The notes below the pieces were generated by a model, which saw only the letters and a list, made by a program, of their open reading frames with translations, was not told where the DNA came from and searched no databases. From the NCBI RefSeq assembly GCF_054482525.1, contig NZ_CM137006.1: DNA of 64,000 bases. One strand, written 5' to 3'. Positions within the stretch are counted from its first letter, which is position 1, and every line of letters begins with the position of its first letter. A program made the position numbers and the translations under genes. Below are positions 1 through 64,000 of the stretch, in pieces.

Positions 1-96
1 GTGTATATGGAAAACGGTCATATAGTAGAACAAGGCGACGCGAGCTGCTTTACCGAGCCGCAAACCGAAGCATTTAAAAACTATCTCTCTCACTAA
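1..96 (+). CDS. artP: Arginine ABC transporter ATP-binding protein ArtP, C-terminal fragment (5' end outside window)
   Basis: Frame 1 reads ...[28 protein letters not shown] then TAA; it sits immediately upstream of artI as in the art operon. Confidence 0.8.
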
Positions 97-113
97 TATT
101 CGGGATAACAACA

Positions 114-845
114 ATGAAAAAAGTTCTGATTGCCGCGTTAATTGCAGGTTTTAGTCTTTCCGCCACAGCTGCCGAAACCATTCGTTTTGCTACCGAAGCC
201 TCCTATCCTCCGTTTGAATCGATTGATGCAAACAACCAGATCGTTGGTTTTGACGTCGACCTGGCACAGGCGCTGTGTAAAGAGATTGATGCAACCTGTA
301 CTTTCTCTAACCAGGCGTTTGACAGCCTGATCCCAAGCCTGAAATTCCGTCGCGTAGAAGCAGTGATGGCGGGCATGGATATCACTCCGGAGCGTGAAAA
401 GCAGGTGCTGTTTACCACGCCGTACTATGACAACTCTGCCCTGTTTGTGGGTCAGCAAGGCAAATACACCAGTGTTGATCAGCTGAAAGGCAAAAAAGTC
501 GGCGTTCAGAACGGGACGACACACCAGAAGTTCATTATGGATAAGCACCCGGAAATCACCACCGTTCCGTATGACAGCTACCAGAACGCAAAACTGGATC
601 TGCAAAACGGTCGTATCGACAGCGTATTCGGTGACACCGCAGTGGTCACCGAGTGGCTGAAAGACAACCCGAAACTGGCGGCAGTGGGCGATAAAGTGAC
701 CGATAAAGATTACTTCGGTACTGGCCTCGGCATCGCAGTACGCCAGGGCAACACTGAACTGCAGCAGAAACTCAACACTGCGCTGGAAAAAGTGAAGAAA
801 GATGGCACTTACGAAACCATCTACAACAAATGGTTCCAGAAGTAA
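114..845 (+). CDS. artI: Arginine-binding periplasmic protein ArtI
   Basis: 243-aa ORF with signal peptide and family-3 solute-binding fold; first gene after artP; paralog of the ORF at 2462. Confidence 0.9.
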   Translation: MKKVLIAALIAGFSLSATAAETIRFATEASYPPFESIDANNQIVGFDVDLAQALCKEIDATCTFSNQAFDSLIPSLKFRRVEAVMAGMDITPEREKQVLFTTPYYDNSALFVGQQGKYTSVDQLKGKKVGVQNGTTHQKFIMDKHPEITTVPYDSYQNAKLDLQNGRIDSVFGDTAVVTEWLKDNPKLAAVGDKVTDKDYFGTGLGIAVRQGNTELQQKLNTALEKVKKDGTYETIYNKWFQK

Positions 846-851
846 TTCCTG

Positions 852-1568
852 ATGAATGAATTTTTTCCTTTAGCAAGCGCCGCCGGGATGACCGTCGGCC
901 TTGCCGTTTGTGCATTGATTGTCGGGCTGGCGCTGGCGATGTTCTTTGCGGTATGGGAGTCTGCGAAATGGCGTCCTGTCGCGTGGGCAGGTTCAGCGCT
1001 GGTAACCATTCTGCGTGGCCTGCCAGAAATTCTGGTGGTGCTGTTTATCTATTTTGGCTCCTCGCAGCTGCTGCTGACGCTTTCGGATGGCTTCACCATC
1101 AATCTTGGGTTCGTGCAGATCCCGGTGCAGATGGACATTGAGAACTTCGACGTTAGCCCGTTCCTTTGTGGTGTCATCGCTCTGTCACTGCTGTATGCCG
1201 CCTATGCCTCGCAAACGCTGCGCGGCGCGTTGAAAGCGGTGCCGGTGGGCCAGTGGGAATCTGGTCAGGCGCTGGGGCTGTCGAAATCGGCTATCTTTTT
1301 CCGTCTGGTGATGCCGCAGATGTGGCGTCATGCGCTGCCTGGTCTCGGTAACCAGTGGCTGGTGCTGCTGAAAGATACCGCGCTGGTCAGTTTGATTAGT
1401 GTGAATGATTTAATGCTGCAAACCAAAAGCATCGCTACCCGTACCCAGGAACCGTTTACCTGGTACATTGTGGCGGCGGCGATTTACCTGGTGATCACCC
1501 TGCTCAGTCAGTACATTCTCAAACGCATTGACCTGCGCGCGACACGTTTTGAGCGGAGGCCCAGCTAA
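852..1568 (+). CDS. artQ: Arginine ABC transporter permease ArtQ
   Basis: 238-aa polar amino-acid permease; position in operon. Confidence 0.9.
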
Positions 1569-2236
1569 TGTTTGAGTATTTACCCGAACTGATGAAAGGG
1601 CTGCACACCAGCCTGACGCTAACCGTTGCCTCGCTGATTGTGGCACTGATTCTGGCATTGATTTTTACCATCATCCTGACACTGAAAACGCCGGTACTGG
1701 TGTGGCTGGTGCGGGGTTATATCACGCTGTTTACCGGTACGCCGCTGCTGGTGCAGATCTTCCTGATTTATTACGGGCCGGGCCAGTTCCCGACGTTGCA
1801 GGAGTATCCGGCACTGTGGCATCTGTTGTCAGAACCGTGGTTATGTGCGCTGATTGCGTTATCGCTGAACAGTGCGGCGTATACCACGCAGCTGTTTTAC
1901 GGTGCAATTCGTGCGATCCCGGAAGGTCAGTGGCAGTCCTGTAGCGCCCTGGGAATGAGCAAAAAAGATACGCTAGCGATCCTGCTGCCGTATGCCTTTA
2001 AACGCTCGCTCTCTTCTTATTCCAACGAAGTGGTGCTGGTGTTCAAAAGTACCTCTCTGGCTTACACCATTACGCTGATGGAAGTGATGGGATACAGCCA
2101 GTTGTTGTACGGACGCACCTACGATGTCATGGTGTTCGGTGCGGCAGGGATTATTTACCTGATTGTTAACGGTCTGTTGACGCTGATGATGCGTCTGATC
2201 GAGCGCAAAGCACTGGCATTCGAACGGCGGAATTAA
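1568..2236 (+). CDS. artM: Arginine ABC transporter permease ArtM
   Basis: 222-aa permease; ATG overlaps artQ TAA by 1 nt (translational coupling). Confidence 0.9.
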   Translation: MFEYLPELMKGLHTSLTLTVASLIVALILALIFTIILTLKTPVLVWLVRGYITLFTGTPLLVQIFLIYYGPGQFPTLQEYPALWHLLSEPWLCALIALSLNSAAYTTQLFYGAIRAIPEGQWQSCSALGMSKKDTLAILLPYAFKRSLSSYSNEVVLVFKSTSLAYTITLMEVMGYSQLLYGRTYDVMVFGAAGIIYLIVNGLLTLMMRLIERKALAFERRN

Positions 2237-2252
2237 TGTAGCTGCGTGCTGA

Positions 2253-2288
2253 TGCCGGATGCGTCGTGGACGTCTTACCCGACCTGCA
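2253..2288. repeat. REP (repetitive extragenic palindromic) element, degenerate
   Basis: gatgccggatgcgtcgtggacgtcttacccgacctgc resembles the REP consensus GCCGGATGCG...CTTATCCGGCCTAC; intergenic artM-artJ. Confidence 0.55.
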
Positions 2289-2311
2289 TAGTGCATAAAT
2301 TCTTATAATGA

Positions 2312-2348
2312 AGACGGACAACTCACTAAGTTGTCCGTCTTTTTTTAT
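2312..2348 (+). terminator. Intrinsic terminator downstream of artM
   Basis: Hairpin agacggacaactcactaagttgtccgtct followed by a T run. Confidence 0.75.
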
Positions 2349-2461
2349 TTCATTTAAATTATTTAATCATATTTATTGCATATAAATTCACTTGATGGCA
2401 TTGTTATCCCATGCCGCAGACACGGCCAAAAATCATAAGATTGACAGACGGGAGTTCCATC

Positions 2462-3193
2462 ATGAAAAAGTTAGTTCTTGCCGCTTTACTTGCTTCCTTT
2501 ACTTTCGGTGCTTCTGCCGCAGAGAAAATCAATTTTGGCGTTTCAGCCACCTATCCCCCCTTTGAATCTATAGGTGCTAATAATGAGATTGTCGGCTTTG
2601 ATATCGACCTGGCAAAAGCCTTGTGCAAACAAATGCAGGCAGAATGTACTTTTACTAATCACGCGTTCGACAGCCTGATCCCGTCACTGAAATTCAGAAA
2701 ATATGACGCCGTAATCTCCGGTATGGATATCACCCCGGAGCGTAGCAAACAGGTATCGTTTACCACGCCCTACTATGAAAACTCAGCCGTCGTGATTGCC
2801 AAAAAAGATACCTACAAAACGTTTGCCGATCTGAAAGGCAAACGTATTGGGATGGAAAACGGTACTACGCACCAGAAATATATTCAGGATCAGCACCCGG
2901 AAGTGAAAACTGTCTCCTATGACAGTTATCAGAATGCCTTTATCGATCTGAAAAATGGTCGTATTGATGGGGTATTTGGTGACACAGCGGTGGTTAATGA
3001 ATGGCTGAAAACCAACCCGCAACTGGGCGTTGCGACTGAAAAAGTGACCGATCCGCAATACTTCGGCACCGGCCTGGGTATCGCTGTACGTCCGGATAAC
3101 AAAGCTCTGCTGGAAAAACTGAATAACGCGCTGGCAGCAATTAAAGCTGACGGTACATATCAGAAAATCAATGACCAGTGGTTCCCACAGTAA
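2462..3193 (+). CDS. artJ: Arginine-binding periplasmic protein ArtJ
   Basis: ATG at 2462 (MKKLVLAALL...) gives 243 aa; paralog of ArtI; separate transcription unit after the artM terminator. Confidence 0.9.
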   Translation: MKKLVLAALLASFTFGASAAEKINFGVSATYPPFESIGANNEIVGFDIDLAKALCKQMQAECTFTNHAFDSLIPSLKFRKYDAVISGMDITPERSKQVSFTTPYYENSAVVIAKKDTYKTFADLKGKRIGMENGTTHQKYIQDQHPEVKTVSYDSYQNAFIDLKNGRIDGVFGDTAVVNEWLKTNPQLGVATEKVTDPQYFGTGLGIAVRPDNKALLEKLNNALAAIKADGTYQKINDQWFPQ

Positions 3194-3197
3194 GATT

Positions 3198-3228
3198 CAG
3201 AAAGCCGCACCTGCGGCTTTTTTATTGC
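3198..3228. terminator. Bidirectional intrinsic terminator shared by artJ and rlmC
   Basis: Hairpin aaagccgcacctgcggcttt flanked by A/T runs between convergent genes. Confidence 0.7.
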
Positions 3229-4349
3229 TTCACCAGCAGCGTCAGCACTTCATAGTGCGCGGTGTGCGGGAACATATCAAAAAGCTGTACCCGTTCGATG
3301 CGGTAACCTGGCAGTTCGCGGATATCTTTCGCCATGGTTTGGGCGTTACAGCTGGAGTAGATAATAAAACGCGGTGCCATCGTTGAGAGATAATCACACA
3401 GCGGTTTACCAATGCCGCGGCGCGGCGGGTTAACCAGCACCAGCTCCGGCACTTCCCCCTGGGCGGTGGCAAACTGAGTGGAGTCCAGCGCCTGAAATTG
3501 CAAACGCGTTAAGCCCAGTTCAGCAGCTGACTGATTCGCACAGGCAATGGCCTCTGGTGCAATTTCGATCCCGGTTAACTGCATGTCAAGCGTCGCGCAG
3601 TGTAAACCAAAGCCCCCCACGCCGCAGAAGAGATCCCACATATGGTTTACCGGTAGTTGCCGCACCCAGTCGCGCGCGGTAGCGTAAAGCTGGCTGGCGA
3701 CCGCCGGATTGGTCTGGAAGAAACTTTGCGGACGGATCCACAGCGGTACGTCGTTAAAACGCTCTGCCAGCGCCTGTTGTTCGGTCAGGTAGATCTCCGT
3801 CTCCCCTTCCATGATCGCCATATGTACCGGCTGAATATTGACGGTAATAACTTTTAGCTGCGGCAGTTGTTCCTGTAACCACGGCAGCGCCTTACGCAGT
3901 TGCGCCAGTTTGGTTTCAGAACGCAGTACAAAGCGCAGCATCATACCGCCATCGCTCTGGCTTTCGGTCAGCAGAATGTATTTCAGTTCGCCACGCTTAC
4001 GCGCCACGTTGTAGGGCGTTAACCCCGCTCGGGCGATAAACGGTTTTAGCGCCGCAAAAACGGGCGCAAATGAGGCAGGATAAAGCGGGCAGTCACAAAG
4101 GTCTTCTGGTGTGCCGTCTCGATGCAGCATACCGAGCAGTGGTTTTTCAACGCTACCACTCACCACCATTTTGGCTTTATTACGAAACCCTTGTTCCGGG
4201 CCTGACACCGGCGCGCACCATTCCTCAACCGGAAAGTCGGCGAGCAGATTTTTAAGATCGGCGGTTTTAGCGGAGAGTTGCTCTGGAATCGGCTGCGTTA
4301 TCCACTGACAGGAACGACAGCGACCCGCGTCGTAAAGTGCGCACTGCAT
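3222..4349 (-). CDS. rlmC: 23S rRNA (uracil747-C5)-methyltransferase RlmC
   Basis: 375-aa ORF with N-terminal Cys cluster (CRSCQW) and SAM methyltransferase fold; synteny. Confidence 0.88.
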
Positions 4350-4389
4350 ACATTGACCTTCACATCATCAGGGGCGACGATTATACACA

Positions 4390-4878
4390 TTATTGCAACT
4401 GGAAGAACCGCCGACTGGTCGAGGGAACGAACAGCAGCATCAGGATGAGCATATCCGGCAGCTTCTGCAGCATCAGGCTATGGAAGATTTCACGTTTTGA
4501 TTCACCGGGAATGCTGAACAGCTCCGGATAACCATACCCCAGCGAAGCCGCCCACAAGTAACTTGCGGCCGTGATTTGTGTCAACAGATACAGCCAGCGC
4601 GCCCAGCGACGCCCTTTCACCAGTGAAAACGCACACCAGATCTCAATAAAAACCAACACCAGACTGCTTAAAAAGACCAGCGTTAAACTCCAGGTTTGTA
4701 CGCTGCGATGAATGAACTCGCCAATACCGCGCACGCCCAGCGTATTGAAAATCATCAGCACGTCGAGGCCACGGATCATAATAATGGCGAGCGCCGCCAC
4801 CTGCACCAGCGCAGGCACATTCAGGCGAGCATGAGATGAAGATGTTTTCTTAAAAAATCCCAACGTTTCGTCTTCCAT
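4390..4878 (-). CDS. ybjO: Inner membrane protein YbjO
   Basis: 162-aa hydrophobic ORF; synteny. Confidence 0.8.
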   Translation of the reverse strand: MEDETLGFFKKTSSSHARLNVPALVQVAALAIIMIRGLDVLMIFNTLGVRGIGEFIHRSVQTWSLTLVFLSSLVLVFIEIWCAFSLVKGRRWARWLYLLTQITAASYLWAASLGYGYPELFSIPGESKREIFHSLMLQKLPDMLILMLLFVPSTSRRFFQLQ

Positions 4879-4937
4879 GAAAACAATGCCGCGACATGCG
4901 CGGCATTATGTAGCCAGGTTGGCAAATTTTAGTGTCT

Positions 4938-5783
4938 TCAGCCACGTCTTGCACGCTGGATGTCGCGTATCCGCTGTTTTTCTGCGCGCGCCATCAGATA
5001 CCAGGCGATAAATCCGACAATTCCGACCGCGCCGAGGATCAATGTTGCCAGGGCGTTGATTTCCGGATTCACCCCCATCCGCACGCTGGAAAAGACCAGC
5101 ATCGGTAACGTGGTGGCTCCCGGCCCGGAAACAAAGCTGGCGATCACCAGATCATCAAGCGACAAAGTAAAAGCCAGTAACCAGCCAGAAATGATCGCGG
5201 GCATGATCATCGGTAGCGTAATGACAAAAAACACTTTCAGTGGCGTCGCACCGAGATCCATCGCTGCTTCTTCTATCGAGCTATCCAGTTCCCGCAGACG
5301 CGACGAAATAACGACTGCCACATAAGCCGTACAGAAAGTGACATGCGCCAGCCAGATGGTGAGCATCCCGCGGTCCGCAGGCCAGCCAATGGCATGAGCA
5401 AGCGCGACGAATAACAACAATAGCGACAAGCCCGTGATGACATCTGGCATCACCAGCGGCGCGGTGATCATAAAGGCAAAACCATTTGATCCGCGAAACC
5501 TGCCAAAGCGCACCAGCACGACCGCCGCAATCGTCCCGAGGATCGCCGCCGCCGTCGCCGCACAGGCCGCAATTGTCAGGCTTAAACCAACCGCACTCAT
5601 CATTGCGTCATCGCGCAATAACTCACCATACCAGCGTGTTGACCAGCCGGCCCACACCGTCACCAGCTTCGAGCTGTTGAATGAATAGATCACCAGCATC
5701 AGCATTGGCGCGTAGAGAAAGGTGAAGCCCAGCAGCAAAATCACAATCCGCCAGGGCGAACGAACTACCGGTAAATTATTCAT
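4938..5783 (-). CDS. potI: Putrescine ABC transporter permease PotI
   Basis: Start at MNNLPVV gives 281 aa; 4-nt overlap with potH. Confidence 0.88.
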   Translation of the reverse strand: MNNLPVVRSPWRIVILLLGFTFLYAPMLMLVIYSFNSSKLVTVWAGWSTRWYGELLRDDAMMSAVGLSLTIAACAATAAAILGTIAAVVLVRFGRFRGSNGFAFMITAPLVMPDVITGLSLLLLFVALAHAIGWPADRGMLTIWLAHVTFCTAYVAVVISSRLRELDSSIEEAAMDLGATPLKVFFVITLPMIMPAIISGWLLAFTLSLDDLVIASFVSGPGATTLPMLVFSSVRMGVNPEINALATLILGAVGIVGFIAWYLMARAEKQRIRDIQRARRG

Positions 5784-6724
5784 CCGTGTTCTCCCACGCT
5801 TTTTTGCTGATGCTTGTGGAACCACATTATCGGCACAATTAGCAGCAGCAACATGATGATCGCTACCGCTGAGGCCACCGGCCAGTCGCGATTGTTAAAG
5901 AACTCCTGCCATAGCACGCGCCCGATCATGATGCTGTCCGGGCCACCGAGCAGTTCAGGGATCACAAACTCGCCCACAGCCGGGATAAACACCAGCATCG
6001 ATCCGGCAATAATCCCGCCTTTGGTCAGCGGCACGATCACAGTAAAGAACGTTTTCAGCGGTCTTGCACCGAGATCCAGTGCCGCTTCCACCAGCGAATA
6101 ATCAATACGAATCAACGCGGTATAAATCGGCAGCACCATAAACGGCACATAGGCGTAAACAATGCCAATATAAACGGCCAGATTGGTATGCAGAATGGTC
6201 AGAGGTTGATCGATAACCCCCAGCCACAGCAGAAAATTATTCAGCACGCCGTTATTTTTTAATATTCCCATCCAGGCATAAACGCGGATCAGAAACGAGG
6301 TCCACGACGGCAGGATCACCAGTAGTAATAAGATATTACGGGTCGAGGGCTTACTGTGCGCCACCGCCCACGCCAGCGGATAGCCGATCAGTAAACAGCA
6401 AATAGTCGAAATCGCCGCCACCTGTAGCGACTGGAGATAAGCATCGAAATAGAGCGGATCGTCGGTCAGTTGCAGGAAATTACCGAGATTAAGAGTGATG
6501 GAAAGTTGCCCGTCAGCCCACTCCATCAGTTCGGTATAAGGTGGAATGGCGCGCGCCATCTCCGCCAGGCTTATTTTAAAAACGATCAGAAATGGCAGCA
6601 GAAACAGCAGGATTAGCCAGATATAGGGCAGCGCAATCACCAGTTTTCGCCCATGCTTCATTTGCAACTGCGACAGCCACAGCTTAAAGGGTTTTGGCTG
6701 GGCAGCAGGTTCAAGTGTACTCAT
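5780..6724 (-). CDS. potH: Putrescine ABC transporter permease PotH
   Basis: 314-aa permease; GGAG ribosome-binding site 8 nt upstream of the ATG. Confidence 0.88.
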   Translation of the reverse strand: MSTLEPAAQPKPFKLWLSQLQMKHGRKLVIALPYIWLILLFLLPFLIVFKISLAEMARAIPPYTELMEWADGQLSITLNLGNFLQLTDDPLYFDAYLQSLQVAAISTICCLLIGYPLAWAVAHSKPSTRNILLLLVILPSWTSFLIRVYAWMGILKNNGVLNNFLLWLGVIDQPLTILHTNLAVYIGIVYAYVPFMVLPIYTALIRIDYSLVEAALDLGARPLKTFFTVIVPLTKGGIIAGSMLVFIPAVGEFVIPELLGGPDSIMIGRVLWQEFFNNRDWPVASAVAIIMLLLLIVPIMWFHKHQQKSVGEHG

Positions 6725-6733
6725 CTTTGCTCC

Positions 6734-7867
6734 TTAAACCGTCAGCACCACACAGCTGTCCACTTCCCAGCACAAACGCACTTCGTCGCCCCAGGTCGGT
6801 AACCCTTTACGATGACGATGGGCGTTTTGTAGCTGGGCGCTAATCATCTGCCCACTTTTCAGACGAACGTGATACACCGAAAGATCGCCGAGATAGGCAA
6901 TGTGTATCACCTCCCCCACCGCGAAGTTACAACCATTGGCGGGCGGCTCTTCGCAAAGCATGATTTTTTCCGGACGCAGCGCTACGTGTACCGGCACGTT
7001 ATCAACCACTGAAGCATCTGCATCGACTTTCAGTGGGTGCACCAGTCCCGGCGAATAAAGCACCAGACCATCTTCCTGACGCTCTTTGAGTACACCTTCA
7101 AAGACATTAACCGAACCGATAAATTCAGCGCTATAGCGGGTGGTCGGATGCTCATAGATCTCTTCCGGTTCGCCAATCTGGACAAATTTCCCGCGATTCA
7201 TAATGGCGATACGCCCCGCCATGGTCATCGCCTCTTCCTGATCGTGAGTAACCATCACGCAGGTCACACCGACGCGCTCCAGAATATCCACCACTTCAAG
7301 CTGCATCCGGTCACGCAGCTTTTTATCCAGTGCGCCCATCGGCTCATCGAGCAGTAATAGTTTCGGGCGCTTGGCAAGGCTTCGGGCCAGTGCCACACGC
7401 TGTCGCTGACCGCCGGAAAGCTGATGCGGTTTGCGTTTGGCGAACTCCTGCATATGCACCAGCCCGAGCATCTCATTGACCCGGCTGGCAATTTCCGCTT
7501 TCGGCAATTTGTCCTGTTTCAGGCCAAAAGCGATATTCTGTTCCACGGTCATATGCGGAAACAGCGCGTAAGACTGAAACATCATATTGATGGGGCGCAG
7601 GTAAGGCGGTACCTGTGACAAATCGACGCCATCGAGCATAATCTGCCCGACAGAAGGTTGTTCGAAACCTGCCAGCATACGCAGCAGCGTGGACTTGCCA
7701 CAGCCGGATGCGCCCAGCAGCGCGAAGATTTCACCTTTGTAGATGGTCAGGCTGACATCATCCACCGCATGTTGACCATCGTAGGATTTGGTGAGGTTGC
7801 GGATTTCTAATAGCGGCGTCAGCGCCTTACGGGTTTTCGCCTGCGGGCGAGGGATAGCGTCATTCAC
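6734..7867 (-). CDS. potG: Putrescine ABC transporter ATP-binding protein PotG
   Basis: 377 aa; Walker A GASGCGKST and ABC signature LSGGQRQR. Confidence 0.9.
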   Translation of the reverse strand: MNDAIPRPQAKTRKALTPLLEIRNLTKSYDGQHAVDDVSLTIYKGEIFALLGASGCGKSTLLRMLAGFEQPSVGQIMLDGVDLSQVPPYLRPINMMFQSYALFPHMTVEQNIAFGLKQDKLPKAEIASRVNEMLGLVHMQEFAKRKPHQLSGGQRQRVALARSLAKRPKLLLLDEPMGALDKKLRDRMQLEVVDILERVGVTCVMVTHDQEEAMTMAGRIAIMNRGKFVQIGEPEEIYEHPTTRYSAEFIGSVNVFEGVLKERQEDGLVLYSPGLVHPLKVDADASVVDNVPVHVALRPEKIMLCEEPPANGCNFAVGEVIHIAYLGDLSVYHVRLKSGQMISAQLQNAHRHRKGLPTWGDEVRLCWEVDSCVVLTV

Positions 7868-7998
7868 GGCTGCTCTCCGGCATTGAATGTGTGCAAGCGC
7901 ACCATAATGGTGCGAATTGCCGGCGGGTGTGGTGCGCCTGTCCGGCAGATTAATTTGTCGCAGAACGTCTATTGCTGGCTATCTGTAGGCTGGAACCA

Positions 7999-8038
7999 TC
8001 CCCTCTCCCCTTTGGGGAGAGGGTTAGGGTGAGGGGAA
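7999..8038. repeat. Box C-like intergenic repeat, copy 1
   Basis: tcccctctcccctttggggagagggttagggtgagggg; a near-identical copy lies at 61451-61487. Confidence 0.5.
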
Positions 8039-8071
8039 GCCCCGTCATACCTGTTCAGCAATCTGAACTGA

Positions 8072-9184
8072 TTATTTTCCGCTCTTCACTTTGGTCCACG
8101 CGCGGGTGCGCACACGGTCTATTTTTGGATCCTGCACTTTCAGAGTGAACAACTTCGCACGAACGTCCGCCGGAGGATAAATCCCTGGATTATCACGCAC
8201 TTCCGCGCTTACCAGCGGCGTAGCTTCTTTGTTCGCGTTGGCATAGAACACATGGTCGGAAATATGCGCCACCACATCCGGGCGCAGCAGGTAATTCAGG
8301 AATTGATAGGCTTCGTCTTTATTTTTGGCATCCGCAGGCATGGCGAAGACATCAAAGAACGCCATCGCCCCTTCTTTCGGAATCGAGAACGAGACATTAA
8401 CGCCATTCTTCGCTTCCTTCGCGCGGTTTGACGCCTGCCAGACATCGCCCGCCCAGCCAATAGCGACGCAGATATCGCCGTTTGCCAGGTCGTTAATGTA
8501 TTGAGATGAATGGAAATAACGAATGTTCGGGCGCAGCTTTAACAGCAGATCGGTTGCCGGTCCGGTGTAATCATCTGCTTTAGTGCTGTTGGGATCTTTA
8601 CCGAGATAATTCAGCACGGTAGCAAACACTTCTTCCGGTGCATCAAGGAAAGAGACACCGCAGCTTTTCAGTTTTTCCAGATTTTCAGGTTTGAGGATCA
8701 AGTCCCAGCTATCGACGGGCGCGTTTTCGCCCAGCACCGCTTTGACTTTATCGACGTTATAGCCAATCCCGGTTGTCGCCCACATATAGGGCATAGCAAA
8801 TTTATTATCCGGGTCGTGTTTGGCAACCAACTTCAGCAGTTCCGGGTCGAGATTCTTCCACTCCGGCAATTTGCTTTTGTCCAGCGGCTGGAAAACTCCC
8901 GCAGTCAACTGGCGTTCAAGAAAGCTTGCTGACGGCACCACCAGGTCAAAGCCGGTGCTACCCGCCATTAATTTGCCTTCCAGTACTTCGTTAGAGTCGA
9001 AAACATCGTAGACGACTTTAATACCGGTTTCTTTTTCAAAATTGGCCACCGTGTCCGGGGCGATATAATCAGACCAGTTATAAATGTGGAGTGTTTTTTG
9101 TTCAGCCGCGAGCGTACCGACAGAGACGGCCATCAGAGCACCCGCAACCAGACCCGATAGCCATTTTTTATTTAAGGCGGTCAT
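8072..9184 (-). CDS. potF: Putrescine-binding periplasmic protein PotF
   Basis: Start at MTALNKKWLSG gives 370 aa with signal peptide. Confidence 0.9.
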   Translation of the reverse strand: MTALNKKWLSGLVAGALMAVSVGTLAAEQKTLHIYNWSDYIAPDTVANFEKETGIKVVYDVFDSNEVLEGKLMAGSTGFDLVVPSASFLERQLTAGVFQPLDKSKLPEWKNLDPELLKLVAKHDPDNKFAMPYMWATTGIGYNVDKVKAVLGENAPVDSWDLILKPENLEKLKSCGVSFLDAPEEVFATVLNYLGKDPNSTKADDYTGPATDLLLKLRPNIRYFHSSQYINDLANGDICVAIGWAGDVWQASNRAKEAKNGVNVSFSIPKEGAMAFFDVFAMPADAKNKDEAYQFLNYLLRPDVVAHISDHVFYANANKEATPLVSAEVRDNPGIYPPADVRAKLFTLKVQDPKIDRVRTRAWTKVKSGK

Positions 9185-9534
9185 ATCTCTTTCCTTCTGA
9201 AAGTTCGTTAACAAACGAACAAAAGTTGTCACACTGAAAGATATGCAATAAACGTGCATATTTTTTATCGGCGCGGTGTAAGAAAAGAGAACTCTCTCCC
9301 GGCCAGCACTGCTCGCTATATAAAAGCATCGCAAGAATAACTTTAGCCAGGGTTTGAGACTATAGCTCGGATTAAAAAACGGTATTTAACAAATTTTTAT
9401 GCGTATTTGCTCTATGTGATAAAGCCAAATCGGCACAAGAGAAGTGAAATAATCTTTAAGAAAAGGTTAAAAACAGCAGATAATTTTGCAGCACGCAGTC
9501 ACTGCGGCAGCGACTGCGTACTCGAAAGGAGTTA

Positions 9535-10011
9535 TCAGTGGAGGAAATAGTTTTCGGTAACGTTGTTTTGCCCTTCATCGTCAGTCGGTAACAGCAGTTG
9601 ATGGGCATTAGCTTCAAGAATGACCATCGAAATCTGCTCTTCGCTCTGACGCACGAACCATGCAAACTGCTCATAGGTTACGCCCTGCATAACGGATAAA
9701 GACTGGCAAACCACCAGCTTTGGCAGATTATCATCCTGCATATCAAGAAATGCTTTCACGGTCAGCGAACTGGCATTGATGGCTGATAAATCCGCCGCCA
9801 GCGGCAATACGGCTGAAGGTCGGACTTCCGCCATGGCAGAAAACAGGATCGTGTTATCGATCAGATCGATTTTGGCATCAAAGACACCGTCGAAATTCTG
9901 CATATGGGGCAGATGCAGAGCCTGACAGTTATCACATTCAAAAAAACTCATCCCCAGGTCATCGAGCCATTGACGCAACGTATCCAGACCAGGAACGACC
10001 AGCGATGTCAT
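9535..10011 (-). CDS. ybjN: YbjN, putative sensory transduction regulator
   Basis: 158 aa from MTSLVVPGL; synteny. Confidence 0.8.
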   Translation of the reverse strand: MTSLVVPGLDTLRQWLDDLGMSFFECDNCQALHLPHMQNFDGVFDAKIDLIDNTILFSAMAEVRPSAVLPLAADLSAINASSLTVKAFLDMQDDNLPKLVVCQSLSVMQGVTYEQFAWFVRQSEEQISMVILEANAHQLLLPTDDEGQNNVTENYFLH

Positions 10012-10098
10012 AATTTTGTACAACCTCTTTCGATAAAAAGACCGGCACAGCTTACGCAAAAAGCGCAGGCAAAACCATGATCAGTAATGTGATTGCGA

Positions 10099-11001
10099 CT
10101 AACCACCCGTTTTCAGGCAATATTCGGTCGTAGCGTGGCGTTCGATCCAGCGGATCATTTTACCCGCGATGTCGATACCGGTGGTTTTTTCTATTCCTTC
10201 CAGCCCCGGCGACGCATTCACCTCCATCACCAATGGCCCGCGATTAGCACGCAGAATATCCACACCAGCAACGTCCAGCGCCATCGTTCGCGCGGCTTTT
10301 ATCGCGATTTCACGCTCCTGTGGTGTGATACTGGCGACGCTTGCCGCGCCGCCACGATGCAAATTGGAACGAAAATCGCCCTCTTTCGCCCGCCGTTCAA
10401 TCGCCGCGACCACTTCATCCCCAACAACCAGGCAGCGGATATCGCACCCTTGCGCCTCTTTGATATATTCCTGCACCAGAATATGCGCGTTCAGACCGCG
10501 AAAGGCGTCAATCACGCTTTCCGCCGCCTGACGCGTCTCCGCCAGCACGACACCAATTCCCTGCGTACCTTCAACCAGCTTAACCACCAGCGGCGCACCA
10601 CCGACCATGTCGATTAAATCGCTGGTATCATCCGGCGAATGCGCAATGCCCGTGACAGGCAGGTCGATGCCCTGACGCGCCAGCAGTTGCATGGAACGCA
10701 ATTTGTCACGCGCCCGGGCAATGGCGACCGACTCATTGAGCGGATAGCTCCCCAGCATCTCGAACTGGCGCAGTGCCGCCGTCCCATAAAAGGTAATGGC
10801 GGTGCCAATACGCGGGATCACAGCGTCAAAATGGGGTAACTTGCGGCCTTTGTAGTGAATAGAAGACGCCGCAGGATTTATGTTCATGTAGCAAGAAAGC
10901 GGATCAAGAATTTCAACCAGGTGACCGCGCTGTATAGCGGCTTCACGCAGCCGCTTACACGAATAGAGCGTTCCATCCCGGGACAATATGGCAATTTTCA
11001 C
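10099..11001 (-). CDS. rimK: Ribosomal protein S6 L-glutamate ligase RimK
   Basis: 300-aa ATP-grasp protein. Confidence 0.9.
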
Positions 11002-11061
11002 CCTGCACCTCTCTGTCAGACCTGGTCAAAAGCCCGCGTATCATACATCGGCGTGGCGGTT

Positions 11062-11784
11062 TTAGCGCGTCGCCCAACCCTGTTTGTGCAAATAATCCAG
11101 TATAAATGGGCGGCTTTCTTTAATGATTGTTCGGCGGATATGATCGCTCCAGGTATCCCGGCGATTATTGCTGCCACGTGTGAGGTAATATTCCGCCAGT
11201 TGTTCGTCATACTGCGCCAGTGCGTCTTTATCCAGCGGTTGATAGTTGTTTTCATGCACCAAAATGGAGGCCGGTAAACGCGGCTTAAGATCCGGATTAT
11301 CCGCAGGCCAGCCAAGGCACAGCCCAAACAGCGGCAGAACATGCTGCGGTAATTTCAGCAGTTCCGTCACCGCTTCAATATTATTGCGCAGGCCGCCGAT
11401 ATATACCCCGCCCAATCCCAGCGATTCCGCTGCGGTTAACGCATTCTGCGCCATCATTGCTGTATCAACGACACCGAGCAACAGTTGCTCCGCCAGGCCA
11501 AGTTGTGCATCCGGACAGATCTGTAAATGGCGGTTAAAGTCGGCACAGAACACCCAGAACTCCGCCGCTTGCGCTACGTGTTTTTGCCCGCCGGTCAGCG
11601 TCACCAGTTCATCACGTAACGCTTTGTCGGTAATGCGAATAATGCTACTGCACTGCAAAAAACTGGAACTGGACGTCGCACGGGCGCTGTTAATAATCGC
11701 CTCACGCTGCGCTTCGGAAATGGGTTCATCAGTGAAATGGCGAATGGAGCGATGGCCACAAATAAGTTCAATGGTTGGCGTCAT
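11062..11784 (-). CDS. nfsA: Oxygen-insensitive NADPH nitroreductase NfsA
   Basis: 240-aa nitroreductase-family ORF. Confidence 0.9.
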   Translation of the reverse strand: MTPTIELICGHRSIRHFTDEPISEAQREAIINSARATSSSSFLQCSSIIRITDKALRDELVTLTGGQKHVAQAAEFWVFCADFNRHLQICPDAQLGLAEQLLLGVVDTAMMAQNALTAAESLGLGGVYIGGLRNNIEAVTELLKLPQHVLPLFGLCLGWPADNPDLKPRLPASILVHENNYQPLDKDALAQYDEQLAEYYLTRGSNNRRDTWSDHIRRTIIKESRPFILDYLHKQGWATR

Positions 11785-12055
11785 TATCTTTTTCTCTTTC
11801 TGAACGTGAATATTGCGGTGGACGGTTCATCAGCTGTGGGGCAAGACGTTTTGCCACCTGAAGAATAACCACCACCGCAGCGGGAAGCATGAGCAAAACA
11901 CCGAGAAAAATCATCAGAATCTGCACTTCTGGCCGAGAAAATGGCTCAGGCAGCGACAGGGAGCCGCTTACCGACAGCAGCGCCACCGCCAGCAACATCA
12001 TTCCGATAAATTCCAGTATCAACACGCTTGTAGGCAATTTACCGATCGCGCGCAT
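11768..12055 (-). CDS. ybjC: Small membrane protein YbjC
   Basis: 95-aa ORF overlapping the nfsA start (ybjC-nfsA operon). Confidence 0.8.
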   Translation of the reverse strand: MRAIGKLPTSVLILEFIGMMLLAVALLSVSGSLSLPEPFSRPEVQILMIFLGVLLMLPAAVVVILQVAKRLAPQLMNRPPQYSRSEREKDNDANH

Positions 12056-12214
12056 ACGCTTCCCTCTGCAAAGTGAGCCTTCAGTCTAAAACTTTTCACT
12101 GTATTGTGTTTAACAGTTATAGCTTTTAGCAATTAATGCAACAGGTTAAACCTACTTTCAGCGAATACATTTTAGCGTGATCATTACAGGCATAAATCTA
12201 TGAGGAGAGAAATA

Positions 12215-12472
12215 ATGCAAACCGTTATTTTTGGTCGTCCGGGTTGCCCTTACTGTGTGCGTGCAAAAGATCTGGCTGAGAAATTGAGCAATGAACGCGA
12301 TAATTTTCAGTATCAGTATGTTGATATTCGTGCGGAAGGGATCACTAAAGAAGATCTACAACAAAAGGCAGGTAAACCCGTAGAAACCGTGCCGCAGATT
12401 TTTGTCGATCAGCAACATATCGGCGGCTATACCGATTTTGCTGCATGGGTGAAAGAGAATCTGGACGCCTGA
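12215..12472 (+). CDS. grxA: Glutaredoxin 1
   Basis: MQTVIFGRPGCPYC... CPYC active site, 85 aa. Confidence 0.92.
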   Translation: MQTVIFGRPGCPYCVRAKDLAEKLSNERDNFQYQYVDIRAEGITKEDLQQKAGKPVETVPQIFVDQQHIGGYTDFAAWVKENLDA

Positions 12473-12501
12473 TCGTCTGACAAGCCCTCGCGTTGAGGGC
12501 T

Positions 12502-12879
12502 TTATTGATTTTTTCTGTGCTGTGGTTTAAACAAACTACTGATAAATAAGAAACACAGTGCCCCCAGCGCACACCAGAACACCGCACTCAATAACCATGC
12601 CAGCTCTTGCCAGAATGAGCGCGTCGGTGAAAAAAACAGCCGCATAATAAGCATTGAACAGGGTGCCGCCAGCATTGCGCCAAACAGAGGTTTCAGGACT
12701 TCTCTACGCTGTGAAAAGAAGCTGGCAACTGCTCCAGGAAGAATGAAAAACAGCAAGCCGATTTCAGGATGCCCGGCAGCCCGAAAAGCGCCTTTCATGT
12801 GCGTCGCCAGAAAAAGGCACACCACAATGAAGAGGACAAAACAGCAGATTGCCCCCGCCCAACGTTGTTTATGTTTCAC
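12502..12879 (-). CDS. ybjM: Inner membrane protein YbjM
   Basis: 125-aa hydrophobic ORF; synteny. Confidence 0.8.
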   Translation of the reverse strand: MKHKQRWAGAICCFVLFIVVCLFLATHMKGAFRAAGHPEIGLLFFILPGAVASFFSQRREVLKPLFGAMLAAPCSMLIMRLFFSPTRSFWQELAWLLSAVFWCALGALCFLFISSLFKPQHRKNQ

Positions 12880-13148
12880 TCGTTCCTCCTGACACTGCGT
12901 CTATCGAACACATTTTTCGCCAGTGTGGCGTTCAGTAAGATAAAGCCGCTTCGCATTCCATGCTAATATAGGCCAACGCAATTCATATAGCCGTTGATAC
13001 CTAATGTGATTACACTAGTAAAATATATTGTTACTTTACTATCGTTTAGGTGCGCTGAATGAATCTGCGCCCTGAATTCTGGTAAAAAACATTATCGTAA
13101 ATTACCATTTCTTTCAACAGCTTACTAGTAAACAAGAAGTTAGCCTCC

Positions 13149-14834
13149 GTGAATATAAACGTCGCCGAATTGTTAAATGGGAATTACATTCTGTTATTAT
13201 TTGTGGTCCTCGCGCTTGGGCTATGTCTCGGAAAGTTACGACTTGGTTCGATCCAACTGGGTAATTCCATTGGCGTTTTAGTCGTATCGCTGTTATTAGG
13301 CCAACAACATTTCAGCATTAACACCGACGCGCTTAATCTTGGCTTTATGCTGTTTATTTTCTGCGTCGGGGTCGAAGCCGGACCGAACTTTTTTTCCATT
13401 TTTTTTCGCGATGGGAAAAATTATCTAATGTTAGCACTGGTGATGGTTGGCAGTGCGCTGGTCATCGCCTTAGGGTTAGGTAAGCTGTTTGGCTGGGATA
13501 TTGGCCTGACGGCCGGTATGTTAGCAGGATCTATGACGTCAACACCGGTTCTGGTCGGTGCTGGCGATACACTGCGTCATTCCGGCATGGAAAGCAGGCA
13601 GCTCTCACTGGCACTGGATAATCTGAGCCTCGGGTATGCCTTAACCTATTTAATCGGTCTGGTGAGTTTGATTGTTGGTGCGCGTTACTTGCCGAAATTG
13701 CAGCATCAGGACTTACAGACCAGCGCCCAGCAAATCGCCCGCGAACGTGGCCTGGACACAGATGCCAACCGTAAGGTTTATTTGCCGGTGATCCGCGCCT
13801 ACCGCGTCGGCCCGGAGCTGGTAGCCTGGACCGACGGCAAAAATCTGCGTGAACTGGGTATTTATCGACAAACCGGCTGCTACATTGAACGTATTCGACG
13901 TAACGGGATTCTGGCAAATCCAGACGGTGATGCCGTGCTACAAATGGGCGATGAAATAGCGTTGGTAGGCTACCCCGACGCCCACGCCCGACTCGATCCC
14001 AGCTTCCGTAACGGCAAAGAAGTTTTCGATCGTGACCTTCTCGACATGCGTATCGTCACTGAAGAAGTGGTCGTTAAAAACCATAACGCTGTTGGCAAAC
14101 GCCTGGCACAACTGAAGTTGACCGATCACGGTTGCTTCCTTAACCGCGTCATTCGTAGCCAGATTGAGATGCCGATAGATGACAACGTCGTGCTTAACAA
14201 AGGTGACGTTTTACAAGTCAGCGGCGATGCCCGTCGCGTAAAAACCATCGCCGATCGCATCGGCTTTATCTCGATTCACAGCCAGGTCACTGACTTGCTG
14301 GCATTCTGCGCCTTCTTTGTTATTGGGCTGATGATCGGGATGATCACCTTCCAGTTCAGCACATTCAGTTTCGGCATGGGGAACGCTGCCGGGTTGTTAT
14401 TCGCCGGAATTATGCTGGGCTTTATGCGTGCTAACCACCCGACCTTCGGTTACATTCCGCAAGGTGCATTAAGCATGGTGAAAGAGTTCGGCTTGATGGT
14501 GTTTATGGCAGGCGTTGGTCTGAGCGCCGGTAGCGGTATTAATAACGGCCTGGGCGCGATTGGCGGTCAGATGTTGATTGCCGGATTGATTGTCAGTCTG
14601 GTGCCCGTGGTTATCTGCTTCTTGTTCGGTGCTTATGTATTGCGAATGAACCGCGCACTGTTGTTTGGCGCAATGATGGGCGCACGCACCTGCGCGCCGG
14701 CAATGGAGATCATCAGTGATACAGCTCGCAGTAACATCCCGGCGCTGGGCTATGCGGGCACCTACGCAATCGCCAACGTCCTGCTGACGCTGGCAGGGAC
14801 AATCATCGTCATGGTATGGCCAGGATTAGGATAA
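13149..14834 (+). CDS. ybjL: Putative transporter YbjL (AAE family, two TrkA-C domains)
   Basis: 561-aa ORF with GTG start; synteny. Confidence 0.85.
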
Positions 14835-14877
14835 AACTGAAGTTGCCCTGAAAATGAAATTTTTTTTTGCACAACCG

Positions 14878-14908
14878 CAGAACTTTTCCGCAGGGCATCA
14901 GTCTTAAT
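14878..14908 (+). promoter_or_regulatory. Candidate sigmaE promoter of rybB
   Basis: -35-like gaactt (14880-14885), 16-nt spacer, -10-like tctta (14902-14906), just upstream of the sRNA 5' end. Confidence 0.5.
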
Positions 14909-14912
14909 TAGT

Positions 14913-14992
14913 GCCACTGCTTTTCTTTGATGTCCCCATTTTGTGGAGCCCATCAACCCCGCCATTTTGGTTCAAGGTTGGTGGGTTTTTTG
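14913..14992 (+). ncRNA. rybB: RybB small RNA (sigmaE-dependent repressor of outer-membrane protein mRNAs)
   Basis: gccactgcttttctttgatgtccccattttgtggagcccatcaacc...ggttggtgggtttttt matches the RybB sequence as I recall it; 3' hairpin plus U tract; lies between ybjL and rcdA as in K-12. Confidence 0.85.
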
Positions 14993-15010
14993 TTGCCTGA
15001 AATTTATCTA

Positions 15011-15547
15011 CTACCCTGCAACCCTCTCAACCATCCTCAAAATCTCCTCGCGCGATAGCGGCTTACGGTCGGTGACAAAATGCAGCGTCATCCCCTCAAT
15101 AAACGCATCAAGCGCGCGTGCGGTTCCGGGTTCAAACCATTGTTCGAGCGTTTGCTGACTGCGCTGCATCCAGTTTTGCATTACCGTTTTTAATAGCGGT
15201 TTTCGGCTAGCCAGCGCGTAGAGCTGGTACATCAGCTCCATGTTATCCGGCGTTGCAACCTGTGAGCTGTATATCATATCGGTGATAGCCTGGCATGCGC
15301 CCGTAGCATCACTAACATCGCTAAAAAATGCCTGATATTGCCGGGACATGATCTCAGTAAAACTGCTGAACGCCTCCAGCAATAACTCATCAATTCCTGA
15401 AAAATAGTAGGTCATCGACCCCAACGGTACCCCGGCAAGGGTAGCAATTTTGCGGTGCGTAACAGCATGTATTCCATAAAGTTTCACCGCCTCCAGCGTG
15501 GCCTGGATAATTTTTTCTCGCCGTTGCGGATCGTTAGCGCGACGCAT
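15011..15547 (-). CDS. rcdA: TetR-family transcriptional regulator RcdA (YbjK)
   Basis: 178 aa from [21 protein letters not shown]; TetR helix-turn-helix. Confidence 0.85.
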
Positions 15548-15630
15548 GTCATTTCCTCTCTCTGCAATTGTGTACAAATGTACACAACCTTGCTAATGTT
15601 GTCTTCCCTCTCCTTATTTTGACGTGATCT

Positions 15631-16839
15631 ATGACCGTAAATTCTTCACGTAATGCATTGAAACGCCGAACCTGGGCGCTGTTTATGTTCTTCTTTTTGC
15701 CGGGCCTGTTAATGGCGTCCTGGGCAACCCGTACGCCTGCTATCCGCGATATTCTTTCTGTTTCGATCGCTGAAATGGGCGGAGTCCTCTTTGGTCTGTC
15801 GATCGGTTCAATGAGCGGTATTCTCTGCTCGGCGTGGTTAGTGAAACGCTTTGGCACGCGTAATGTCATCCTGGTCACGATGTCCTGCGCATTGATCGGG
15901 ATGATGATACTAAGTCTGGCACTCTGGCTGACATCGCCCCTGCTCTTCGCGGTTGGTCTCGGCGTCTTTGGGGCAAGTTTTGGTTCTGCGGAAGTGGCGA
16001 TAAACGTTGAAGGTGCTGCCGTTGAGCGAGAAATGAATAAGACGGTTTTGCCGATGATGCACGGTTTTTATAGCCTGGGCACGCTGGCAGGCGCTGGTGT
16101 CGGGATGGCACTGACGGCCTTTGGCGTTCCGGCAACGGTGCACATTTTATTGGCGGCGCTGGTAGGTATCGCGCCTATTTATATCGCCATTCAGGCAATC
16201 CCTGACGGTACGGGCAAAAATGCTGCCGATGGCACCCAGCATGGCGAAAAAGGCGTTCCTTTTTATCGCGATATCCAGTTGCTGCTGATTGGTGTTGTGG
16301 TGCTGGCGATGGCCTTTGCCGAAGGTTCTGCCAACGACTGGTTACCCTTATTAATGGTTGACGGTCACGGTTTTAGCCCTACTTCCGGCTCGCTGATTTA
16401 TGCCGGTTTTACCCTGGGGATGACCGTTGGACGCTTCACTGGCGGTTGGTTCATCGACCGTTACAGTCGCGTTGCCGTGGTTCGGGCCAGTGCACTAATG
16501 GGGGCGTTGGGTATTGGGCTGATTATTTTTGTCGATAGCGCCTGGGTCGCTGGGGTGTCTGTTGTACTCTGGGGACTGGGTGCCTCGCTGGGCTTCCCGC
16601 TGACCATTTCTGCCGCCAGCGATACCGGCCCCGATGCACCAACCCGCGTCAGTGTGGTAGCAACGACCGGTTATCTGGCTTTCCTCGTCGGGCCGCCGCT
16701 GCTGGGCTATCTCGGCGAACATTATGGATTACGTAGTGCAATGCTGGTTGTACTGGCGCTGGTTATTCTCGCGGCTATTGTCGCGAAAGCCGTCGCCAAA
16801 CCCGATACCAAAACGCAGACGGCGATGGAGAATAGTTGA
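15631..16839 (+). CDS. ybjJ: MFS transporter YbjJ
   Basis: 402-aa 12-TM MFS protein. Confidence 0.85.
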
Positions 16840-17654
16840 TGAGCATTAAATTAATTGCGGTAGACATGGATGGTACTTTCTTAAGCGATCAAAAAACCTA
16901 TAACCGTGAGCGGTTTATGGCTCAGTATCAGCAAATGAAAGCACAAGGCATTCGCTTTGTGGTCGCCAGCGGGAATCAATATTATCAGTTGATCTCTTTC
17001 TTTCCGGAAATTGCTAATGAAATAGCCTTTGTGGCTGAAAACGGCGGCTGGGTAGTGAGCGAAGGCAAAGATGTTTTTAATGGCGAGCTGTCGAAGGATG
17101 CGTTTGCTACTGTCGTGGAACATTTGCTGACGCGCCCGGAAGTGGAAATTATTGCCTGCGGAAAAAATAGCGCCTATACCCTCAAAAAATATGACGATGC
17201 CATGAAAACGGTGGCGGAAATGTATTATCACCGTCTGGAATACGTCGATAACTTTGACAACGTAGAAGATATCTTCTTTAAGTTTGGTCTGAATCTTTCC
17301 GATGAACTGATTCCACAAGTACAAAAAGCATTACATGAGGCCATCGGCGATATTATGGTGCCGGTCCACACCGGCAACGGCAGCATCGATCTGATTATCC
17401 CCGGCGTACACAAAGCCAATGGCCTTCGCCAACTGCAGAAATTATGGGGAATAGACGACAGCGAAGTGGTGGTCTTTGGCGATGGCGGTAACGATATTGA
17501 GATGCTGCGTCAGGCAGGCTTTAGTTTTGCAATGGAAAATGCCGGCAGCGCGGTCGTCGCAGCGGCAAAATACCGGGCAGGCTCCAATAACCGTGAAGGC
17601 GTACTGGATGTGATCGATAAAGTTCTTAAACACGAAGCGCCATTTAACCAATAA
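16839..17654 (+). CDS. ybjI: HAD-family phosphatase YbjI (Cof-like)
   Basis: [14 protein letters not shown]... 271 aa; ATG overlaps the ybjJ TGA. Confidence 0.88.
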   Translation: MSIKLIAVDMDGTFLSDQKTYNRERFMAQYQQMKAQGIRFVVASGNQYYQLISFFPEIANEIAFVAENGGWVVSEGKDVFNGELSKDAFATVVEHLLTRPEVEIIACGKNSAYTLKKYDDAMKTVAEMYYHRLEYVDNFDNVEDIFFKFGLNLSDELIPQVQKALHEAIGDIMVPVHTGNGSIDLIIPGVHKANGLRQLQKLWGIDDSEVVVFGDGGNDIEMLRQAGFSFAMENAGSAVVAAAKYRAGSNNREGVLDVIDKVLKHEAPFNQ

Positions 17655-17739
17655 AAACGGCAGCACGCCCGGCAACACAATGCCTGAATGAAGGCTGCAT
17701 AATTCGCGGAAATTAACCCGCTGCATTATTTCAGGCGAA

Positions 17740-18024
17740 ATGATTATGAAAAATTGTCTACTGTTGGGCGCGCTTTTAATGGGCTTTACTGGTGTGGCGA
17801 TGGCGCAAAGTGTCACCGTCGATGTGCCGAGTGGATACAAAGTGGTTGTGGTTCCTGATTCAGTCAGCGTTCCACAAGCGGTCAGCGTCGCGACTGTGCC
17901 GCAAACCGTCTATGTGGCTCCTGCGCCAGCTCCGGCTTACCGCCCGCATCCTTATGTTCGCCATCTTGCCAGCGTCGGTGAAGGGATGGTTATCGAACAC
18001 CAGATTGACGACCATCACCATTAA
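17740..18024 (+). CDS. ybjH: Secreted protein YbjH
   Basis: 94 aa with signal peptide; synteny. Confidence 0.75.
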   Translation: MIMKNCLLLGALLMGFTGVAMAQSVTVDVPSGYKVVVVPDSVSVPQAVSVATVPQTVYVAPAPAPAYRPHPYVRHLASVGEGMVIEHQIDDHHH

Positions 18025-18031
18025 TTCGAGA

Positions 18032-18067
18032 ATGCCTGATCGCACAAAGCAATCAGGCATTTTTTTA
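18032..18067. terminator. Bidirectional terminator between ybjH and mdfA
   Basis: Hairpin atgcctgatcgcacaaagcaatcaggcat plus T run. Confidence 0.7.
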
Positions 18068-19297
18068 CCCTTCGTGCGAATTTCCCATCTGTTTATCTTT
18101 TAAAAAGATAACCATCAGCAACAGCCACAAAATTCCGTTGACAAGGTTGAAGAGATTAAACAGTCCGTTGCCCCCGTTCAGCCAGGCATGTTTGCTGATT
18201 TCAATACCGACGGTAAAGATCAGCATTTGCAGCATCCCCATCGCCGCAGAAACCGTACCTTTACTCATATCGCTGGCAAACAAGGTTAATCGCACCAGTC
18301 CCGCATTCGCCAGACCAATACCGAAAGCATAAATACTTAACCCGGCGGTCATCCATAAATACGCGTGCGATGAGATAACCGTTGCCGCAGCAGCGACCAA
18401 CAGACCAATCATAATCGGCCAGCCGCCCATAATAATCAGCGAACGTACGGTGCGACGCGAGGTCAGACGCGCTAACAGCAAGTTACCCGCAATTAACGCC
18501 CCGAAAATAGGCACTTGCAGCAAGCCATATTCATAGCTGCTCAACTGCTCACCGGTAATGATGATAATCGGCGACTGAGCGATCCACGCCAGCAACGGCA
18601 GGCTAACGAATCCCAGCGCCAGCGCCCCCGCAACAAAGCGACCGTTCTTCAGCACCAGCTTATAGTCACGACCGAGTTCTTTCAGCGACAGTTTCTCGCC
18701 TATACGCGTGGCGGTTTCAGGCATGGCTCGTTGCAGACCGAAAAAGGAGATCGCTGCCAATGCGGCAAACAAGACAAACATCCCTTCCCAGGGCAGCACA
18801 TGGATCCACGCCGCGCCCACCAGCGGGCCAAGTAGTGGAGCAATCAGCGCCACGTTCGCCATCAGCGCGGTGATCTTGATACAAACCGCCTCTTCGAAGG
18901 ATTCCTGAATTGCGGCGTATCCCACAGCGCCAATGAAACAGAGGCTTATGCCCTGCAAGAAGCGCAACAGGGTGAATTGTTCAATGTTTTGCGCCAGTAA
19001 TATTGCCAGACAGGTGATGATAAACCACACCACCCCCGCCAGCATCACCGGACGGCGACCAATACGATCCGACAGCGGCCCCAGGAGCCATTGTAAAAAC
19101 ATCCCGCCCGCCAGATACGCGGTCATCGAAGTAGGAACCCAATCAATGCCCGCCTGATATTGTTCCACCACGGCCAACATACCGGGTTGAATCATATCGT
19201 TGCCGATATAGGTTGAAAATTCGTAAAGCACCAGACAGAGAGGGAAAAGTAACGCCTGACGTCCAAGCCTGGCACCGGAAGCTAATTTATTTTGCAT
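18065..19297 (-). CDS. mdfA: Multidrug efflux MFS transporter MdfA (Cmr)
   Basis: 410 aa from [12 protein letters not shown]. Confidence 0.9.
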
Positions 19298-19581
19298 GCA
19301 ATTTCTTCGCCAATAATAATCGCGCAAAGTTTAATAAAAGCGCAGCTAACGAGAAAGCGAATTTTGTAGCTGAAACCACGGTTAAGCACATTCTTACATT
19401 ATCGCGAGTATAGCTACGCTTTCTTTAAGTTTTATTTAACCTATGCCCGTTACAATCACCCACCGTAAACAGGCCGCTTGAGGGAAATAAGACGATGCCG
19501 CTTTACCCAGTTTAACCTGCACTTTATTCTCAACGACTTGCCTGTATTGGCTCCCTTTTAATCACTTTGCGTCGGGAAGTT

Positions 19582-20178
19582 ATGCTGGAAAATTTGAATC
19601 TCTCTCTATTCTCTCTTATTAACGCGACGCCAGACTCTGCGCCGTGGATGATCTCGTTGGCGATTTTTATTGCTAAAGATTTGATTACCGTGGTGCCGTT
19701 GCTGGCCGCGGTACTTTGGCTGTGGGGGCTTACAGCACAACGGCAACTGGTGATAAAAATCGCTATCGCGCTGGCGGTCAGCCTGTTTGTGTCCTGGACG
19801 ATGGGGCATCTTTTTCCGCACGACCGACCCTTTGTCGAAAATATCGGCTATAACTTCCTGCATCATGCGGCGGATGACTCATTCCCGAGCGATCACGGTA
19901 CGGTGATTTTCACCTTTGCACTGGCATTTTTATGCTGGCATCGCCTGTGGTCCGGCTCACTTTTAATGGTGCTGGCCGTCGTCATTGCCTGGTCGCGCGT
20001 TTATCTTGGCGTCCACTGGCCGCTGGATATGCTCGGTGGATTGCTGGCAGGTATGATTGGCTGCCTTAGCGCCCAGATTATCTGGCAAGCGATGGGGCAT
20101 AAACTCTATCAACGTCTGCAATCGTGGTATCGCTTCTGTTTTGCATTACCGATCCGCAAAGGCTGGGTGCGTGACTGA
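19582..20178 (+). CDS. ybjG: Undecaprenyl-diphosphate phosphatase YbjG (PAP2 family)
   Basis: 198 aa from MLENLNLSLF; PAP2 motifs (PSDH, SRVYLGVHWP). Confidence 0.88.
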   Translation: MLENLNLSLFSLINATPDSAPWMISLAIFIAKDLITVVPLLAAVLWLWGLTAQRQLVIKIAIALAVSLFVSWTMGHLFPHDRPFVENIGYNFLHHAADDSFPSDHGTVIFTFALAFLCWHRLWSGSLLMVLAVVIAWSRVYLGVHWPLDMLGGLLAGMIGCLSAQIIWQAMGHKLYQRLQSWYRFCFALPIRKGWVRD

Positions 20179-20235
20179 TCTCTGCTAAAAAGTGTAGTAT
20201 TGAGCGGCTCGCTTCAATAACTATTCAGAGGGATT

Positions 20236-20994
20236 ATGGAAACACGTCGCGAAGAGCGTATCGGGCAGCTGCTGCAAGAATTAAAACGCAGCGATAAGTT
20301 ACATCTTAAAGACGCCGCCGCCCTGCTTGGGGTTTCGGAGATGACGATTCGTCGCGATCTGAACAACCACAGTGCGCCCGTCGTTTTGCTCGGCGGCTAT
20401 ATTGTTCTGGAACCGCGCAGCGCCAGCCATTACCTGTTAAGCGATCAAAAATCCCGCCTGGTGGAAGAAAAACGCCGGGCGGCAAAACTGGCTGCGACGC
20501 TGGTAGAACCCGATCAGACCCTCTTTTTTGACTGTGGCACCACCACGCCGTGGATTATTGAAGCGATTGATAATGAAATCCCTTTCACCGCCGTTTGTTA
20601 TTCGCTAAATACCTTTCTGGCACTGAAAGAGAAACCCCATTGCCGCGCGTTTCTTTGCGGTGGTGAATTTCACGCCAGCAACGCCATTTTCAAACCCATC
20701 GATTTTCAGCAAACGCTGAATAATTTTTGCCCGGATATCGCTTTTTATTCCGCTGCGGGCGTGCATGTCAGTAAAGGCGCTACCTGCTTTAATCTTGAAG
20801 AGTTGCCGGTAAAACACTGGGCCATGTCGATGGCGCAAAAGCATGTGCTGGTTGTCGACCACAGTAAATTTGGCAAGGTGCGTCCGGCGCGCATGGGTGA
20901 CCTGAAACGCTTTGATATTGTTGTGAGCGATTGTTGCCCGGAAGATGAGTATGTGAAGTACGCGCAGACGCAGCGTATTAAGTTGATGTATTAA
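20236..20994 (+). CDS. deoR: Deoxyribose operon repressor DeoR
   Basis: 252 aa; DeoR-type N-terminal helix-turn-helix. Confidence 0.9.
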   Translation: METRREERIGQLLQELKRSDKLHLKDAAALLGVSEMTIRRDLNNHSAPVVLLGGYIVLEPRSASHYLLSDQKSRLVEEKRRAAKLAATLVEPDQTLFFDCGTTTPWIIEAIDNEIPFTAVCYSLNTFLALKEKPHCRAFLCGGEFHASNAIFKPIDFQQTLNNFCPDIAFYSAAGVHVSKGATCFNLEELPVKHWAMSMAQKHVLVVDHSKFGKVRPARMGDLKRFDIVVSDCCPEDEYVKYAQTQRIKLMY

Positions 20995-21004
20995 CAACGA
21001 ATAA

Positions 21005-21716
21005 ATATCCTCCGGCATAGCCGGAGGTTTTTCAAATGCGCCTATAAGGCTCTCTTACCAGCCGCGCCCTAACAGGCGCACACGATCTGACATTTGCATC
21101 CAACTTCGTTACTTACGGCCCGTAAACGGGCTGCCCGGATAGGGAATCGATAACTGCTCTCCCATTTTATCCTCTTCAAGCTGGTGCTTTATGTAATCCT
21201 GTATCTTCGCCGTGTTCTTACCCACCGTATCGACGTAGTACCCTCTGCACCAGAACTCCCTGTTCCTGTATTTGAATTTCAAATCACCAAACTGCTCGTA
21301 AAGCATCAGACTGCTTTTCCCTTTCAGATATCCCATAAAGCCGGATACGCTCATTTTGGGCGGGATCTCCACAAGCATATGGATATGATCTGCACAGCAT
21401 TCAGCTTCCAGAATCCGTACACTTTTCCACTCACACAGCTTTCTCAAAATACTGCCTATTGCTCTACGCTTCTCTCTGTAGAACACCTGTCTTCGGTATT
21501 TTGGCGCAAAAACTATGTGATATTTACAGTTCCATCGGGTGTGCGCTAAGCTCTTTTCGTTCCCCATTGGGACCCCCTTTTGATTTCTTGTTTGACACTT
21601 GCAGTTGCCAGACCGCAAGGTGTTTTAACAAATCAAAAGGGGTTTTAATAACTGGCTTAAAGCTGAAAGCTTTCCGGAACCCCCAGCCTAGCTGGGGGTT
21701 TTCTGTGCACAATAAC
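21005..21716 (-). mobile_element. IS200 insertion sequence (IS200/IS605 family); ends approximate
   Basis: Encodes an IS200 TnpA; upstream of tnpA lie a perfect palindrome (aacccccagcctagctgggggtt, 21678-21699) and a second stem-loop over the ribosome-binding site; fills almost the whole deoR-dacC intergenic space. Confidence 0.8.
21109..21567 (-). CDS. tnpA: IS200 transposase TnpA (HUH/Y1 single-strand transposase)
   Basis: MGNEKSLAHTRWNCKYHIVFAPKYRR...HIHMLVEIPPK... 152 aa, intact. Confidence 0.92.
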   Translation of the reverse strand: MGNEKSLAHTRWNCKYHIVFAPKYRRQVFYREKRRAIGSILRKLCEWKSVRILEAECCADHIHMLVEIPPKMSVSGFMGYLKGKSSLMLYEQFGDLKFKYRNREFWCRGYYVDTVGKNTAKIQDYIKHQLEEDKMGEQLSIPYPGSPFTGRK

Positions 21717-21741
21717 CGGATGACGTTTCGCGCCATCCGGC
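21717..21741 (-). terminator. Likely dacC terminator hairpin
   Basis: ccggatgacgtttcgcgccatccgg stem-loop just downstream of the dacC stop, abutting the IS200 end. Confidence 0.5.
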
Positions 21742-21751
21742 TATCAGAAGA

Positions 21752-22954
21752 TTAAGAGAACCAGCTGCCGAACCACTGATGGAATTTCATCATCACGAAA
21801 TCCCACATCCGACCAAAGAATCCGCCCTCTTCCACATTTTCCATCACGATTAGCGGACGCTGCTCAATGGATTTACCGTTAAGCTGGAAATCAATGGTGC
21901 CAACAACCTGACCTTTTTTCAGCGGTGCGGTAAGCTGCGGTTCCGTTAACGTGTAGCTCGCTTTCAGGTTTTTCAGCTGCCCACGCGGTATGGTCACTGA
22001 TCCCGCTTCGCCTGCCCCGAGATTCACTTCGCTCTTATCACCAAACCAGACGCGCTGAGTCACAAAGGTGGCATCAGGTTTAATTGGCGTCACGGTTTCA
22101 AAGAAGCGGAAACCCCAGGTCAATAATTTCTCAGACTCATTAAAACGGATACGGTCAGTTTTCGCACCCAGTACTACGGAGATCAAACGCATATCGCCCT
22201 GGGTAGCCGAAGCAACCAGATTATATCCCGCGCCTGCCGTGGTTCCTGTCTTCATGCCATCAACATTCAGATTGCTGCTCCACAGCAGACGGTTACGGTT
22301 AGGCTGACGAATTTTGTTGAAGGTGAACTCTTTCTCTTTATGAATGGCATACTCTTCCGGCACATCGTGGATCAATGCTTTACCCAGCAATGCCATATCG
22401 CGCGCGGTACTGAACTGCCCCGGCGCATCCAGACCGTGCACCGTCTGGAAGGTAGTGTTGGTCAGACCCAGTTTTTTGGCATAACCATTCATCAGACCAA
22501 TAAATGACTCCTGGCTCCCGGCAACGTAATCGGCCAGCGCAATACAGGCGTCATTACCGGACTGGATAATCACACCTTTGTTCAAGTCTGCCACCGAAAC
22601 CTGATCGCCCGGTTTGAGGAACATTACCGATGAACCACGCAGTGCCGGATTTCCCGTCGCCCAGGCATCTTTACCGACCGTCACCATATCGGTGAGTTTA
22701 ATCTTATCGGCCTTAAGCGCCTGCCCAACCACATAGCTGGTCATGATTTTAGTCAGGCTCGCGGGGTCCAGTTTCTCATCCGCATTGCCTTCTGCCAGCA
22801 CTTTACCGCTGGCGTAATCCATTAAAATCCATGCACGCGCATCCACGCTCGGCGCTTCAACGGTTTGTTCCGCCGCGAATGCCGTTGGGGCAAAAAGGAA
22901 TAAAAATGCAGAACCCGCTGCAAGACCACGAAGGAGAGAGGAGTATTGCGTCAT
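21752..22954 (-). CDS. dacC: D-alanyl-D-alanine carboxypeptidase DacC (PBP6)
   Basis: 400 aa from [10 protein letters not shown]; SxxK (SLTK), SGN and KTG motifs. Confidence 0.92.
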
Positions 22955-23200
22955 AAATGCCACCCGAGTATCCATTCAAAAAAAATACGTTATATCGCCG
23001 TATGATAAGTTCGGTGATTAATAACGCACACACAAACTTAAAGAAACCGTAAGTTGGTAAAGTTTTTAAAGTTTATGCAATATCCTGCCGCTTCGCTGCT
23101 TCTGGTGTCATTTTTTTGCCAGCTGTTGCTTAAAAGTTAACTTTACTTCACCATCGGAGTCCTGTTCAGCCTGTGGCTGCCTGTCGGAAAAGGGGTGAGT

Positions 23201-23827
23201 ATGATTACGCTGTGGGGTCGGAATAATTCAACCAACGTAAAAAAAGTATTGCTGACGCTCGAAGAACTGGAACTACCTTATGAGCAAATTCTCGCGGGCC
23301 GTGAGTTTGGGATAAATCACGATGCTGATTTTCTGGCGATGAACCCTAACGGGCTGGTGCCATTGTTGCGTGACGACGAAAGTGATCTCATTCTTTGGGA
23401 ATCAAACGCCATTGTCCGCTATCTGGCGGCACAGTACGGGCAAAAACGCCTGTGGATCGACTCACCGGCACGTCGTGCGGAAGCAGAAAAATGGATGGAC
23501 TGGGCAAACCAGACACTCAGTAATGCTCATCGCGGGATCCTGATGGGATTAGTCAGAACACCACCGGAAGAGCGCGATCAGGCCGCCATTGATGCCAGTT
23601 GTAAAGAGTGCGACGCCCTGTTTGCCCTGCTCGATGCGGAACTGGCAAAAGTAAAATGGTTCTCCGGCGACGAGTTTGGTGTGGGCGATATCGCTATCGC
23701 ACCGTTCATCTACAATTTGTTTAACGTTGGCCTGACCTGGACACCGCGTCCAAATCTGCAACGCTGGTATCAGCAACTCACTGAACGCCCAGCAGTGCGC
23801 AAAGTGGTGATGATTCCCGTTAGCTAA
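23201..23827 (+). CDS. gstB: Glutathione S-transferase GstB (YliJ)
   Basis: 208 aa from [10 protein letters not shown]. Confidence 0.88.
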
Positions 23828-24939
23828 TTGCGTGGGCTAACTTTAAGTAATTCCCCACTGGACTCGTCGGTGAGAACGTATAAATAACCGTCGGGTCCAG
23901 TGCGAACATCACGAATTCGCTGCCCTCTGTCCGTTAAAATACGGCCATCTTCTGTCACTTTGTCGCCGTTGACGCTCATCACAATGACATCTTTATCTTT
24001 CAGCGCGCCAATAAATAATTTTTGCTGCCACTGGGGGAATTTATCGCTGTTATAGAAGGCCATGCCGCTCACGGCGGGCGAATCTTTCCAGTAAAAAACA
24101 GGTTGCTCGGTCCCGGCGACGATCTCCCCTTTCGCTTCCGGTATCTTAAAGCCTGAATAGTTGATTCCCCAGGTTGCCAGCGGCCAGCCGTAGTTTTTGC
24201 CTTTTTGCGGGATATTAATTTCATCACCACCGCGCGGGCCATGTTCATTCAGCCACAGTGCATTACTCCACGGATTCATCGCCATTCCTTGTGGATTACG
24301 AATGCCATAAGACCAGATCTCGGCGCGCGCACCGGATTCCTTTATAAAAGGATTATCATCCGGGATTTCGCCCTGGTCGGTCAGACGCACCAGTTTGCCC
24401 TGTAATTTATTCAGATCCTGCGCCGTCGGGCGCTGATTGTTTTCGCCCAGAGCAATAAAAAGATAACCTTTACCGTCGAATACCAGCCGCCCGCCAAAAT
24501 GGTTGCCGGTAGACAGTTTTGGCATCTGGCGAAAGACGGTGCGGAAGTCGGTCACCTTTGAGAGATCATCACTTAAGCGGCCATAACCCACAGCAGTTCC
24601 GGCTTTGCCATCATCGCCAACTTCGGAATAACTTAACCAGATGCGGCGAGACTGAGCAAAATCAGGCGCTAAAACCACATCCAGCAGGCCACCCTGCCCG
24701 TGCGCCCAAACTTCCGGCACTCCGGAAAGCGGCGCAGATAATCCTTTTCCTGCTTGCCAGTGACGCAACTCGCCGCCGCGCAGAGTGATTAACATACCGT
24801 GATTGTCGGGTAAAAAGGCCAGCGCCCAGGGATGGTCGAGTTTGTCCTGCAGTACTTCGACATTTACCGTTGCAGGAGCCGCCCAGAGAGCGGAAGAAAG
24901 ACAAATAAGGGGCACAAGGAAAAAGGATTGTCGATGCAT
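23824..24939 (-). CDS. yliI: PQQ-dependent soluble aldose sugar dehydrogenase YliI
   Basis: 371 aa with signal peptide; beta-propeller dehydrogenase family; 4-nt convergent overlap with gstB. Confidence 0.88.
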
Positions 24940-25049
24940 AACGCCTCCGGATTGACTCTGGCTTAAAGCGTAGTCAGTGGAGGAGATAACAAATTTATTT
25001 TTACAAAAACTTAAACATGAAGGGGGAGACGCTTTCTCCCCCTTAGTTT

Positions 25050-25433
25050 TCAGGCCTTCTCAAGCATGGCGTGCTTCTGCAGGCTCTGGATACTCAGCGT
25101 TAAGCTCATCAGACAATTTTCAAGCTTATCGGCGTTGACGGTAATAACAGTCGGGCAATCATGGTGCCCACTCATCAAACATACTGCGGCTGTCGCTAAT
25201 GCTTCTTCAGCATGATGAAGAGCACTCCACTCTTCCTGATCCAGATGAAGATTCAACCGCAGCGATTTATCGTGCAGTTCGCGATTCAGTTTAAAAAAGT
25301 TATCTCGTAGATGATTGCTTTCGCTGACGGACATGTATCCTTTTGCCTTCCTCAGTTGCACGTATGCGGCGAGGTCAACGCGTGCGTCGATCAACCGGTT
25401 CAGCAGATCGATTCGCTGTCTGTCAACGAACAT
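25050..25433 (-). CDS. bssR: Biofilm regulator BssR (YliH)
   Basis: 127-aa ORF; synteny. Confidence 0.85.
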   Translation of the reverse strand: MFVDRQRIDLLNRLIDARVDLAAYVQLRKAKGYMSVSESNHLRDNFFKLNRELHDKSLRLNLHLDQEEWSALHHAEEALATAAVCLMSGHHDCPTVITVNADKLENCLMSLTLSIQSLQKHAMLEKA

Positions 25434-25645
25434 ACTTCGATCCTCCTCTTTCCAGCCTTATTGCAATTAAATAGTATGGCTATTTTTTGAGCAAAATGCT
25501 GTCCAGGATCAATTCTTCACGCCGAATTAACAAAATTTACATTTCCTTCGCCTCCGCCAGCGAATGAGATTGCGATACAAATTTTATCCAGAACTCTGTA
25601 GAATCCCTGCCCTGACCTTTCCTGTAACTGAATATTTTTTAAGCT

Positions 25646-26971
25646 ATGAGCAAAGTAACTCCCCAGCCGAAAATCGGCTTTGTTTCCCTTGGCTGTCCGA
25701 AAAACCTTGTCGATTCAGAGCGTATTCTCACCGAACTACGCACTGAAGGTTATGACGTGGTACCGAGCTATGACGATGCGGACATGGTGATCGTCAACAC
25801 CTGCGGCTTTATTGACAGCGCGGTACAAGAATCACTGGAAGCCATTGGTGAAGCGTTGAATGAAAACGGCAAGGTAATTGTGACCGGTTGTCTGGGGGCA
25901 AAAGAAGATCAGATCCGCGAAGTCCACCCGAAAGTGCTGGAAATCACCGGGCCTCATAGCTATGAGCAGGTTCTGGAGCACGTTCATCACTACGTGCCAA
26001 AACCGAAACACAACCCATTCCTGAGCCTGGTGCCAGAACAAGGCGTGAAACTGACGCCGCGTCATTATGCCTATCTGAAAATTTCTGAAGGCTGTAATCA
26101 CCGCTGCACCTTCTGCATTATTCCGTCTATGCGCGGCGACCTGGTGAGCCGTCCGATTGGCGAAGTGTTAAGTGAAGCGAAACGTCTGGTTGATGCGGGC
26201 GTTAAAGAGATTCTGGTGATCTCGCAGGATACTTCCGCCTATGGCGTTGATGTTAAACATCGTACTGGCTTCCACAACGGCGAGCCGGTAAAAACCAGCA
26301 TGGTCAGCCTGTGCGAACAGTTATCGAAACTGGGGATCTGGACACGTCTGCACTACGTTTACCCTTATCCGCATGTGGACGACGTCATCCCACTGATGGC
26401 AGAAGGCAAAATCCTGCCGTATCTGGACATTCCGTTGCAGCACGCCAGCCCGCGCATTCTCAAACTGATGAAGCGTCCGGGTTCTGTAGATCGCCAACTG
26501 GCGCGCATCAAACAGTGGCGCGAAATCTGCCCGGAACTGACCCTACGCTCAACCTTTATTGTCGGCTTCCCTGGCGAGACGGAAGAAGATTTCCAGATGC
26601 TACTCGACTTCCTGAAAGAAGCACGTCTGGATCGCGTTGGCTGCTTTAAATACAGCCCGGTTGAAGGTGCAGACGCCAATGCCCTGCCTGACCAGGTTCC
26701 GGAAGAAGTGAAAGAAGAACGCTGGAACCGTTTCATGCAGCTGCAGCAGCAGATTTCCGCCGAGCGCCTGCAAGAGAAAGTGGGCCGTGAAATTCTGGTG
26801 ATTATCGACGAAGTGGACGAAGAAGGCGCGATTGGTCGCAGCATGGCAGATGCACCGGAAATCGACGGCGCGGTTTATCTCAATGGTGAAACTAACGTTA
26901 AGCCGGGTGATATCCTGCGTGTGAAAGTCGAGCACGCCGATGAGTACGATTTGTGGGGTAGCCGGGTTTAA
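25646..26971 (+). CDS. rimO: Ribosomal protein S12 methylthiotransferase RimO
   Basis: 441 aa; radical-SAM CxxxCxxC (CNHRCTFC) with MTTase and TRAM domains. Confidence 0.92.
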
Positions 26972-26977
26972 TTAATT

Positions 26978-27007
26978 CAGGCCGGGCAAAATCATTTGTC
27001 CGGCCTG
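26978..27007. terminator. Bidirectional terminator between rimO and dgcI
   Basis: Hairpin caggccgggcaaaatcatttgtccggcctg. Confidence 0.7.
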
Positions 27008-27017
27008 CGAATAATGA

Positions 27018-28346
27018 TTACTGCCAGCTAATCTGTGCCCTGCCGTTTTTCTTACTCTCATACAGCCGCTCATCCGCCAGCATTTTCAAGCGTTCGACGG
27101 TAGGACATTCATTTGAATGCGCTACACCGATACTGGTGCTTAAATTAATGCTTCCCACCTGGAAATGAACGATTTCTTTTAGAATCGATAGCAACTCTTC
27201 CAGCGTTCCACCCGTATAAATCACCGCAAATTCGTCACCGCCGAAGCGGTAGACTTTACCTTTATCTACGGGGATCTGTGATTTAAGGATTTTCACCACT
27301 TTCATCAACACTTCATCGCCCAGCAAATGACCGAAGGTGTCGTTGATGTTTTTGAATTTATCGACGTCAAACAGGCACAAATAACCACCTTTTTCCGGCA
27401 GCGCTTTTAAATCTTCGTCAAAGGATTTTCTGCCCATTGCTTTGGTCAGGTCATCCAGGAACGCCGAGTTATACAGACTGTAGAGTTTTTTGACATCGGC
27501 AGCCGAAAAGAAAAGCCCGCCATCCAGTACGCGTTCAAAATGGTTATTAATGATGGCTTCTTTCTCCACAATACCACGATTAATCACTCTGCGTACCAGA
27601 TAGAGGCAACTGACACCCGATATCACTGCCACCAATGCGGCAAAGAAAATAATCAATGTACAGACCCGCAAATAAACATCTTTTTTATACGCAAATACGT
27701 ACAATCCGGTCGGCAAATAGGCGAAGTGCTCCATCGCTTCCGAAACGGTGAAGATGGCGTTTTTAGCATTAAATTCATCACCGGTCACCGGTTTACCGTT
27801 CTTAAACAGAGAGAACATCAGGTTCTCGCTATCCATCGCCAGCGATTTTGACAGTAAAGAAAAACGCTCCAGACCAAGCAAAAATATCAGACTGCGATTG
27901 TGAGTTACCGGATAGAGGTAATAGACGAAGGTTTTACCGTCAAAAGAGATAAACCCTGTATTTTTGACATGTCGATACTTCACAATCTGCATAATATCTG
28001 CACAATAATTTTTCTCGAACTCCTTTACCTGAATACATTCGTCACTGGAAATCAGATAAGGACCGACATCGTACAAATAAGAGGGTGAAACCGAGTCGGC
28101 GTAAGCTGTGCGCAAACCAACCAACAGCTGTTCCTCCGTGGGGTTTAGCGTGTTGATGAGATCAATTGCCACGCTACGCCGATATTCAGCAATATTTGCC
28201 ACCGCAAAAGCAGTATCAATAACGGACTGTTTCAGGCCATACACCCGTTCCTTTACCATTTGAGTGTAGATCCCGCAGGCAACTGCTGAAATCATGATAA
28301 AAATCAGCAGACTGACTGTAAGTACGAACTTATTGATTCTGGACAT
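27018..28346 (-). CDS. dgcI: Diguanylate cyclase DgcI (YliF)
   Basis: 442 aa; membrane N-terminus and C-terminal GGDEF domain (RFGGDEF). Confidence 0.9.
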
Positions 28347-28353
28347 ACGTAAA

Positions 28354-30702
28354 CTACTCTTTTACTAATTTTCCACTTTTATCCCAGGCGGAGAATGGCA
28401 TGGGTTTCTGGTACAGATACCCCTGAGCCTGAACACATCCTAATTTGATTAATTCGCGCGCAACGTCTTCGCTCTCTACGCCTTCCGCAATCACCGGGAT
28501 CCGGTTATAGCGTGCCAGATCGAAAATAATGCGCACAATTTTTCCCGCAGTACCGAAAATATCACCGGTAAATTGTGAGTCCACTTTTATGCTATCTGGA
28601 TTAATTTCATAAAAACGTTTCAGGTTTGACAAACCGGTGCCAAAGTCATCAATCGATATCCGTACCCCTTGTTTACGCAGTTGTTCAATATTGAGATAAA
28701 AATGTTCATTAATTCACTCGATCACGGTTTCAGTGATCTCAACACAGAGGCTGTTCTCCTTCAGGCCATTTTCTTTCATGATGGTGGTAAAACGCTCATG
28801 AAAGTGTGGTTCGTTTAACTGCCAGGGCGAAACATTAATATGCAGTAAGAAATCATCCTTCAGCGACGCACGCTGACTAAAATGTCTGAATTCACCCATT
28901 GCCGTTTTAATAATCTGATAACCCAGCTCATTGATAAACCCGATATCTTCAGCAATGGTAATGAACTTTAGCGGTGAAATGATCCCCCGCTCCGCAGACA
29001 CCCAACGGCACAACGCCTCCGCGCCCAGAATGGCGCGGGTGTTAATATCAACGATCGGTTGATAGACGAGGAATAGTTCGCCAATTTCCATTGCATGGCG
29101 AATATTACGCGCAATCCAGATATTCTCTTCTATTTCGTTGAGTTTCGCGTCATCACAGAAAATAAACTCTGAGAACATATGGTCACGGATACTGGAAATC
29201 GCCAGTTTCAGTTTTTCTGCGTAACTCCAGGCGTTTTCTCCCTGCAAAGGTTCACAAATGGCAGACTTATGGATGCGCAGATTGCGGTAGCCAAAGCTGC
29301 TGTCAAAATCGTTTATCATCGCTATTTTACGGGTAAATGTCTGTACATTTTCCCGGCACAGAAGTAAATAGAGATCGGCATTGAATGTCACGATATCGCA
29401 GCATTGCGCATATTTCTCGGCAATTCGCTGACACAATTTCCTGACGATTTTATTGCGTTCATCAACACCAAACACCGCTTCCACGGCTTCCAGACCACAC
29501 AGTTTGATGATCCCCACAGCCAGATACTGATTATTGTTGGACTCAATAATCGCCATATTTTTAATAAAACCGCTTTCCTGATCGTAAGAGATCAGTGAGA
29601 GCAATTTATTTGACCGTTCAATTTCGGCATCTTTCATTTCCGCGATCGAATTTTTGATGCTGATAATCTCTTTCGCATCGCCTTCGCGAATTTTCAGAGC
29701 CTCGATTTGATCCGTTGAGTCAGGCAAAAACGCCAGCGTATTAACCAGTTCTGTCATTTCAGAAAATTGCCGACGGAACACACGAGTGGTCATTAAATAA
29801 ACCACCAACAATACGATAATAATGAACGCAAACGGCAGATAAAAAAGTTTATCTGATGCGTTCAATAAATTACCGCCAGGATAATAAAAATAGATTTCGA
29901 ATAATGCGTTGTTTGGCACCACTGATGTTTTTTCGATATATTCAGTATCGACAGAATCAATAATATTATAATTACCTTCGCTATTATAAATAATCAGTTT
30001 TTCACGCGCGAGTTGATTCTTGGCAATGATCTCATGGCCTTGTTTCAAAAATAGAACTTCATCATTAGCGCTGATTTGATCAAGATACTCGTTCAGATAT
30101 CGCCAGTTTAAATCGACATGTATTTTATCCACCGCTAACAAATCGTGATCTTTGCCGTTGATGCGTAGCGTAAAAGAGATACATTTTTTACCCGGACGAT
30201 CAAAGCAATTGTAGGCCGGATTCCAGCTGTTGTTAGAGTCATCTGAAGCCACCGACCATGGTCGTTTCGATGGATTAAAATCGGCAAAAATAACCCGCCC
30301 TGACTCGTCGACAAGCGGTCCATTTACTTCTTCCTGATGATAAACAACGATTTTATCATTCGCCCTCCGCGAAAAGAGATAATATTTATTATCATCAAGT
30401 ACCAGTCCCACCGAGTCTAAAAATGGCATCATTTCCATTTTAAGGATCACAGCGCGTTGAATCTCCTCTGTATTTTTTAATAAATACAGTGAGTCCTTTA
30501 ATGTCAGGGCCGAACGTTCAATATCTTTAAAGAAATAGCCAACGTTTTTCTGAATAAGTTCAAAGCGGCTATCGGCACGTTTTACCGCGCGTTCCGATAC
30601 CAGTTGATAGTTAATGATGAAAAAAAGGCCAATAAATGACAGTGCTGCCAATAAAAATAAAATTATCAGCCTTATCTTTATCTTTTCGTATAAACTCAGC
30701 AT
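28354..30702 (-). pseudogene. pdeI: c-di-GMP phosphodiesterase PdeI (YliE), interrupted by an in-frame TGA
   Basis: Single reading frame from ATG 30702 to 28354 is 782 codons, the K-12 PdeI length, but codon 663 is TGA (28714-28716); the stop falls between EITETVIE and INEHF...ISIDDFGTG of the EAL domain. Confidence 0.8.
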
Positions 30703-30879
30703 GTTAATACATTTAACAAAATAACTGTCTGAACGCTGTGCCGCTGCAAAAACAGTCCCTTGCTGCGGCTTTTTAACCAAATTACCCGATTCTACAAAAT
30801 CAGCAGAAAGTTACAACACTTGCTTAGGGCAATAATTTCCTGTGAGGTGATTACCCTTTCAAGCAATATTCAAACGTAA

Positions 30880-31791
30880 CTATCCTTTAATTTTCGGATC
30901 CAGCGCATCGCGTAAACCATCACCCAACAAATTGAACGCCAGTACAGTCAGAAAAATAGCCAGGGCCGGAAAAATAGCGACATGCGGCGCGATAACCATA
31001 TCCGCTCGTGCCTCATTGAGCATTGCTCCCCACTCTGGTGTCGGCGGCTGCGCACCGAGGCCGAGAAATGACAGGCTGGCGGCAGAGATAATCGAGGTAC
31101 CGATGCGCATGGTGAAAAACACCACGATAGACGAGACAGTCCCGGGCAAGATATGGCGCAATAAGATGGTCATGTCGCTGGCACCAATACTGCGCGCCGA
31201 TTCAATAAAAGTTTGCTGTTTCAACACCAGCGTGTTGCCGCGCACCAGTCGGGCAAACGCGGGGATGGAAAAAATGGCGACTGCAATAATCACGTTAGCA
31301 ATGCCGCTTCCCAACACCGCAACAACAGCGATCGCCAGTAAAATACCCGGGAAGGCAAACAGCACATCGCAAATGCGCATGATCAGCCGATCCCACCAGC
31401 CTTCATAATATCCAGCCAACAAGCCCAGCAACGTCCCGATCGCCGCACCGATAAACACGGCAAACACGCCCGCCGCCAGCGAGATTTGTGCACCAACCAG
31501 GACACGGCTGAAAATGTCACGCCCCAGTGAATCAACGCCAAACCAGTGCTGCAAAGAAGGTCCGTTATTCAGATTGTCATAATCAAAATAATTTTCGGCG
31601 TCATAGGGAGCGATCCAGCGTGCAAAAATAGCCACCACAATCAATAAAATAACGAACAATGCGGCGGTCATCGCCATATGCTGACGGCGAAATCGTCGCC
31701 AGAATTCATGCCACGGTGTACGTACCTGGTCAGGTTTGACCAGTGGCATGGCGTTTAACACCGCCTGACGTCGCCAGTTAAATAGTCGCAT
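30880..31791 (-). CDS. gsiD: Glutathione ABC transporter permease GsiD
   Basis: 303 aa; synteny in iaaA-gsiABCD. Confidence 0.9.
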
Positions 31792-31793
31792 CC

Positions 31794-32714
31794 TTACTTG
31801 TACCTGATAGCCGGGTTAATGGCGGCGTAAAGCACATCCACCACTAAGTTGATAAGAATAAATTCCAGCGAGAAAAGCAGAATTTCCGCCTGAATCACCG
31901 GGTAATCGCGCATTTCTACGGAGTCAACGAGTAAGCGTCCAAGTCCGGGCCAGTTGAAAACTTTCTCCACCACGATGGAACCACCGAGCAAAAAGCCAAA
32001 CTGTAAGCCCATCATGGTCACTACCGGGATCATCGCGTTGCGTAGCCCGTGTTTGAGGACAACCCAGGTTTCGCTCACCCCTTTCGCCCTCGCGGTACGC
32101 ATATAATCTTCGCTTAAAACGTCGACAAACGACGCGCGGGTAAAGCGCGCCATCACGGCAGCCACTGCCGCGCCGAGCGTCAGGGAGGGTAAAATGTAGT
32201 GCTGCCAACTGTCTGCTCCCACGGTAGGCAGCCAGCCCAGTTCAACGGAGAATACCTGAATTAAAAGCATCCCCAGCGCAAATGCCGGAAACGAGATCCC
32301 CGACACCGCAATGGTCATACTCAATCGATCCGGCCAACGGTTACGCCAGACGGCGGCGATAATTCCCGCCGCCATACCAAATATCACTGCCCAGACCATA
32401 CTGGTTATGGTCAGCCACAGCGTTGGCATAAAGCGGCTGGCAATCTCATCGGCAACCGGACGACGCGACACCATCGACAGGCCAAAATCCCCCTGCACAG
32501 CATTGCTGATATAGTGCCAGAACTGGTGATACAGCGGCTGATCCAACCCCAGCTGCTGACGCACCAGTTCTATAACCTGCGCATCAGCTTCGGGCCCGGC
32601 AATCAATCGCGCCGGATCGCCGGGCAGCATATGCACAAATAAAAACACCAGCACCGAGACGATAAACAGCGTCGGAATCAACCCCAGCAAGCGTTTGATA
32701 ACGTAATTAAGCAT
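31794..32714 (-). CDS. gsiC: Glutathione ABC transporter permease GsiC
   Basis: 306 aa. Confidence 0.9.
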
Positions 32715-32731
32715 TCCACTCCCTGCGTTGC

Positions 32732-34270
32732 TTATTGCAAATCCGCGTCTTCAAAGCTGAAGCCGGTGTCTGGCATGATCCAAAAACCGGTCAGGTTTTT
32801 ACTGTGTGCCGACACCAGTTTTTCTACCACCAGCGGGATCCACGGCGACTCTTGCCAGATGATATCCTGCGCCGCCTTATATAAGCGGGTCTTTTCCGCC
32901 GGATCATTAGTTTTCAGTGCCTGAGCCAGGAAGTCATCCACCTGTTTATTGCTGTAAAACGCGGTATTAAACAGCGTCGGTGGCCAGTTTTGCGAGGCAA
33001 ACAGCGGCGATAGTGCCCAGTCAGCTTCGCCGGTTGAAGCCGACCAGCCAGTGTAGAACATCCGCACGCCGCTCTCTTTTTGCCCTTTACCTTCAACTTC
33101 TGCCGCCCGCTGTCCGGCATCCATCGCAGTCACCTGGGCTTTAATCCCGACCTGCGCCAACTGCTGCTGGGTAAATTGCAGCACTTTCTGCGCGGTGCTG
33201 TGGTTATGTGACGACCACAGCGTGGTACTGAAACCGTTGGGATATCCCGCCTCTTTCAGTAATTCGCGCGCTTTCACTGGATCGTAAGGCCACGGTTTAT
33301 AACTTTGCGCGTAGGCGATACTCGGCGGTACCACACCAGTAGCTGGCGTTGCATAGCCCGCGAAGGCTACTTTCACCAGCGCCGGGCGGTTAATGGCGTA
33401 ATTCAGCGCCTCACGGACCTTCGGGTTATCGAACGGCTTTTGCGTCACGTTCATACTGATATAACGCTGCATAATTGACGGACTGGCCATCAACTCGATA
33501 TTTTTGTTTTTCTCCAGCAGTGCGGCCTGCTCGTAGGGAATGGGGAAAGCAAACTGCGCTTCACCGGTTTGCAGCATTGCCGCGCGGGTGTTGTTATCCG
33601 CCACCGGACGCCAGGTTATGCTGTCCAGTTTGGGCAATCCTGGCTGCCAGTAACCCGCGAATTTTTTCACCTTCACAAAATCGGTCTGATTCCAGGTATC
33701 CAGTTCATACGGCCCGGTTCCCACCGGATGAAAACCAATCTCCTTGCCATATTTTTCCAGCGCTGCCGGTGAAATCATCGCGGTCGCCGGATGGGCAAGA
33801 ATATTAATAAACGCTGAGAACGGCTGTTTGAGGGTAATCTTTACCGTTGTCGGATCGATCGCTTCCGTTTTGGCAATATTCTTATACAGGTTGTAGCGTT
33901 TAAGATGATTCGCCGGATCGCTGGCCCGGTCCAGATTCGCTTTTACCGCCGCTGCGTTGAAGTCGGTGCCATCCTGGAATTTAATGCCTTCCCGCAGTTT
34001 CACGGTGTAAGTAAGGCCGTCATCGGAAACGGTATAACTCTCCGCCAGCACGTTTTTCAGTTTCATCTCTTTATCGAGACCGAACAGCCCCTGGTAAAAC
34101 GATTTCGCTACGGCCTGAGATAACGTGTCATTCGCGTCATATGGATCGAGCGTGGTGAAGTTCGATCCTACAGCCACCACCACATCTTTGGCAGCGAATG
34201 CACAAGATGCCATCAACGCTGTCGCAATGCCCAGCGCCACTAACCCACTACGGTGTACAGCTCTTGCCAT
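32732..34270 (-). CDS. gsiB: Glutathione-binding periplasmic protein GsiB
   Basis: 512 aa from [14 protein letters not shown]; family-5 solute-binding protein. Confidence 0.9.
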
Positions 34271-34289
34271 TTTATTCTCCGCCTGAATG

Positions 34290-36161
34290 TTATCTACGCA
34301 TGAATGCGTATTCTGATTGTGGTTGTGCGACGTAATGCCCCGGCCCGACGCATTGCAACGAGACGGCTGCAACCTCTTCGCCACGCAGATGAATATTGCT
34401 GGGAAGATCGTCCGACAGCAGTACACGCTGCGGTCGTTGTCGGGACGGTTCAGCGACCGGAACTGCCGCCAGTAATTTACGCGTATAAGGATGCTGCGGG
34501 TTTTCGAAGACCGCGCGCCGTGGACCAATTTCAACAATTTGTCCGAGATACATCACCGCCACACGATGACTAATCCGCTCTACCACGGCCATATCGTGGG
34601 AGATAAACAGATACGCAATGCCGAAATCACGCTGGAGATCGAGCAACAAGTTGATAATCTGCCCGCGAATAGATACATCCAGCGCCGAGACGGCTTCGTC
34701 GGCAATGATCACTTTCGGATTCAATGCCAACGCGCGAGCAATGCAGATGCGCTGGCGCTGACCGCCGGAAAACTCATGCGGGTAACGCCAGGCATGTTCA
34801 GGTAACAGGCCCACGCGCTCCAGCAACCACGCAACGCGTGCAGCCGCTTCTTTACCTGGCAATAAACCGTGTACGCGCAGCGGTTCGATAATCGAATCAC
34901 CGATGGTCTGACGTGGGTCCAGCGAAGCGTAAGGGTCCTGAAAAATAAACTGAATATCGCGGCGCAATGCCTGAAGTTTACCGGATGACAAGGTATCGAT
35001 TCGCTGACCGTTAAAGATAATTTCGCCGCCCTGCGATTCGACCAGGCGCAGCAACGCCCGCCCGGTAGTGGATTTACCGCTGCCAGACTCGCCCACCAGC
35101 GATAGCGTTTCGCCAGGCCAGAGATCAAAACTGACTTTCTCAACGGCATGCACTTCCCGCGTTACGCGATTCAACAAACCGCTGCGCAAAGGGAAACGGG
35201 TGACCAGATTACGCACCCGTAAAACAGGTTCGCCATCCACCACCGTTTTCTGCTCGATGGGTGGTTCCTGTTTCGCTGGATGTTCAAGCGATATCAATGG
35301 GAAACGTCGGGGATAATCTAACCCTTTCATCGCACCAAGTTGCGGAACAGCAGCTAACAGCGCACGGGTGTAAGGATGTTGCGGTGCATGAAAAATCTGT
35401 TCGACGGTACCCGTTTCCACCGCCTCGCCCTGATACATCACCAGTACCCGATCGGCAATCTCTGCCACCACGCCCATATCGTGAGTGATAAAGATAACGC
35501 CCATCGACATCTCTTTTTGCAATACTTTGATTAATTGCAGGATCTGCGCCTGAATAGTGACATCCAGCGCGGTGGTTGGCTCATCGACAATCAGCACCGC
35601 CGGGCGGCATGACAGTGCCATCGCAATCATCACTCGCTGGCGCATCCCGCCAGAGAGTTGATGCGGATAACGTGAAAGAATGGTTTGTGCCTCCGGAATG
35701 CGTACCTGATCCAGCATCCGCTTCGCCTCGACCATCGCCTCTTCACGACTGGCGTTCTGATGCAGACGAATTGATTCGGCAATCTGTTCACCCACAGTAA
35801 ATACCGGGTTCAGCGATGTCATCGGTTCCTGAAATATCATCGCCATATCCGCACCGCGCACATGGCGCATTTGTGCAGCGCTCTGCTCGATAAGTTCAAT
35901 CACTTCGCGACTGCGCCGCCGCAACAGCATTTTATCGCACTGTACTAAACCGCCCGCCTGTTCCAACAGACGCATCAATGCCAGCGCAGTCACTGACTTA
36001 CCGGAGCCGGATTCGCCAACAATTGCCAGCGTCTCACCGCGTTGCAGGCTAAAAGAGAGATTGCGGACCGCAGCTATTTTCTGCTGGTCCTGCATAAAGG
36101 CAATATTCAGATTTTCAACCGCCAGCACATCACCGGCATCAAGTTCATCACTGTGTGGCAA
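34290..36161 (-). CDS. gsiA: Glutathione ABC transporter ATP-binding protein GsiA (duplicated ABC domains)
   Basis: Two Walker A and two ABC signature motifs; 623 aa if initiated at TTG 36161 (no in-frame ATG nearby); start overlaps the iaaA 3' end. Confidence 0.85.
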
Positions 36162-37113
36162 CGGTGTCCCCTTTTTCACGGTAGATACCGGTGGTTGGCG
36201 TATCGCCTGCGTAGCCCCAGGCGCGATACATTCCTTCGGTGTTAAACGGTAGCGCGACGTTACCTTCATGGTCGATAGCGATTAAGCCACCGCTACCGCC
36301 AAGCGCAGGGAGTTTTTCCATTACTACCCGCTCGCAGGCTTCCGCGAGACTTAATCCGCCGTAATCCATTAACGCGGCGATGTCATATGCCGCCAGCGCG
36401 CGGATGAAGACTTCGCCCGTGCCGGTACATGAAACCGCCACACTGGCGTTATTGGCGTAGCATCCGGCCCCCACTAAGGGACTATCGCCAACTCGTCCGG
36501 GTAATTTATTGGTCATTCCGCCCGTGGACGTGGCTGCCGCCAGATTGCCGTCTAAATCCAACGCCACGGCCCCCACGGTGCCCATTTTCTGTTTTTCATC
36601 CAGTGGCGCACCGCTATGGTCGAGAACCATTGCCCCTTCCTCGCGCGCTGCCAGTAGTTGTTCATAACGCAAAGGCGTGGAGAAAATCTCCGGCGAGACG
36701 CGCTCCATGCCATGAGCAGACGCAAAATTTTCTGCCCCTTCGCCAATCATCATCACATGCGGGCTCTGCTCCATCACCAGCCGGGCGGCAAGAACCGGAT
36801 TACGCAGATGACTAACGCCCGCCACCGCACCGGCTTTCAGGGTGTTACCATCCATCACACAGGCGTCCAGTTCATGGGTTTCATCACGCGTAAAGACAGC
36901 GCCAATTCCGGCGTTAAACAGTGGACACTCTTCCAGCAGACGCACCGCTTCCGTCACCACATCCAGCGCACTTTCGCCCGCTTCCAGCATTTTCTGCCCG
37001 GTTTCAACAATGGCAGACAGCGCCTCGATGTAGCGTAATTCCTGTTGCAGACTCATCTGCGCGCGGCTAATTGCACCTGCGCCGCCATGAATTGCAATGA
37101 CTGCTTTGCCCAT
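36148..37113 (-). CDS. iaaA: Isoaspartyl dipeptidase / L-asparaginase IaaA (Ntn hydrolase)
   Basis: 321 aa; [13 protein letters not shown]... Ntn-hydrolase family. Confidence 0.9.
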
Positions 37114-37316
37114 AGTATTCGTCCATTAAGGGTGGCTCGCCACTTTTGCTATAAATATCAGAATTTTTATGAATTACTCATTCAATTTTTGAATATAGAA
37201 AGATGGATATGGCATGTAAAGGCAGGAGCCAGCGCTACGCCCGAGGTGGCATACAGTCTGTGGCGTTTTTCTGACATAATAGGCAAATTCGATTTTGCCT
37301 CCGCAGGAGTGTTTTC

Positions 37317-38552
37317 ATGGAATTTACCACCGGATTGATGTCGCTCGACACCGCGCTTAATGAGATGCTTTCTCGCGTTACCCCACTGACCGCCCAGGAA
37401 ACGCTGCCACTGGTACAGTGTTTTGGTCGTATTCTGGCGAGCGATGTCGTTTCGCCACTGGATGTCCCGGGGTTTGATAACTCCGCTATGGACGGCTACG
37501 CGGTGCGTTTAGCCGATATAGCCTCCGGGCAACCGCTGCCCGTTGCCGGTAAATCCTTTGCCGGTCAGCCGTACCATGGTGAATGGCCTGCGGGTACCTG
37601 CATTCGTATTATGACCGGTGCGCCGGTGCCAGAAGGCTGCGAAGCGGTGGTGATGCAGGAACAGACTGAACAAACGGACAATGGCGTGCGTTTTACTGCT
37701 GAAGTGCGTAGCGGGCAAAATATTCGCCGTCGCGGTGAAGATATCTCTGCGGGTGCGGTTGTTTTCCCGGCGGGGACTCGCCTGACTACCGCAGAGCTGC
37801 CAGTAATTGCTTCACTGGGGATTGCCGAAGTTCCGGTGATTAGTAAAGTGCGTGTAGCGCTGTTTTCTACCGGTGATGAACTCCAGTTGCCAGGCCAGCC
37901 GCTGGGCGACGGCCAAATCTACGATACCAACCGTCTCGCCGTACACCTGATGTTAGAACAGCTGGGATGCGAGGTAATCAACTTAGGGATTATCCGCGAC
38001 GATCCCCATGCCTTGCGCGCCGCATTTATTGAAGCCGATAGCCAGGCGGATGTGGTGATCAGTTCCGGCGGTGTTTCAGTGGGGGAAGCGGATTACACCA
38101 AAACCATTCTTGAAGAGCTGGGGGAGATCGCCTTCTGGAAGCTGGCGATTAAACCAGGTAAACCTTTCGCGTTCGGAAAACTCAGCAATAGTTGGTTCTG
38201 CGGCCTGCCGGGCAACCCGGTTTCAGCAACGCTGACCTTCTATCAACTGGTACAGCCATTGCTGGCAAAACTAAGCGGCAACACCGCCAGCGGCCTGCCC
38301 GCGCGCCAGCGTGTGCGCACGGCATCGCCTCTGAAGAAATCGCCAGGACGCCTTGATTTCCAGCGCGGCGTGCTGCAACGCAACGCCGATGGCGAACTGG
38401 AAGTGACGACCACCGGACATCAGGGTTCACATATATTTAGCTCCTTTAGCCTCGGCAACTGCTTTATCGTACTGGAGCGCGAGCGCGGCAATGTGGAAGT
38501 GGGCGAATGGGTGGAAGTAGAACCGTTTAACGCGTTGTTCGGAGGCCTGTAA
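37317..38552 (+). CDS. moeA: Molybdopterin molybdenumtransferase MoeA
   Basis: 411 aa. Confidence 0.92.
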
Positions 38553-39301
38553 TGGCGGAACTCAGCGATCAGGAGATGCTGCGCTACAACCGGCAAATCA
38601 TCCTGCGCGGTTTTGATTTTGACGGTCAGGAGGCGCTAAAAGATTCTCGAGTGCTGATCGTCGGCCTCGGTGGACTCGGCTGCGCAGCTTCGCAGTATCT
38701 GGCAAGCGCCGGTGTCGGCAACCTGACGCTGCTCGACTTCGACACGGTTTCGCTCTCCAATCTGCAACGCCAGACGCTGCACAGTGATGCCACGGTCGGG
38801 CAACCGAAAGTGGAATCCGCCCGTGACGCCCTGACGCGGATCAACCCACATATCGCGATTACACCCGTCAATGCACTGCTAGATGACGCAGAACTTGCAG
38901 CATTGATTGCTGAACACGATCTGGTGCTCGACTGTACGGATAACGTTGCGGTACGCAATCAACTGAACGCAGGCTGTTTTGCCGCGAAGGTGCCGCTGGT
39001 TTCCGGCGCGGCAATTCGTATGGAAGGTCAAATCACGGTCTTCACTTATCAGGACGGCGAGCCTTGCTATCGCTGCCTTAGCCGTTTGTTTGGCGAGAAC
39101 GCGTTAACCTGCGTAGAAGCAGGCGTGATGGCACCGTTGATCGGCGTAATTGGTTCGTTGCAGGCAATGGAAGCGATCAAACTGCTGGCAGGTTATGGCA
39201 AACCGGCCAGCGGGAAAATCGTCATGTACGATGCGATGACCTGTCAGTTTCGCGAAATGAAACTGATGCGTAATCCGGGGTGTGAGGTGTGCGGGCAGTA
39301 A
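38552..39301 (+). CDS. moeB: Molybdopterin-synthase adenylyltransferase MoeB
   Basis: 249 aa; ThiF/MoeB fold (GLGGLG) and C-terminal CxxC pairs; ATG overlaps the moeA TAA. Confidence 0.92.
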   Translation: MAELSDQEMLRYNRQIILRGFDFDGQEALKDSRVLIVGLGGLGCAASQYLASAGVGNLTLLDFDTVSLSNLQRQTLHSDATVGQPKVESARDALTRINPHIAITPVNALLDDAELAALIAEHDLVLDCTDNVAVRNQLNAGCFAAKVPLVSGAAIRMEGQITVFTYQDGEPCYRCLSRLFGENALTCVEAGVMAPLIGVIGSLQAMEAIKLLAGYGKPASGKIVMYDAMTCQFREMKLMRNPGCEVCGQ

Positions 39302-39387
39302 TTGCCACCTCAGGCCAGATAAGACGTAGCAGGCATCGGTGCACTCCGCCACGTCATCAGCAATTTATGAGGATGCAGAACGTCCGG

Positions 39388-40050
39388 TTAAATCGACGTT
39401 CTGCCAAACGCTCCCTGCCAGTCCTGCTCAAACTTCGCCACTGCGGCATCAACCGCCGGATAGCTAATCATCTGTTGTGCCACATCCAGCGGCAGAGTAA
39501 TTGATTCACATCCTGCCAGTAAGCAGTCCAGAGCCTGACGCGGGGTTTTGAAACTCGCTGCCAGCACTTTCGCCTGCGGCGCATGCATTTTCAATAACTG
39601 GTGTAAGTCGGTCACAGTCTGAATACCGCAACCGCCCTGAGCATCAATACGGTTGACGTAAGGCGCAACATATTCCGCACCTGCCAGCGCCGACAGCAGC
39701 CCTTGTGCCGCGCCATATACCGCGGTTCCCAGCGTCGGAATCCCTTCCGCTTTTAACATCTTAATAGCTGCCAGCCCCTCGGCGGTCACCGGAACTTTCA
39801 CCACGATATCCGCAATAATAGAGCGCAGCTTACGCGCGTCATTCACCATCCCTTCAGCAGTGGTAGCCATTACCTGGGCAAACAGACGCCCCTGACCGCC
39901 CATCGCTTCATGAAGTTCCGGAAGCACAACCTCCAGCGGTTTTTTACCCGCGGCGATAATGCTTGGGTTAGTGGTCACACCCGCCAGCGGAAAAATACGT
40001 GACAGCGCCTTCACCGCAACAACGTCTGAAGTATCCAGATACAGTTCCAT
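39388..40050 (-). CDS. fsaA: Fructose-6-phosphate aldolase 1
   Basis: 220 aa from MELYLDTSD; transaldolase-like fold. Confidence 0.9.
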
Positions 40051-40180
40051 AACCATCCTCAAAATGTACTTTTTGTCTGAATGTAGACTATCACGGGAAA
40101 ACTCTCTGAACAGTTGACGCACATCAATCTAACTTTCATTCGAAAGTATTTTAATGTTTGAACGAAACAGAGAGGCAACT

Positions 40181-41080
40181 ATGATTTTCAATATTCAGCG
40201 CTACTCGACCCATGATGGCCCCGGTATCCGCACGGTCGTATTTCTTAAAGGCTGTTCGCTGGGCTGCCGCTGGTGTCAGAACCCGGAAAGCCGCGCCCGC
40301 ACGCAAGATCTGCTGTATGACGCACGACTGTGTCTGGAAGGCTGCGAGCTGTGCGCTAAGGCCGCGCCGGAAGTGATTGAGCGCGCGCTGAATGGTTTGC
40401 TTATTCATCGGGAAAAGTTAACCCCGGAGCATCTGACGGCGTTAACCGACTGCTGTCCGACACAGGCGTTAACCGTGTGTGGTGAAGTGAAAAGCGTTGA
40501 GGAGATCATGGCGACCGTTTTGCGCGATAAACCGTTTTACGATCGCAGCGGCGGCGGCTTAACGCTTTCCGGCGGTGAACCATTCATGCAGCCGGAAATG
40601 GCGACGGCGCTGCTGCAAGCCAGCCACGAGGCCGGCATTCATACTGCGGTAGAAACCTGTCTGCATGTGCCGTGGAAATATATCGCCCCTTCTCTGCCCT
40701 ATATCGATCTGTTTCTTGCCGATTTAAAACACGTTGCCGACGCGCCGTTTAAACAGTGGACCGACGGTAACGCCGCCAGAGTGCTGGATAACCTGAAAAA
40801 ACTCGCCGCAGCGGGCAAAAAAATCATTATCCGCGTGCCGCTGATTCAGGGCTTTAATGCCGACGAAACCTCTGTAAAAGCCATTACCGATTTTGCCGCC
40901 GACGAGCTGCACGTTAGCGAAATTCATTTCCTGCCCTACCACACGCTGGGCATCAACAAATATCACTTACTTAATCTGCCCTATGACGCCCCGGAACAAC
41001 CGCTTGATGCGCCAGAACTGCTCGACTTTGCCCAGCAGTATGCCTGCCAGAAAGGGTTAACCGCGACCTTACGAGGATAA
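40181..41080 (+). CDS. ybiY: Glycyl-radical enzyme activase YbiY (PflE)
   Basis: Radical-SAM activase with Cys clusters; ATG 40181 has a GAGAGG ribosome-binding site (299 aa), while the upstream ATG 40154 (308 aa) has none. Confidence 0.8.
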
Positions 41081-41085
41081 CAACC

Positions 41086-43518
41086 ATGACCACACTGAAA
41101 CTGGACACGCTCAGCGACCGCATTAAAGCGCACAAAAATGCGCTGGTGCATATTGTGAAACCGCCGGTCTGTACCGAGCGCGCGCAGCACTATACCGAGA
41201 TGTATCAACAACATCTCGATAAGCCGATCCCGGTACGTCGCGCGCTGGCACTGGCGCATCACCTGGCGAATCGCACCATCTGGATCAAGCACGATGAGTT
41301 GATCATTGGCAACCAGGCAAGCGAAGTTCGCGCCGCGCCGATCTTCCCGGAATATACCGTCTCCTGGATCGAAAAAGAGATTGATGATCTGGCAGACCGT
41401 CCCGGTGCTGGCTTTGCGGTGAGCGAAGAGAACAAACGCGTTCTGCATGAAGTGTGCCCGTGGTGGCGCGGTCAGACCGTACAGGATCGCTGCTACGGCA
41501 TGTTTACCGATGAGCAAAAAGGTCTGCTGGCGACCGGCATCATTAAAGCGGAAGGCAATATGACCTCCGGCGATGCGCACCTGGCGGTCAATTTCCCGCT
41601 GCTGCTGGAAAAAGGGCTTGATGGTCTGCGCGAGAAAGTAGCGGAACGTCGCTCGCGCATCAACCTGACGGTGCTGGAAGATTTACATGGCGAGCAATTC
41701 CTGAAAGCGATTGATATCGTGCTGGTAGCGGTCAGTGAACACATTGAACGTTTCGCTGCCCTGGCGCGTGAAATGGCCGCGACCGAAACTCGCGAAAGCC
41801 GTCGCGATGAGCTGCTGGCGATAGCAGAAAACTGCGATCTTATCGCCCACCAACCGCCGCAGACTTTCTGGCAGGCGCTGCAACTGTGTTACTTCATCCA
41901 GTTGATTTTGCAGATCGAATCTAACGGTCACTCCGTATCTTTTGGTCGTATGGACCAGTATCTGTACCCGTATTATCGTCGCGACGTTGAACTCAACCAG
42001 ACGCTGGATCGCGAACACGCCATCGAGATGCTGCATAGCTGCTGGCTGAAACTGCTGGAAGTGAACAAGATCCGCTCCGGCTCACACTCAAAAGCCTCTG
42101 CGGGAAGTCCGCTGTATCAGAACGTCACTATTGGCGGGCAAAATCTGGTTGATGGTCAACCAATGGACGCGGTGAATCCACTCTCTTACGCGATCCTCGA
42201 ATCCTGCGGTCGCCTGCGTTCCACTCAGCCTAACCTCAGCGTGCGTTACCATGCAGGAATGAGCAACGATTTCCTCGACGCCTGCGTACAGGTGATCCGT
42301 TGCGGCTTCGGGATGCCGGCGTTCAACAACGACGAAATCGTGATCCCGGAATTTATTAAACTCGGTATTGAACCGCAGGACGCTTACGACTATGCAGCGA
42401 TTGGTTGTATCGAAACCGCCGTCGGTGGCAAATGGGGCTATCGCTGTACCGGCATGAGCTTTATCAACTTCGCCCGCGTGATGCTGGCGGCGCTGGAAGG
42501 CGGTCGTGATGCCACCAGCGGCAAAGTGTTCCTGCCACAAGAAAAAGCGTTGTCGGCGGGTAACTTCAACAACTTCGATGAAGTAATGGACGCATGGGAT
42601 ACGCAAATCCGTTACTACACGCGTAAATCAATCGAAATCGAATATGTCGTTGACACCATGCTGGAAGAGAACGTGCACGATATTCTCTGCTCGGCGCTGG
42701 TGGATGACTGTATTGAGCGAGCGAAAAGTATCAAGCAAGGCGGCGCGAAATATGACTGGGTTTCTGGCCTGCAGGTTGGCATTGCCAACCTCGGCAACAG
42801 CCTGGCGGCAGTGAAGAAACTGGTGTTTGAACAGGGCGCGATTGGTCAGCAACAGCTGGCTGCCGCACTGGCGGATGACTTCGACGGCCTGACTCACGAG
42901 CAACTGCGTCAGCGGCTGATTAACGGCGCGCCGAAGTACGGCAACGACGATGATACTGTCGATACGCTGCTAGCTCGCGCTTATCAGACCTATATCGACG
43001 AACTGAAACAGTACCATAATCCGCGCTACGGTCGTGGTCCGGTTGGCGGCAACTATTACGCGGGTACGTCATCTATCTCCGCTAACGTACCGTTTGGCGC
43101 GCAGACTATGGCAACGCCGGACGGGCGTAAAGCCCACACCCCGCTGGCAGAAGGCGCAAGCCCGGCCTCCGGTACTGACCATCTTGGCCCTACCGCGGTC
43201 ATTGGCTCGGTGGGTAAACTGCCTACGGCAGCGATTCTCGGCGGCGTGTTGCTCAACCAGAAACTGAATCCGGCAACGCTGGAGAACGAATCTGACAAGC
43301 AGAAGCTGATGATCCTGCTGCGCACCTTCTTCGAGGTGCATAAAGGCTGGCATATTCAGTACAACATCGTTTCCCGCGAGACGCTGCTGGAGGCGAAAAA
43401 ACATCCCGATCAGTATCGCGATCTGGTAGTGCGCGTCGCGGGCTATTCCGCCTTCTTCACCGCGCTCTCTCCAGACGCACAGGACGATATCATCGCCCGT
43501 ACTGAACATATGCTGTAA
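41086..43518 (+). CDS. ybiW: Glycyl-radical enzyme YbiW (PflF; pyruvate formate-lyase-like)
   Basis: 810 aa; C-terminal glycyl-radical motif RVAGYSAFF. Confidence 0.9.
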   Translation: MTTLKLDTLSDRIKAHKNALVHIVKPPVCTERAQHYTEMYQQHLDKPIPVRRALALAHHLANRTIWIKHDELIIGNQASEVRAAPIFPEYTVSWIEKEIDDLADRPGAGFAVSEENKRVLHEVCPWWRGQTVQDRCYGMFTDEQKGLLATGIIKAEGNMTSGDAHLAVNFPLLLEKGLDGLREKVAERRSRINLTVLEDLHGEQFLKAIDIVLVAVSEHIERFAALAREMAATETRESRRDELLAIAENCDLIAHQPPQTFWQALQLCYFIQLILQIESNGHSVSFGRMDQYLYPYYRRDVELNQTLDREHAIEMLHSCWLKLLEVNKIRSGSHSKASAGSPLYQNVTIGGQNLVDGQPMDAVNPLSYAILESCGRLRSTQPNLSVRYHAGMSNDFLDACVQVIRCGFGMPAFNNDEIVIPEFIKLGIEPQDAYDYAAIGCIETAVGGKWGYRCTGMSFINFARVMLAALEGGRDATSGKVFLPQEKALSAGNFNNFDEVMDAWDTQIRYYTRKSIEIEYVVDTMLEENVHDILCSALVDDCIERAKSIKQGGAKYDWVSGLQVGIANLGNSLAAVKKLVFEQGAIGQQQLAAALADDFDGLTHEQLRQRLINGAPKYGNDDDTVDTLLARAYQTYIDELKQYHNPRYGRGPVGGNYYAGTSSISANVPFGAQTMATPDGRKAHTPLAEGASPASGTDHLGPTAVIGSVGKLPTAAILGGVLLNQKLNPATLENESDKQKLMILLRTFFEVHKGWHIQYNIVSRETLLEAKKHPDQYRDLVVRVAGYSAFFTALSPDAQDDIIARTEHML

Positions 43519-43526
43519 TCTCCTCG

Positions 43527-43549
43527 GCCCGGCGGCGTCGTCGCCGGGC
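43527..43549 (+). terminator. Hairpin downstream of ybiW
   Basis: gcccggcggcgtcgtcgccgggc. Confidence 0.5.
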
Positions 43550-43663
43550 TAAATCATTCACATAATCAATTCCATCCTTACTTTCATTCGAAATATAATT
43601 TGTGCTCTGCGTCACATTGTTATTACACTGTTACGGTTTCATTTTCGAGCCAGGAGCACACCT

Positions 43664-44479
43664 ATGAGCGTAAAAGTTATCGTCACAGACATGGACGGTA
43701 CTTTTCTTAACGACGCCAAAACGTACAACCAACCACGTTTTATGGCGCAATATCAGGAACTGAAAAAGCGCGGCATTGAGTTCGTTGTCGCTAGCGGTAA
43801 TCAGTATTACCAGCTTATTTCGTTCTTTCCTGAGCTAAAGGATGAGATCTCTTTTGTCGCGGAAAACGGCGCACTGGTTTACGAACATGGCAAGCAGTTG
43901 TTCCACGGCGAACTGACCCGACATGAATCGCGGATTGTGATTGGCGAGTTGCTAAAAGATAAGCAACTCAATTTTGTCGCCTGCGGTCTGCAAAGTGCAT
44001 ATGTCAGCGAAAACGCCCCCGAAGCATTCGTCGCACTGATGGCAAAACACTACCATCGCCTGAAACCTGTAAAAGATTATCAGGAGATTGACGACGTACT
44101 GTTCAAGTTTTCGCTCAACCTGCCGGATGAACAAATCCCGTTAGTGATCGACAAACTGCACATAGCGCTGGATGGCATTATGAAACCCGTTACCAGTGGT
44201 TTTGGCTTTATCGACCTGATTATTCCCGGTCTACATAAAGCAAACGGTATTTCGCGGTTACTGAAACGCTGGGATCTGTCACCGCAAAATGTGGTAGCGA
44301 TTGGCGACAGCGGTAACGATGCGGAGATGCTGAAAATGGCGCGTTATTCCTTTGCGATGGGCAATGCTGCGGAAAACATTAAACAAATCGCCCGTTACGC
44401 TACCGATGATAATAATCATGAAGGCGCGCTGAATGTGATTCAGGCGGTGCTGGATAACACATCCCCTTTTAACAGCTGA
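43664..44479 (+). CDS. ybiV: HAD-family sugar phosphatase YbiV (SupH)
   Basis: 271 aa; paralog of YbjI in the same window ([14 protein letters not shown]). Confidence 0.9.
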
Positions 44480-44630
44480 CCTCTCTACCGGAGCCATGCG
44501 CTCCGGTTTTCCCTTCTTTTTACATCCTGTACATCACATCAAATCATTAAACTTGCATTAACTTATTTATAACTTATATTGTCACATGCAAATCATTATA
44601 GTTTCGAATGAAAGTTAATGCGAGGTGGTT

Positions 44631-45896
44631 ATGGCTTCTACTTTTACCAGCGACACATTGCCTGCCGATCACAAAGCAGCTATCCGTCAGATGAAGCACG
44701 CGCTGCGGGCACAGCTTGGCGACGTCCAGCAGATCTTTAATCAGCTAAGCGATGACATTGCTACGCGAGTGGCTGAAATCAACGCACTCAAAGCACAGGG
44801 CGATGCCGTCTGGCCGGTGCTGTCTTATGCCGATATCAAAGCAGGTCATGTTACTGCAGAGCAGCGCGAACAGATTAAACGTCGCGGTTGTGCGGTGATA
44901 AAAGGCCATTTCCCCCGCGAACAAGCGCTAGGCTGGGATCAGTCGATGCTGGACTATCTGGACCGCAACCGCTTTGACGAGGTCTACAAAGGCCCCGGCG
45001 ATAATTTCTTCGGGACGCTCAGCGCTTCACGTCCCGAGATTTACCCCATCTACTGGTCGCAGGCGCAAATGCAGGCTCGCCAGAGTGAAGAAATGGCGAA
45101 TGCGCAGTCGTTTCTCAATCGTCTGTGGACATTTGAAAGTGATGGAAAGCAATGGTTTAACCCGGATGTGAGCGTCATCTACCCTGACCGTATCCGCCGC
45201 CGTCCGCCCGGAACGACCTCCAAAGGTCTTGGAGCGCATACCGACTCCGGGGCACTGGAACGCTGGCTGCTTCCAGCGTATCAGCGCGTTTTCGCCAACG
45301 TCTTTAATGGCAATCTGGCGCAATATGATCCCTGGCATGCGGCACATCGTACGGAAGTTGAAGAGTACACGGTGGACAACACCACCAAATGTTCCGTGTT
45401 TCGGACATTCCAGGGCTGGACAGCGCTCTCTGATATGCTGCCTGGTCAGGGGCTGCTGCACGTCGTGCCTATTCCTGAAGCCATGGCGTACGTACTGTTA
45501 CGTCCGCTGCTTGATGATGTGCCGGAGGATGAACTGTGCGGCGTAGCGCCCGGAAGAGTATTGCCGGTATCAGAGCAATGGCATCCACTGTTGATTGAGG
45601 CGTTAACCAGCATTCCAAAACTCGAAGCCGGAGACTCCGTCTGGTGGCACTGCGACGTCATCCATTCCGTTGCCCCCGTTGAAAATCAACAGGGCTGGGG
45701 CAACGTGATGTACATTCCTGCGGCACCGATGTGCGAGAAAAATCTTGCCTACGCGCACAAGGTGAAGGCCGCACTGGAAAAAGGCGCATCGCCGGGCGAC
45801 TTCCCGCGCGAGGACTATGAAACAAACTGGGAAGGACGCTTTACGCTTGCCGACCTCAACATTCACGGTAAGCGAGCGTTGGGAATCGACAGCTGA
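44631..45896 (+). CDS. ybiU: DUF1479-family protein YbiU
   Basis: 421 aa from MASTFTSD; synteny. Confidence 0.85.
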   Translation: MASTFTSDTLPADHKAAIRQMKHALRAQLGDVQQIFNQLSDDIATRVAEINALKAQGDAVWPVLSYADIKAGHVTAEQREQIKRRGCAVIKGHFPREQALGWDQSMLDYLDRNRFDEVYKGPGDNFFGTLSASRPEIYPIYWSQAQMQARQSEEMANAQSFLNRLWTFESDGKQWFNPDVSVIYPDRIRRRPPGTTSKGLGAHTDSGALERWLLPAYQRVFANVFNGNLAQYDPWHAAHRTEVEEYTVDNTTKCSVFRTFQGWTALSDMLPGQGLLHVVPIPEAMAYVLLRPLLDDVPEDELCGVAPGRVLPVSEQWHPLLIEALTSIPKLEAGDSVWWHCDVIHSVAPVENQQGWGNVMYIPAAPMCEKNLAYAHKVKAALEKGASPGDFPREDYETNWEGRFTLADLNIHGKRALGIDS

Positions 45897-46966
45897 GTGT
45901 CGTACAGCCCTTCCCGTTCCACGGCGGTGTTCCCTTTTCCTGGGCGAACCCGCCGCACTGACTCCCGCACCGCCAATCGTCCGTGCAGCAGCAGCGAGCC
46001 CACCGGAGCATCCGGGCGAATCAGCCGCTGTTGCAACATTTGCACCGCTTCATTGCCTAGCTCATCGCGTGGCACATGCACAGCCGTCAGGGGAACATCC
46101 TCGATTGCCGCAAGGTTAAAGCCGTCGATACTCATCACCGAGACATCCTGTGGTACGCGCAGACCACGACGATGTAGCGCATTTACCGTTCCCGCCGCCA
46201 TAAAATCCCCGCCGACCAGAAACGCCGTCGGCAACGTCTTGCCATTGGCGGCATCCAGCCACGCTCCGACCTTTTCTTCCGCTTCTTTAGCGCTAAAACT
46301 GCTGATATTCAGCAAATGACGGTCATGGTGAAAGGCCAGATTATGCTGACGCCATGATTCTTTAATCCCTGCAAACCGCTGCTCCATAGTGTAGCGGCGC
46401 AGGCACATCACATTCATCACCTCCCGGTGACCCATTTCAAACAGATAGCGGGCGGCGAACGCGCCAATTAACCGATGGTCCGGCGCAATCGCCGGGAGGC
46501 GCATTCGTTCATCACGGCAGTTGATCAGCACACAAGGCTTAGCGAGATCGGCGGCCAGATCATGGATGTGCGGATCGTCAATCCCCAGCAGGATCGCCGC
46601 CTGCGTATCTGCTTCATTCATCCGCGAGAGAAATAGCGCGGGATCGCTGTCAAACTCCTCCAGCGCGCAGTAACGCAGCCGCACTTCATGCGGCGATAAC
46701 GCTTTGCTGATGCTCTGGATCACACGGTAATAAAAGATATCAGATCGTTGGTCAAAAGCGCGTTGCGGCGCGAAAATAATCAGGTTGTTCAGCAACATAC
46801 GACCTGCTGCCATGCCATCCATCACGCCCAACTCACGCGCGCAGGCCAGCACCTGTTCGCGAGCGCGTGCACTGGTATTCGCTTTGCCAGCCAGCACCCG
46901 CGAAACCGTACTCGGCGATAGCCCGGTACGTGCGGCGATATCGGCGATTTTCAACTTCTTGTCCAT
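45863..46966 (-). CDS. LacI-family transcriptional regulator (accessory; absent from K-12 at this position)
   Basis: N-terminal helix-turn-helix MDKKLKIADIAARTGLSPSTVSRVLAG and periplasmic-binding-protein-like sugar-binding core; 367 aa from ATG 46966; 3' end overlaps the ybiU 3' end by 34 bp. Confidence 0.85.
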   Translation of the reverse strand: MDKKLKIADIAARTGLSPSTVSRVLAGKANTSARAREQVLACARELGVMDGMAAGRMLLNNLIIFAPQRAFDQRSDIFYYRVIQSISKALSPHEVRLRYCALEEFDSDPALFLSRMNEADTQAAILLGIDDPHIHDLAADLAKPCVLINCRDERMRLPAIAPDHRLIGAFAARYLFEMGHREVMNVMCLRRYTMEQRFAGIKESWRQHNLAFHHDRHLLNISSFSAKEAEEKVGAWLDAANGKTLPTAFLVGGDFMAAGTVNALHRRGLRVPQDVSVMSIDGFNLAAIEDVPLTAVHVPRDELGNEAVQMLQQRLIRPDAPVGSLLLHGRLAVRESVRRVRPGKGNTAVEREGLYDTQLSIPNARLP

Positions 46967-47260
46967 TTTGTGATCTGCCTCTAATTCGGAAATGACAGAA
47001 TTTTCATGAGCAAAAAAGCCCATTCTGTCTGGCATTAAATCCATTTCAGTAATGTATATCAGTCACTCATGGAAAAACGTGCACAAAACCCGCTTTCTTT
47101 CGCTTTTAGGGTCTCTTACTGTGAATTGGTAGAACAACTTCCATACAAAAATAATGGAAAAACGAACAATAAAGACTTTATTTATCAAAAAGTTAAAAGT
47201 GGTGTGACAACTCCATTCTGACGTTGCCGCACAAACCCTATACCATTCTGTGGAGTGCAT

Positions 47261-48562
47261 ATGAGTCAGGGTATCAATAACGATATGACTGCCAGTAAAC
47301 CGCGCCATATCGTCAAAAATCTGCGTTGGTGGATACTGGTCCTTTTTTTGCTCGGTGTTACTGTCAACTACATCACGCGTAACTCGCTGGGTATTCTCGC
47401 CCCCGAACTGAAAAGCAGCCTGGGGATTACCACCGAACAATATTCCTGGATTGTAGGTGCTTTCCAGCTCGCCTATACCCTATTCCAACCGTTGTGTGGA
47501 TGGCTGATTGACGTCATTGGCCTCAAACTGGGCTTTATGATCTGCGCGGGACTGTGGGCGCTGGCCTGTCTGATGCATGCGGGGGCGGGAAACTGGGTAC
47601 ATCTGGCGCTGTTGCGCTTCTTTATGGGCGGTGCGGAAGCCGCGGCAACCCCAGCAAACGCCAAAACCATCGGTGAATGGTTTCCAAAATCAGAACGCCC
47701 GATCGCCGCAGGCTGGGCAGGCGTCGGTTTTTCCATCGGTGCCATGCTGGCCCCACCGATTATCTATTTTGCCCACGCTTCATTCGGCTGGCAGGGTGCA
47801 TTTATGTTCACTGGCATCCTGGCGATGCTGTGGGTGGTGCTGTGGTGGGCGTTCTATCACAACCCGGATAAGCATCCTAACCTCAGCAAAGCCGAACTGG
47901 ACTTTATCCGCCAGGATAACGAAGCGCCCCCTGTCAAGTTACCCTTTCTGACCGCACTGAAAACCGTAGGCAAAAATAAACGCTTTTACGGTATCGCTAT
48001 CCCGGCCTTTATGGCAGAACCGGCGTGGGCGGTGATGAGTTTCTGGGTTCCGCTATACCTGTCCAAAACCTATGGCATGGACCTGAAGCAGATCGCATTA
48101 TTCGCCTGGTTGCCGTTCCTCGCCGCTGATCTTGGCAGTATTGCCAGCGGCTATCTGACCAAACTTTACACCCGCCTGTTTGGGCTGAGTCGTGTGAACT
48201 CCGTTGTCGCATCATCGGTCAGTGGCGCATTCCTGATGGTTTCGCTGGCGGTGATGGCCTTTACCAATAACCCGTATATCGCCATCGTCCTTATTTCCAT
48301 CGGCGGCTTCGGTCACCAGATCATCTCCTGCATGCTGAGCGCACTGGTGGTGGAATCCTTCGACAAAGGTCAGATGGCCACTGTTAACGGCATGCGCGGT
48401 TCTGCCGCGTGGATCGCAAGTTTCCTGTTCTCCCTGATTATCGGGGTTACCGCTGACAAAATCGGCTTTACCCCCCTGTTTATCGCCATGGGCTTCTTTG
48501 ACCTGATTGGTGCTTTCTTCCTGGTCACCTTTATTGCTGAACGTCGCGCAAAACGCGCCTGA
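47261..48562 (+). CDS. MFS transporter of the anion:cation symporter family, ExuT-like (accessory)
   Basis: About 40% identity by eye to E. coli ExuT across the N-terminal half (LAPELKSSLGITTEQYSWIVGAFQLAYTLFQP...); 12-TM MFS; start ATG 47261 or GTG 47255. Confidence 0.85.
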   Translation: MSQGINNDMTASKPRHIVKNLRWWILVLFLLGVTVNYITRNSLGILAPELKSSLGITTEQYSWIVGAFQLAYTLFQPLCGWLIDVIGLKLGFMICAGLWALACLMHAGAGNWVHLALLRFFMGGAEAAATPANAKTIGEWFPKSERPIAAGWAGVGFSIGAMLAPPIIYFAHASFGWQGAFMFTGILAMLWVVLWWAFYHNPDKHPNLSKAELDFIRQDNEAPPVKLPFLTALKTVGKNKRFYGIAIPAFMAEPAWAVMSFWVPLYLSKTYGMDLKQIALFAWLPFLAADLGSIASGYLTKLYTRLFGLSRVNSVVASSVSGAFLMVSLAVMAFTNNPYIAIVLISIGGFGHQIISCMLSALVVESFDKGQMATVNGMRGSAAWIASFLFSLIIGVTADKIGFTPLFIAMGFFDLIGAFFLVTFIAERRAKRA

Positions 48563-48576
48563 GAGTGGATGTAAAC

Positions 48577-50940
48577 ATGAAAACGCTGAAAAACTGGACC
48601 CTGCACAAACAGTCTGCCCACCACGTTGAACTGCTGGTCGATGGCCAGCATATCCTGTGCCTGTACGTGCTGGAAGAAAATCTGTTCCGCGTGCTGTTAA
48701 AACGCAAAGGCGAGCTGGCGCTGGATCGCACCTGGAGCATTGCTCCGGCGCAGGATGTGCCATGGGAAGGGCGCAGCCGCGAAGATCTCAGCGGCTTTAG
48801 CCTGCCCGCGTGGACATTGATCCAGCACGACGACACCGTGGTTATCGCCACCGAGTCACTGCGTGCCACCGTTCACCAGCCGCTGTGGCTGGAGTGGCAC
48901 TATCGTAACAACGAAGGCGAATGGCTGCCGTTGGTGAATGACCGCCCGACCAGCGCTTATCTGCTGAATGCCCACGGCGACGGCGTGGCGCACTATCAGA
49001 GCCGTCGTAAAGATGAACGCTTTTATGGCCTCGGAGATAAAGCCGGCGACCTGCAACGCAACGGTAAACGTTACGAGATGCGTAACCTCGACGCGATGGG
49101 CTACAACGCCGTTAGTACTGACCCGTTGTACAAACACATTCCATTCACCATCACCCGCCGCGATGACATTAGCTTCGGCCTGTTTTATGACAACCTCAGC
49201 AGCTGCTGGCTGGATCTGGGCAACGAGATCGACAACTACCACACCGCCTATCGCCGCTGGCAGGCGGAAGCGGGTGATATCGACTACTACCTGTTTACCG
49301 GCGAACGCGTACTTGATATCACCAAAGCCTTCGTACGCCTGACCGGAAAAACCCTGTTCGGACCGAAATGGAGCCTGGGCTACAGCGGTTCAACTATGCA
49401 CTACACCGATGCGCCGGACGCACAAAATCAGTTGATGAACTTTATCCGCCTGTGTGAAGAACATGCGATTCCCTGCGATTCGTTCCAGCTCTCTTCCGGT
49501 TATACCTCAATTAACGGCAAGCGCTATGTGTTCAACTGGAATTACGACAAAGTGCCGCAGCCGAAAGTGATGAGCCAGGCATTTCACAATGCTGGTTTGC
49601 ACCTGGCCGCCAATATCAAGCCGTGCCTGTTGCAGGATCACCCACGCTATAACGAAGTGGCAGAAAGAGGACTGTTCATCCGTGATTCAGAAACAGATGA
49701 ACCAGAACGTTCCAGCTTCTGGGATGACGAAGGTTCTAACCTCGACTTTACTAATCCGCAGACCATACAGTGGTGGCAGGAAGGCGTGACCACACAGCTT
49801 CTGGAGATGGGTATCGACTCCACCTGGAACGACAACAACGAATTCGAAGTGTGGGACGGTGAAGCACGCTGTCACGGCTTTGGTCAGACGATCGCGATCA
49901 AACATATTCGCCCGGTGATGCCACTGCTGATGATGCGAGCCTCGATGGAAGCCCAGCAACGTTTCGCTCCGGAAAAACGTCCGTACTTGATCTCCCGCTC
50001 CGGCTGCGCGGGAATGCAGCGCTATGTGCAGACCTGGAGCGGCGATAACCGCACTAGCTGGGACACTCTGCGCTACAACACCCGCATGGGTCTGGGGATG
50101 AGCCTCTCCGGGCTGTATAACCTCGGTCACGACGTCGGCGGTTTCTCCGGTGATAAGCCGGACCCGGAACTGTTTGTACGCTGGGTACAAAACGGCGTGA
50201 TGCATCCGCGCTTTACGATTCACTCATGGAACGATGACCATACCGTAAACGAACCGTGGATGTATCCGGGTGTCACTCCGGCGATCCGCAGCGCTATTGA
50301 GTTGCGCTATCGCCTGCTGCCCTACTTTTATACCCTGATGTGGCAGGCATACGCCGATGATGAACCAATGCTACGTCCGACTTTCCTTGACCACGAGCAC
50401 GACGTTCAGACTTTTGAAGAGTGTGATGACTTCCTGCTTGGTCGCGATATTTTGGTTGCCAGCGTCGTAGAGCAAGGCGAGCGCCAGCGCCGTGTATGGC
50501 TGCCAGATAACGAAACTGGCTGGTACGATTTCTACAACGGCGAATGGTTCAGTGGCGGTCAGTGGATCACCCTCGACGCACCGCTGGAGAAACTGCCGCT
50601 GATGGTGCGTGCCGGGGCTGGTCTACCGCTCAGCAAACGCATCACCTATGTGAGCGCAGAACAAGACGATACCCGCGAACTGAAACTGTTCCCGCTGAAA
50701 GGTGTGGGCACAACGTCCGGCCTGCTGTTTGAAGACGATGGCGAAAGCTGGGGCTACCAAACTGGTAATGCGCTTTGGGTGGAATGGGAAATGGTTTGCG
50801 ATGGGGCGACCATCAACCTGAAAGTCAACGCGCGCGGGGATTATCGTCCTGCATGGAGTGCACTGAAAGTGTCATTACCAGTGGAAGAAAAACGCACGCT
50901 GCTGGTCAATGGTGTTGAAGGGAGTGAATGGATGCGTTAA
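48577..50940 (+). CDS. Glycoside hydrolase family 31 alpha-glycosidase (accessory), specificity unknown
   Basis: GH31 motifs: nucleophile region STWNDNNEFE, acid/base region QTWSGDNRTSW and GHDVGGF; 787 aa from ATG 48577; 14 nt after the transporter stop (operon). Confidence 0.85.
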   Translation: MKTLKNWTLHKQSAHHVELLVDGQHILCLYVLEENLFRVLLKRKGELALDRTWSIAPAQDVPWEGRSREDLSGFSLPAWTLIQHDDTVVIATESLRATVHQPLWLEWHYRNNEGEWLPLVNDRPTSAYLLNAHGDGVAHYQSRRKDERFYGLGDKAGDLQRNGKRYEMRNLDAMGYNAVSTDPLYKHIPFTITRRDDISFGLFYDNLSSCWLDLGNEIDNYHTAYRRWQAEAGDIDYYLFTGERVLDITKAFVRLTGKTLFGPKWSLGYSGSTMHYTDAPDAQNQLMNFIRLCEEHAIPCDSFQLSSGYTSINGKRYVFNWNYDKVPQPKVMSQAFHNAGLHLAANIKPCLLQDHPRYNEVAERGLFIRDSETDEPERSSFWDDEGSNLDFTNPQTIQWWQEGVTTQLLEMGIDSTWNDNNEFEVWDGEARCHGFGQTIAIKHIRPVMPLLMMRASMEAQQRFAPEKRPYLISRSGCAGMQRYVQTWSGDNRTSWDTLRYNTRMGLGMSLSGLYNLGHDVGGFSGDKPDPELFVRWVQNGVMHPRFTIHSWNDDHTVNEPWMYPGVTPAIRSAIELRYRLLPYFYTLMWQAYADDEPMLRPTFLDHEHDVQTFEECDDFLLGRDILVASVVEQGERQRRVWLPDNETGWYDFYNGEWFSGGQWITLDAPLEKLPLMVRAGAGLPLSKRITYVSAEQDDTRELKLFPLKGVGTTSGLLFEDDGESWGYQTGNALWVEWEMVCDGATINLKVNARGDYRPAWSALKVSLPVEEKRTLLVNGVEGSEWMR

Positions 50941-51119
50941 ATCATTACCGGGGCCGGGAGGCGACTGCGCCTTACCCGGTCAAGCCATCGAATCCTTTAC
51001 CTCAGTATTTCACGCTGCAGGAAGGCAGCAAACCTGTAAACCCCGGGAGCTTAAATAAGTAAGTGACCGGGGTGAACAGGTGAAGCCAATGCATCTGCCG
51101 CATGAAAGACGGCGGGAAA

Positions 51120-52715
51120 TTAACCGTCGATCCCTTTACTACGCAGGTAATCTTCGTAATTACCGCTAAAGTCGATCACGCGTTCCGGGGTGATTTCCAG
51201 AATGCGGGTCGCCAGGGAGCTTACAAACTCACGGTCGTGAGAAACAAAGATCAGCGTGCCCTGATACAGTTCCAGTGCCATGTTCAGCGACTCAATGGAT
51301 TCCATATCCAGGTGGTTGGTCGGTTCGTCCATGATCAGAATGTTCGGCTTCTGCATCATTAACTTACCAAACAGCATCCGCCCTTTTTCTCCACCGGAAA
51401 GCACTTTCGCTGGCTTTTTGATGTCGTCCTGGCTGAACAGCAAACGACCGAGAATGCTGCGTACCGCCTGCTCGTCATCGCCTTCCTGCTTCCACTGACT
51501 CATCCATTCGAACACGGTCAGATCATTTTCGAACTCATATTCGTGGTCCTGGGCGTAGTAACCAATGCGCGCGTTTTCAGACCATTTTACGGTGCCGCTG
51601 TCCGGTTGCAGATCGCCCACCAGCGTTTTCAGCAGCGTTGATTTACCGACGCCGTTGGTACCCAGTACCGCCAGTTTTTCACCGACTTCCAGCAGCAGGT
51701 TGAGATTTTTAAACAGTGGACCGTTATCAAACCCTTTGGTCAGACCTTCCACTTCCAGCGCGTTACGGAACAGTTTCTTATCCTGTTCAAAACGGATGAA
51801 CGGATTCTGACGGCTGGAGGCTTTCACCTCTTCCAGTTTGATTTTATCAATCTGGCGCGCGCGCGAAGTTGCCTGGCGAGATTTCGAGGCGTTGGCGCTA
51901 AAGCGGCTAACGAAAGATTGCAGCTCAGCAATCTGCGCTTTCTTCTTGGCGTTATCGGCCAGCAGACGTTCACGCGCCTGGGTCGCCGCCGTCATGTACT
52001 CATCGTAGTTACCCGGATAAACGCGCAGCTCGCCGTAATCCAGATCCGCCATGTGGGTACAAACCATGTTAAGGAAGTGACGGTCGTGCGAGATGATGAT
52101 CATGGTGCTGTCACGCTCGTTCAGCACCTGTTCCAGCCAACGAATGGTGTCGATGTCGAGGTTGTTGGTCGGTTCGTCGAGCAGGAGAATGTCCGGATCA
52201 GCAAACAGCGCCTGCGCCAGCAGCACACGCAGCTTCCAGCCAGGAGCAACTTCACTCATCGGGCCGTAGTGCTGTTCCACTGGAATTCCCACGCCAAGCA
52301 ACAGTTCACCGGCGCGAGCTTCCGCAGAGTAACCGTCCATTTCGCCGTATTTCACTTCCAGATCGGCCACTTTATAGCCGTCTTCTTCACTCATTTCCGG
52401 CAAAGCATAGATGCGGTCACGCTCCTGCTTCACTTCCCACAACTCTTTATGCCCCATGATCACCGTATCCAGCACAGTGAACTCTTCAAAGGCAAACTGA
52501 TCCTGACGCAGCTTACCAATGCGCTCGTTGGGATCGAGGGAAACGTTACCCAACGTCGGCTCTAAGTCGCCGCCGAGGATCTTCATAAAGGTGGATTTAC
52601 CACTACCGTTCGCGCCAATCAGGCCGTAACGGTTGCCGCCGCCGAATTTGACGGAAATGTTTTCAAACAACGGCTTACTGCCGAACTGCATGGTGACGTT
52701 ACTGGAAACTAACAC
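51120..52715 (-). CDS. ybiT: ABC-F family ATPase YbiT
   Basis: About 530 aa; two ABC cassettes ([18 protein letters not shown]) and no membrane domain. Confidence 0.9.
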
Positions 52716-52933
52716 AGGCGTATCCTGAAAAGAGATATGACAAACCGCGCATTATGCCATAAGTCTGAAAGAAGATCCTGCTCCTCGCTTAAGGTCTACA
52801 CTCAAGCCAAAGGCAAAAAATGTGATTTCGTACACATCTGATTTCACTGTGAGCTGGAATGAACTTATAATGCGCTTCCAATACTCTAATATTCTCAACC
52901 CAATGGCCTGCCAGGCACAAAATCTCGCTTAAC

Positions 52934-53854
52934 ATGAATATGAAATTGAAAACATTATTCGCAGCGGCCTTCGCTGTTGTCGGCTTTTGCAGTACCGCCT
53001 CTGCGGTAACTTATCCTCTGCCAACCGACGGGAGTCGCCTGGTTGGTCAGAATCAGGTGATCACCATTCCTGAAGGTAACACTCAGCCGCTGGAGTATTT
53101 TGCCGCCGAGTACCAGATGGGGCTTTCCAATATGATGGAAGCGAACCCCGGTGTGGATACCTTCCTGCCGAAAGGCGGTACTGTACTGAACATTCCGCAG
53201 CAGCTGATCCTGCCGGATACCGTTCATGAAGGCATCGTCATTAACAGTGCAGAGATGCGTCTGTATTACTATCCGAAAGGAACCAACACCGTTATCGTGC
53301 TGCCGATCGGCATTGGTCAGTTAGGCAAAGACACGCCTATCAACTGGACCACCAAAGTTGAGCGTAAAAAAGCAGGCCCGACCTGGACGCCAACCGCTAA
53401 AATGCACGCAGAGTACCGCGCTGCGGGCGAACCGCTTCCGGCTGTCGTTCCGGCAGGTCCGGATAACCCGATGGGTCTGTATGCACTCTACATCGGTCGC
53501 CTGTACGCAATCCATGGCACCAACGCCAACTTCGGTATCGGCCTGCGTGTAAGTCATGGTTGTGTGCGTCTGCGTAACGAAGACATCAAATTCCTGTTCG
53601 AGAAAGTACCAGTCGGTACCCGCGTACAGTTTATTGATGAGCCGGTAAAAGCGACTACCGAACCAGACGGCAGCCGTTACATTGAAGTCCATAACCCGCT
53701 GTCTACCACCGAAGCCCAGTTTGAAGGTCAGGAAATTGTGCCAATTACCCTGACGAAGAGCGTGCAGACAGTGACCGGTCAGCCAGATGTTGACCAGGTT
53801 GTTCTTGATGAAGCGATCAAAAATCGTTCCGGGATGCCGGTTCGTCTGAATTAA
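52934..53854 (+). CDS. ldtB: L,D-transpeptidase LdtB (YbiS)
   Basis: 306 aa; signal peptide and YkuD domain with catalytic SHGCVRL. Confidence 0.9.
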
Positions 53855-53872
53855 TCGTCAAAACGTAAAACA

Positions 53873-53899
53873 AAGGCGGACTCATAATCCGCCTTTTTA
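53873..53899 (+). terminator. Intrinsic terminator downstream of ldtB
   Basis: Hairpin aaaggcggactcataatccgccttt plus T run. Confidence 0.7.
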
Positions 53900-53911
53900 A
53901 TTTGCCAGACC

Positions 53912-55030
53912 TTATCCCGCCGGGATCATAACCAACAAAACATATCCCACCAGCGCCGCCCACAACAGCATCGGTATTGAATAGAGATGGAAACGCCACC
54001 AGATACGGCGATCGTTCGCCATCCGTAACGCAATCAAATTTGCCAGCGATCCGGGTAATAAACCAAAGCCACCCACGTTTACCGCCCATGCCAGTAATAA
54101 AGACGGCGGCACATAATTGAGCAGCAAAATCGTGCTCGGCACGTTACTGATCACCTGCGATAAACCGATTGCCGTTAACCATAATCCGGGTTCGGATAAA
54201 TGACTCACGTTACTTAACACCCCCTGCAAAGCTGGCAGTTGGGTTAGTAAATGGACGTCGATAAACATCGCCATAAACACCAGCAGCAGCGTCCAGTCCA
54301 CACTGAGCAACACGCGACGTGCCAGCAGCGCAAAGCCCACCGCCACAATCACCAGTCCCCACAGCTCTTGTTTTAACTCCAGCGCCATCAGAAAGACGAT
54401 ATACAGCCCCAGACAACTCCACACCAGCCGCGGTTTCCACTCCGGCGTTTGCGCCCCCGTATGGTATTGCAGCGCCTTTCCAGGGAAACAACACCAGCAC
54501 AGGAGCAGGAGCGTCAGCATCATTGCGCCAGCCAGTGGTGCCATTTGGGCAATAAATCCGGCAAACGAAAGACCAGAACGTCCCCAGATAAGAATATTTT
54601 GCGGGTTGCCAATTGGCGTCAGTAGCGAACCAGCGTTGACTGCCAGCGCTTCAAAAATAATCAGCCGATTAACCGGGATCTCACACAGTCTTTTTAGCGT
54701 GATAGTCAGCGGAACAACAATAAACAGCGCGACATCGTTGGTCAGAAAGGTAGAAAGCAGCGCCGCCGCCAGCACCATAAACATCGCCAGCCGACGCTCC
54801 GTAGCAAAGCGGCGCACCATTTTGCGCCCCAGCACATCAAAATAACCGCTTAGCTCCACACCTTTAGTCAGCAGCATCAGGCCGCTTAAGGTGATGATGG
54901 TGTGCCAGTCGATAGCAGCAGGCCAGGATTTCGGTGCAAAGGGAACAAAAAAACTTAATCCGATGCCAACAAGAATTAATAACTGAAAAAAACGATCGCC
55001 TTGCAGCGTGCGTAAAAAAGGCAGGCTCAT
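53912..55030 (-). CDS. ybiR: Putative transporter YbiR
   Basis: 372-aa polytopic membrane protein; 4-nt overlap with mntR. Confidence 0.85.
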
Positions 55031-55494
55031 TTGGCACCGTGTTTCTGGGTAAACAAACGAAAGGCATCCAGCGTCTCTTCACTAACATGGTGCTCCATGC
55101 CTTCCGCGTCGCGACGGGCGATTTCCGGACTGACGCCCAACACCAACAAGAAATTTTCGACTATCTGATGTCGCTCGCGGCTTTCCTGCGCCAGTTTCTC
55201 TCCTTCTGCCGTTAAAAACACGCCACGCCAGGGGATCATTTCAATCAGCCCCATGGTTGCCAGCCGCTTAAGCATTTTCGCCACCGTCGGTTGCGAAACC
55301 CCCAGACGAGCAGCCATGTCCACCTGACGAGCTTCCCCCACTTCCCTGATCAAGTCAGAAATCAGCTCAACGTAATCATCAATAAGCTCGCGCCGATGCG
55401 CCTCTCTGACCTGGCGGAACCCTTCAACGTGCTCTTCCACGTTCACTAACTGCGTCACTTTTTTTGCTGTTGGCGTACCTGCGCGACGACTCAT
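55027..55494 (-). CDS. mntR: Manganese-responsive transcriptional regulator MntR (DtxR family)
   Basis: 155 aa. Confidence 0.9.
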
Positions 55495-55587
55495 TGTGCT
55501 TCCTCATTATGGTGACGCATACCTAGCGTTCTCATTTCGTGCGCACATTGTAAACCAGAGTTGCGAAGGTACAAAAAATTAACGTTT

Positions 55588-55625
55588 TAGCAATAGCTAT
55601 ATAATATAGCCTGTGCTATATCTGT
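55588..55625. promoter_or_regulatory. Candidate MntR operator(s) upstream of mntS
   Basis: AT-rich dyads containing repeated atagc/gctat half-sites (agcaatagctatataatatagcctgtgctatat). Confidence 0.4.
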
Positions 55626-55679
55626 ATGTAATGCAATCATCCCTCAAGGATCGACGGGATTAGCAAGTCAGGAGGTCTT

Positions 55680-55808
55680 ATGAATGAGTTCAAGAGGTGT
55701 ATGCGCGTGTTTAGTCATTCTCCCTTTAAAGTACGGTTAATGCTGCTCTCTATGTTGTGCGATATGGTCAACAACAAACCGCAGCAAGATAAACCTTCCG
55801 ATAAATAG
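55680..55808 (+). CDS. mntS: Small protein MntS (manganese homeostasis)
   Basis: 42-aa sORF MNEFKRCMRVFSHSPFKVRLMLLSMLCDMVNNKPQQDKPSDK; AGGAGG ribosome-binding site 5-10 nt upstream; not in the supplied ORF track (below its length cut-off). Confidence 0.85.
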   Translation: MNEFKRCMRVFSHSPFKVRLMLLSMLCDMVNNKPQQDKPSDK

Positions 55809-56079
55809 CGGCGTCGCGGTACGCCGCTTCACTCCTGCTTTTATGCAGGCACAACGCGTTTTGGTCTGAAAAACCCCACTTTTTGTCGGATTTGCAATCC
55901 CCTTCGCAAAAGATTTGTTCGTCAGTAGTTGACCTGAACGGCGGCTCGCTCTATCTTCTTGCAGCCCTGCGTATATTGCGGCTCGCGGATGCGGACCCCT
56001 TTCCCCTCTTCACGCACTCTTGCAGGTATTGACCCTTGACGCCAGGGTAAGCACATGGCGTTTGTTACGATAGTGGCAT

Positions 56080-57663
56080 ATGAATTTAACCCTCAAAGAA
56101 TCGCTTGTTACCCGTAGCCGGGTATTTAGCCCGTGGACTGCGTTCTACTTTTTACAGTCGCTATTAATTAACCTCGGCTTAGGTTATCCCTTCAGTTTGC
56201 TCTACACCGCTGCGTTTACGGCTATTTTGCTTTTGCTATGGCGAACATTGCCTCGCGTACAAAAAGTTCTGGTCGGTGTCAGTTCGCTGGTGGCGGCTTG
56301 TTATTTCCCTTTTGCTCAGGCCTACGGCGCGCCTAATTTCAATACATTGCTGGCATTGCACTCCACCAATATGGAAGAGTCGACCGAAATCCTGACGATT
56401 TTTCCGTGGTACAGCTACCTGGTCGGCTTATTTATTTTTGCGCTCGGCGTAATAGCAATCAGGCGGAAAAAAGAGAGTGAAAAAGCGCGCTGGAATACCT
56501 TCGACAGCCTGTGTCTGGTATTCAGTGTGGCGACATTTTTTGTTGCTCCCATGCAAAACCTGGCCTGGGGCGGCGTATTTAAACTGAAAGATACTGGCTA
56601 TCCGGTATTTCGTTTTGCTAAGGATGTCATCGTCAATAATAACGAGGTGATCGAAGAGCAAGAACGGATGGCAAAACTTTCCGGAATGAAAGATACCTGG
56701 ACGGTCACTGCCGTTAAGCCGAAATATCAGACCTATGTGGTGGTGATCGGTGAAAGCGCGCGTCGCGATGCCCTCGGTGCCTTTGGCGGTCACTGGGACA
56801 ATACCCCGTTTGCCAGCAGTGTTAACGGTTTGATATTTGCTGACTACATTGCCGCCAGTGGCTCCACGCAGAAATCGCTTGGCTTAACGCTCAATCGCGT
56901 AGTCGATGGCAAACCACAGTTTCAGGATAACTTTGTCACCCTGGCAAATCGCGCGGGCTTCCAGACCTGGTGGTTTTCCAACCAGGGCCAAATCGGCGAA
57001 TATGATACCGCTATCGCCAGCATCGCCAAACGTGCAGATGAAGTGTATTTCCTGAAAGAAGGTAATTTTGAAGCAGATAAAAACACGAAAGACGAAGCGT
57101 TACTGGATATGACCGCTCAAGTGCTGGCGCAAGAGCACTCGCAACCGCAGCTGATTGTTTTACATCTGATGGGCTCACATCCGCAGGCCTGCGACCGGAC
57201 ACAAGGCAAATACGAAACCTTTGTGCAATCGAAAGAAACGTCGTGCTATCTCTATACCATGACGCAAACAGACGATTTACTGCGCAAGCTGTACGATCAG
57301 TTACGCAACAGCGGCAGCAGCTTCTCGCTGGTTTACTTTTCTGACCACGGTCTGGCCTTTAAAGAGCGTGACAAAGACGTGCAATACCTTGCCCATGATG
57401 ATAAGTATCAGCAAAATTTCCAGGTGCCTTTTATGGTCATTTCGAGCGACGATAAAGCGCATCGGGTGATTAAAGCCCGCCGCTCTGCCAATGACTTCTT
57501 AGGCTTTTTCTCGCAGTGGACGGGAATTAAAGCGAAGGAAATTAACATCAAATACCCGTTTATATCTGAGAAGAAAGCCGGGCCGATATACATCACCAAC
57601 TTCCAGTTACAGAAGGTGGATTACAACCATCTCGGAACCGATATTTTCGACCCGAAACCTTAA
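56080..57663 (+). CDS. opgE: Phosphoethanolamine transferase OpgE (YbiP)
   Basis: 527 aa; membrane N-terminus and sulfatase-like domain. Confidence 0.88.
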   Translation: MNLTLKESLVTRSRVFSPWTAFYFLQSLLINLGLGYPFSLLYTAAFTAILLLLWRTLPRVQKVLVGVSSLVAACYFPFAQAYGAPNFNTLLALHSTNMEESTEILTIFPWYSYLVGLFIFALGVIAIRRKKESEKARWNTFDSLCLVFSVATFFVAPMQNLAWGGVFKLKDTGYPVFRFAKDVIVNNNEVIEEQERMAKLSGMKDTWTVTAVKPKYQTYVVVIGESARRDALGAFGGHWDNTPFASSVNGLIFADYIAASGSTQKSLGLTLNRVVDGKPQFQDNFVTLANRAGFQTWWFSNQGQIGEYDTAIASIAKRADEVYFLKEGNFEADKNTKDEALLDMTAQVLAQEHSQPQLIVLHLMGSHPQACDRTQGKYETFVQSKETSCYLYTMTQTDDLLRKLYDQLRNSGSSFSLVYFSDHGLAFKERDKDVQYLAHDDKYQQNFQVPFMVISSDDKAHRVIKARRSANDFLGFFSQWTGIKAKEINIKYPFISEKKAGPIYITNFQLQKVDYNHLGTDIFDPKP

Positions 57664-57664
57664 A

Positions 57665-57698
57665 ACAAAAAATCCGCCCCGAGAGGCGGATTTTTTAT
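57665..57698. terminator. Bidirectional terminator between opgE and ompX
   Basis: A run, hairpin atccgccccgagaggcggat, T run. Confidence 0.75.
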
Positions 57699-57711
57699 AT
57701 CACCGAAGTGA

Positions 57712-58227
57712 TTAGAAGCGGTAACCAACACCGGCAATCCAGGTGCCTACGTCAACGCTACGAATACGGCTCTGCTCGTAAGAGAAGTCCAGAGCAACGT
57801 TTTCCATCGGGTTGAACTGCAGACCAGCACCGTAGGAGAAACCGTAGTCGCTGGTGTCGTGTTTGTAGGTCGGGTATTCAGTGGTCTGGAATTTACCATA
57901 ACCCACACCCACTACACCGTAGATGCTTGCCCAGTCGTTAATGCGGTAAGCCGGACCAGCAGTGATGCCGTAGTACTGGTTTTTGTTGTAGTCACCAGAG
58001 CTTGCAGTACGGCTTTTCTCGGTGTAAGTGAAAGAACCGATCACACCCAGCGGGCTGTTGTCTTCTTCATAGCGGTATTTCAGGTTGAAACCGCCCATTT
58101 TGTTCATTTGGCCCTGAGCGTCGCTCTGTGCGTAACCGCCAGTTACGGTAGAAGTTGCAGCTACGGAAGTACCTGCGGTGAAAGCCAGAACTGCGGCCAG
58201 TGCTGAAAGACATGCAATTTTTTTCAT
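57712..58227 (-). CDS. ompX: Outer membrane protein OmpX
   Basis: 171 aa from MKKIACLSALAAVLA; 8-strand beta-barrel with C-terminal ...GYRF. Confidence 0.92.
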   Translation of the reverse strand: MKKIACLSALAAVLAFTAGTSVAATSTVTGGYAQSDAQGQMNKMGGFNLKYRYEEDNSPLGVIGSFTYTEKSRTASSGDYNKNQYYGITAGPAYRINDWASIYGVVGVGYGKFQTTEYPTYKHDTSDYGFSYGAGLQFNPMENVALDFSYEQSRIRSVDVGTWIAGVGYRF

Positions 58228-58579
58228 AACCACCTCAAATGTGATTCAAATAAGTCCTAAGTTTTAAATATATCAAAAATTAATGGGAAACTCTTCGCGA
58301 TTTGTGATGTCTAACGGGCCATTTCATGTAACAGAACGTTTCCATACACCGCTATCCATCTAAATTTAAATCACTTTTTCAGAGAACTGCGTAAGTATTA
58401 CGCATGTTTTCCCTGTCATTCATCCAGATTATTCCTAATCACCAGACTAATGATTCCATCAATCCTGGCGCATTTTAGTCAAAACGGGGGAAAATTTTTT
58501 CAACAAATGCTCAACCAGCATTGGGTATATCCAGTACACTCCACGCTTTACTTAAGTCTAGATATTTGTGGGAGAAAGG

Positions 58580-59467
58580 ATGCCTGGTTCATTACGTAAA
58601 ATGCCGGTCTGGTTACCAATAGTCATATTGCTCGTTGCCATGGCGTCTATTCAGGGTGGAGCCTCGTTAGCTAAGTCACTTTTTCCTCTGGTGGGCGCAC
58701 CGGGTGTCACTGCGCTGCGTCTGGCATTAGGAACGCTGATCCTCATCGCGTTCTTTAAGCCATGGCGACTGCGCTTTGCCAAAGAGCAACGATTACCGCT
58801 GTTGTTTTACGGCGTTTCGCTGGGTGGGATGAATTATCTTTTTTATCTTTCTATTCAGACAGTACCGCTGGGTATTGCGGTGGCGCTGGAGTTCACCGGA
58901 CCACTGGCGGTGGCGCTGTTCTCTTCTCGTCGCCCGGTAGATTTCGTCTGGGTTGTTCTGGCGGTTCTTGGTCTGTGGTTCCTGCTACCGCTGGGGCAAG
59001 ACGTTTCCCATGTCGATTTAACCGGCTGTGCGCTGGCTCTGGGGGCCGGGGCTTGTTGGGCTATTTACATTTTAAGTGGGCAACGCGCAGGAGCGGAACA
59101 TGGCCCTGCGACGGTGGCAATTGGTTCGTTGATTGCAGCGTTAATTTTCGTGCCAATTGGAGCGCTTCAGGCTGGTGAAGCACTCTGGCACTGGTCGGTT
59201 ATTCCATTGGGTCTGGCGGTCGCTATTCTCTCGACCGCTCTGCCTTATTCGCTGGAAATGATTGCCCTCACCCGTTTGCCAACACGGACATTTGGTACGC
59301 TGATGAGCATGGAACCGGCGCTGGCTGCCGTTTCCGGGATGATTTTCCTCGGAGAAACACTGACACCCATACAGCTGCTGGCGCTCGGCGCAATTATCGC
59401 CGCTTCAATGGGTTCTACGCTGACAGTACGCAAAGAGAGCAAAATAAAAGAATTAGACATTAATTAA
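58580..59467 (+). CDS. rhtA: Threonine/homoserine exporter RhtA (DMT family)
   Basis: 295 aa from MPGSLRKMPVWLP. Confidence 0.9.
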   Translation: MPGSLRKMPVWLPIVILLVAMASIQGGASLAKSLFPLVGAPGVTALRLALGTLILIAFFKPWRLRFAKEQRLPLLFYGVSLGGMNYLFYLSIQTVPLGIAVALEFTGPLAVALFSSRRPVDFVWVVLAVLGLWFLLPLGQDVSHVDLTGCALALGAGACWAIYILSGQRAGAEHGPATVAIGSLIAALIFVPIGALQAGEALWHWSVIPLGLAVAILSTALPYSLEMIALTRLPTRTFGTLMSMEPALAAVSGMIFLGETLTPIQLLALGAIIAASMGSTLTVRKESKIKELDIN

Positions 59468-59475
59468 ATTTACAT

Positions 59476-59510
59476 TTCTGCATGGTTATGCATAACCATG
59501 CAGAATTTCT
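59476..59510 (+). terminator. Terminator downstream of rhtA
   Basis: Perfect palindrome ttctgcatggttatgcataaccatgcagaa followed by tttct. Confidence 0.65.
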
Positions 59511-59621
59511 CGCTACTTTTCCTCTACAGCATCTTTATATATCGAATTATGCAAAAGCATATTTATTCCGAAAATTCCTGGCGAGCCAATAAATAAGAAT
59601 TGTTCTTATCAATATACCTAA

Positions 59622-60269
<648 letters not shown>

Positions 60270-60496
60270 ATCCATCGCTGATGGTGGAGAACTTTAGTAC
60301 CCGATAAAAGCGGCTTCCTGACAGGAGGCCGTTTTGTTTTGCAGCCCACCTCAACGCACTTATTTAGTGCATCCTTCTGCTATCCCCAGCTGATTAAGTA
60401 AATTTTTTGTATCCACATCATCACACAATCGTTACATAAAGATTGTTTTTTCATCAGGTTTTACGCTAAATAATCACTGTGTTGAGTGCACAATTT

Positions 60497-60535
60497 TAGC
60501 GCACCAGTTTGGTGCCCCAGAATGGTGCATCTTCA
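60497..60535 (+). promoter_or_regulatory. Candidate NtrC-binding sites upstream of glnH
   Basis: gcaccagtttggtgcc and an adjacent tggtgca-like half-site resemble the NtrC consensus TGCACC-N5-GGTGCA. Confidence 0.5.
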
Positions 60536-60602
60536 GGGTATTGCCCTATAAATCGTGCATCACGTTTTTACCGCATCTCGATAAATCAATGAGTTGCAAA
60601 AC

Positions 60603-60618
60603 TGGCACGATTTTTTCA
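60603..60618 (+). promoter_or_regulatory. sigma54-type promoter (glnHp2-like)
   Basis: TGGCAC-N5-TTTCA about 55 nt upstream of the glnH ATG. Confidence 0.6.
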
Positions 60619-60657
60619 TATATGTGAATGTCACGCAGGGGATCGTCCCGTGGATAG

Positions 60658-61419
<762 letters not shown>

Positions 61420-61450
61420 TAACGCTACGCCTGTAAGGCGCACTGGCAGT

Positions 61451-61487
61451 TCCCTCTCCCCTCTGGGGAGAGGATTAGGGTGAGGGG
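61451..61487. repeat. Box C-like intergenic repeat, copy 2
   Basis: tccctctcccctctggggagaggattagggtgagggg; near-identical to 7999-8038, same orientation. Confidence 0.5.
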
Positions 61488-61557
61488 CGCAAACCCGCTC
61501 CGGGGCCATTAATTACCCTGAATTTGATTATTTACACCACGGTAACAGGAACAACAT

Positions 61558-62217
61558 ATGCAGTTTGACTGGAGTGCCATCTGGCCTGCCATTCCGCTTC
61601 TGATTGAAGGTGCCAAAATGACCCTGTGGATTTCAGTCCTCGGTCTGGCTGGCGGTCTGGTGATCGGATTGCTGGCAGGTTTTGCACGCACCTTCGGTGG
61701 TTGGATAGCCAACCACGTCGCGCTGGTCTTTATTGAAGTGATCCGCGGCACACCTATCGTCGTCCAGGTGATGTTTATCTACTTTGCCCTGCCGATGGCG
61801 TTTAACGACTTACGCATCGACCCGTTTACTGCGGCGGTGGTCACCATCATGATCAACTCCGGCGCGTACATTGCGGAAATCACGCGTGGTGCGGTGCTGT
61901 CTATTCACAAAGGTTTTCGTGAAGCAGGACTGGCGCTCGGTCTTTCACGTTGGGAAACCATTCGCTACGTCATTTTACCGCTGGCACTGCGTCGTATGCT
62001 GCCGCCGCTGGGTAACCAGTGGATCATCAGCATTAAAGACACCTCGCTGTTTATTGTTATCGGCGTGGCGGAACTGACCCGTCAGGGGCAAGAAATTATT
62101 GCCGGAAACTTCCGCGCCCTTGAGATCTGGAGCGCCGTGGCGGTGTTCTATCTGATTATTACCCTGGTGCTGAGCTTTATTCTGCGTCGTCTGGAAAGAA
62201 GGATGAAAATCCTGTGA
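61558..62217 (+). CDS. glnP: Glutamine ABC transporter permease GlnP
   Basis: 219 aa. Confidence 0.92.
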
Positions 62218-62936
62218 TTGAATTTAAAAACGTCTCCAAGCATTTTGGTCCAACCCAGGTGCTGCACAATATCGATTTGAACATTGCTCAGGGCGAAGTC
62301 GTGGTGATTATCGGGCCGTCCGGTTCCGGTAAATCGACCCTGCTGCGCTGCATCAACAAACTGGAAGAAATCACCTCCGGCGATCTGATTGTCGATGGCC
62401 TGAAGGTTAACGATCCGAAAGTTGACGAGCGCCTGATTCGCCAGGAAGCGGGTATGGTGTTCCAGCAGTTTTACCTCTTCCCGCATCTGACGGCGCTGGA
62501 AAACGTCATGTTTGGCCCGCTACGCGTGCGTGGCGCGAACAAAGAAGAGGCGGAAAAACTGGCGCGTGAGCTGCTGGCGAAAGTCGGCCTGGCAGAACGC
62601 GCTCACCACTACCCTTCCGAGCTTTCTGGTGGTCAACAGCAGCGTGTGGCGATCGCACGCGCGCTGGCGGTGAAGCCGAAAATGATGCTGTTTGATGAAC
62701 CGACTTCCGCTCTTGACCCGGAACTGCGCCATGAAGTGCTGAAGGTTATGCAGGATCTGGCTGAAGAAGGGATGACGATGGTGATCGTGACACACGAAAT
62801 CGGTTTTGCCGAGAAAGTAGCTTCGCGCCTGATCTTTATCGACAAAGGCCGGATTGCGGAAGATGGCGATCCGCAGGTGTTGATCAAGAACCCACCGAGC
62901 CAGCGCTTGCAGGAATTTTTGCAGCACGTCTCTTAA
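62214..62936 (+). CDS. glnQ: Glutamine ABC transporter ATP-binding protein GlnQ
   Basis: 240 aa; GTG start overlapping the glnP stop; Walker [10 protein letters not shown]. Confidence 0.92.
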
Positions 62937-63052
62937 TTTCTCAGCCTCCCTTTCCCCCGAAAGGGAGGCACACCAGATTCCTCTCATTTAAAATCGCCCC
63001 TCCCCCAGCATCTATACTTATCTTTTTGCTCTGTTTTCTCACTGGAGGAGTC

Positions 63053-64000
63053 ATGCGGTGGATCCTGTTCATCCTCTTCTGCCTGCTGGGCGCACCTGCC
63101 CACGCGGTATCCATACCCGGCGTTACAACCACAACGACAACGGACTCAACGACTGAACCGGCCCCGGAACCGGATATCGAACAAAAAAAAGCGGCCTATG
63201 GCGCACTGGCAGATGTGCTGGATAATGACACCTCGCGTAAAGAGTTGATCGACCAGTTGCGCACCGTCGCCGCGACGCCCCCTGCGGAACCCGTACCGAA
63301 GATCGTGCCGCCGACGCTGGTTGAAGAGCAAACCGTGCTGCAAAAAGTCACCGAAGTCAGCCGCCATTATGGTGAAGCCCTTTCCGCCCGCTTCGGACAA
63401 CTTTATCGCAATATCACCGGCTCCCCGCATAAGCCGTTTAATCCACAAACCTTCAGCAATGCGTTGACCCATTTTTCAATGTTAGCGGTATTAGTGTTTG
63501 GTTTTTACTGGCTGATTCGCCTGTGCGCACTTCCGCTGTATCGCAAAATGGGCCAGTGGGCGCGGCAAAAAAATCGTGAGCGCAGTAACTGGTTGCAGCT
63601 TCCGGCGATGATTATCGGGGCGTTTATTATCGACCTGCTGTTACTGGCACTGACATTATTTGTCGGTCAGGTTTTAAGCGACAACCTGAATGCGGGCAGT
63701 CGCACCATCGCTTTCCAACAAAGTTTGTTTCTCAACGCTTTTGCCCTGATTGAATTTTTCAAAGCTGTACTACGCCTGATTTTTTGCCCAAACGTGGCAG
63801 AACTGCGCCCGTTCACGATTCATGACGAGACCGCCCGTTACTGGAGTCGTCGCCTGAGCTGGTTAAGCAGCCTGATTGGCTATGGCCTGATTGTGGCCGT
63901 GCCGATTATCTCTAATCAGGTGAATGTACAGATAGGTGCGCTGGCGAACGTCATCATTATGCTGTGCATGACGGTCTGGGCGTTGTACCTGATCTTTCGT
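63053..64000 (+). CDS. ybiO: Mechanosensitive channel YbiO (MscS family), N-terminal part; continues beyond window
   Basis: MRWILFILFCLLGAPAHA signal-like N-terminus, Thr-rich linker, then TM helices; open to the window end. Confidence 0.8.
   Translation, partial: MRWILFILFCLLGAPAHAVSIPGVTTTTTTDSTTEPAPEPDIEQKKAAYGALADVLDNDTSRKELIDQLRTVAATPPAEPVPKIVPPTLVEEQTVLQKVTEVSRHYGEALSARFGQLYRNITGSPHKPFNPQTFSNALTHFSMLAVLVFGFYWLIRLCALPLYRKMGQWARQKNRERSNWLQLPAMIIGAFIIDLLLLALTLFVGQVLSDNLNAGSRTIAFQQSLFLNAFALIEFFKAVLRLIFCPNVAELRPFTIHDETARYWSRRLSWLSSLIGYGLIVAVPIISNQVNVQIGALANVIIMLCMTVWALYLIFR

Follow-up and report, generated by a model that had tools for sequence, protein, structure and literature searches.

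The mntS (rybA) Gene of Escherichia coli: Promoter, Candidate MntR Operators and a Leader That May Be a Target of CsrA

Introduction

Manganese homeostasis in Escherichia coli has been described in terms of MntR, Fur, the mntP riboswitch and the small protein MntS, and the effect of MntR reported for mntP is activation. Transcription of mntS is repressed by manganese-bound MntR (Martin et al. 2015, PMC4361602), and in a PmntS-gfp fusion manganese was found to repress only when MntR was present (PMC9806134). The MntS protein raises intracellular manganese and helps metallation, a manganese phenotype that was reproduced by a construct carrying the ORF and its Shine-Dalgarno sequence alone (PMC4361602); it has been seen by Western blot in Salmonella (bioRxiv 10.1101/2020.05.26.116038), and it was found to bind and inhibit the exporter MntP (bioRxiv 10.1101/2023.06.02.543501). 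In the same preprint, Wright et al. (2023) proposed that MntS arose from the signal peptide of SitA and that its link to MntR was inherited. The locus has also been described as a small RNA gene: in the K-12 annotation mntS (b4705) lies inside the ncRNA rybA (b4416), and a 205-nt form of RybA is cited in PMC4361602, as against the 340 nt of the K-12 annotation.

The DNA considered here is a window of 64,000 nucleotides from contig NZ_CM137006.1 of the RefSeq assembly GCF_054482525.1, read on one strand and numbered from its first letter. A sequence-only reading of this window had placed a small gene in the interval 55560–55808, with a strong ribosome-binding site and with dyads resembling MntR boxes upstream. 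The locus was compared with mntS of K-12, with the MntR targets mntH, mntP and dps, with leaders repressed by CsrA and with a sitABCD locus from Affinibrenneria salicis; the features found are collected in Table 1.

Identity of the Locus

The 42-codon ORF with its AGGAGG ribosome-binding site (55670–55675) was borne out. Its product, of 42 aa (MNEFKRCMRVFSHSPFKVRLMLLSMLCDMVNNKPQQDKPSDK), is shorter than the default minimum of 60 aa used in listing ORFs and surfaced when this was lowered to 20 aa, in keeping with the remark of the sequence-only reading that ORF-length filters miss the gene. The peptide had been assigned to MntS, with a mismatch on alignment named beforehand as the outcome that would speak against this; the alignment gave a product identical to MntS of K-12, and the NCBIfam equivalog NF033226 (small_MntS) matched residues 1–39 of the 42 with 96 bits and E = 6e-28, the cutoff of the model being 36 bits. 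The scan of the peptide with Pfam returned no family because the Pfam copy scanned was without PF26599 (MntS), an entry that is precomputed for all 120 MntS homologs listed. As expected of an MntS protein, encoded by a stand-alone ORF of about 40–44 codons, the product has 42 aa and carries the MNEFKRC...HSPFKVRLMLL core.

A query of 551 nt around the ORF was matched at 100% identity in many E. coli chromosomes, with matches in 5421 of 5426 complete genomes, and the annotation beneath the match reads mntS (“manganase accumulation protein MntS”) and mntR. Over about 500 nt, K-12 MG1655 differs from the window by three SNPs, one in the leader of mntR (55523) and two downstream of the 3' hairpin (55842 and 55852), so that the ORF, ribosome-binding site, leader and dyads are base for base those of the K-12 mntS region. 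The neighbours ybiR, mntR, opgE, ompX, yliM, rhtA and dps are also common to the two, whereas the K-12 record runs in the orientation opposite to that of the window.

The divergent gene was likewise identified as mntR, its product matching the MntR equivalog NF008273 with 269 bits (cutoff 153) and carrying the Pfam domains Fe_dep_repress and Fe_dep_repr_C, in agreement with the RefSeq annotation; it is separated from the ATG of mntS by 185 bp. The order ybiR-mntR, then mntS-opgE on the other side of the divergent intergenic region, was kept in all nine of the other loci fetched, which came from different taxa. The interval 55560–55808 therefore almost certainly holds the E. coli mntS (rybA) gene together with a promoter repressed by MntR and manganese. 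As originally drawn, it takes in the promoter, operator, leader and ORF, but it leaves outside the 3' hairpin (55808–55827) and the remainder of RybA as far as 55952.

Table 1. Features of the mntR-mntS region, in the coordinates of the 64,000-nt window.
Feature	Position	Strand	Remarks
mntR	55027..55494	-	155-aa Mn-sensing DtxR-family regulator, divergent from mntS
Likely mntR -10, TACAAT	55547..55552	-	Putative promoter assignment
Conserved promoter/operator block	55570..55632	.	Common to the divergent mntR and mntS promoters; 10-genus alignment
MntR dyad 1 (candidate), TTAGCaataGCTAT	55587..55600	.	One mismatch to ATAGC-N4-GCTAT; centre at -19.5 from the mntS start
mntS/rybA -10, TATAAT	55600..55605	+	Read from the sequence; 8 nt from its last base to the annotated 5' end of RybA
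MntR dyad 2 (candidate), ATAGCctgtGCTAT	55606..55619	.	Exact ATAGC-N4-GCTAT; centre at -0.5, over the transcription start
CsrA CLIP-seq peak_81 (mntS)	55612..55734	+	Mapped from Potts et al. 2017, Supplementary Data 1
RybA/mntS transcript	55613..55952	+	340 nt; K-12 ncRNA rybA 852725..853064 mapped by alignment
Leader hairpin AUCCCUC / AAGGAUC / GACGGGAU	55639..55660	+	Loop GGA at 55648-55650; covariation
Shine-Dalgarno AGGAGGU	55670..55676	+	Read from the sequence; AGGAGG 4 nt before the ATG; GGA at 55671-55673
mntS CDS	55680..55808	+	ATG start, 42 codons plus stop; ORF listing, NCBIfam, K-12 alignment
3' GC-rich hairpin GCGGCGU-cgcggu-ACGCCGC	55808..55827	+	Fold; begins at the last base of the stop codon; terminator-like

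Promoter and Candidate MntR Operators

The atagc/gctat dyads noticed upstream of the ORF are real, the one nearer the gene being exact and the other departing from the pattern at one position (Table 1). The first dyad abuts the -10 element TATAAT, and both dyads contribute to a 15-nt inverted repeat (55588–55602 and 55604–55618) returned by the repeat search. The K-12 5' end of RybA, mapped through the alignment, puts the start of mntS transcription at 55613. The start site was taken from the K-12 annotation, as a simple sigma-70 promoter scan gave no call for a plus-strand promoter of mntS, which was due to the lack of a good -35 element. The promoter and terminator scan of the locus listed two sites on the minus strand and one on the plus strand, at 55929–55957.

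The interpretation of the dyads as MntR boxes was strengthened by their recurrence at other MntR targets, by their position at the start site, by their conservation and by the reported repression by manganese and MntR. For the exact 10-base dyad, 0.03 occurrences would be expected in a 64-kb window; two were found, a number reached by none of 100 shuffles. The second occurrence, at 59703–59716, lies 50–63 nt upstream of the start codon of dps, a gene whose place among the targets of MntR is stated in the title of Yamamoto et al. 2011. When the K-12 mntH region was fetched as an independent test of the motif, an exact dyad was found 17–30 nt upstream of the ATG; upstream of K-12 mntP, one exact dyad is accompanied by a TTAGC...GCTAT variant which is the same as dyad 1 of mntS. 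The pattern A-Y-ATAGC-N4-GCTAT-R-T is common to the six sites at mntS, dps, mntH and mntP. These sites resemble one another in sequence and differ in arrangement: only one site, an exact one, is present at mntH and likewise at dps, whereas mntP, like mntS, has a pair made of one exact site and one TTAGC variant. The distance between the paired sites is 19 bp in mntS, where their overlap with the core promoter is what repression would lead one to expect; in mntP it is 40 bp, and the sites lie 366–406 nt upstream of the ATG.

Comparison across genera showed that the block at 55570–55632 is the best-conserved part of the locus. In an alignment of ten genera, 50 of its 63 columns are invariant, and its mean pairwise identity of 0.93 compares with 0.78 for the ORF and 0.58–0.64 for the flanking non-coding DNA; the operator elements themselves reach 0.93–0.99. 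Eleven of the 14 columns of dyad 1 and 13 of the 14 columns of dyad 2 are invariant. A 21-nt operator core (TAGCCTNTGCTATATCTGTAT) was found in at least 120 matching stretches of species-representative genomes, almost all of them from Enterobacteriaceae. Together with the nine loci fetched earlier, the genome-scan matches made up a list of 129, of which 121 have an intact MntS ORF 70–80 nt downstream of the core; with the distance widened to 50–80 nt, an MntS-type ORF is present in nearly every readable locus listed. Among the other eight matches, three lie ahead of an MntS that begins with MSEF or has a shorter leader, two are truncated where the locus ends, one precedes a divergent 33-aa relative and one precedes sitA. 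One match to the core, in an AT-rich metagenome-assembled genome of the Campylobacterota, was set aside as a chance occurrence.

That the dyads might be nothing but AT-rich palindromes arising by chance, or generic promoter sequence with no regulator site in it, can scarcely be credited. The region is indeed AT-rich and overlaps the -10, and a search that tolerates one mismatch shows no significant enrichment in the window, with 4 sites where 1.4 are expected, a number that 5 of 100 shuffles also reach. The exact dyad, however, is far in excess of expectation, with both of its occurrences at reported MntR targets, and the same dyad is present at mntH and mntP; moreover, all genera have the same half-sites, whereas the -10 that lies between them varies (0.77 identity) and the spacers of the dyads tolerate changes. 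The two dyads are therefore regarded as probable MntR operators, a reading drawn from sequence comparison.

From this arrangement a mode of action can be proposed. Transcription of mntS would start at about 55613, from the TATAAT element, with the two adjacent dyads centred at -19.5 and -0.5. With manganese in plentiful supply, manganese-loaded MntR from the divergent gene would occupy both dyads, and two adjacent MntR dimers would then exclude RNA polymerase, since spacer, -10 and start site all lie under the dyads; the geometry makes such promoter occlusion the most likely mode of repression. With manganese scarce, the 67-nt leader and the 42-codon ORF would be transcribed and then translated from the strong AGGAGGU Shine-Dalgarno sequence, after which MntS would bind and inhibit the exporter MntP, and manganese would be kept in the cell.

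The same two sites could in addition regulate the divergent mntR-ybiR promoter, a further role that is considered rather unlikely. A start for mntR at about 55541 was obtained by mapping the mntR 5'UTR feature (853136–853182) from Supplementary Data 1 of Potts et al. 2017, and relative to it the dyads are centred at -52.5 and -71.5, positions typical of activators. The K-12 annotation calls MntR a dual regulator and the sites of mntP lie far upstream; the likely -35 and -10 of mntR are placed within the conserved block, and ATTGTAAA, at the -10 of mntR, is conserved both in the 10-sequence alignment and in the alignment with the Affinibrenneria locus described below. Against this, no statement of mntR autoregulation was found in the literature searched, and the start of mntR rests on a feature table in a supplementary file. 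Repression of mntS itself is the function that the sites are here assigned.

Coding Function and the RybA Transcript

A search for homologs of MntS returned 136 proteins, nearly all of 40–44 aa and named MntS, from Escherichia, Citrobacter, Salmonella, Klebsiella, Enterobacter, Kosakonia, Kluyvera, Trabulsiella and other Enterobacteriaceae. In 15 MntS sequences the residues M1, N2, E3, K5, R6, V10, F11, H13, S14, P15, F16, V18, R19, L20, L22, K33, P34 and P39 are invariant, and K17 and M21 are present at 90% or more. In the 10-sequence DNA alignment the pairwise identities of codon positions 1, 2 and 3 were 0.81, 0.89 and 0.61, respectively. Because the third position varies most, the ORF is, as far as its pattern of substitution goes, under selection at the protein level.

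The possibility that the transcript works mainly as the non-coding RNA RybA, with an incidental or secondary ORF, lowering aroF and aroL under peroxide stress via TyrR, was weighed against this evidence and appears highly improbable. It has on its side the annotation in K-12 of a 340-nt ncRNA that holds the ORF, as well as an effect of RybA on aroF and aroL which PMC11878033 reports, citing Gerstle et al. 2012. The codon-position signature of protein selection argues against it, as does the keeping of ORF length and motif in at least 120 species, and so do the detection of the MntS protein and the reproduction of the manganese phenotype by the ORF and Shine-Dalgarno construct (PMC4361602). Of the RNA itself, the segment that follows the 3' hairpin (55828–55880) is poorly conserved (0.49 identity), the 340-nt RybA fold is no more stable than those of shuffled sequences (z = 0.07), and an Rfam scan of 54500–56500 at E ≤ 1 gave no match. 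In RNAalifold, covariation was not found in the conserved block upstream of opgE. The transcript is thus best read as the mRNA of MntS, and a small RNA role for RybA would be in no conflict with this coding function.

At the 3' end, the terminator-like hairpin is present in 101 of 124 loci and is mostly followed by 6–8 T in 10 nt. The Escherichia tail, TTCACTCCTG, has 4 T and is a degenerate U-tract, and a second, weaker hairpin was folded at 55834–55849; the terminator scan called no Rho-independent terminator at the mntS 3' end. The degenerate U-tract of Escherichia may explain the existence of the 340-nt and 205-nt forms of RybA.

The mntS Leader and CsrA

Within the leader, the first 20 nt are invariant, whereas the stretch from there to the Shine-Dalgarno sequence diverges (0.58 identity); the GGAG of the Shine-Dalgarno sequence is again invariant in the 10-sequence alignment. 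Despite this divergence, most species keep a hairpin in the leader with A-N-GGA in its loop. The hairpin was found by an explicit count of pairs and by per-sequence folding. Among 83 distinct leaders, 82.7% of the cells at its six stem pairs hold standard pairs, compared with 72.8% in shuffles, and double changes were seen at all six pairs; the covariation score of 0.315, against 0.193, was reached by none of 500 shuffles and lies above that of every slid register. Among 110 unique leaders, A-N-GGA is present in 105, and in 73 a GGA lies in the loop of a minimum-free-energy (MFE) hairpin, an arrangement found in 12.8% of shuffles. The loop GGA and the GGA of the Shine-Dalgarno sequence are 23 nt apart in E. 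coli, a spacing that suits bridging by a CsrA dimer. With two exceptions, the spacing is 21–29 nt (median 23) across the 106 leaders in which it could be measured.

An indication of CsrA binding is available from published CLIP-seq data, in which peak_81 (K-12 852943–853065, minus strand, log2FC 1.93, padj 5.8e-12) falls on mntS (PMC5694010). Mapped to the window, the peak covers the leader and the early ORF, and its maximum, at 55673, lies inside the Shine-Dalgarno sequence. Neither mntS nor manganese is mentioned in the main text of Potts et al. 2017 (PMC5694010). The loop, CAAGGAU, also fits the core of the SELEX consensus ruACArGGAugu quoted there (PMC5694010).

Together, the peak in the leader, the covarying hairpin with GGA in its loop and the near-fixed spacing of the two GGA motifs led us to consider CsrA as an additional layer, not exclusive of MntR, in which a CsrA dimer would control mntS translation directly by bridging the loop GGA and the Shine-Dalgarno GGA, so that the access of ribosomes to mntS would depend on the activity of CsrA. 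This is offered tentatively, as a serious possibility that still falls somewhat short of being the expected outcome. The likeness to leaders known to be repressed by CsrA consists in two GGA motifs 23 nt apart, of which one is looped out by a hairpin and the other belongs to the Shine-Dalgarno sequence, and in a peak in vivo; a difference is that in E. coli itself the hairpin is not the MFE structure. Several observations stand against it. The CLIP evidence comes from a single dataset, in which no effect on mntS expression is reported, and mntS did not turn up among the entries consulted in ribosome-profiling and RNA-seq tables. RNAalifold, applied to the 83-leader alignment, did not call the hairpin, its sole prediction being a trivial 4-bp helix in the invariant 5' part, and the MFE fold of the E. 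coli leader pairs UCAAGGAUC with the Shine-Dalgarno and AUG region instead. The mere presence of GGA is in modest excess (106 of 110 leaders, compared with 86 of 110 in shuffles), and the hairpin is absent from at least two species (loci L123 and L044). Furthermore, a 2025 preprint describes contact of the mntS 5'UTR with the 3' extension of pre-16S rRNA, which is a different interaction.

Comparison with a sitABCD Locus

The match of the operator core that precedes sitA sheds some light on where the mntS promoter may have come from. In Affinibrenneria salicis (Pectobacteriaceae; locus L095), the 21-nt core has on one side a divergent mntR, whose product matches the MntR equivalog with 241 bits, and on the other a full-length SitA of the manganese type, and the mntR -10 and dyad 2 of this locus align with those of E. 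coli. Residues 13–33 of the Affinibrenneria SitA (RSPFTLRLMLLGML...) match the MntS model in register with E = 7e-4, under the cutoff of the model; a BLASTP comparison of MntS with this SitA was not significant (E = 0.6), and the homology rests on the sub-cutoff profile match only. The mntR-sitABCD locus therefore resembles that of mntS in its operator core and its divergent mntR, and differs in having the peptide as the N-terminal part of a 309-aa periplasmic binding protein, a leader of about 300 nt and a degenerate dyad 1. The comparison agrees with the origin of MntS from a SitA signal peptide and suggests that the DNA of the promoter and operator may have been inherited as well.

Conclusions

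The mntS gene has already been published together with its product, regulator and mechanism, and essentially all E. coli RefSeq genomes carry its annotation. The sequence-only reading picked out a genuine 42-codon gene together with its operator from the raw letters, despite the ORF-length filters that are usually applied, and the locus can serve as a positive control for such scanning. The only lead beyond the known picture is the control of the mntS leader by CsrA, for which the peak was already published and the comparative evidence comes from the present analysis. The mntS leader could quite possibly, though this is not the outcome to be counted on, be a conserved and direct target of CsrA across the Enterobacteriaceae that gates the translation of mntS. 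If this is true, CsrA would add a post-transcriptional input to a circuit otherwise governed by MntR only, and would link manganese to the control of central carbon metabolism and stationary phase.

Putative Regulatory Elements in the Window

The window was found to hold a second exact MntR-type dyad (ATAGC-N4-GCTAT), ATAGCcggtGCTAT, with the dps start codon 50–63 nt downstream. The dps gene has reportedly been assigned to the MntR regulon (Yamamoto et al. 2011), and the position of this dyad fits such an assignment. In the mntR leader, the window carries a C at one position, versus an A in K-12; the K-12 base gives ACATAGC, which resembles an MntR half-site, but the partner half-site is absent and the substitution is probably meaningless.

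Three conserved elements were found in the gap between mntS and opgE (55881–56062), namely a promoter-like site, an inverted repeat and a conserved block. The first base of the putative −10 of the promoter-like site is also the annotated 3′ end (55952) of RybA, the K-12 transcript containing mntS. No covariation was detected in this stretch with RNAalifold, although helices were predicted, and the stretch may represent the promoter and 5′UTR of opgE. The GC-rich hairpin at the 3′ end of mntS is followed in Escherichia by a degenerate U-tract, TTCACTCCTG; in most other genera, the tail of this hairpin is T-rich, with 6–8 of 10 positions being T (loci L005–L133). The degenerate tract in Escherichia may account for read-through in K-12 and for the long RybA annotation.

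CsrA CLIP-seq peaks were also listed at neighbouring genes (Supplementary Data 1, Potts et al. 2017, PMC5694010). Peak_82 (log2FC 0.84, padj 0.02), weaker than the mntS peak, lies over the mntR start and the first part of its coding sequence, and the 5′UTR of ompX carries two peaks, 79 and 80.

Features in the window and at loci of other genomes
Feature	Source	Position	Remark
MntR-type dyad	Window	59703–59716	Exact
dps start codon	Window	59766	ATG
mntR leader SNP	Window	55523
CsrA peak_82	Window	55275–55498	K-12 853179–853402
U-tract	Window	55828–55837	Degenerate
Promoter-like site, TTGACC-17-TATCTT	Window	55929–55957	Conserved
Inverted repeat, TTTGC-N10-GCAAA	Window	~55894–55913	Conserved
Conserved block GACCCTTGACGCCAGGGTAAGCACATGGCG	Window	~56031–56060	Immediately 5′ of opgE ATG (56080)
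Locus without leader hairpin	Enterobacter sp. kpr-6 (L123)	7732–7781	Leader 50 nt
Locus without leader hairpin	Enterobacter sp. BIGb0383 (L044)	7354–7426	Hairpin segment replaced
Operator core, short leader, 33-codon ORF	MAG labelled Erwinia sp. UBA8792 (L076)	203–350
Operator core before SitA	Affinibrenneria salicis (L095)	3086–4444	mntR divergent

Related Loci in Other Genomes

A Pfam-A scan of the MntS peptide, run with one library copy, returned no family, so a check based on Pfam alone would miss mntS; PF26599 (MntS) is precomputed for every MntS homolog in the protein database.

Among the loci matching the operator core (a 21-nt conserved piece of the mntS operator), the one from an assembly named Chryseobacterium sp. 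18061 (L127) presents an mntS locus of the typical Enterobacteriaceae kind, and this assembly is therefore probably mislabelled or contaminated. The match in a Campylobacterota MAG (L079), where the MntS ORF is absent, was rejected as a chance occurrence in AT-rich DNA. Two Enterobacter species lack the leader hairpin, with operator, SD and MntS all kept, and the hairpin is thus dispensable in some lineages.

In the MAG labelled Erwinia, the operator core is followed by a leader of just 42 nt without hairpin and a stand-alone 33-codon ORF, MKKPLLLQLLCRSPFTLRLLLLETLVTGKKTCR, with a strong terminator behind it. The encoded peptide did not match the MntS model and resembles a SitA signal peptide more than MntS; this ORF could be a remnant, either independent or intermediate. 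In Affinibrenneria salicis, the operator core precedes full-length SitA rather than MntS, and the SitA signal peptide gives an in-register hit to the MntS HMM, below the cutoff of the model (E = 7e-4). This layout supports the published hypothesis of a SitA origin, including at the level of the promoter DNA.

Follow-up and report, generated by a model that had tools for sequence, protein, structure and literature searches.

The glnHPQ control region

At its 3′ end the window (the whole stretch of DNA that was analysed, 64,000 nucleotides) carries ompX on the minus strand, rhtA and dps, the last of which ends at 60269, followed by glnH, glnP and glnQ on the plus strand. This stretch is collinear with ompX-rhtA-dps-glnHPQ of Escherichia coli K-12 MG1655, in reversed orientation. 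The features recognized between dps and glnQ are listed below; positions with a sign are relative to the glnHp2 transcription start unless another promoter is named, and conservation is throughout the fraction of sequences identical to the window base in an alignment of 37 sequences (the window and 36 other Enterobacterales glnH loci).

60407-60428, no strand assigned: degenerate CRP site of glnHp1, ttgTATCCacatcaTCACAcaa, centred at -61.5 relative to p1; the string is quoted in PMC1865078 and occurs verbatim in the window
60467-60472, plus strand: likely -10 element of glnHp1, TAAATA, its position inferred from the CRP site in PMC1865078
60500-60516, no strand assigned: putative NtrC (NRI) site, CGCACCAGTTTGGTGCC, centre 60508 (-122), 2 mismatches in 12 to TGCACC-N5-GGTGCA
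60513-60529, no strand assigned: putative NtrC (NRI) site, TGCCCCAGAATGGTGCA, centre 60521 (-109), 1 mismatch in 12, identical to K-12
60542-60559, no strand assigned: dyad TGCCCTATAAATCGTGCA (TGC-N12-GCA), centre -79.5, block conservation 0.57-0.71 against a background of 0.41
60584-60596, plus strand: predicted IHF core, AATCAATGAGTTG, an exact match to WATCAANNNNTTR centred at about -40, between enhancer and promoter
60603-60618, plus strand: glnHp2 sigma54 promoter, -24 TGGCAC and -12 TTTCA, identical to K-12
60630, plus strand: glnHp2 transcription start (+1), from the published primer numbering (PMC1865078)
60630-60655, plus strand: stem-loop GUCACGCAGGGGAUCGUCCCGUGGAU at the 5′ end of the p2 transcript, minimum free energy -8.8 kcal/mol, z = -1.1
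60662-60667, plus strand: glnH Shine-Dalgarno sequence AAGGAA, read from the sequence, conservation 0.91
60673-61419, 61558-62217 and 62214-62936, plus strand: glnH, glnP and glnQ, the operon driven by the promoter, from open reading frames and the collinear K-12 annotation

The sigma54 element reported in the preliminary description was read exactly where it had been placed: TGGCACGATTTTTTCA occupies 60603-60618 on the plus strand, with TGGCAC at 60603-60608, the five-base spacer GATTT at 60609-60613 and TTTCA at 60614-60618. The -24 hexamer contains the GG doublet, which is kept in 37/37 aligned sequences. Against the -12 consensus TTGCW the element has the fixed 5-bp spacing exactly and matches at four of five positions, with T in place of the consensus G, and the same deviation is found in the experimentally confirmed K-12 and Salmonella sites (conservation 0.98). 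The promoter lies on the glnH strand with its start 43 nt before the ATG at 60673. This start was located using the PCR fragment of PMC1865078, which covers -289 to +63 of glnHp2 and whose primers map to 60341 and 60692 in the window, giving +1 at 60630; the ChIP-seq convention (motif centre + 19) puts it at 60629. It has been reported that glnHp2 depends on sigma54 and phosphorylated NtrC (NtrC-P) (PMC1865078), and it has been described as weak, with IHF bound to it naturally. The non-consensus -12 sequence TTTCA agrees with the published account of a weak promoter in need of IHF.

The TGCACC/GGTGCA dyads noted earlier upstream of this element proved to be two real, overlapping 17-mers, but their hexamers are approximate: the half-sites read cGCACC (60500-60505) and GGTGCc (60511-60516) in one, TGCcCC (60513-60518) and GGTGCA (60524-60529) in the other, and an exact TGCACC was found in none of the upstream dyads. 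The 17-mers overlap by 4 bp and, with +1 at 60630, their computed centres fall at -122 and -109, so that the pair supplies the two or more 17-bp dyads resembling TGCACCA-N3-TGGTGCA, about 100-150 bp upstream of +1, that were looked for in an enhancer. Claverie-Martin and Magasanik reportedly placed the glnHp2 NtrC sites at -109 and -122 in 1991, and the geometry computed here gives the same numbers. A third NtrC-like 17-mer, TGCACAATTTTAGCGCA (60487-60503, centre -135, 3 mismatches), was rejected as it is not conserved (left half 0.27 against a background of 0.41), and it is probably not functional.

Between the NtrC pair and the promoter, the position of the predicted IHF core is kept as AAAACAAnnnnTTG in most Enterobacteriaceae. 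The primers of a glnH amplicon used for IHF ChIP-qPCR (PMC8407004) bracket 60521-60626 of the window, and published work on K-12, citing a footprint, states that looping at glnHp2 requires the IHF bend.

Farther upstream lies the sigma70 promoter glnHp1. A -35-like hexamer, TTGTTT, is present at 60444-60449, 17 bp upstream of TAAATA, and the -10 block GCGCTAAATA is conserved at 0.79 across Enterobacterales. Adding 61.5 to the centre of the CRP site gives a glnHp1 start at about 60479, 151 bp upstream of the glnHp2 start, and the NtrC sites therefore fall in the early p1 transcribed region. A generic scan of the spacer for sigma70 promoters and terminators called no promoter, glnHp1 included, and returned only a spurious minus-strand terminator-like hairpin; the failure to call glnHp1 agrees with its reported weak, CRP-dependent binding. 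A hairpin followed by a T-run just after dps (60307-60342) was missed by a simple terminator scan and gave only sub-threshold Rfam matches (ctRNA_p42d, STnc70); it probably serves as the terminator of dps.

Comparison with K-12 and published binding data

Set beside the annotated K-12 promoter, the locus agreed exactly: glnHp2 of K-12 does not lie elsewhere, and the earlier assignment of the site to the glnHp2 architecture was borne out by the 17-mer, its coordinate and the NtrC geometry. Window positions 60602-60618, CTGGCACGATTTTTTCA (a 17-mer consisting of TGGCACGATTTTTTCA with a 5′ C), are identical to the sigma54 ChIP-seq motif string OS06, which is assigned to glnH, has its motif centre at 847290 (U00096.2) on the minus strand, has 44 bp between its predicted start and the gene and is listed as experimentally confirmed in EcoCyc (PMC4591121); sigma54 overexpression raised glnH expression in the same study. 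For NtrC, a K-12 ChIP-seq peak at 847261-847341 is assigned to glnHPQ, and gSELEX peaks at 847362 are recorded for RpoN holoenzyme (74%) and NtrC (87%); the NtrC ChIP-seq and gSELEX peaks fall within ~100 bp of the -109 site. Coordinates in NC_000913.3 and U00096.2 are offset by 777 bp. Position 60610 of the window is 63 bp upstream of the ATG, and the K-12 ATG at 848004 (NC_000913.3), or 847227 (U00096.2), places the equivalent position at 847290, an exact match to the motif centre. The gSELEX table in the supplement of PMC8743547 gives the glnHPQ RpoN motif as CTGGCACGATTTTGTCA, one base off the CTGGCACGATTTTTTCA of K-12 and the window, which is probably a typographical error.

Two further motif strings from PMC4591121 occur in the window, ATGCACGTTTATTGCA at 9244-9259 on the minus strand (OS08, potF) and TGGCGAAGAAATTGCA at 19297-19312 on the minus strand (OS07, in the ybjG/mdfA spacer and assigned to rcdA); with OS06, OS07 and OS08 all present, the window has three published sigma54 sites. 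Away from glnHp2, the window's best NtrC-like palindrome is CGCACCATAATGGTGCG at 7898-7914, in the spacer between potF and potG and 31 bp ahead of the start of potG, a position that fits the strong K-12 NtrC gSELEX peak between these two genes.

The window shares with K-12 glnHp2 the dps-glnHPQ context, the -24/-12 17-mer, the NtrC and IHF consensus positions and the distances between them, and differs from it by seven single bases in the 403-bp dps-glnH spacer (60287, 60375, 60385, 60508, 60570, 60582 and 60590), all of them at non-consensus positions. The spacer is 98.3% identical to that of K-12 and 100% identical to that of strain SCU-102, which identifies the window as coming from a non-K-12 E. 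coli.

Conservation within E. coli and across Enterobacterales

Of 5426 complete E. coli genomes, 5421 have the 403-bp spacer, and the core 40-mer at 60596-60635 is identical in 5309 of them (98%). A 42-mer over the NtrC sites is identical in 1950 complete genomes and one base off in most of the other 3461, the group to which the K-12 strains (A at 60508) belong; the two alleles therefore represent a common polymorphism.

Beyond E. coli, a contig scan anchored on a 10-residue glnH coding peptide, and hence independent of the promoter, returned 120 loci. Where GlnH identity was at least 83%, TGGCA[C/T]-N5-TTTCAT was found ~160 nt upstream of the anchor in nearly all loci, and NtrC-like 17-mers at -122 and -109 in most. 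The genera with the promoter include Escherichia, Citrobacter, Enterobacter, Kluyvera, Cedecea, Kosakonia, Serratia, Yersinia, Pantoea, Erwinia, Hafnia and Edwardsiella. Conservation by element in the 37-sequence alignment was as follows.

-24 hexamer: 0.93
-12 TTTCA: 0.98
NtrC half-sites: 0.78-0.90
NtrC spacers: 0.45-0.56
IHF TTR: 0.90
IHF WATCAA: 0.68, mostly AAACAA elsewhere
Unassigned spacer background: 0.41

Averaged over the sigma54 and NtrC consensus positions, conservation was 0.88, compared with 0.50 in the remaining spacer (Mann-Whitney p = 3e-12). The putative NtrC sites, present at -122 and -109 in most Enterobacteriaceae, thus show conserved position, constrained half-sites and free spacers among orthologous promoters: the -122 site has half-sites at 0.78-0.86 and a spacer at 0.45 and keeps its position in most Enterobacterales loci, and the right half of the -109 site, GGTGCA, is conserved at 0.90. 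At 0.98, the conservation of TTTCA indicates that the non-consensus T of the -12 box is an ancient, maintained feature.

In Salmonella Typhimurium, sigma54 binds the glnH site (STM0830), TGGCATGATTTTTTCATT, and expression of the operon depends 7.1-fold on rpoN. This promoter shares the TTTCAT -12 box, sigma54 binding and rpoN-dependent expression with that of E. coli, but its -24 element is TGGCAT rather than TGGCAC, a variant present in many genera. The architecture is not universal in the order: at the Pectobacterium and Brenneria glnH loci (L052, L075, L045; ~90% protein identity) no sigma54 or NtrC motifs were found within ~0.9-1.2 kb upstream, and this lineage appears to have lost the promoter or replaced it, as judged from these upstream regions. 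Pseudomonas loci had no such promoter within the 450 nt scanned.

Two additional features of the region emerged from this comparison. TGC-N12-GCA occurs exactly at -79.5 in 14/37 sequences and is seldom seen elsewhere (17 in all), and the strict TGC-N11-GCA form of the -109 site, found in 13/37, is as frequent. The -79.5 dyad is 1 bp longer than the NtrC 17-mer, lies 30 bp from the -109 site and has an NtrC-like right half, cGTGCA. Our best guess is that it may serve as an auxiliary NtrC site of low affinity, comparable to the extra ones at glnAp2; possibly it is a site for another regulator. Two other assignments of this block were discarded: a CRP site, for which TGTGC-N6-TGACA is present in Enterobacter but not in E. 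coli or Citrobacter, and part of the IHF site, as it lies 25 bp beyond the core.

At the start of the p2 transcript, the GGGG...CCCC of the leader stem-loop is kept in Enterobacteriaceae, and in Erwiniaceae hairpins of unrelated sequence are found at the same place in the leader, with z down to -3.6. RNAalifold applied to 25 leaders yielded a consensus stem of just 3 bp, as hairpins this divergent fail to align, and alignment-based covariation was weak; the hairpin is accordingly drawn from per-sequence folds. A search of 59500-61700 against Rfam, with E up to 1, gave no match in the glnH leader. Plausibly, the predicted hairpin at +1 stabilises p2 mRNA and, if so, the stability of p2 mRNA could differ from that of p1 mRNA. 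Neither the dyad nor the stem-loop was traced in the literature covered, which left out the original footprinting study. It is rather unlikely that the two are functional parts of glnHp2 so far undescribed, and either may already be documented.

Interpretation of the locus and its alternatives

The elements between 60500 and 60630 almost certainly constitute the glnHp2 promoter of a non-K-12 E. coli, through which nitrogen regulates the glutamine ABC-transporter operon glnHPQ, as indicated by the identity of the elements with those of K-12, by their geometry and non-random arrangement and by their conservation, all of which were observed directly. In this strain, as extrapolated from the K-12 literature, sigma54 RNA polymerase would form a closed complex on the -24/-12 element (60603-60618). 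When nitrogen is limiting, NtrB would phosphorylate NtrC, and NtrC-P would then occupy the overlapping -122 and -109 sites and oligomerise. IHF bound at about -40 would bend the DNA such that NtrC-P contacts the polymerase, and ATP hydrolysis by NtrC-P would open the promoter, with transcription starting at about 60630. The separate, CRP-assisted sigma70 promoter glnHp1 would read through the NtrC sites. Binding, activation and looping in this account come from published work or are presumed to apply here by analogy.

Related systems share parts of this arrangement. E. coli glnAp2 likewise combines a tandem sigma70 p1 and sigma54 p2 with CRP input and a pair of NtrC sites over 100 bp upstream of p2, but its NtrC sites, at -140 and -108, do not overlap and it needs no IHF, whereas glnHp2 is weaker and naturally IHF-bound. 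At Klebsiella nifH and Pseudomonas Pu looping is also aided by IHF, which bends the DNA between enhancer and -24/-12 element; there the activators are NifA and XylR, and glnHp2 differs in that its predicted IHF core directly adjoins the promoter, at ~-40.

Taken one at a time, the motifs are unremarkable in 64 kb, as would be expected if they had merely come together by chance in an AT-rich spacer with no regulatory role. The sigma54 pattern with up to one mismatch matched once in the 64 kb (2.17 expected) and the NtrC pattern with up to two mismatches four times (3.64 expected), neither count standing above the shuffle expectation; the IHF core pattern matched seven times in the window against 2.7 expected, and for this reason a core match alone is weak evidence. 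The arrangement, however, is not random: of 2000 dinucleotide-preserving window shuffles, only one had a sigma54 match preceded on the same strand by two or more NtrC-like sites centred 60-200 bp upstream. The elements are conserved in position from genus to genus, with half-sites kept and spacers variable, and they are identical to experimentally bound K-12 sites, which leaves the probability of a chance co-occurrence practically negligible, and conservation together with the literature identity effectively refutes it. If the motifs are functional, the NtrC sites might still act mainly as an operator or roadblock for glnHp1 and not primarily as an enhancer for p2, as they would occupy about +22 to +51 of the p1 transcript and the glnHp1/p2 pair has been described as architecturally like glnAp1/p2, whose NtrC sites overlap p1. 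The two roles are compatible, but an enhancer role is required both by the sigma54 and IHF elements, which are conserved and keep a fixed spacing to the NtrC sites, and by the published NtrC-P dependence of glnHp2 (PMC1865078), making a mainly operator function very improbable.

A promoter that is present but altered in this strain is about as improbable. Of the seven spacer differences from K-12, three lie within or close beside the NtrC and IHF sites and could suggest such a change, but they are at degenerate positions. The base at 60508 (T here, A in K-12) sits at the centre of the spacer in the -122 NtrC site, that at 60590 belongs to the N4 stretch of the IHF core, and 60582, an A/T exchange, is in the flank two bases before the core. 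Moreover, the NtrC-region allele of the window occurs exactly in the 1950 complete genomes noted above, and a strain-specific impairment appears unlikely from these sequence comparisons.

Several further features of the window were observed. Approximately 5.2 kb absent from K-12 (45884-51126) stands in place of 257 bp between ybiT and ybiU and encodes a LacI-family regulator, an MFS transporter and a GH31 glycosidase; by its predicted gene content it looks like an accessory sugar-utilisation island. Between dacC and deoR, ~0.7 kb likewise absent from K-12 (21005-21711) is an IS200-type element, whose Y1 transposase reading frame is at 21109-21618 on the minus strand and which accounts for an Rfam STnc490 match at 21577-21700. 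A short interspersed repeat (ccctctcccc...ggggagaggg...gtgagggg), which we take to be BoxC-like, follows potF (7948-8069) and glnH (~61430-61510), with the copy between potF and potG adding ~110 bp not present in K-12. Rfam detects the RybB sRNA gene at 14916-14994 on the plus strand (104.8 bits), in its expected place adjoining rcdA/ybjL.

The glnHp2 promoter is already known, and its description here, in textbook form, is correct but ordinary. The proposal that the locus is conventional and can serve as an internal control was judged appropriate: a textbook enhancer-dependent promoter was recognised correctly from raw sequence, and a conventional locus provides a control background against which anomalies elsewhere in the window can be judged. 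What the comparison across species adds is that the TTTCA -12 box is fixed across most Enterobacterales families, and that the overlapping geometry of the -122 and -109 sites is equally fixed.
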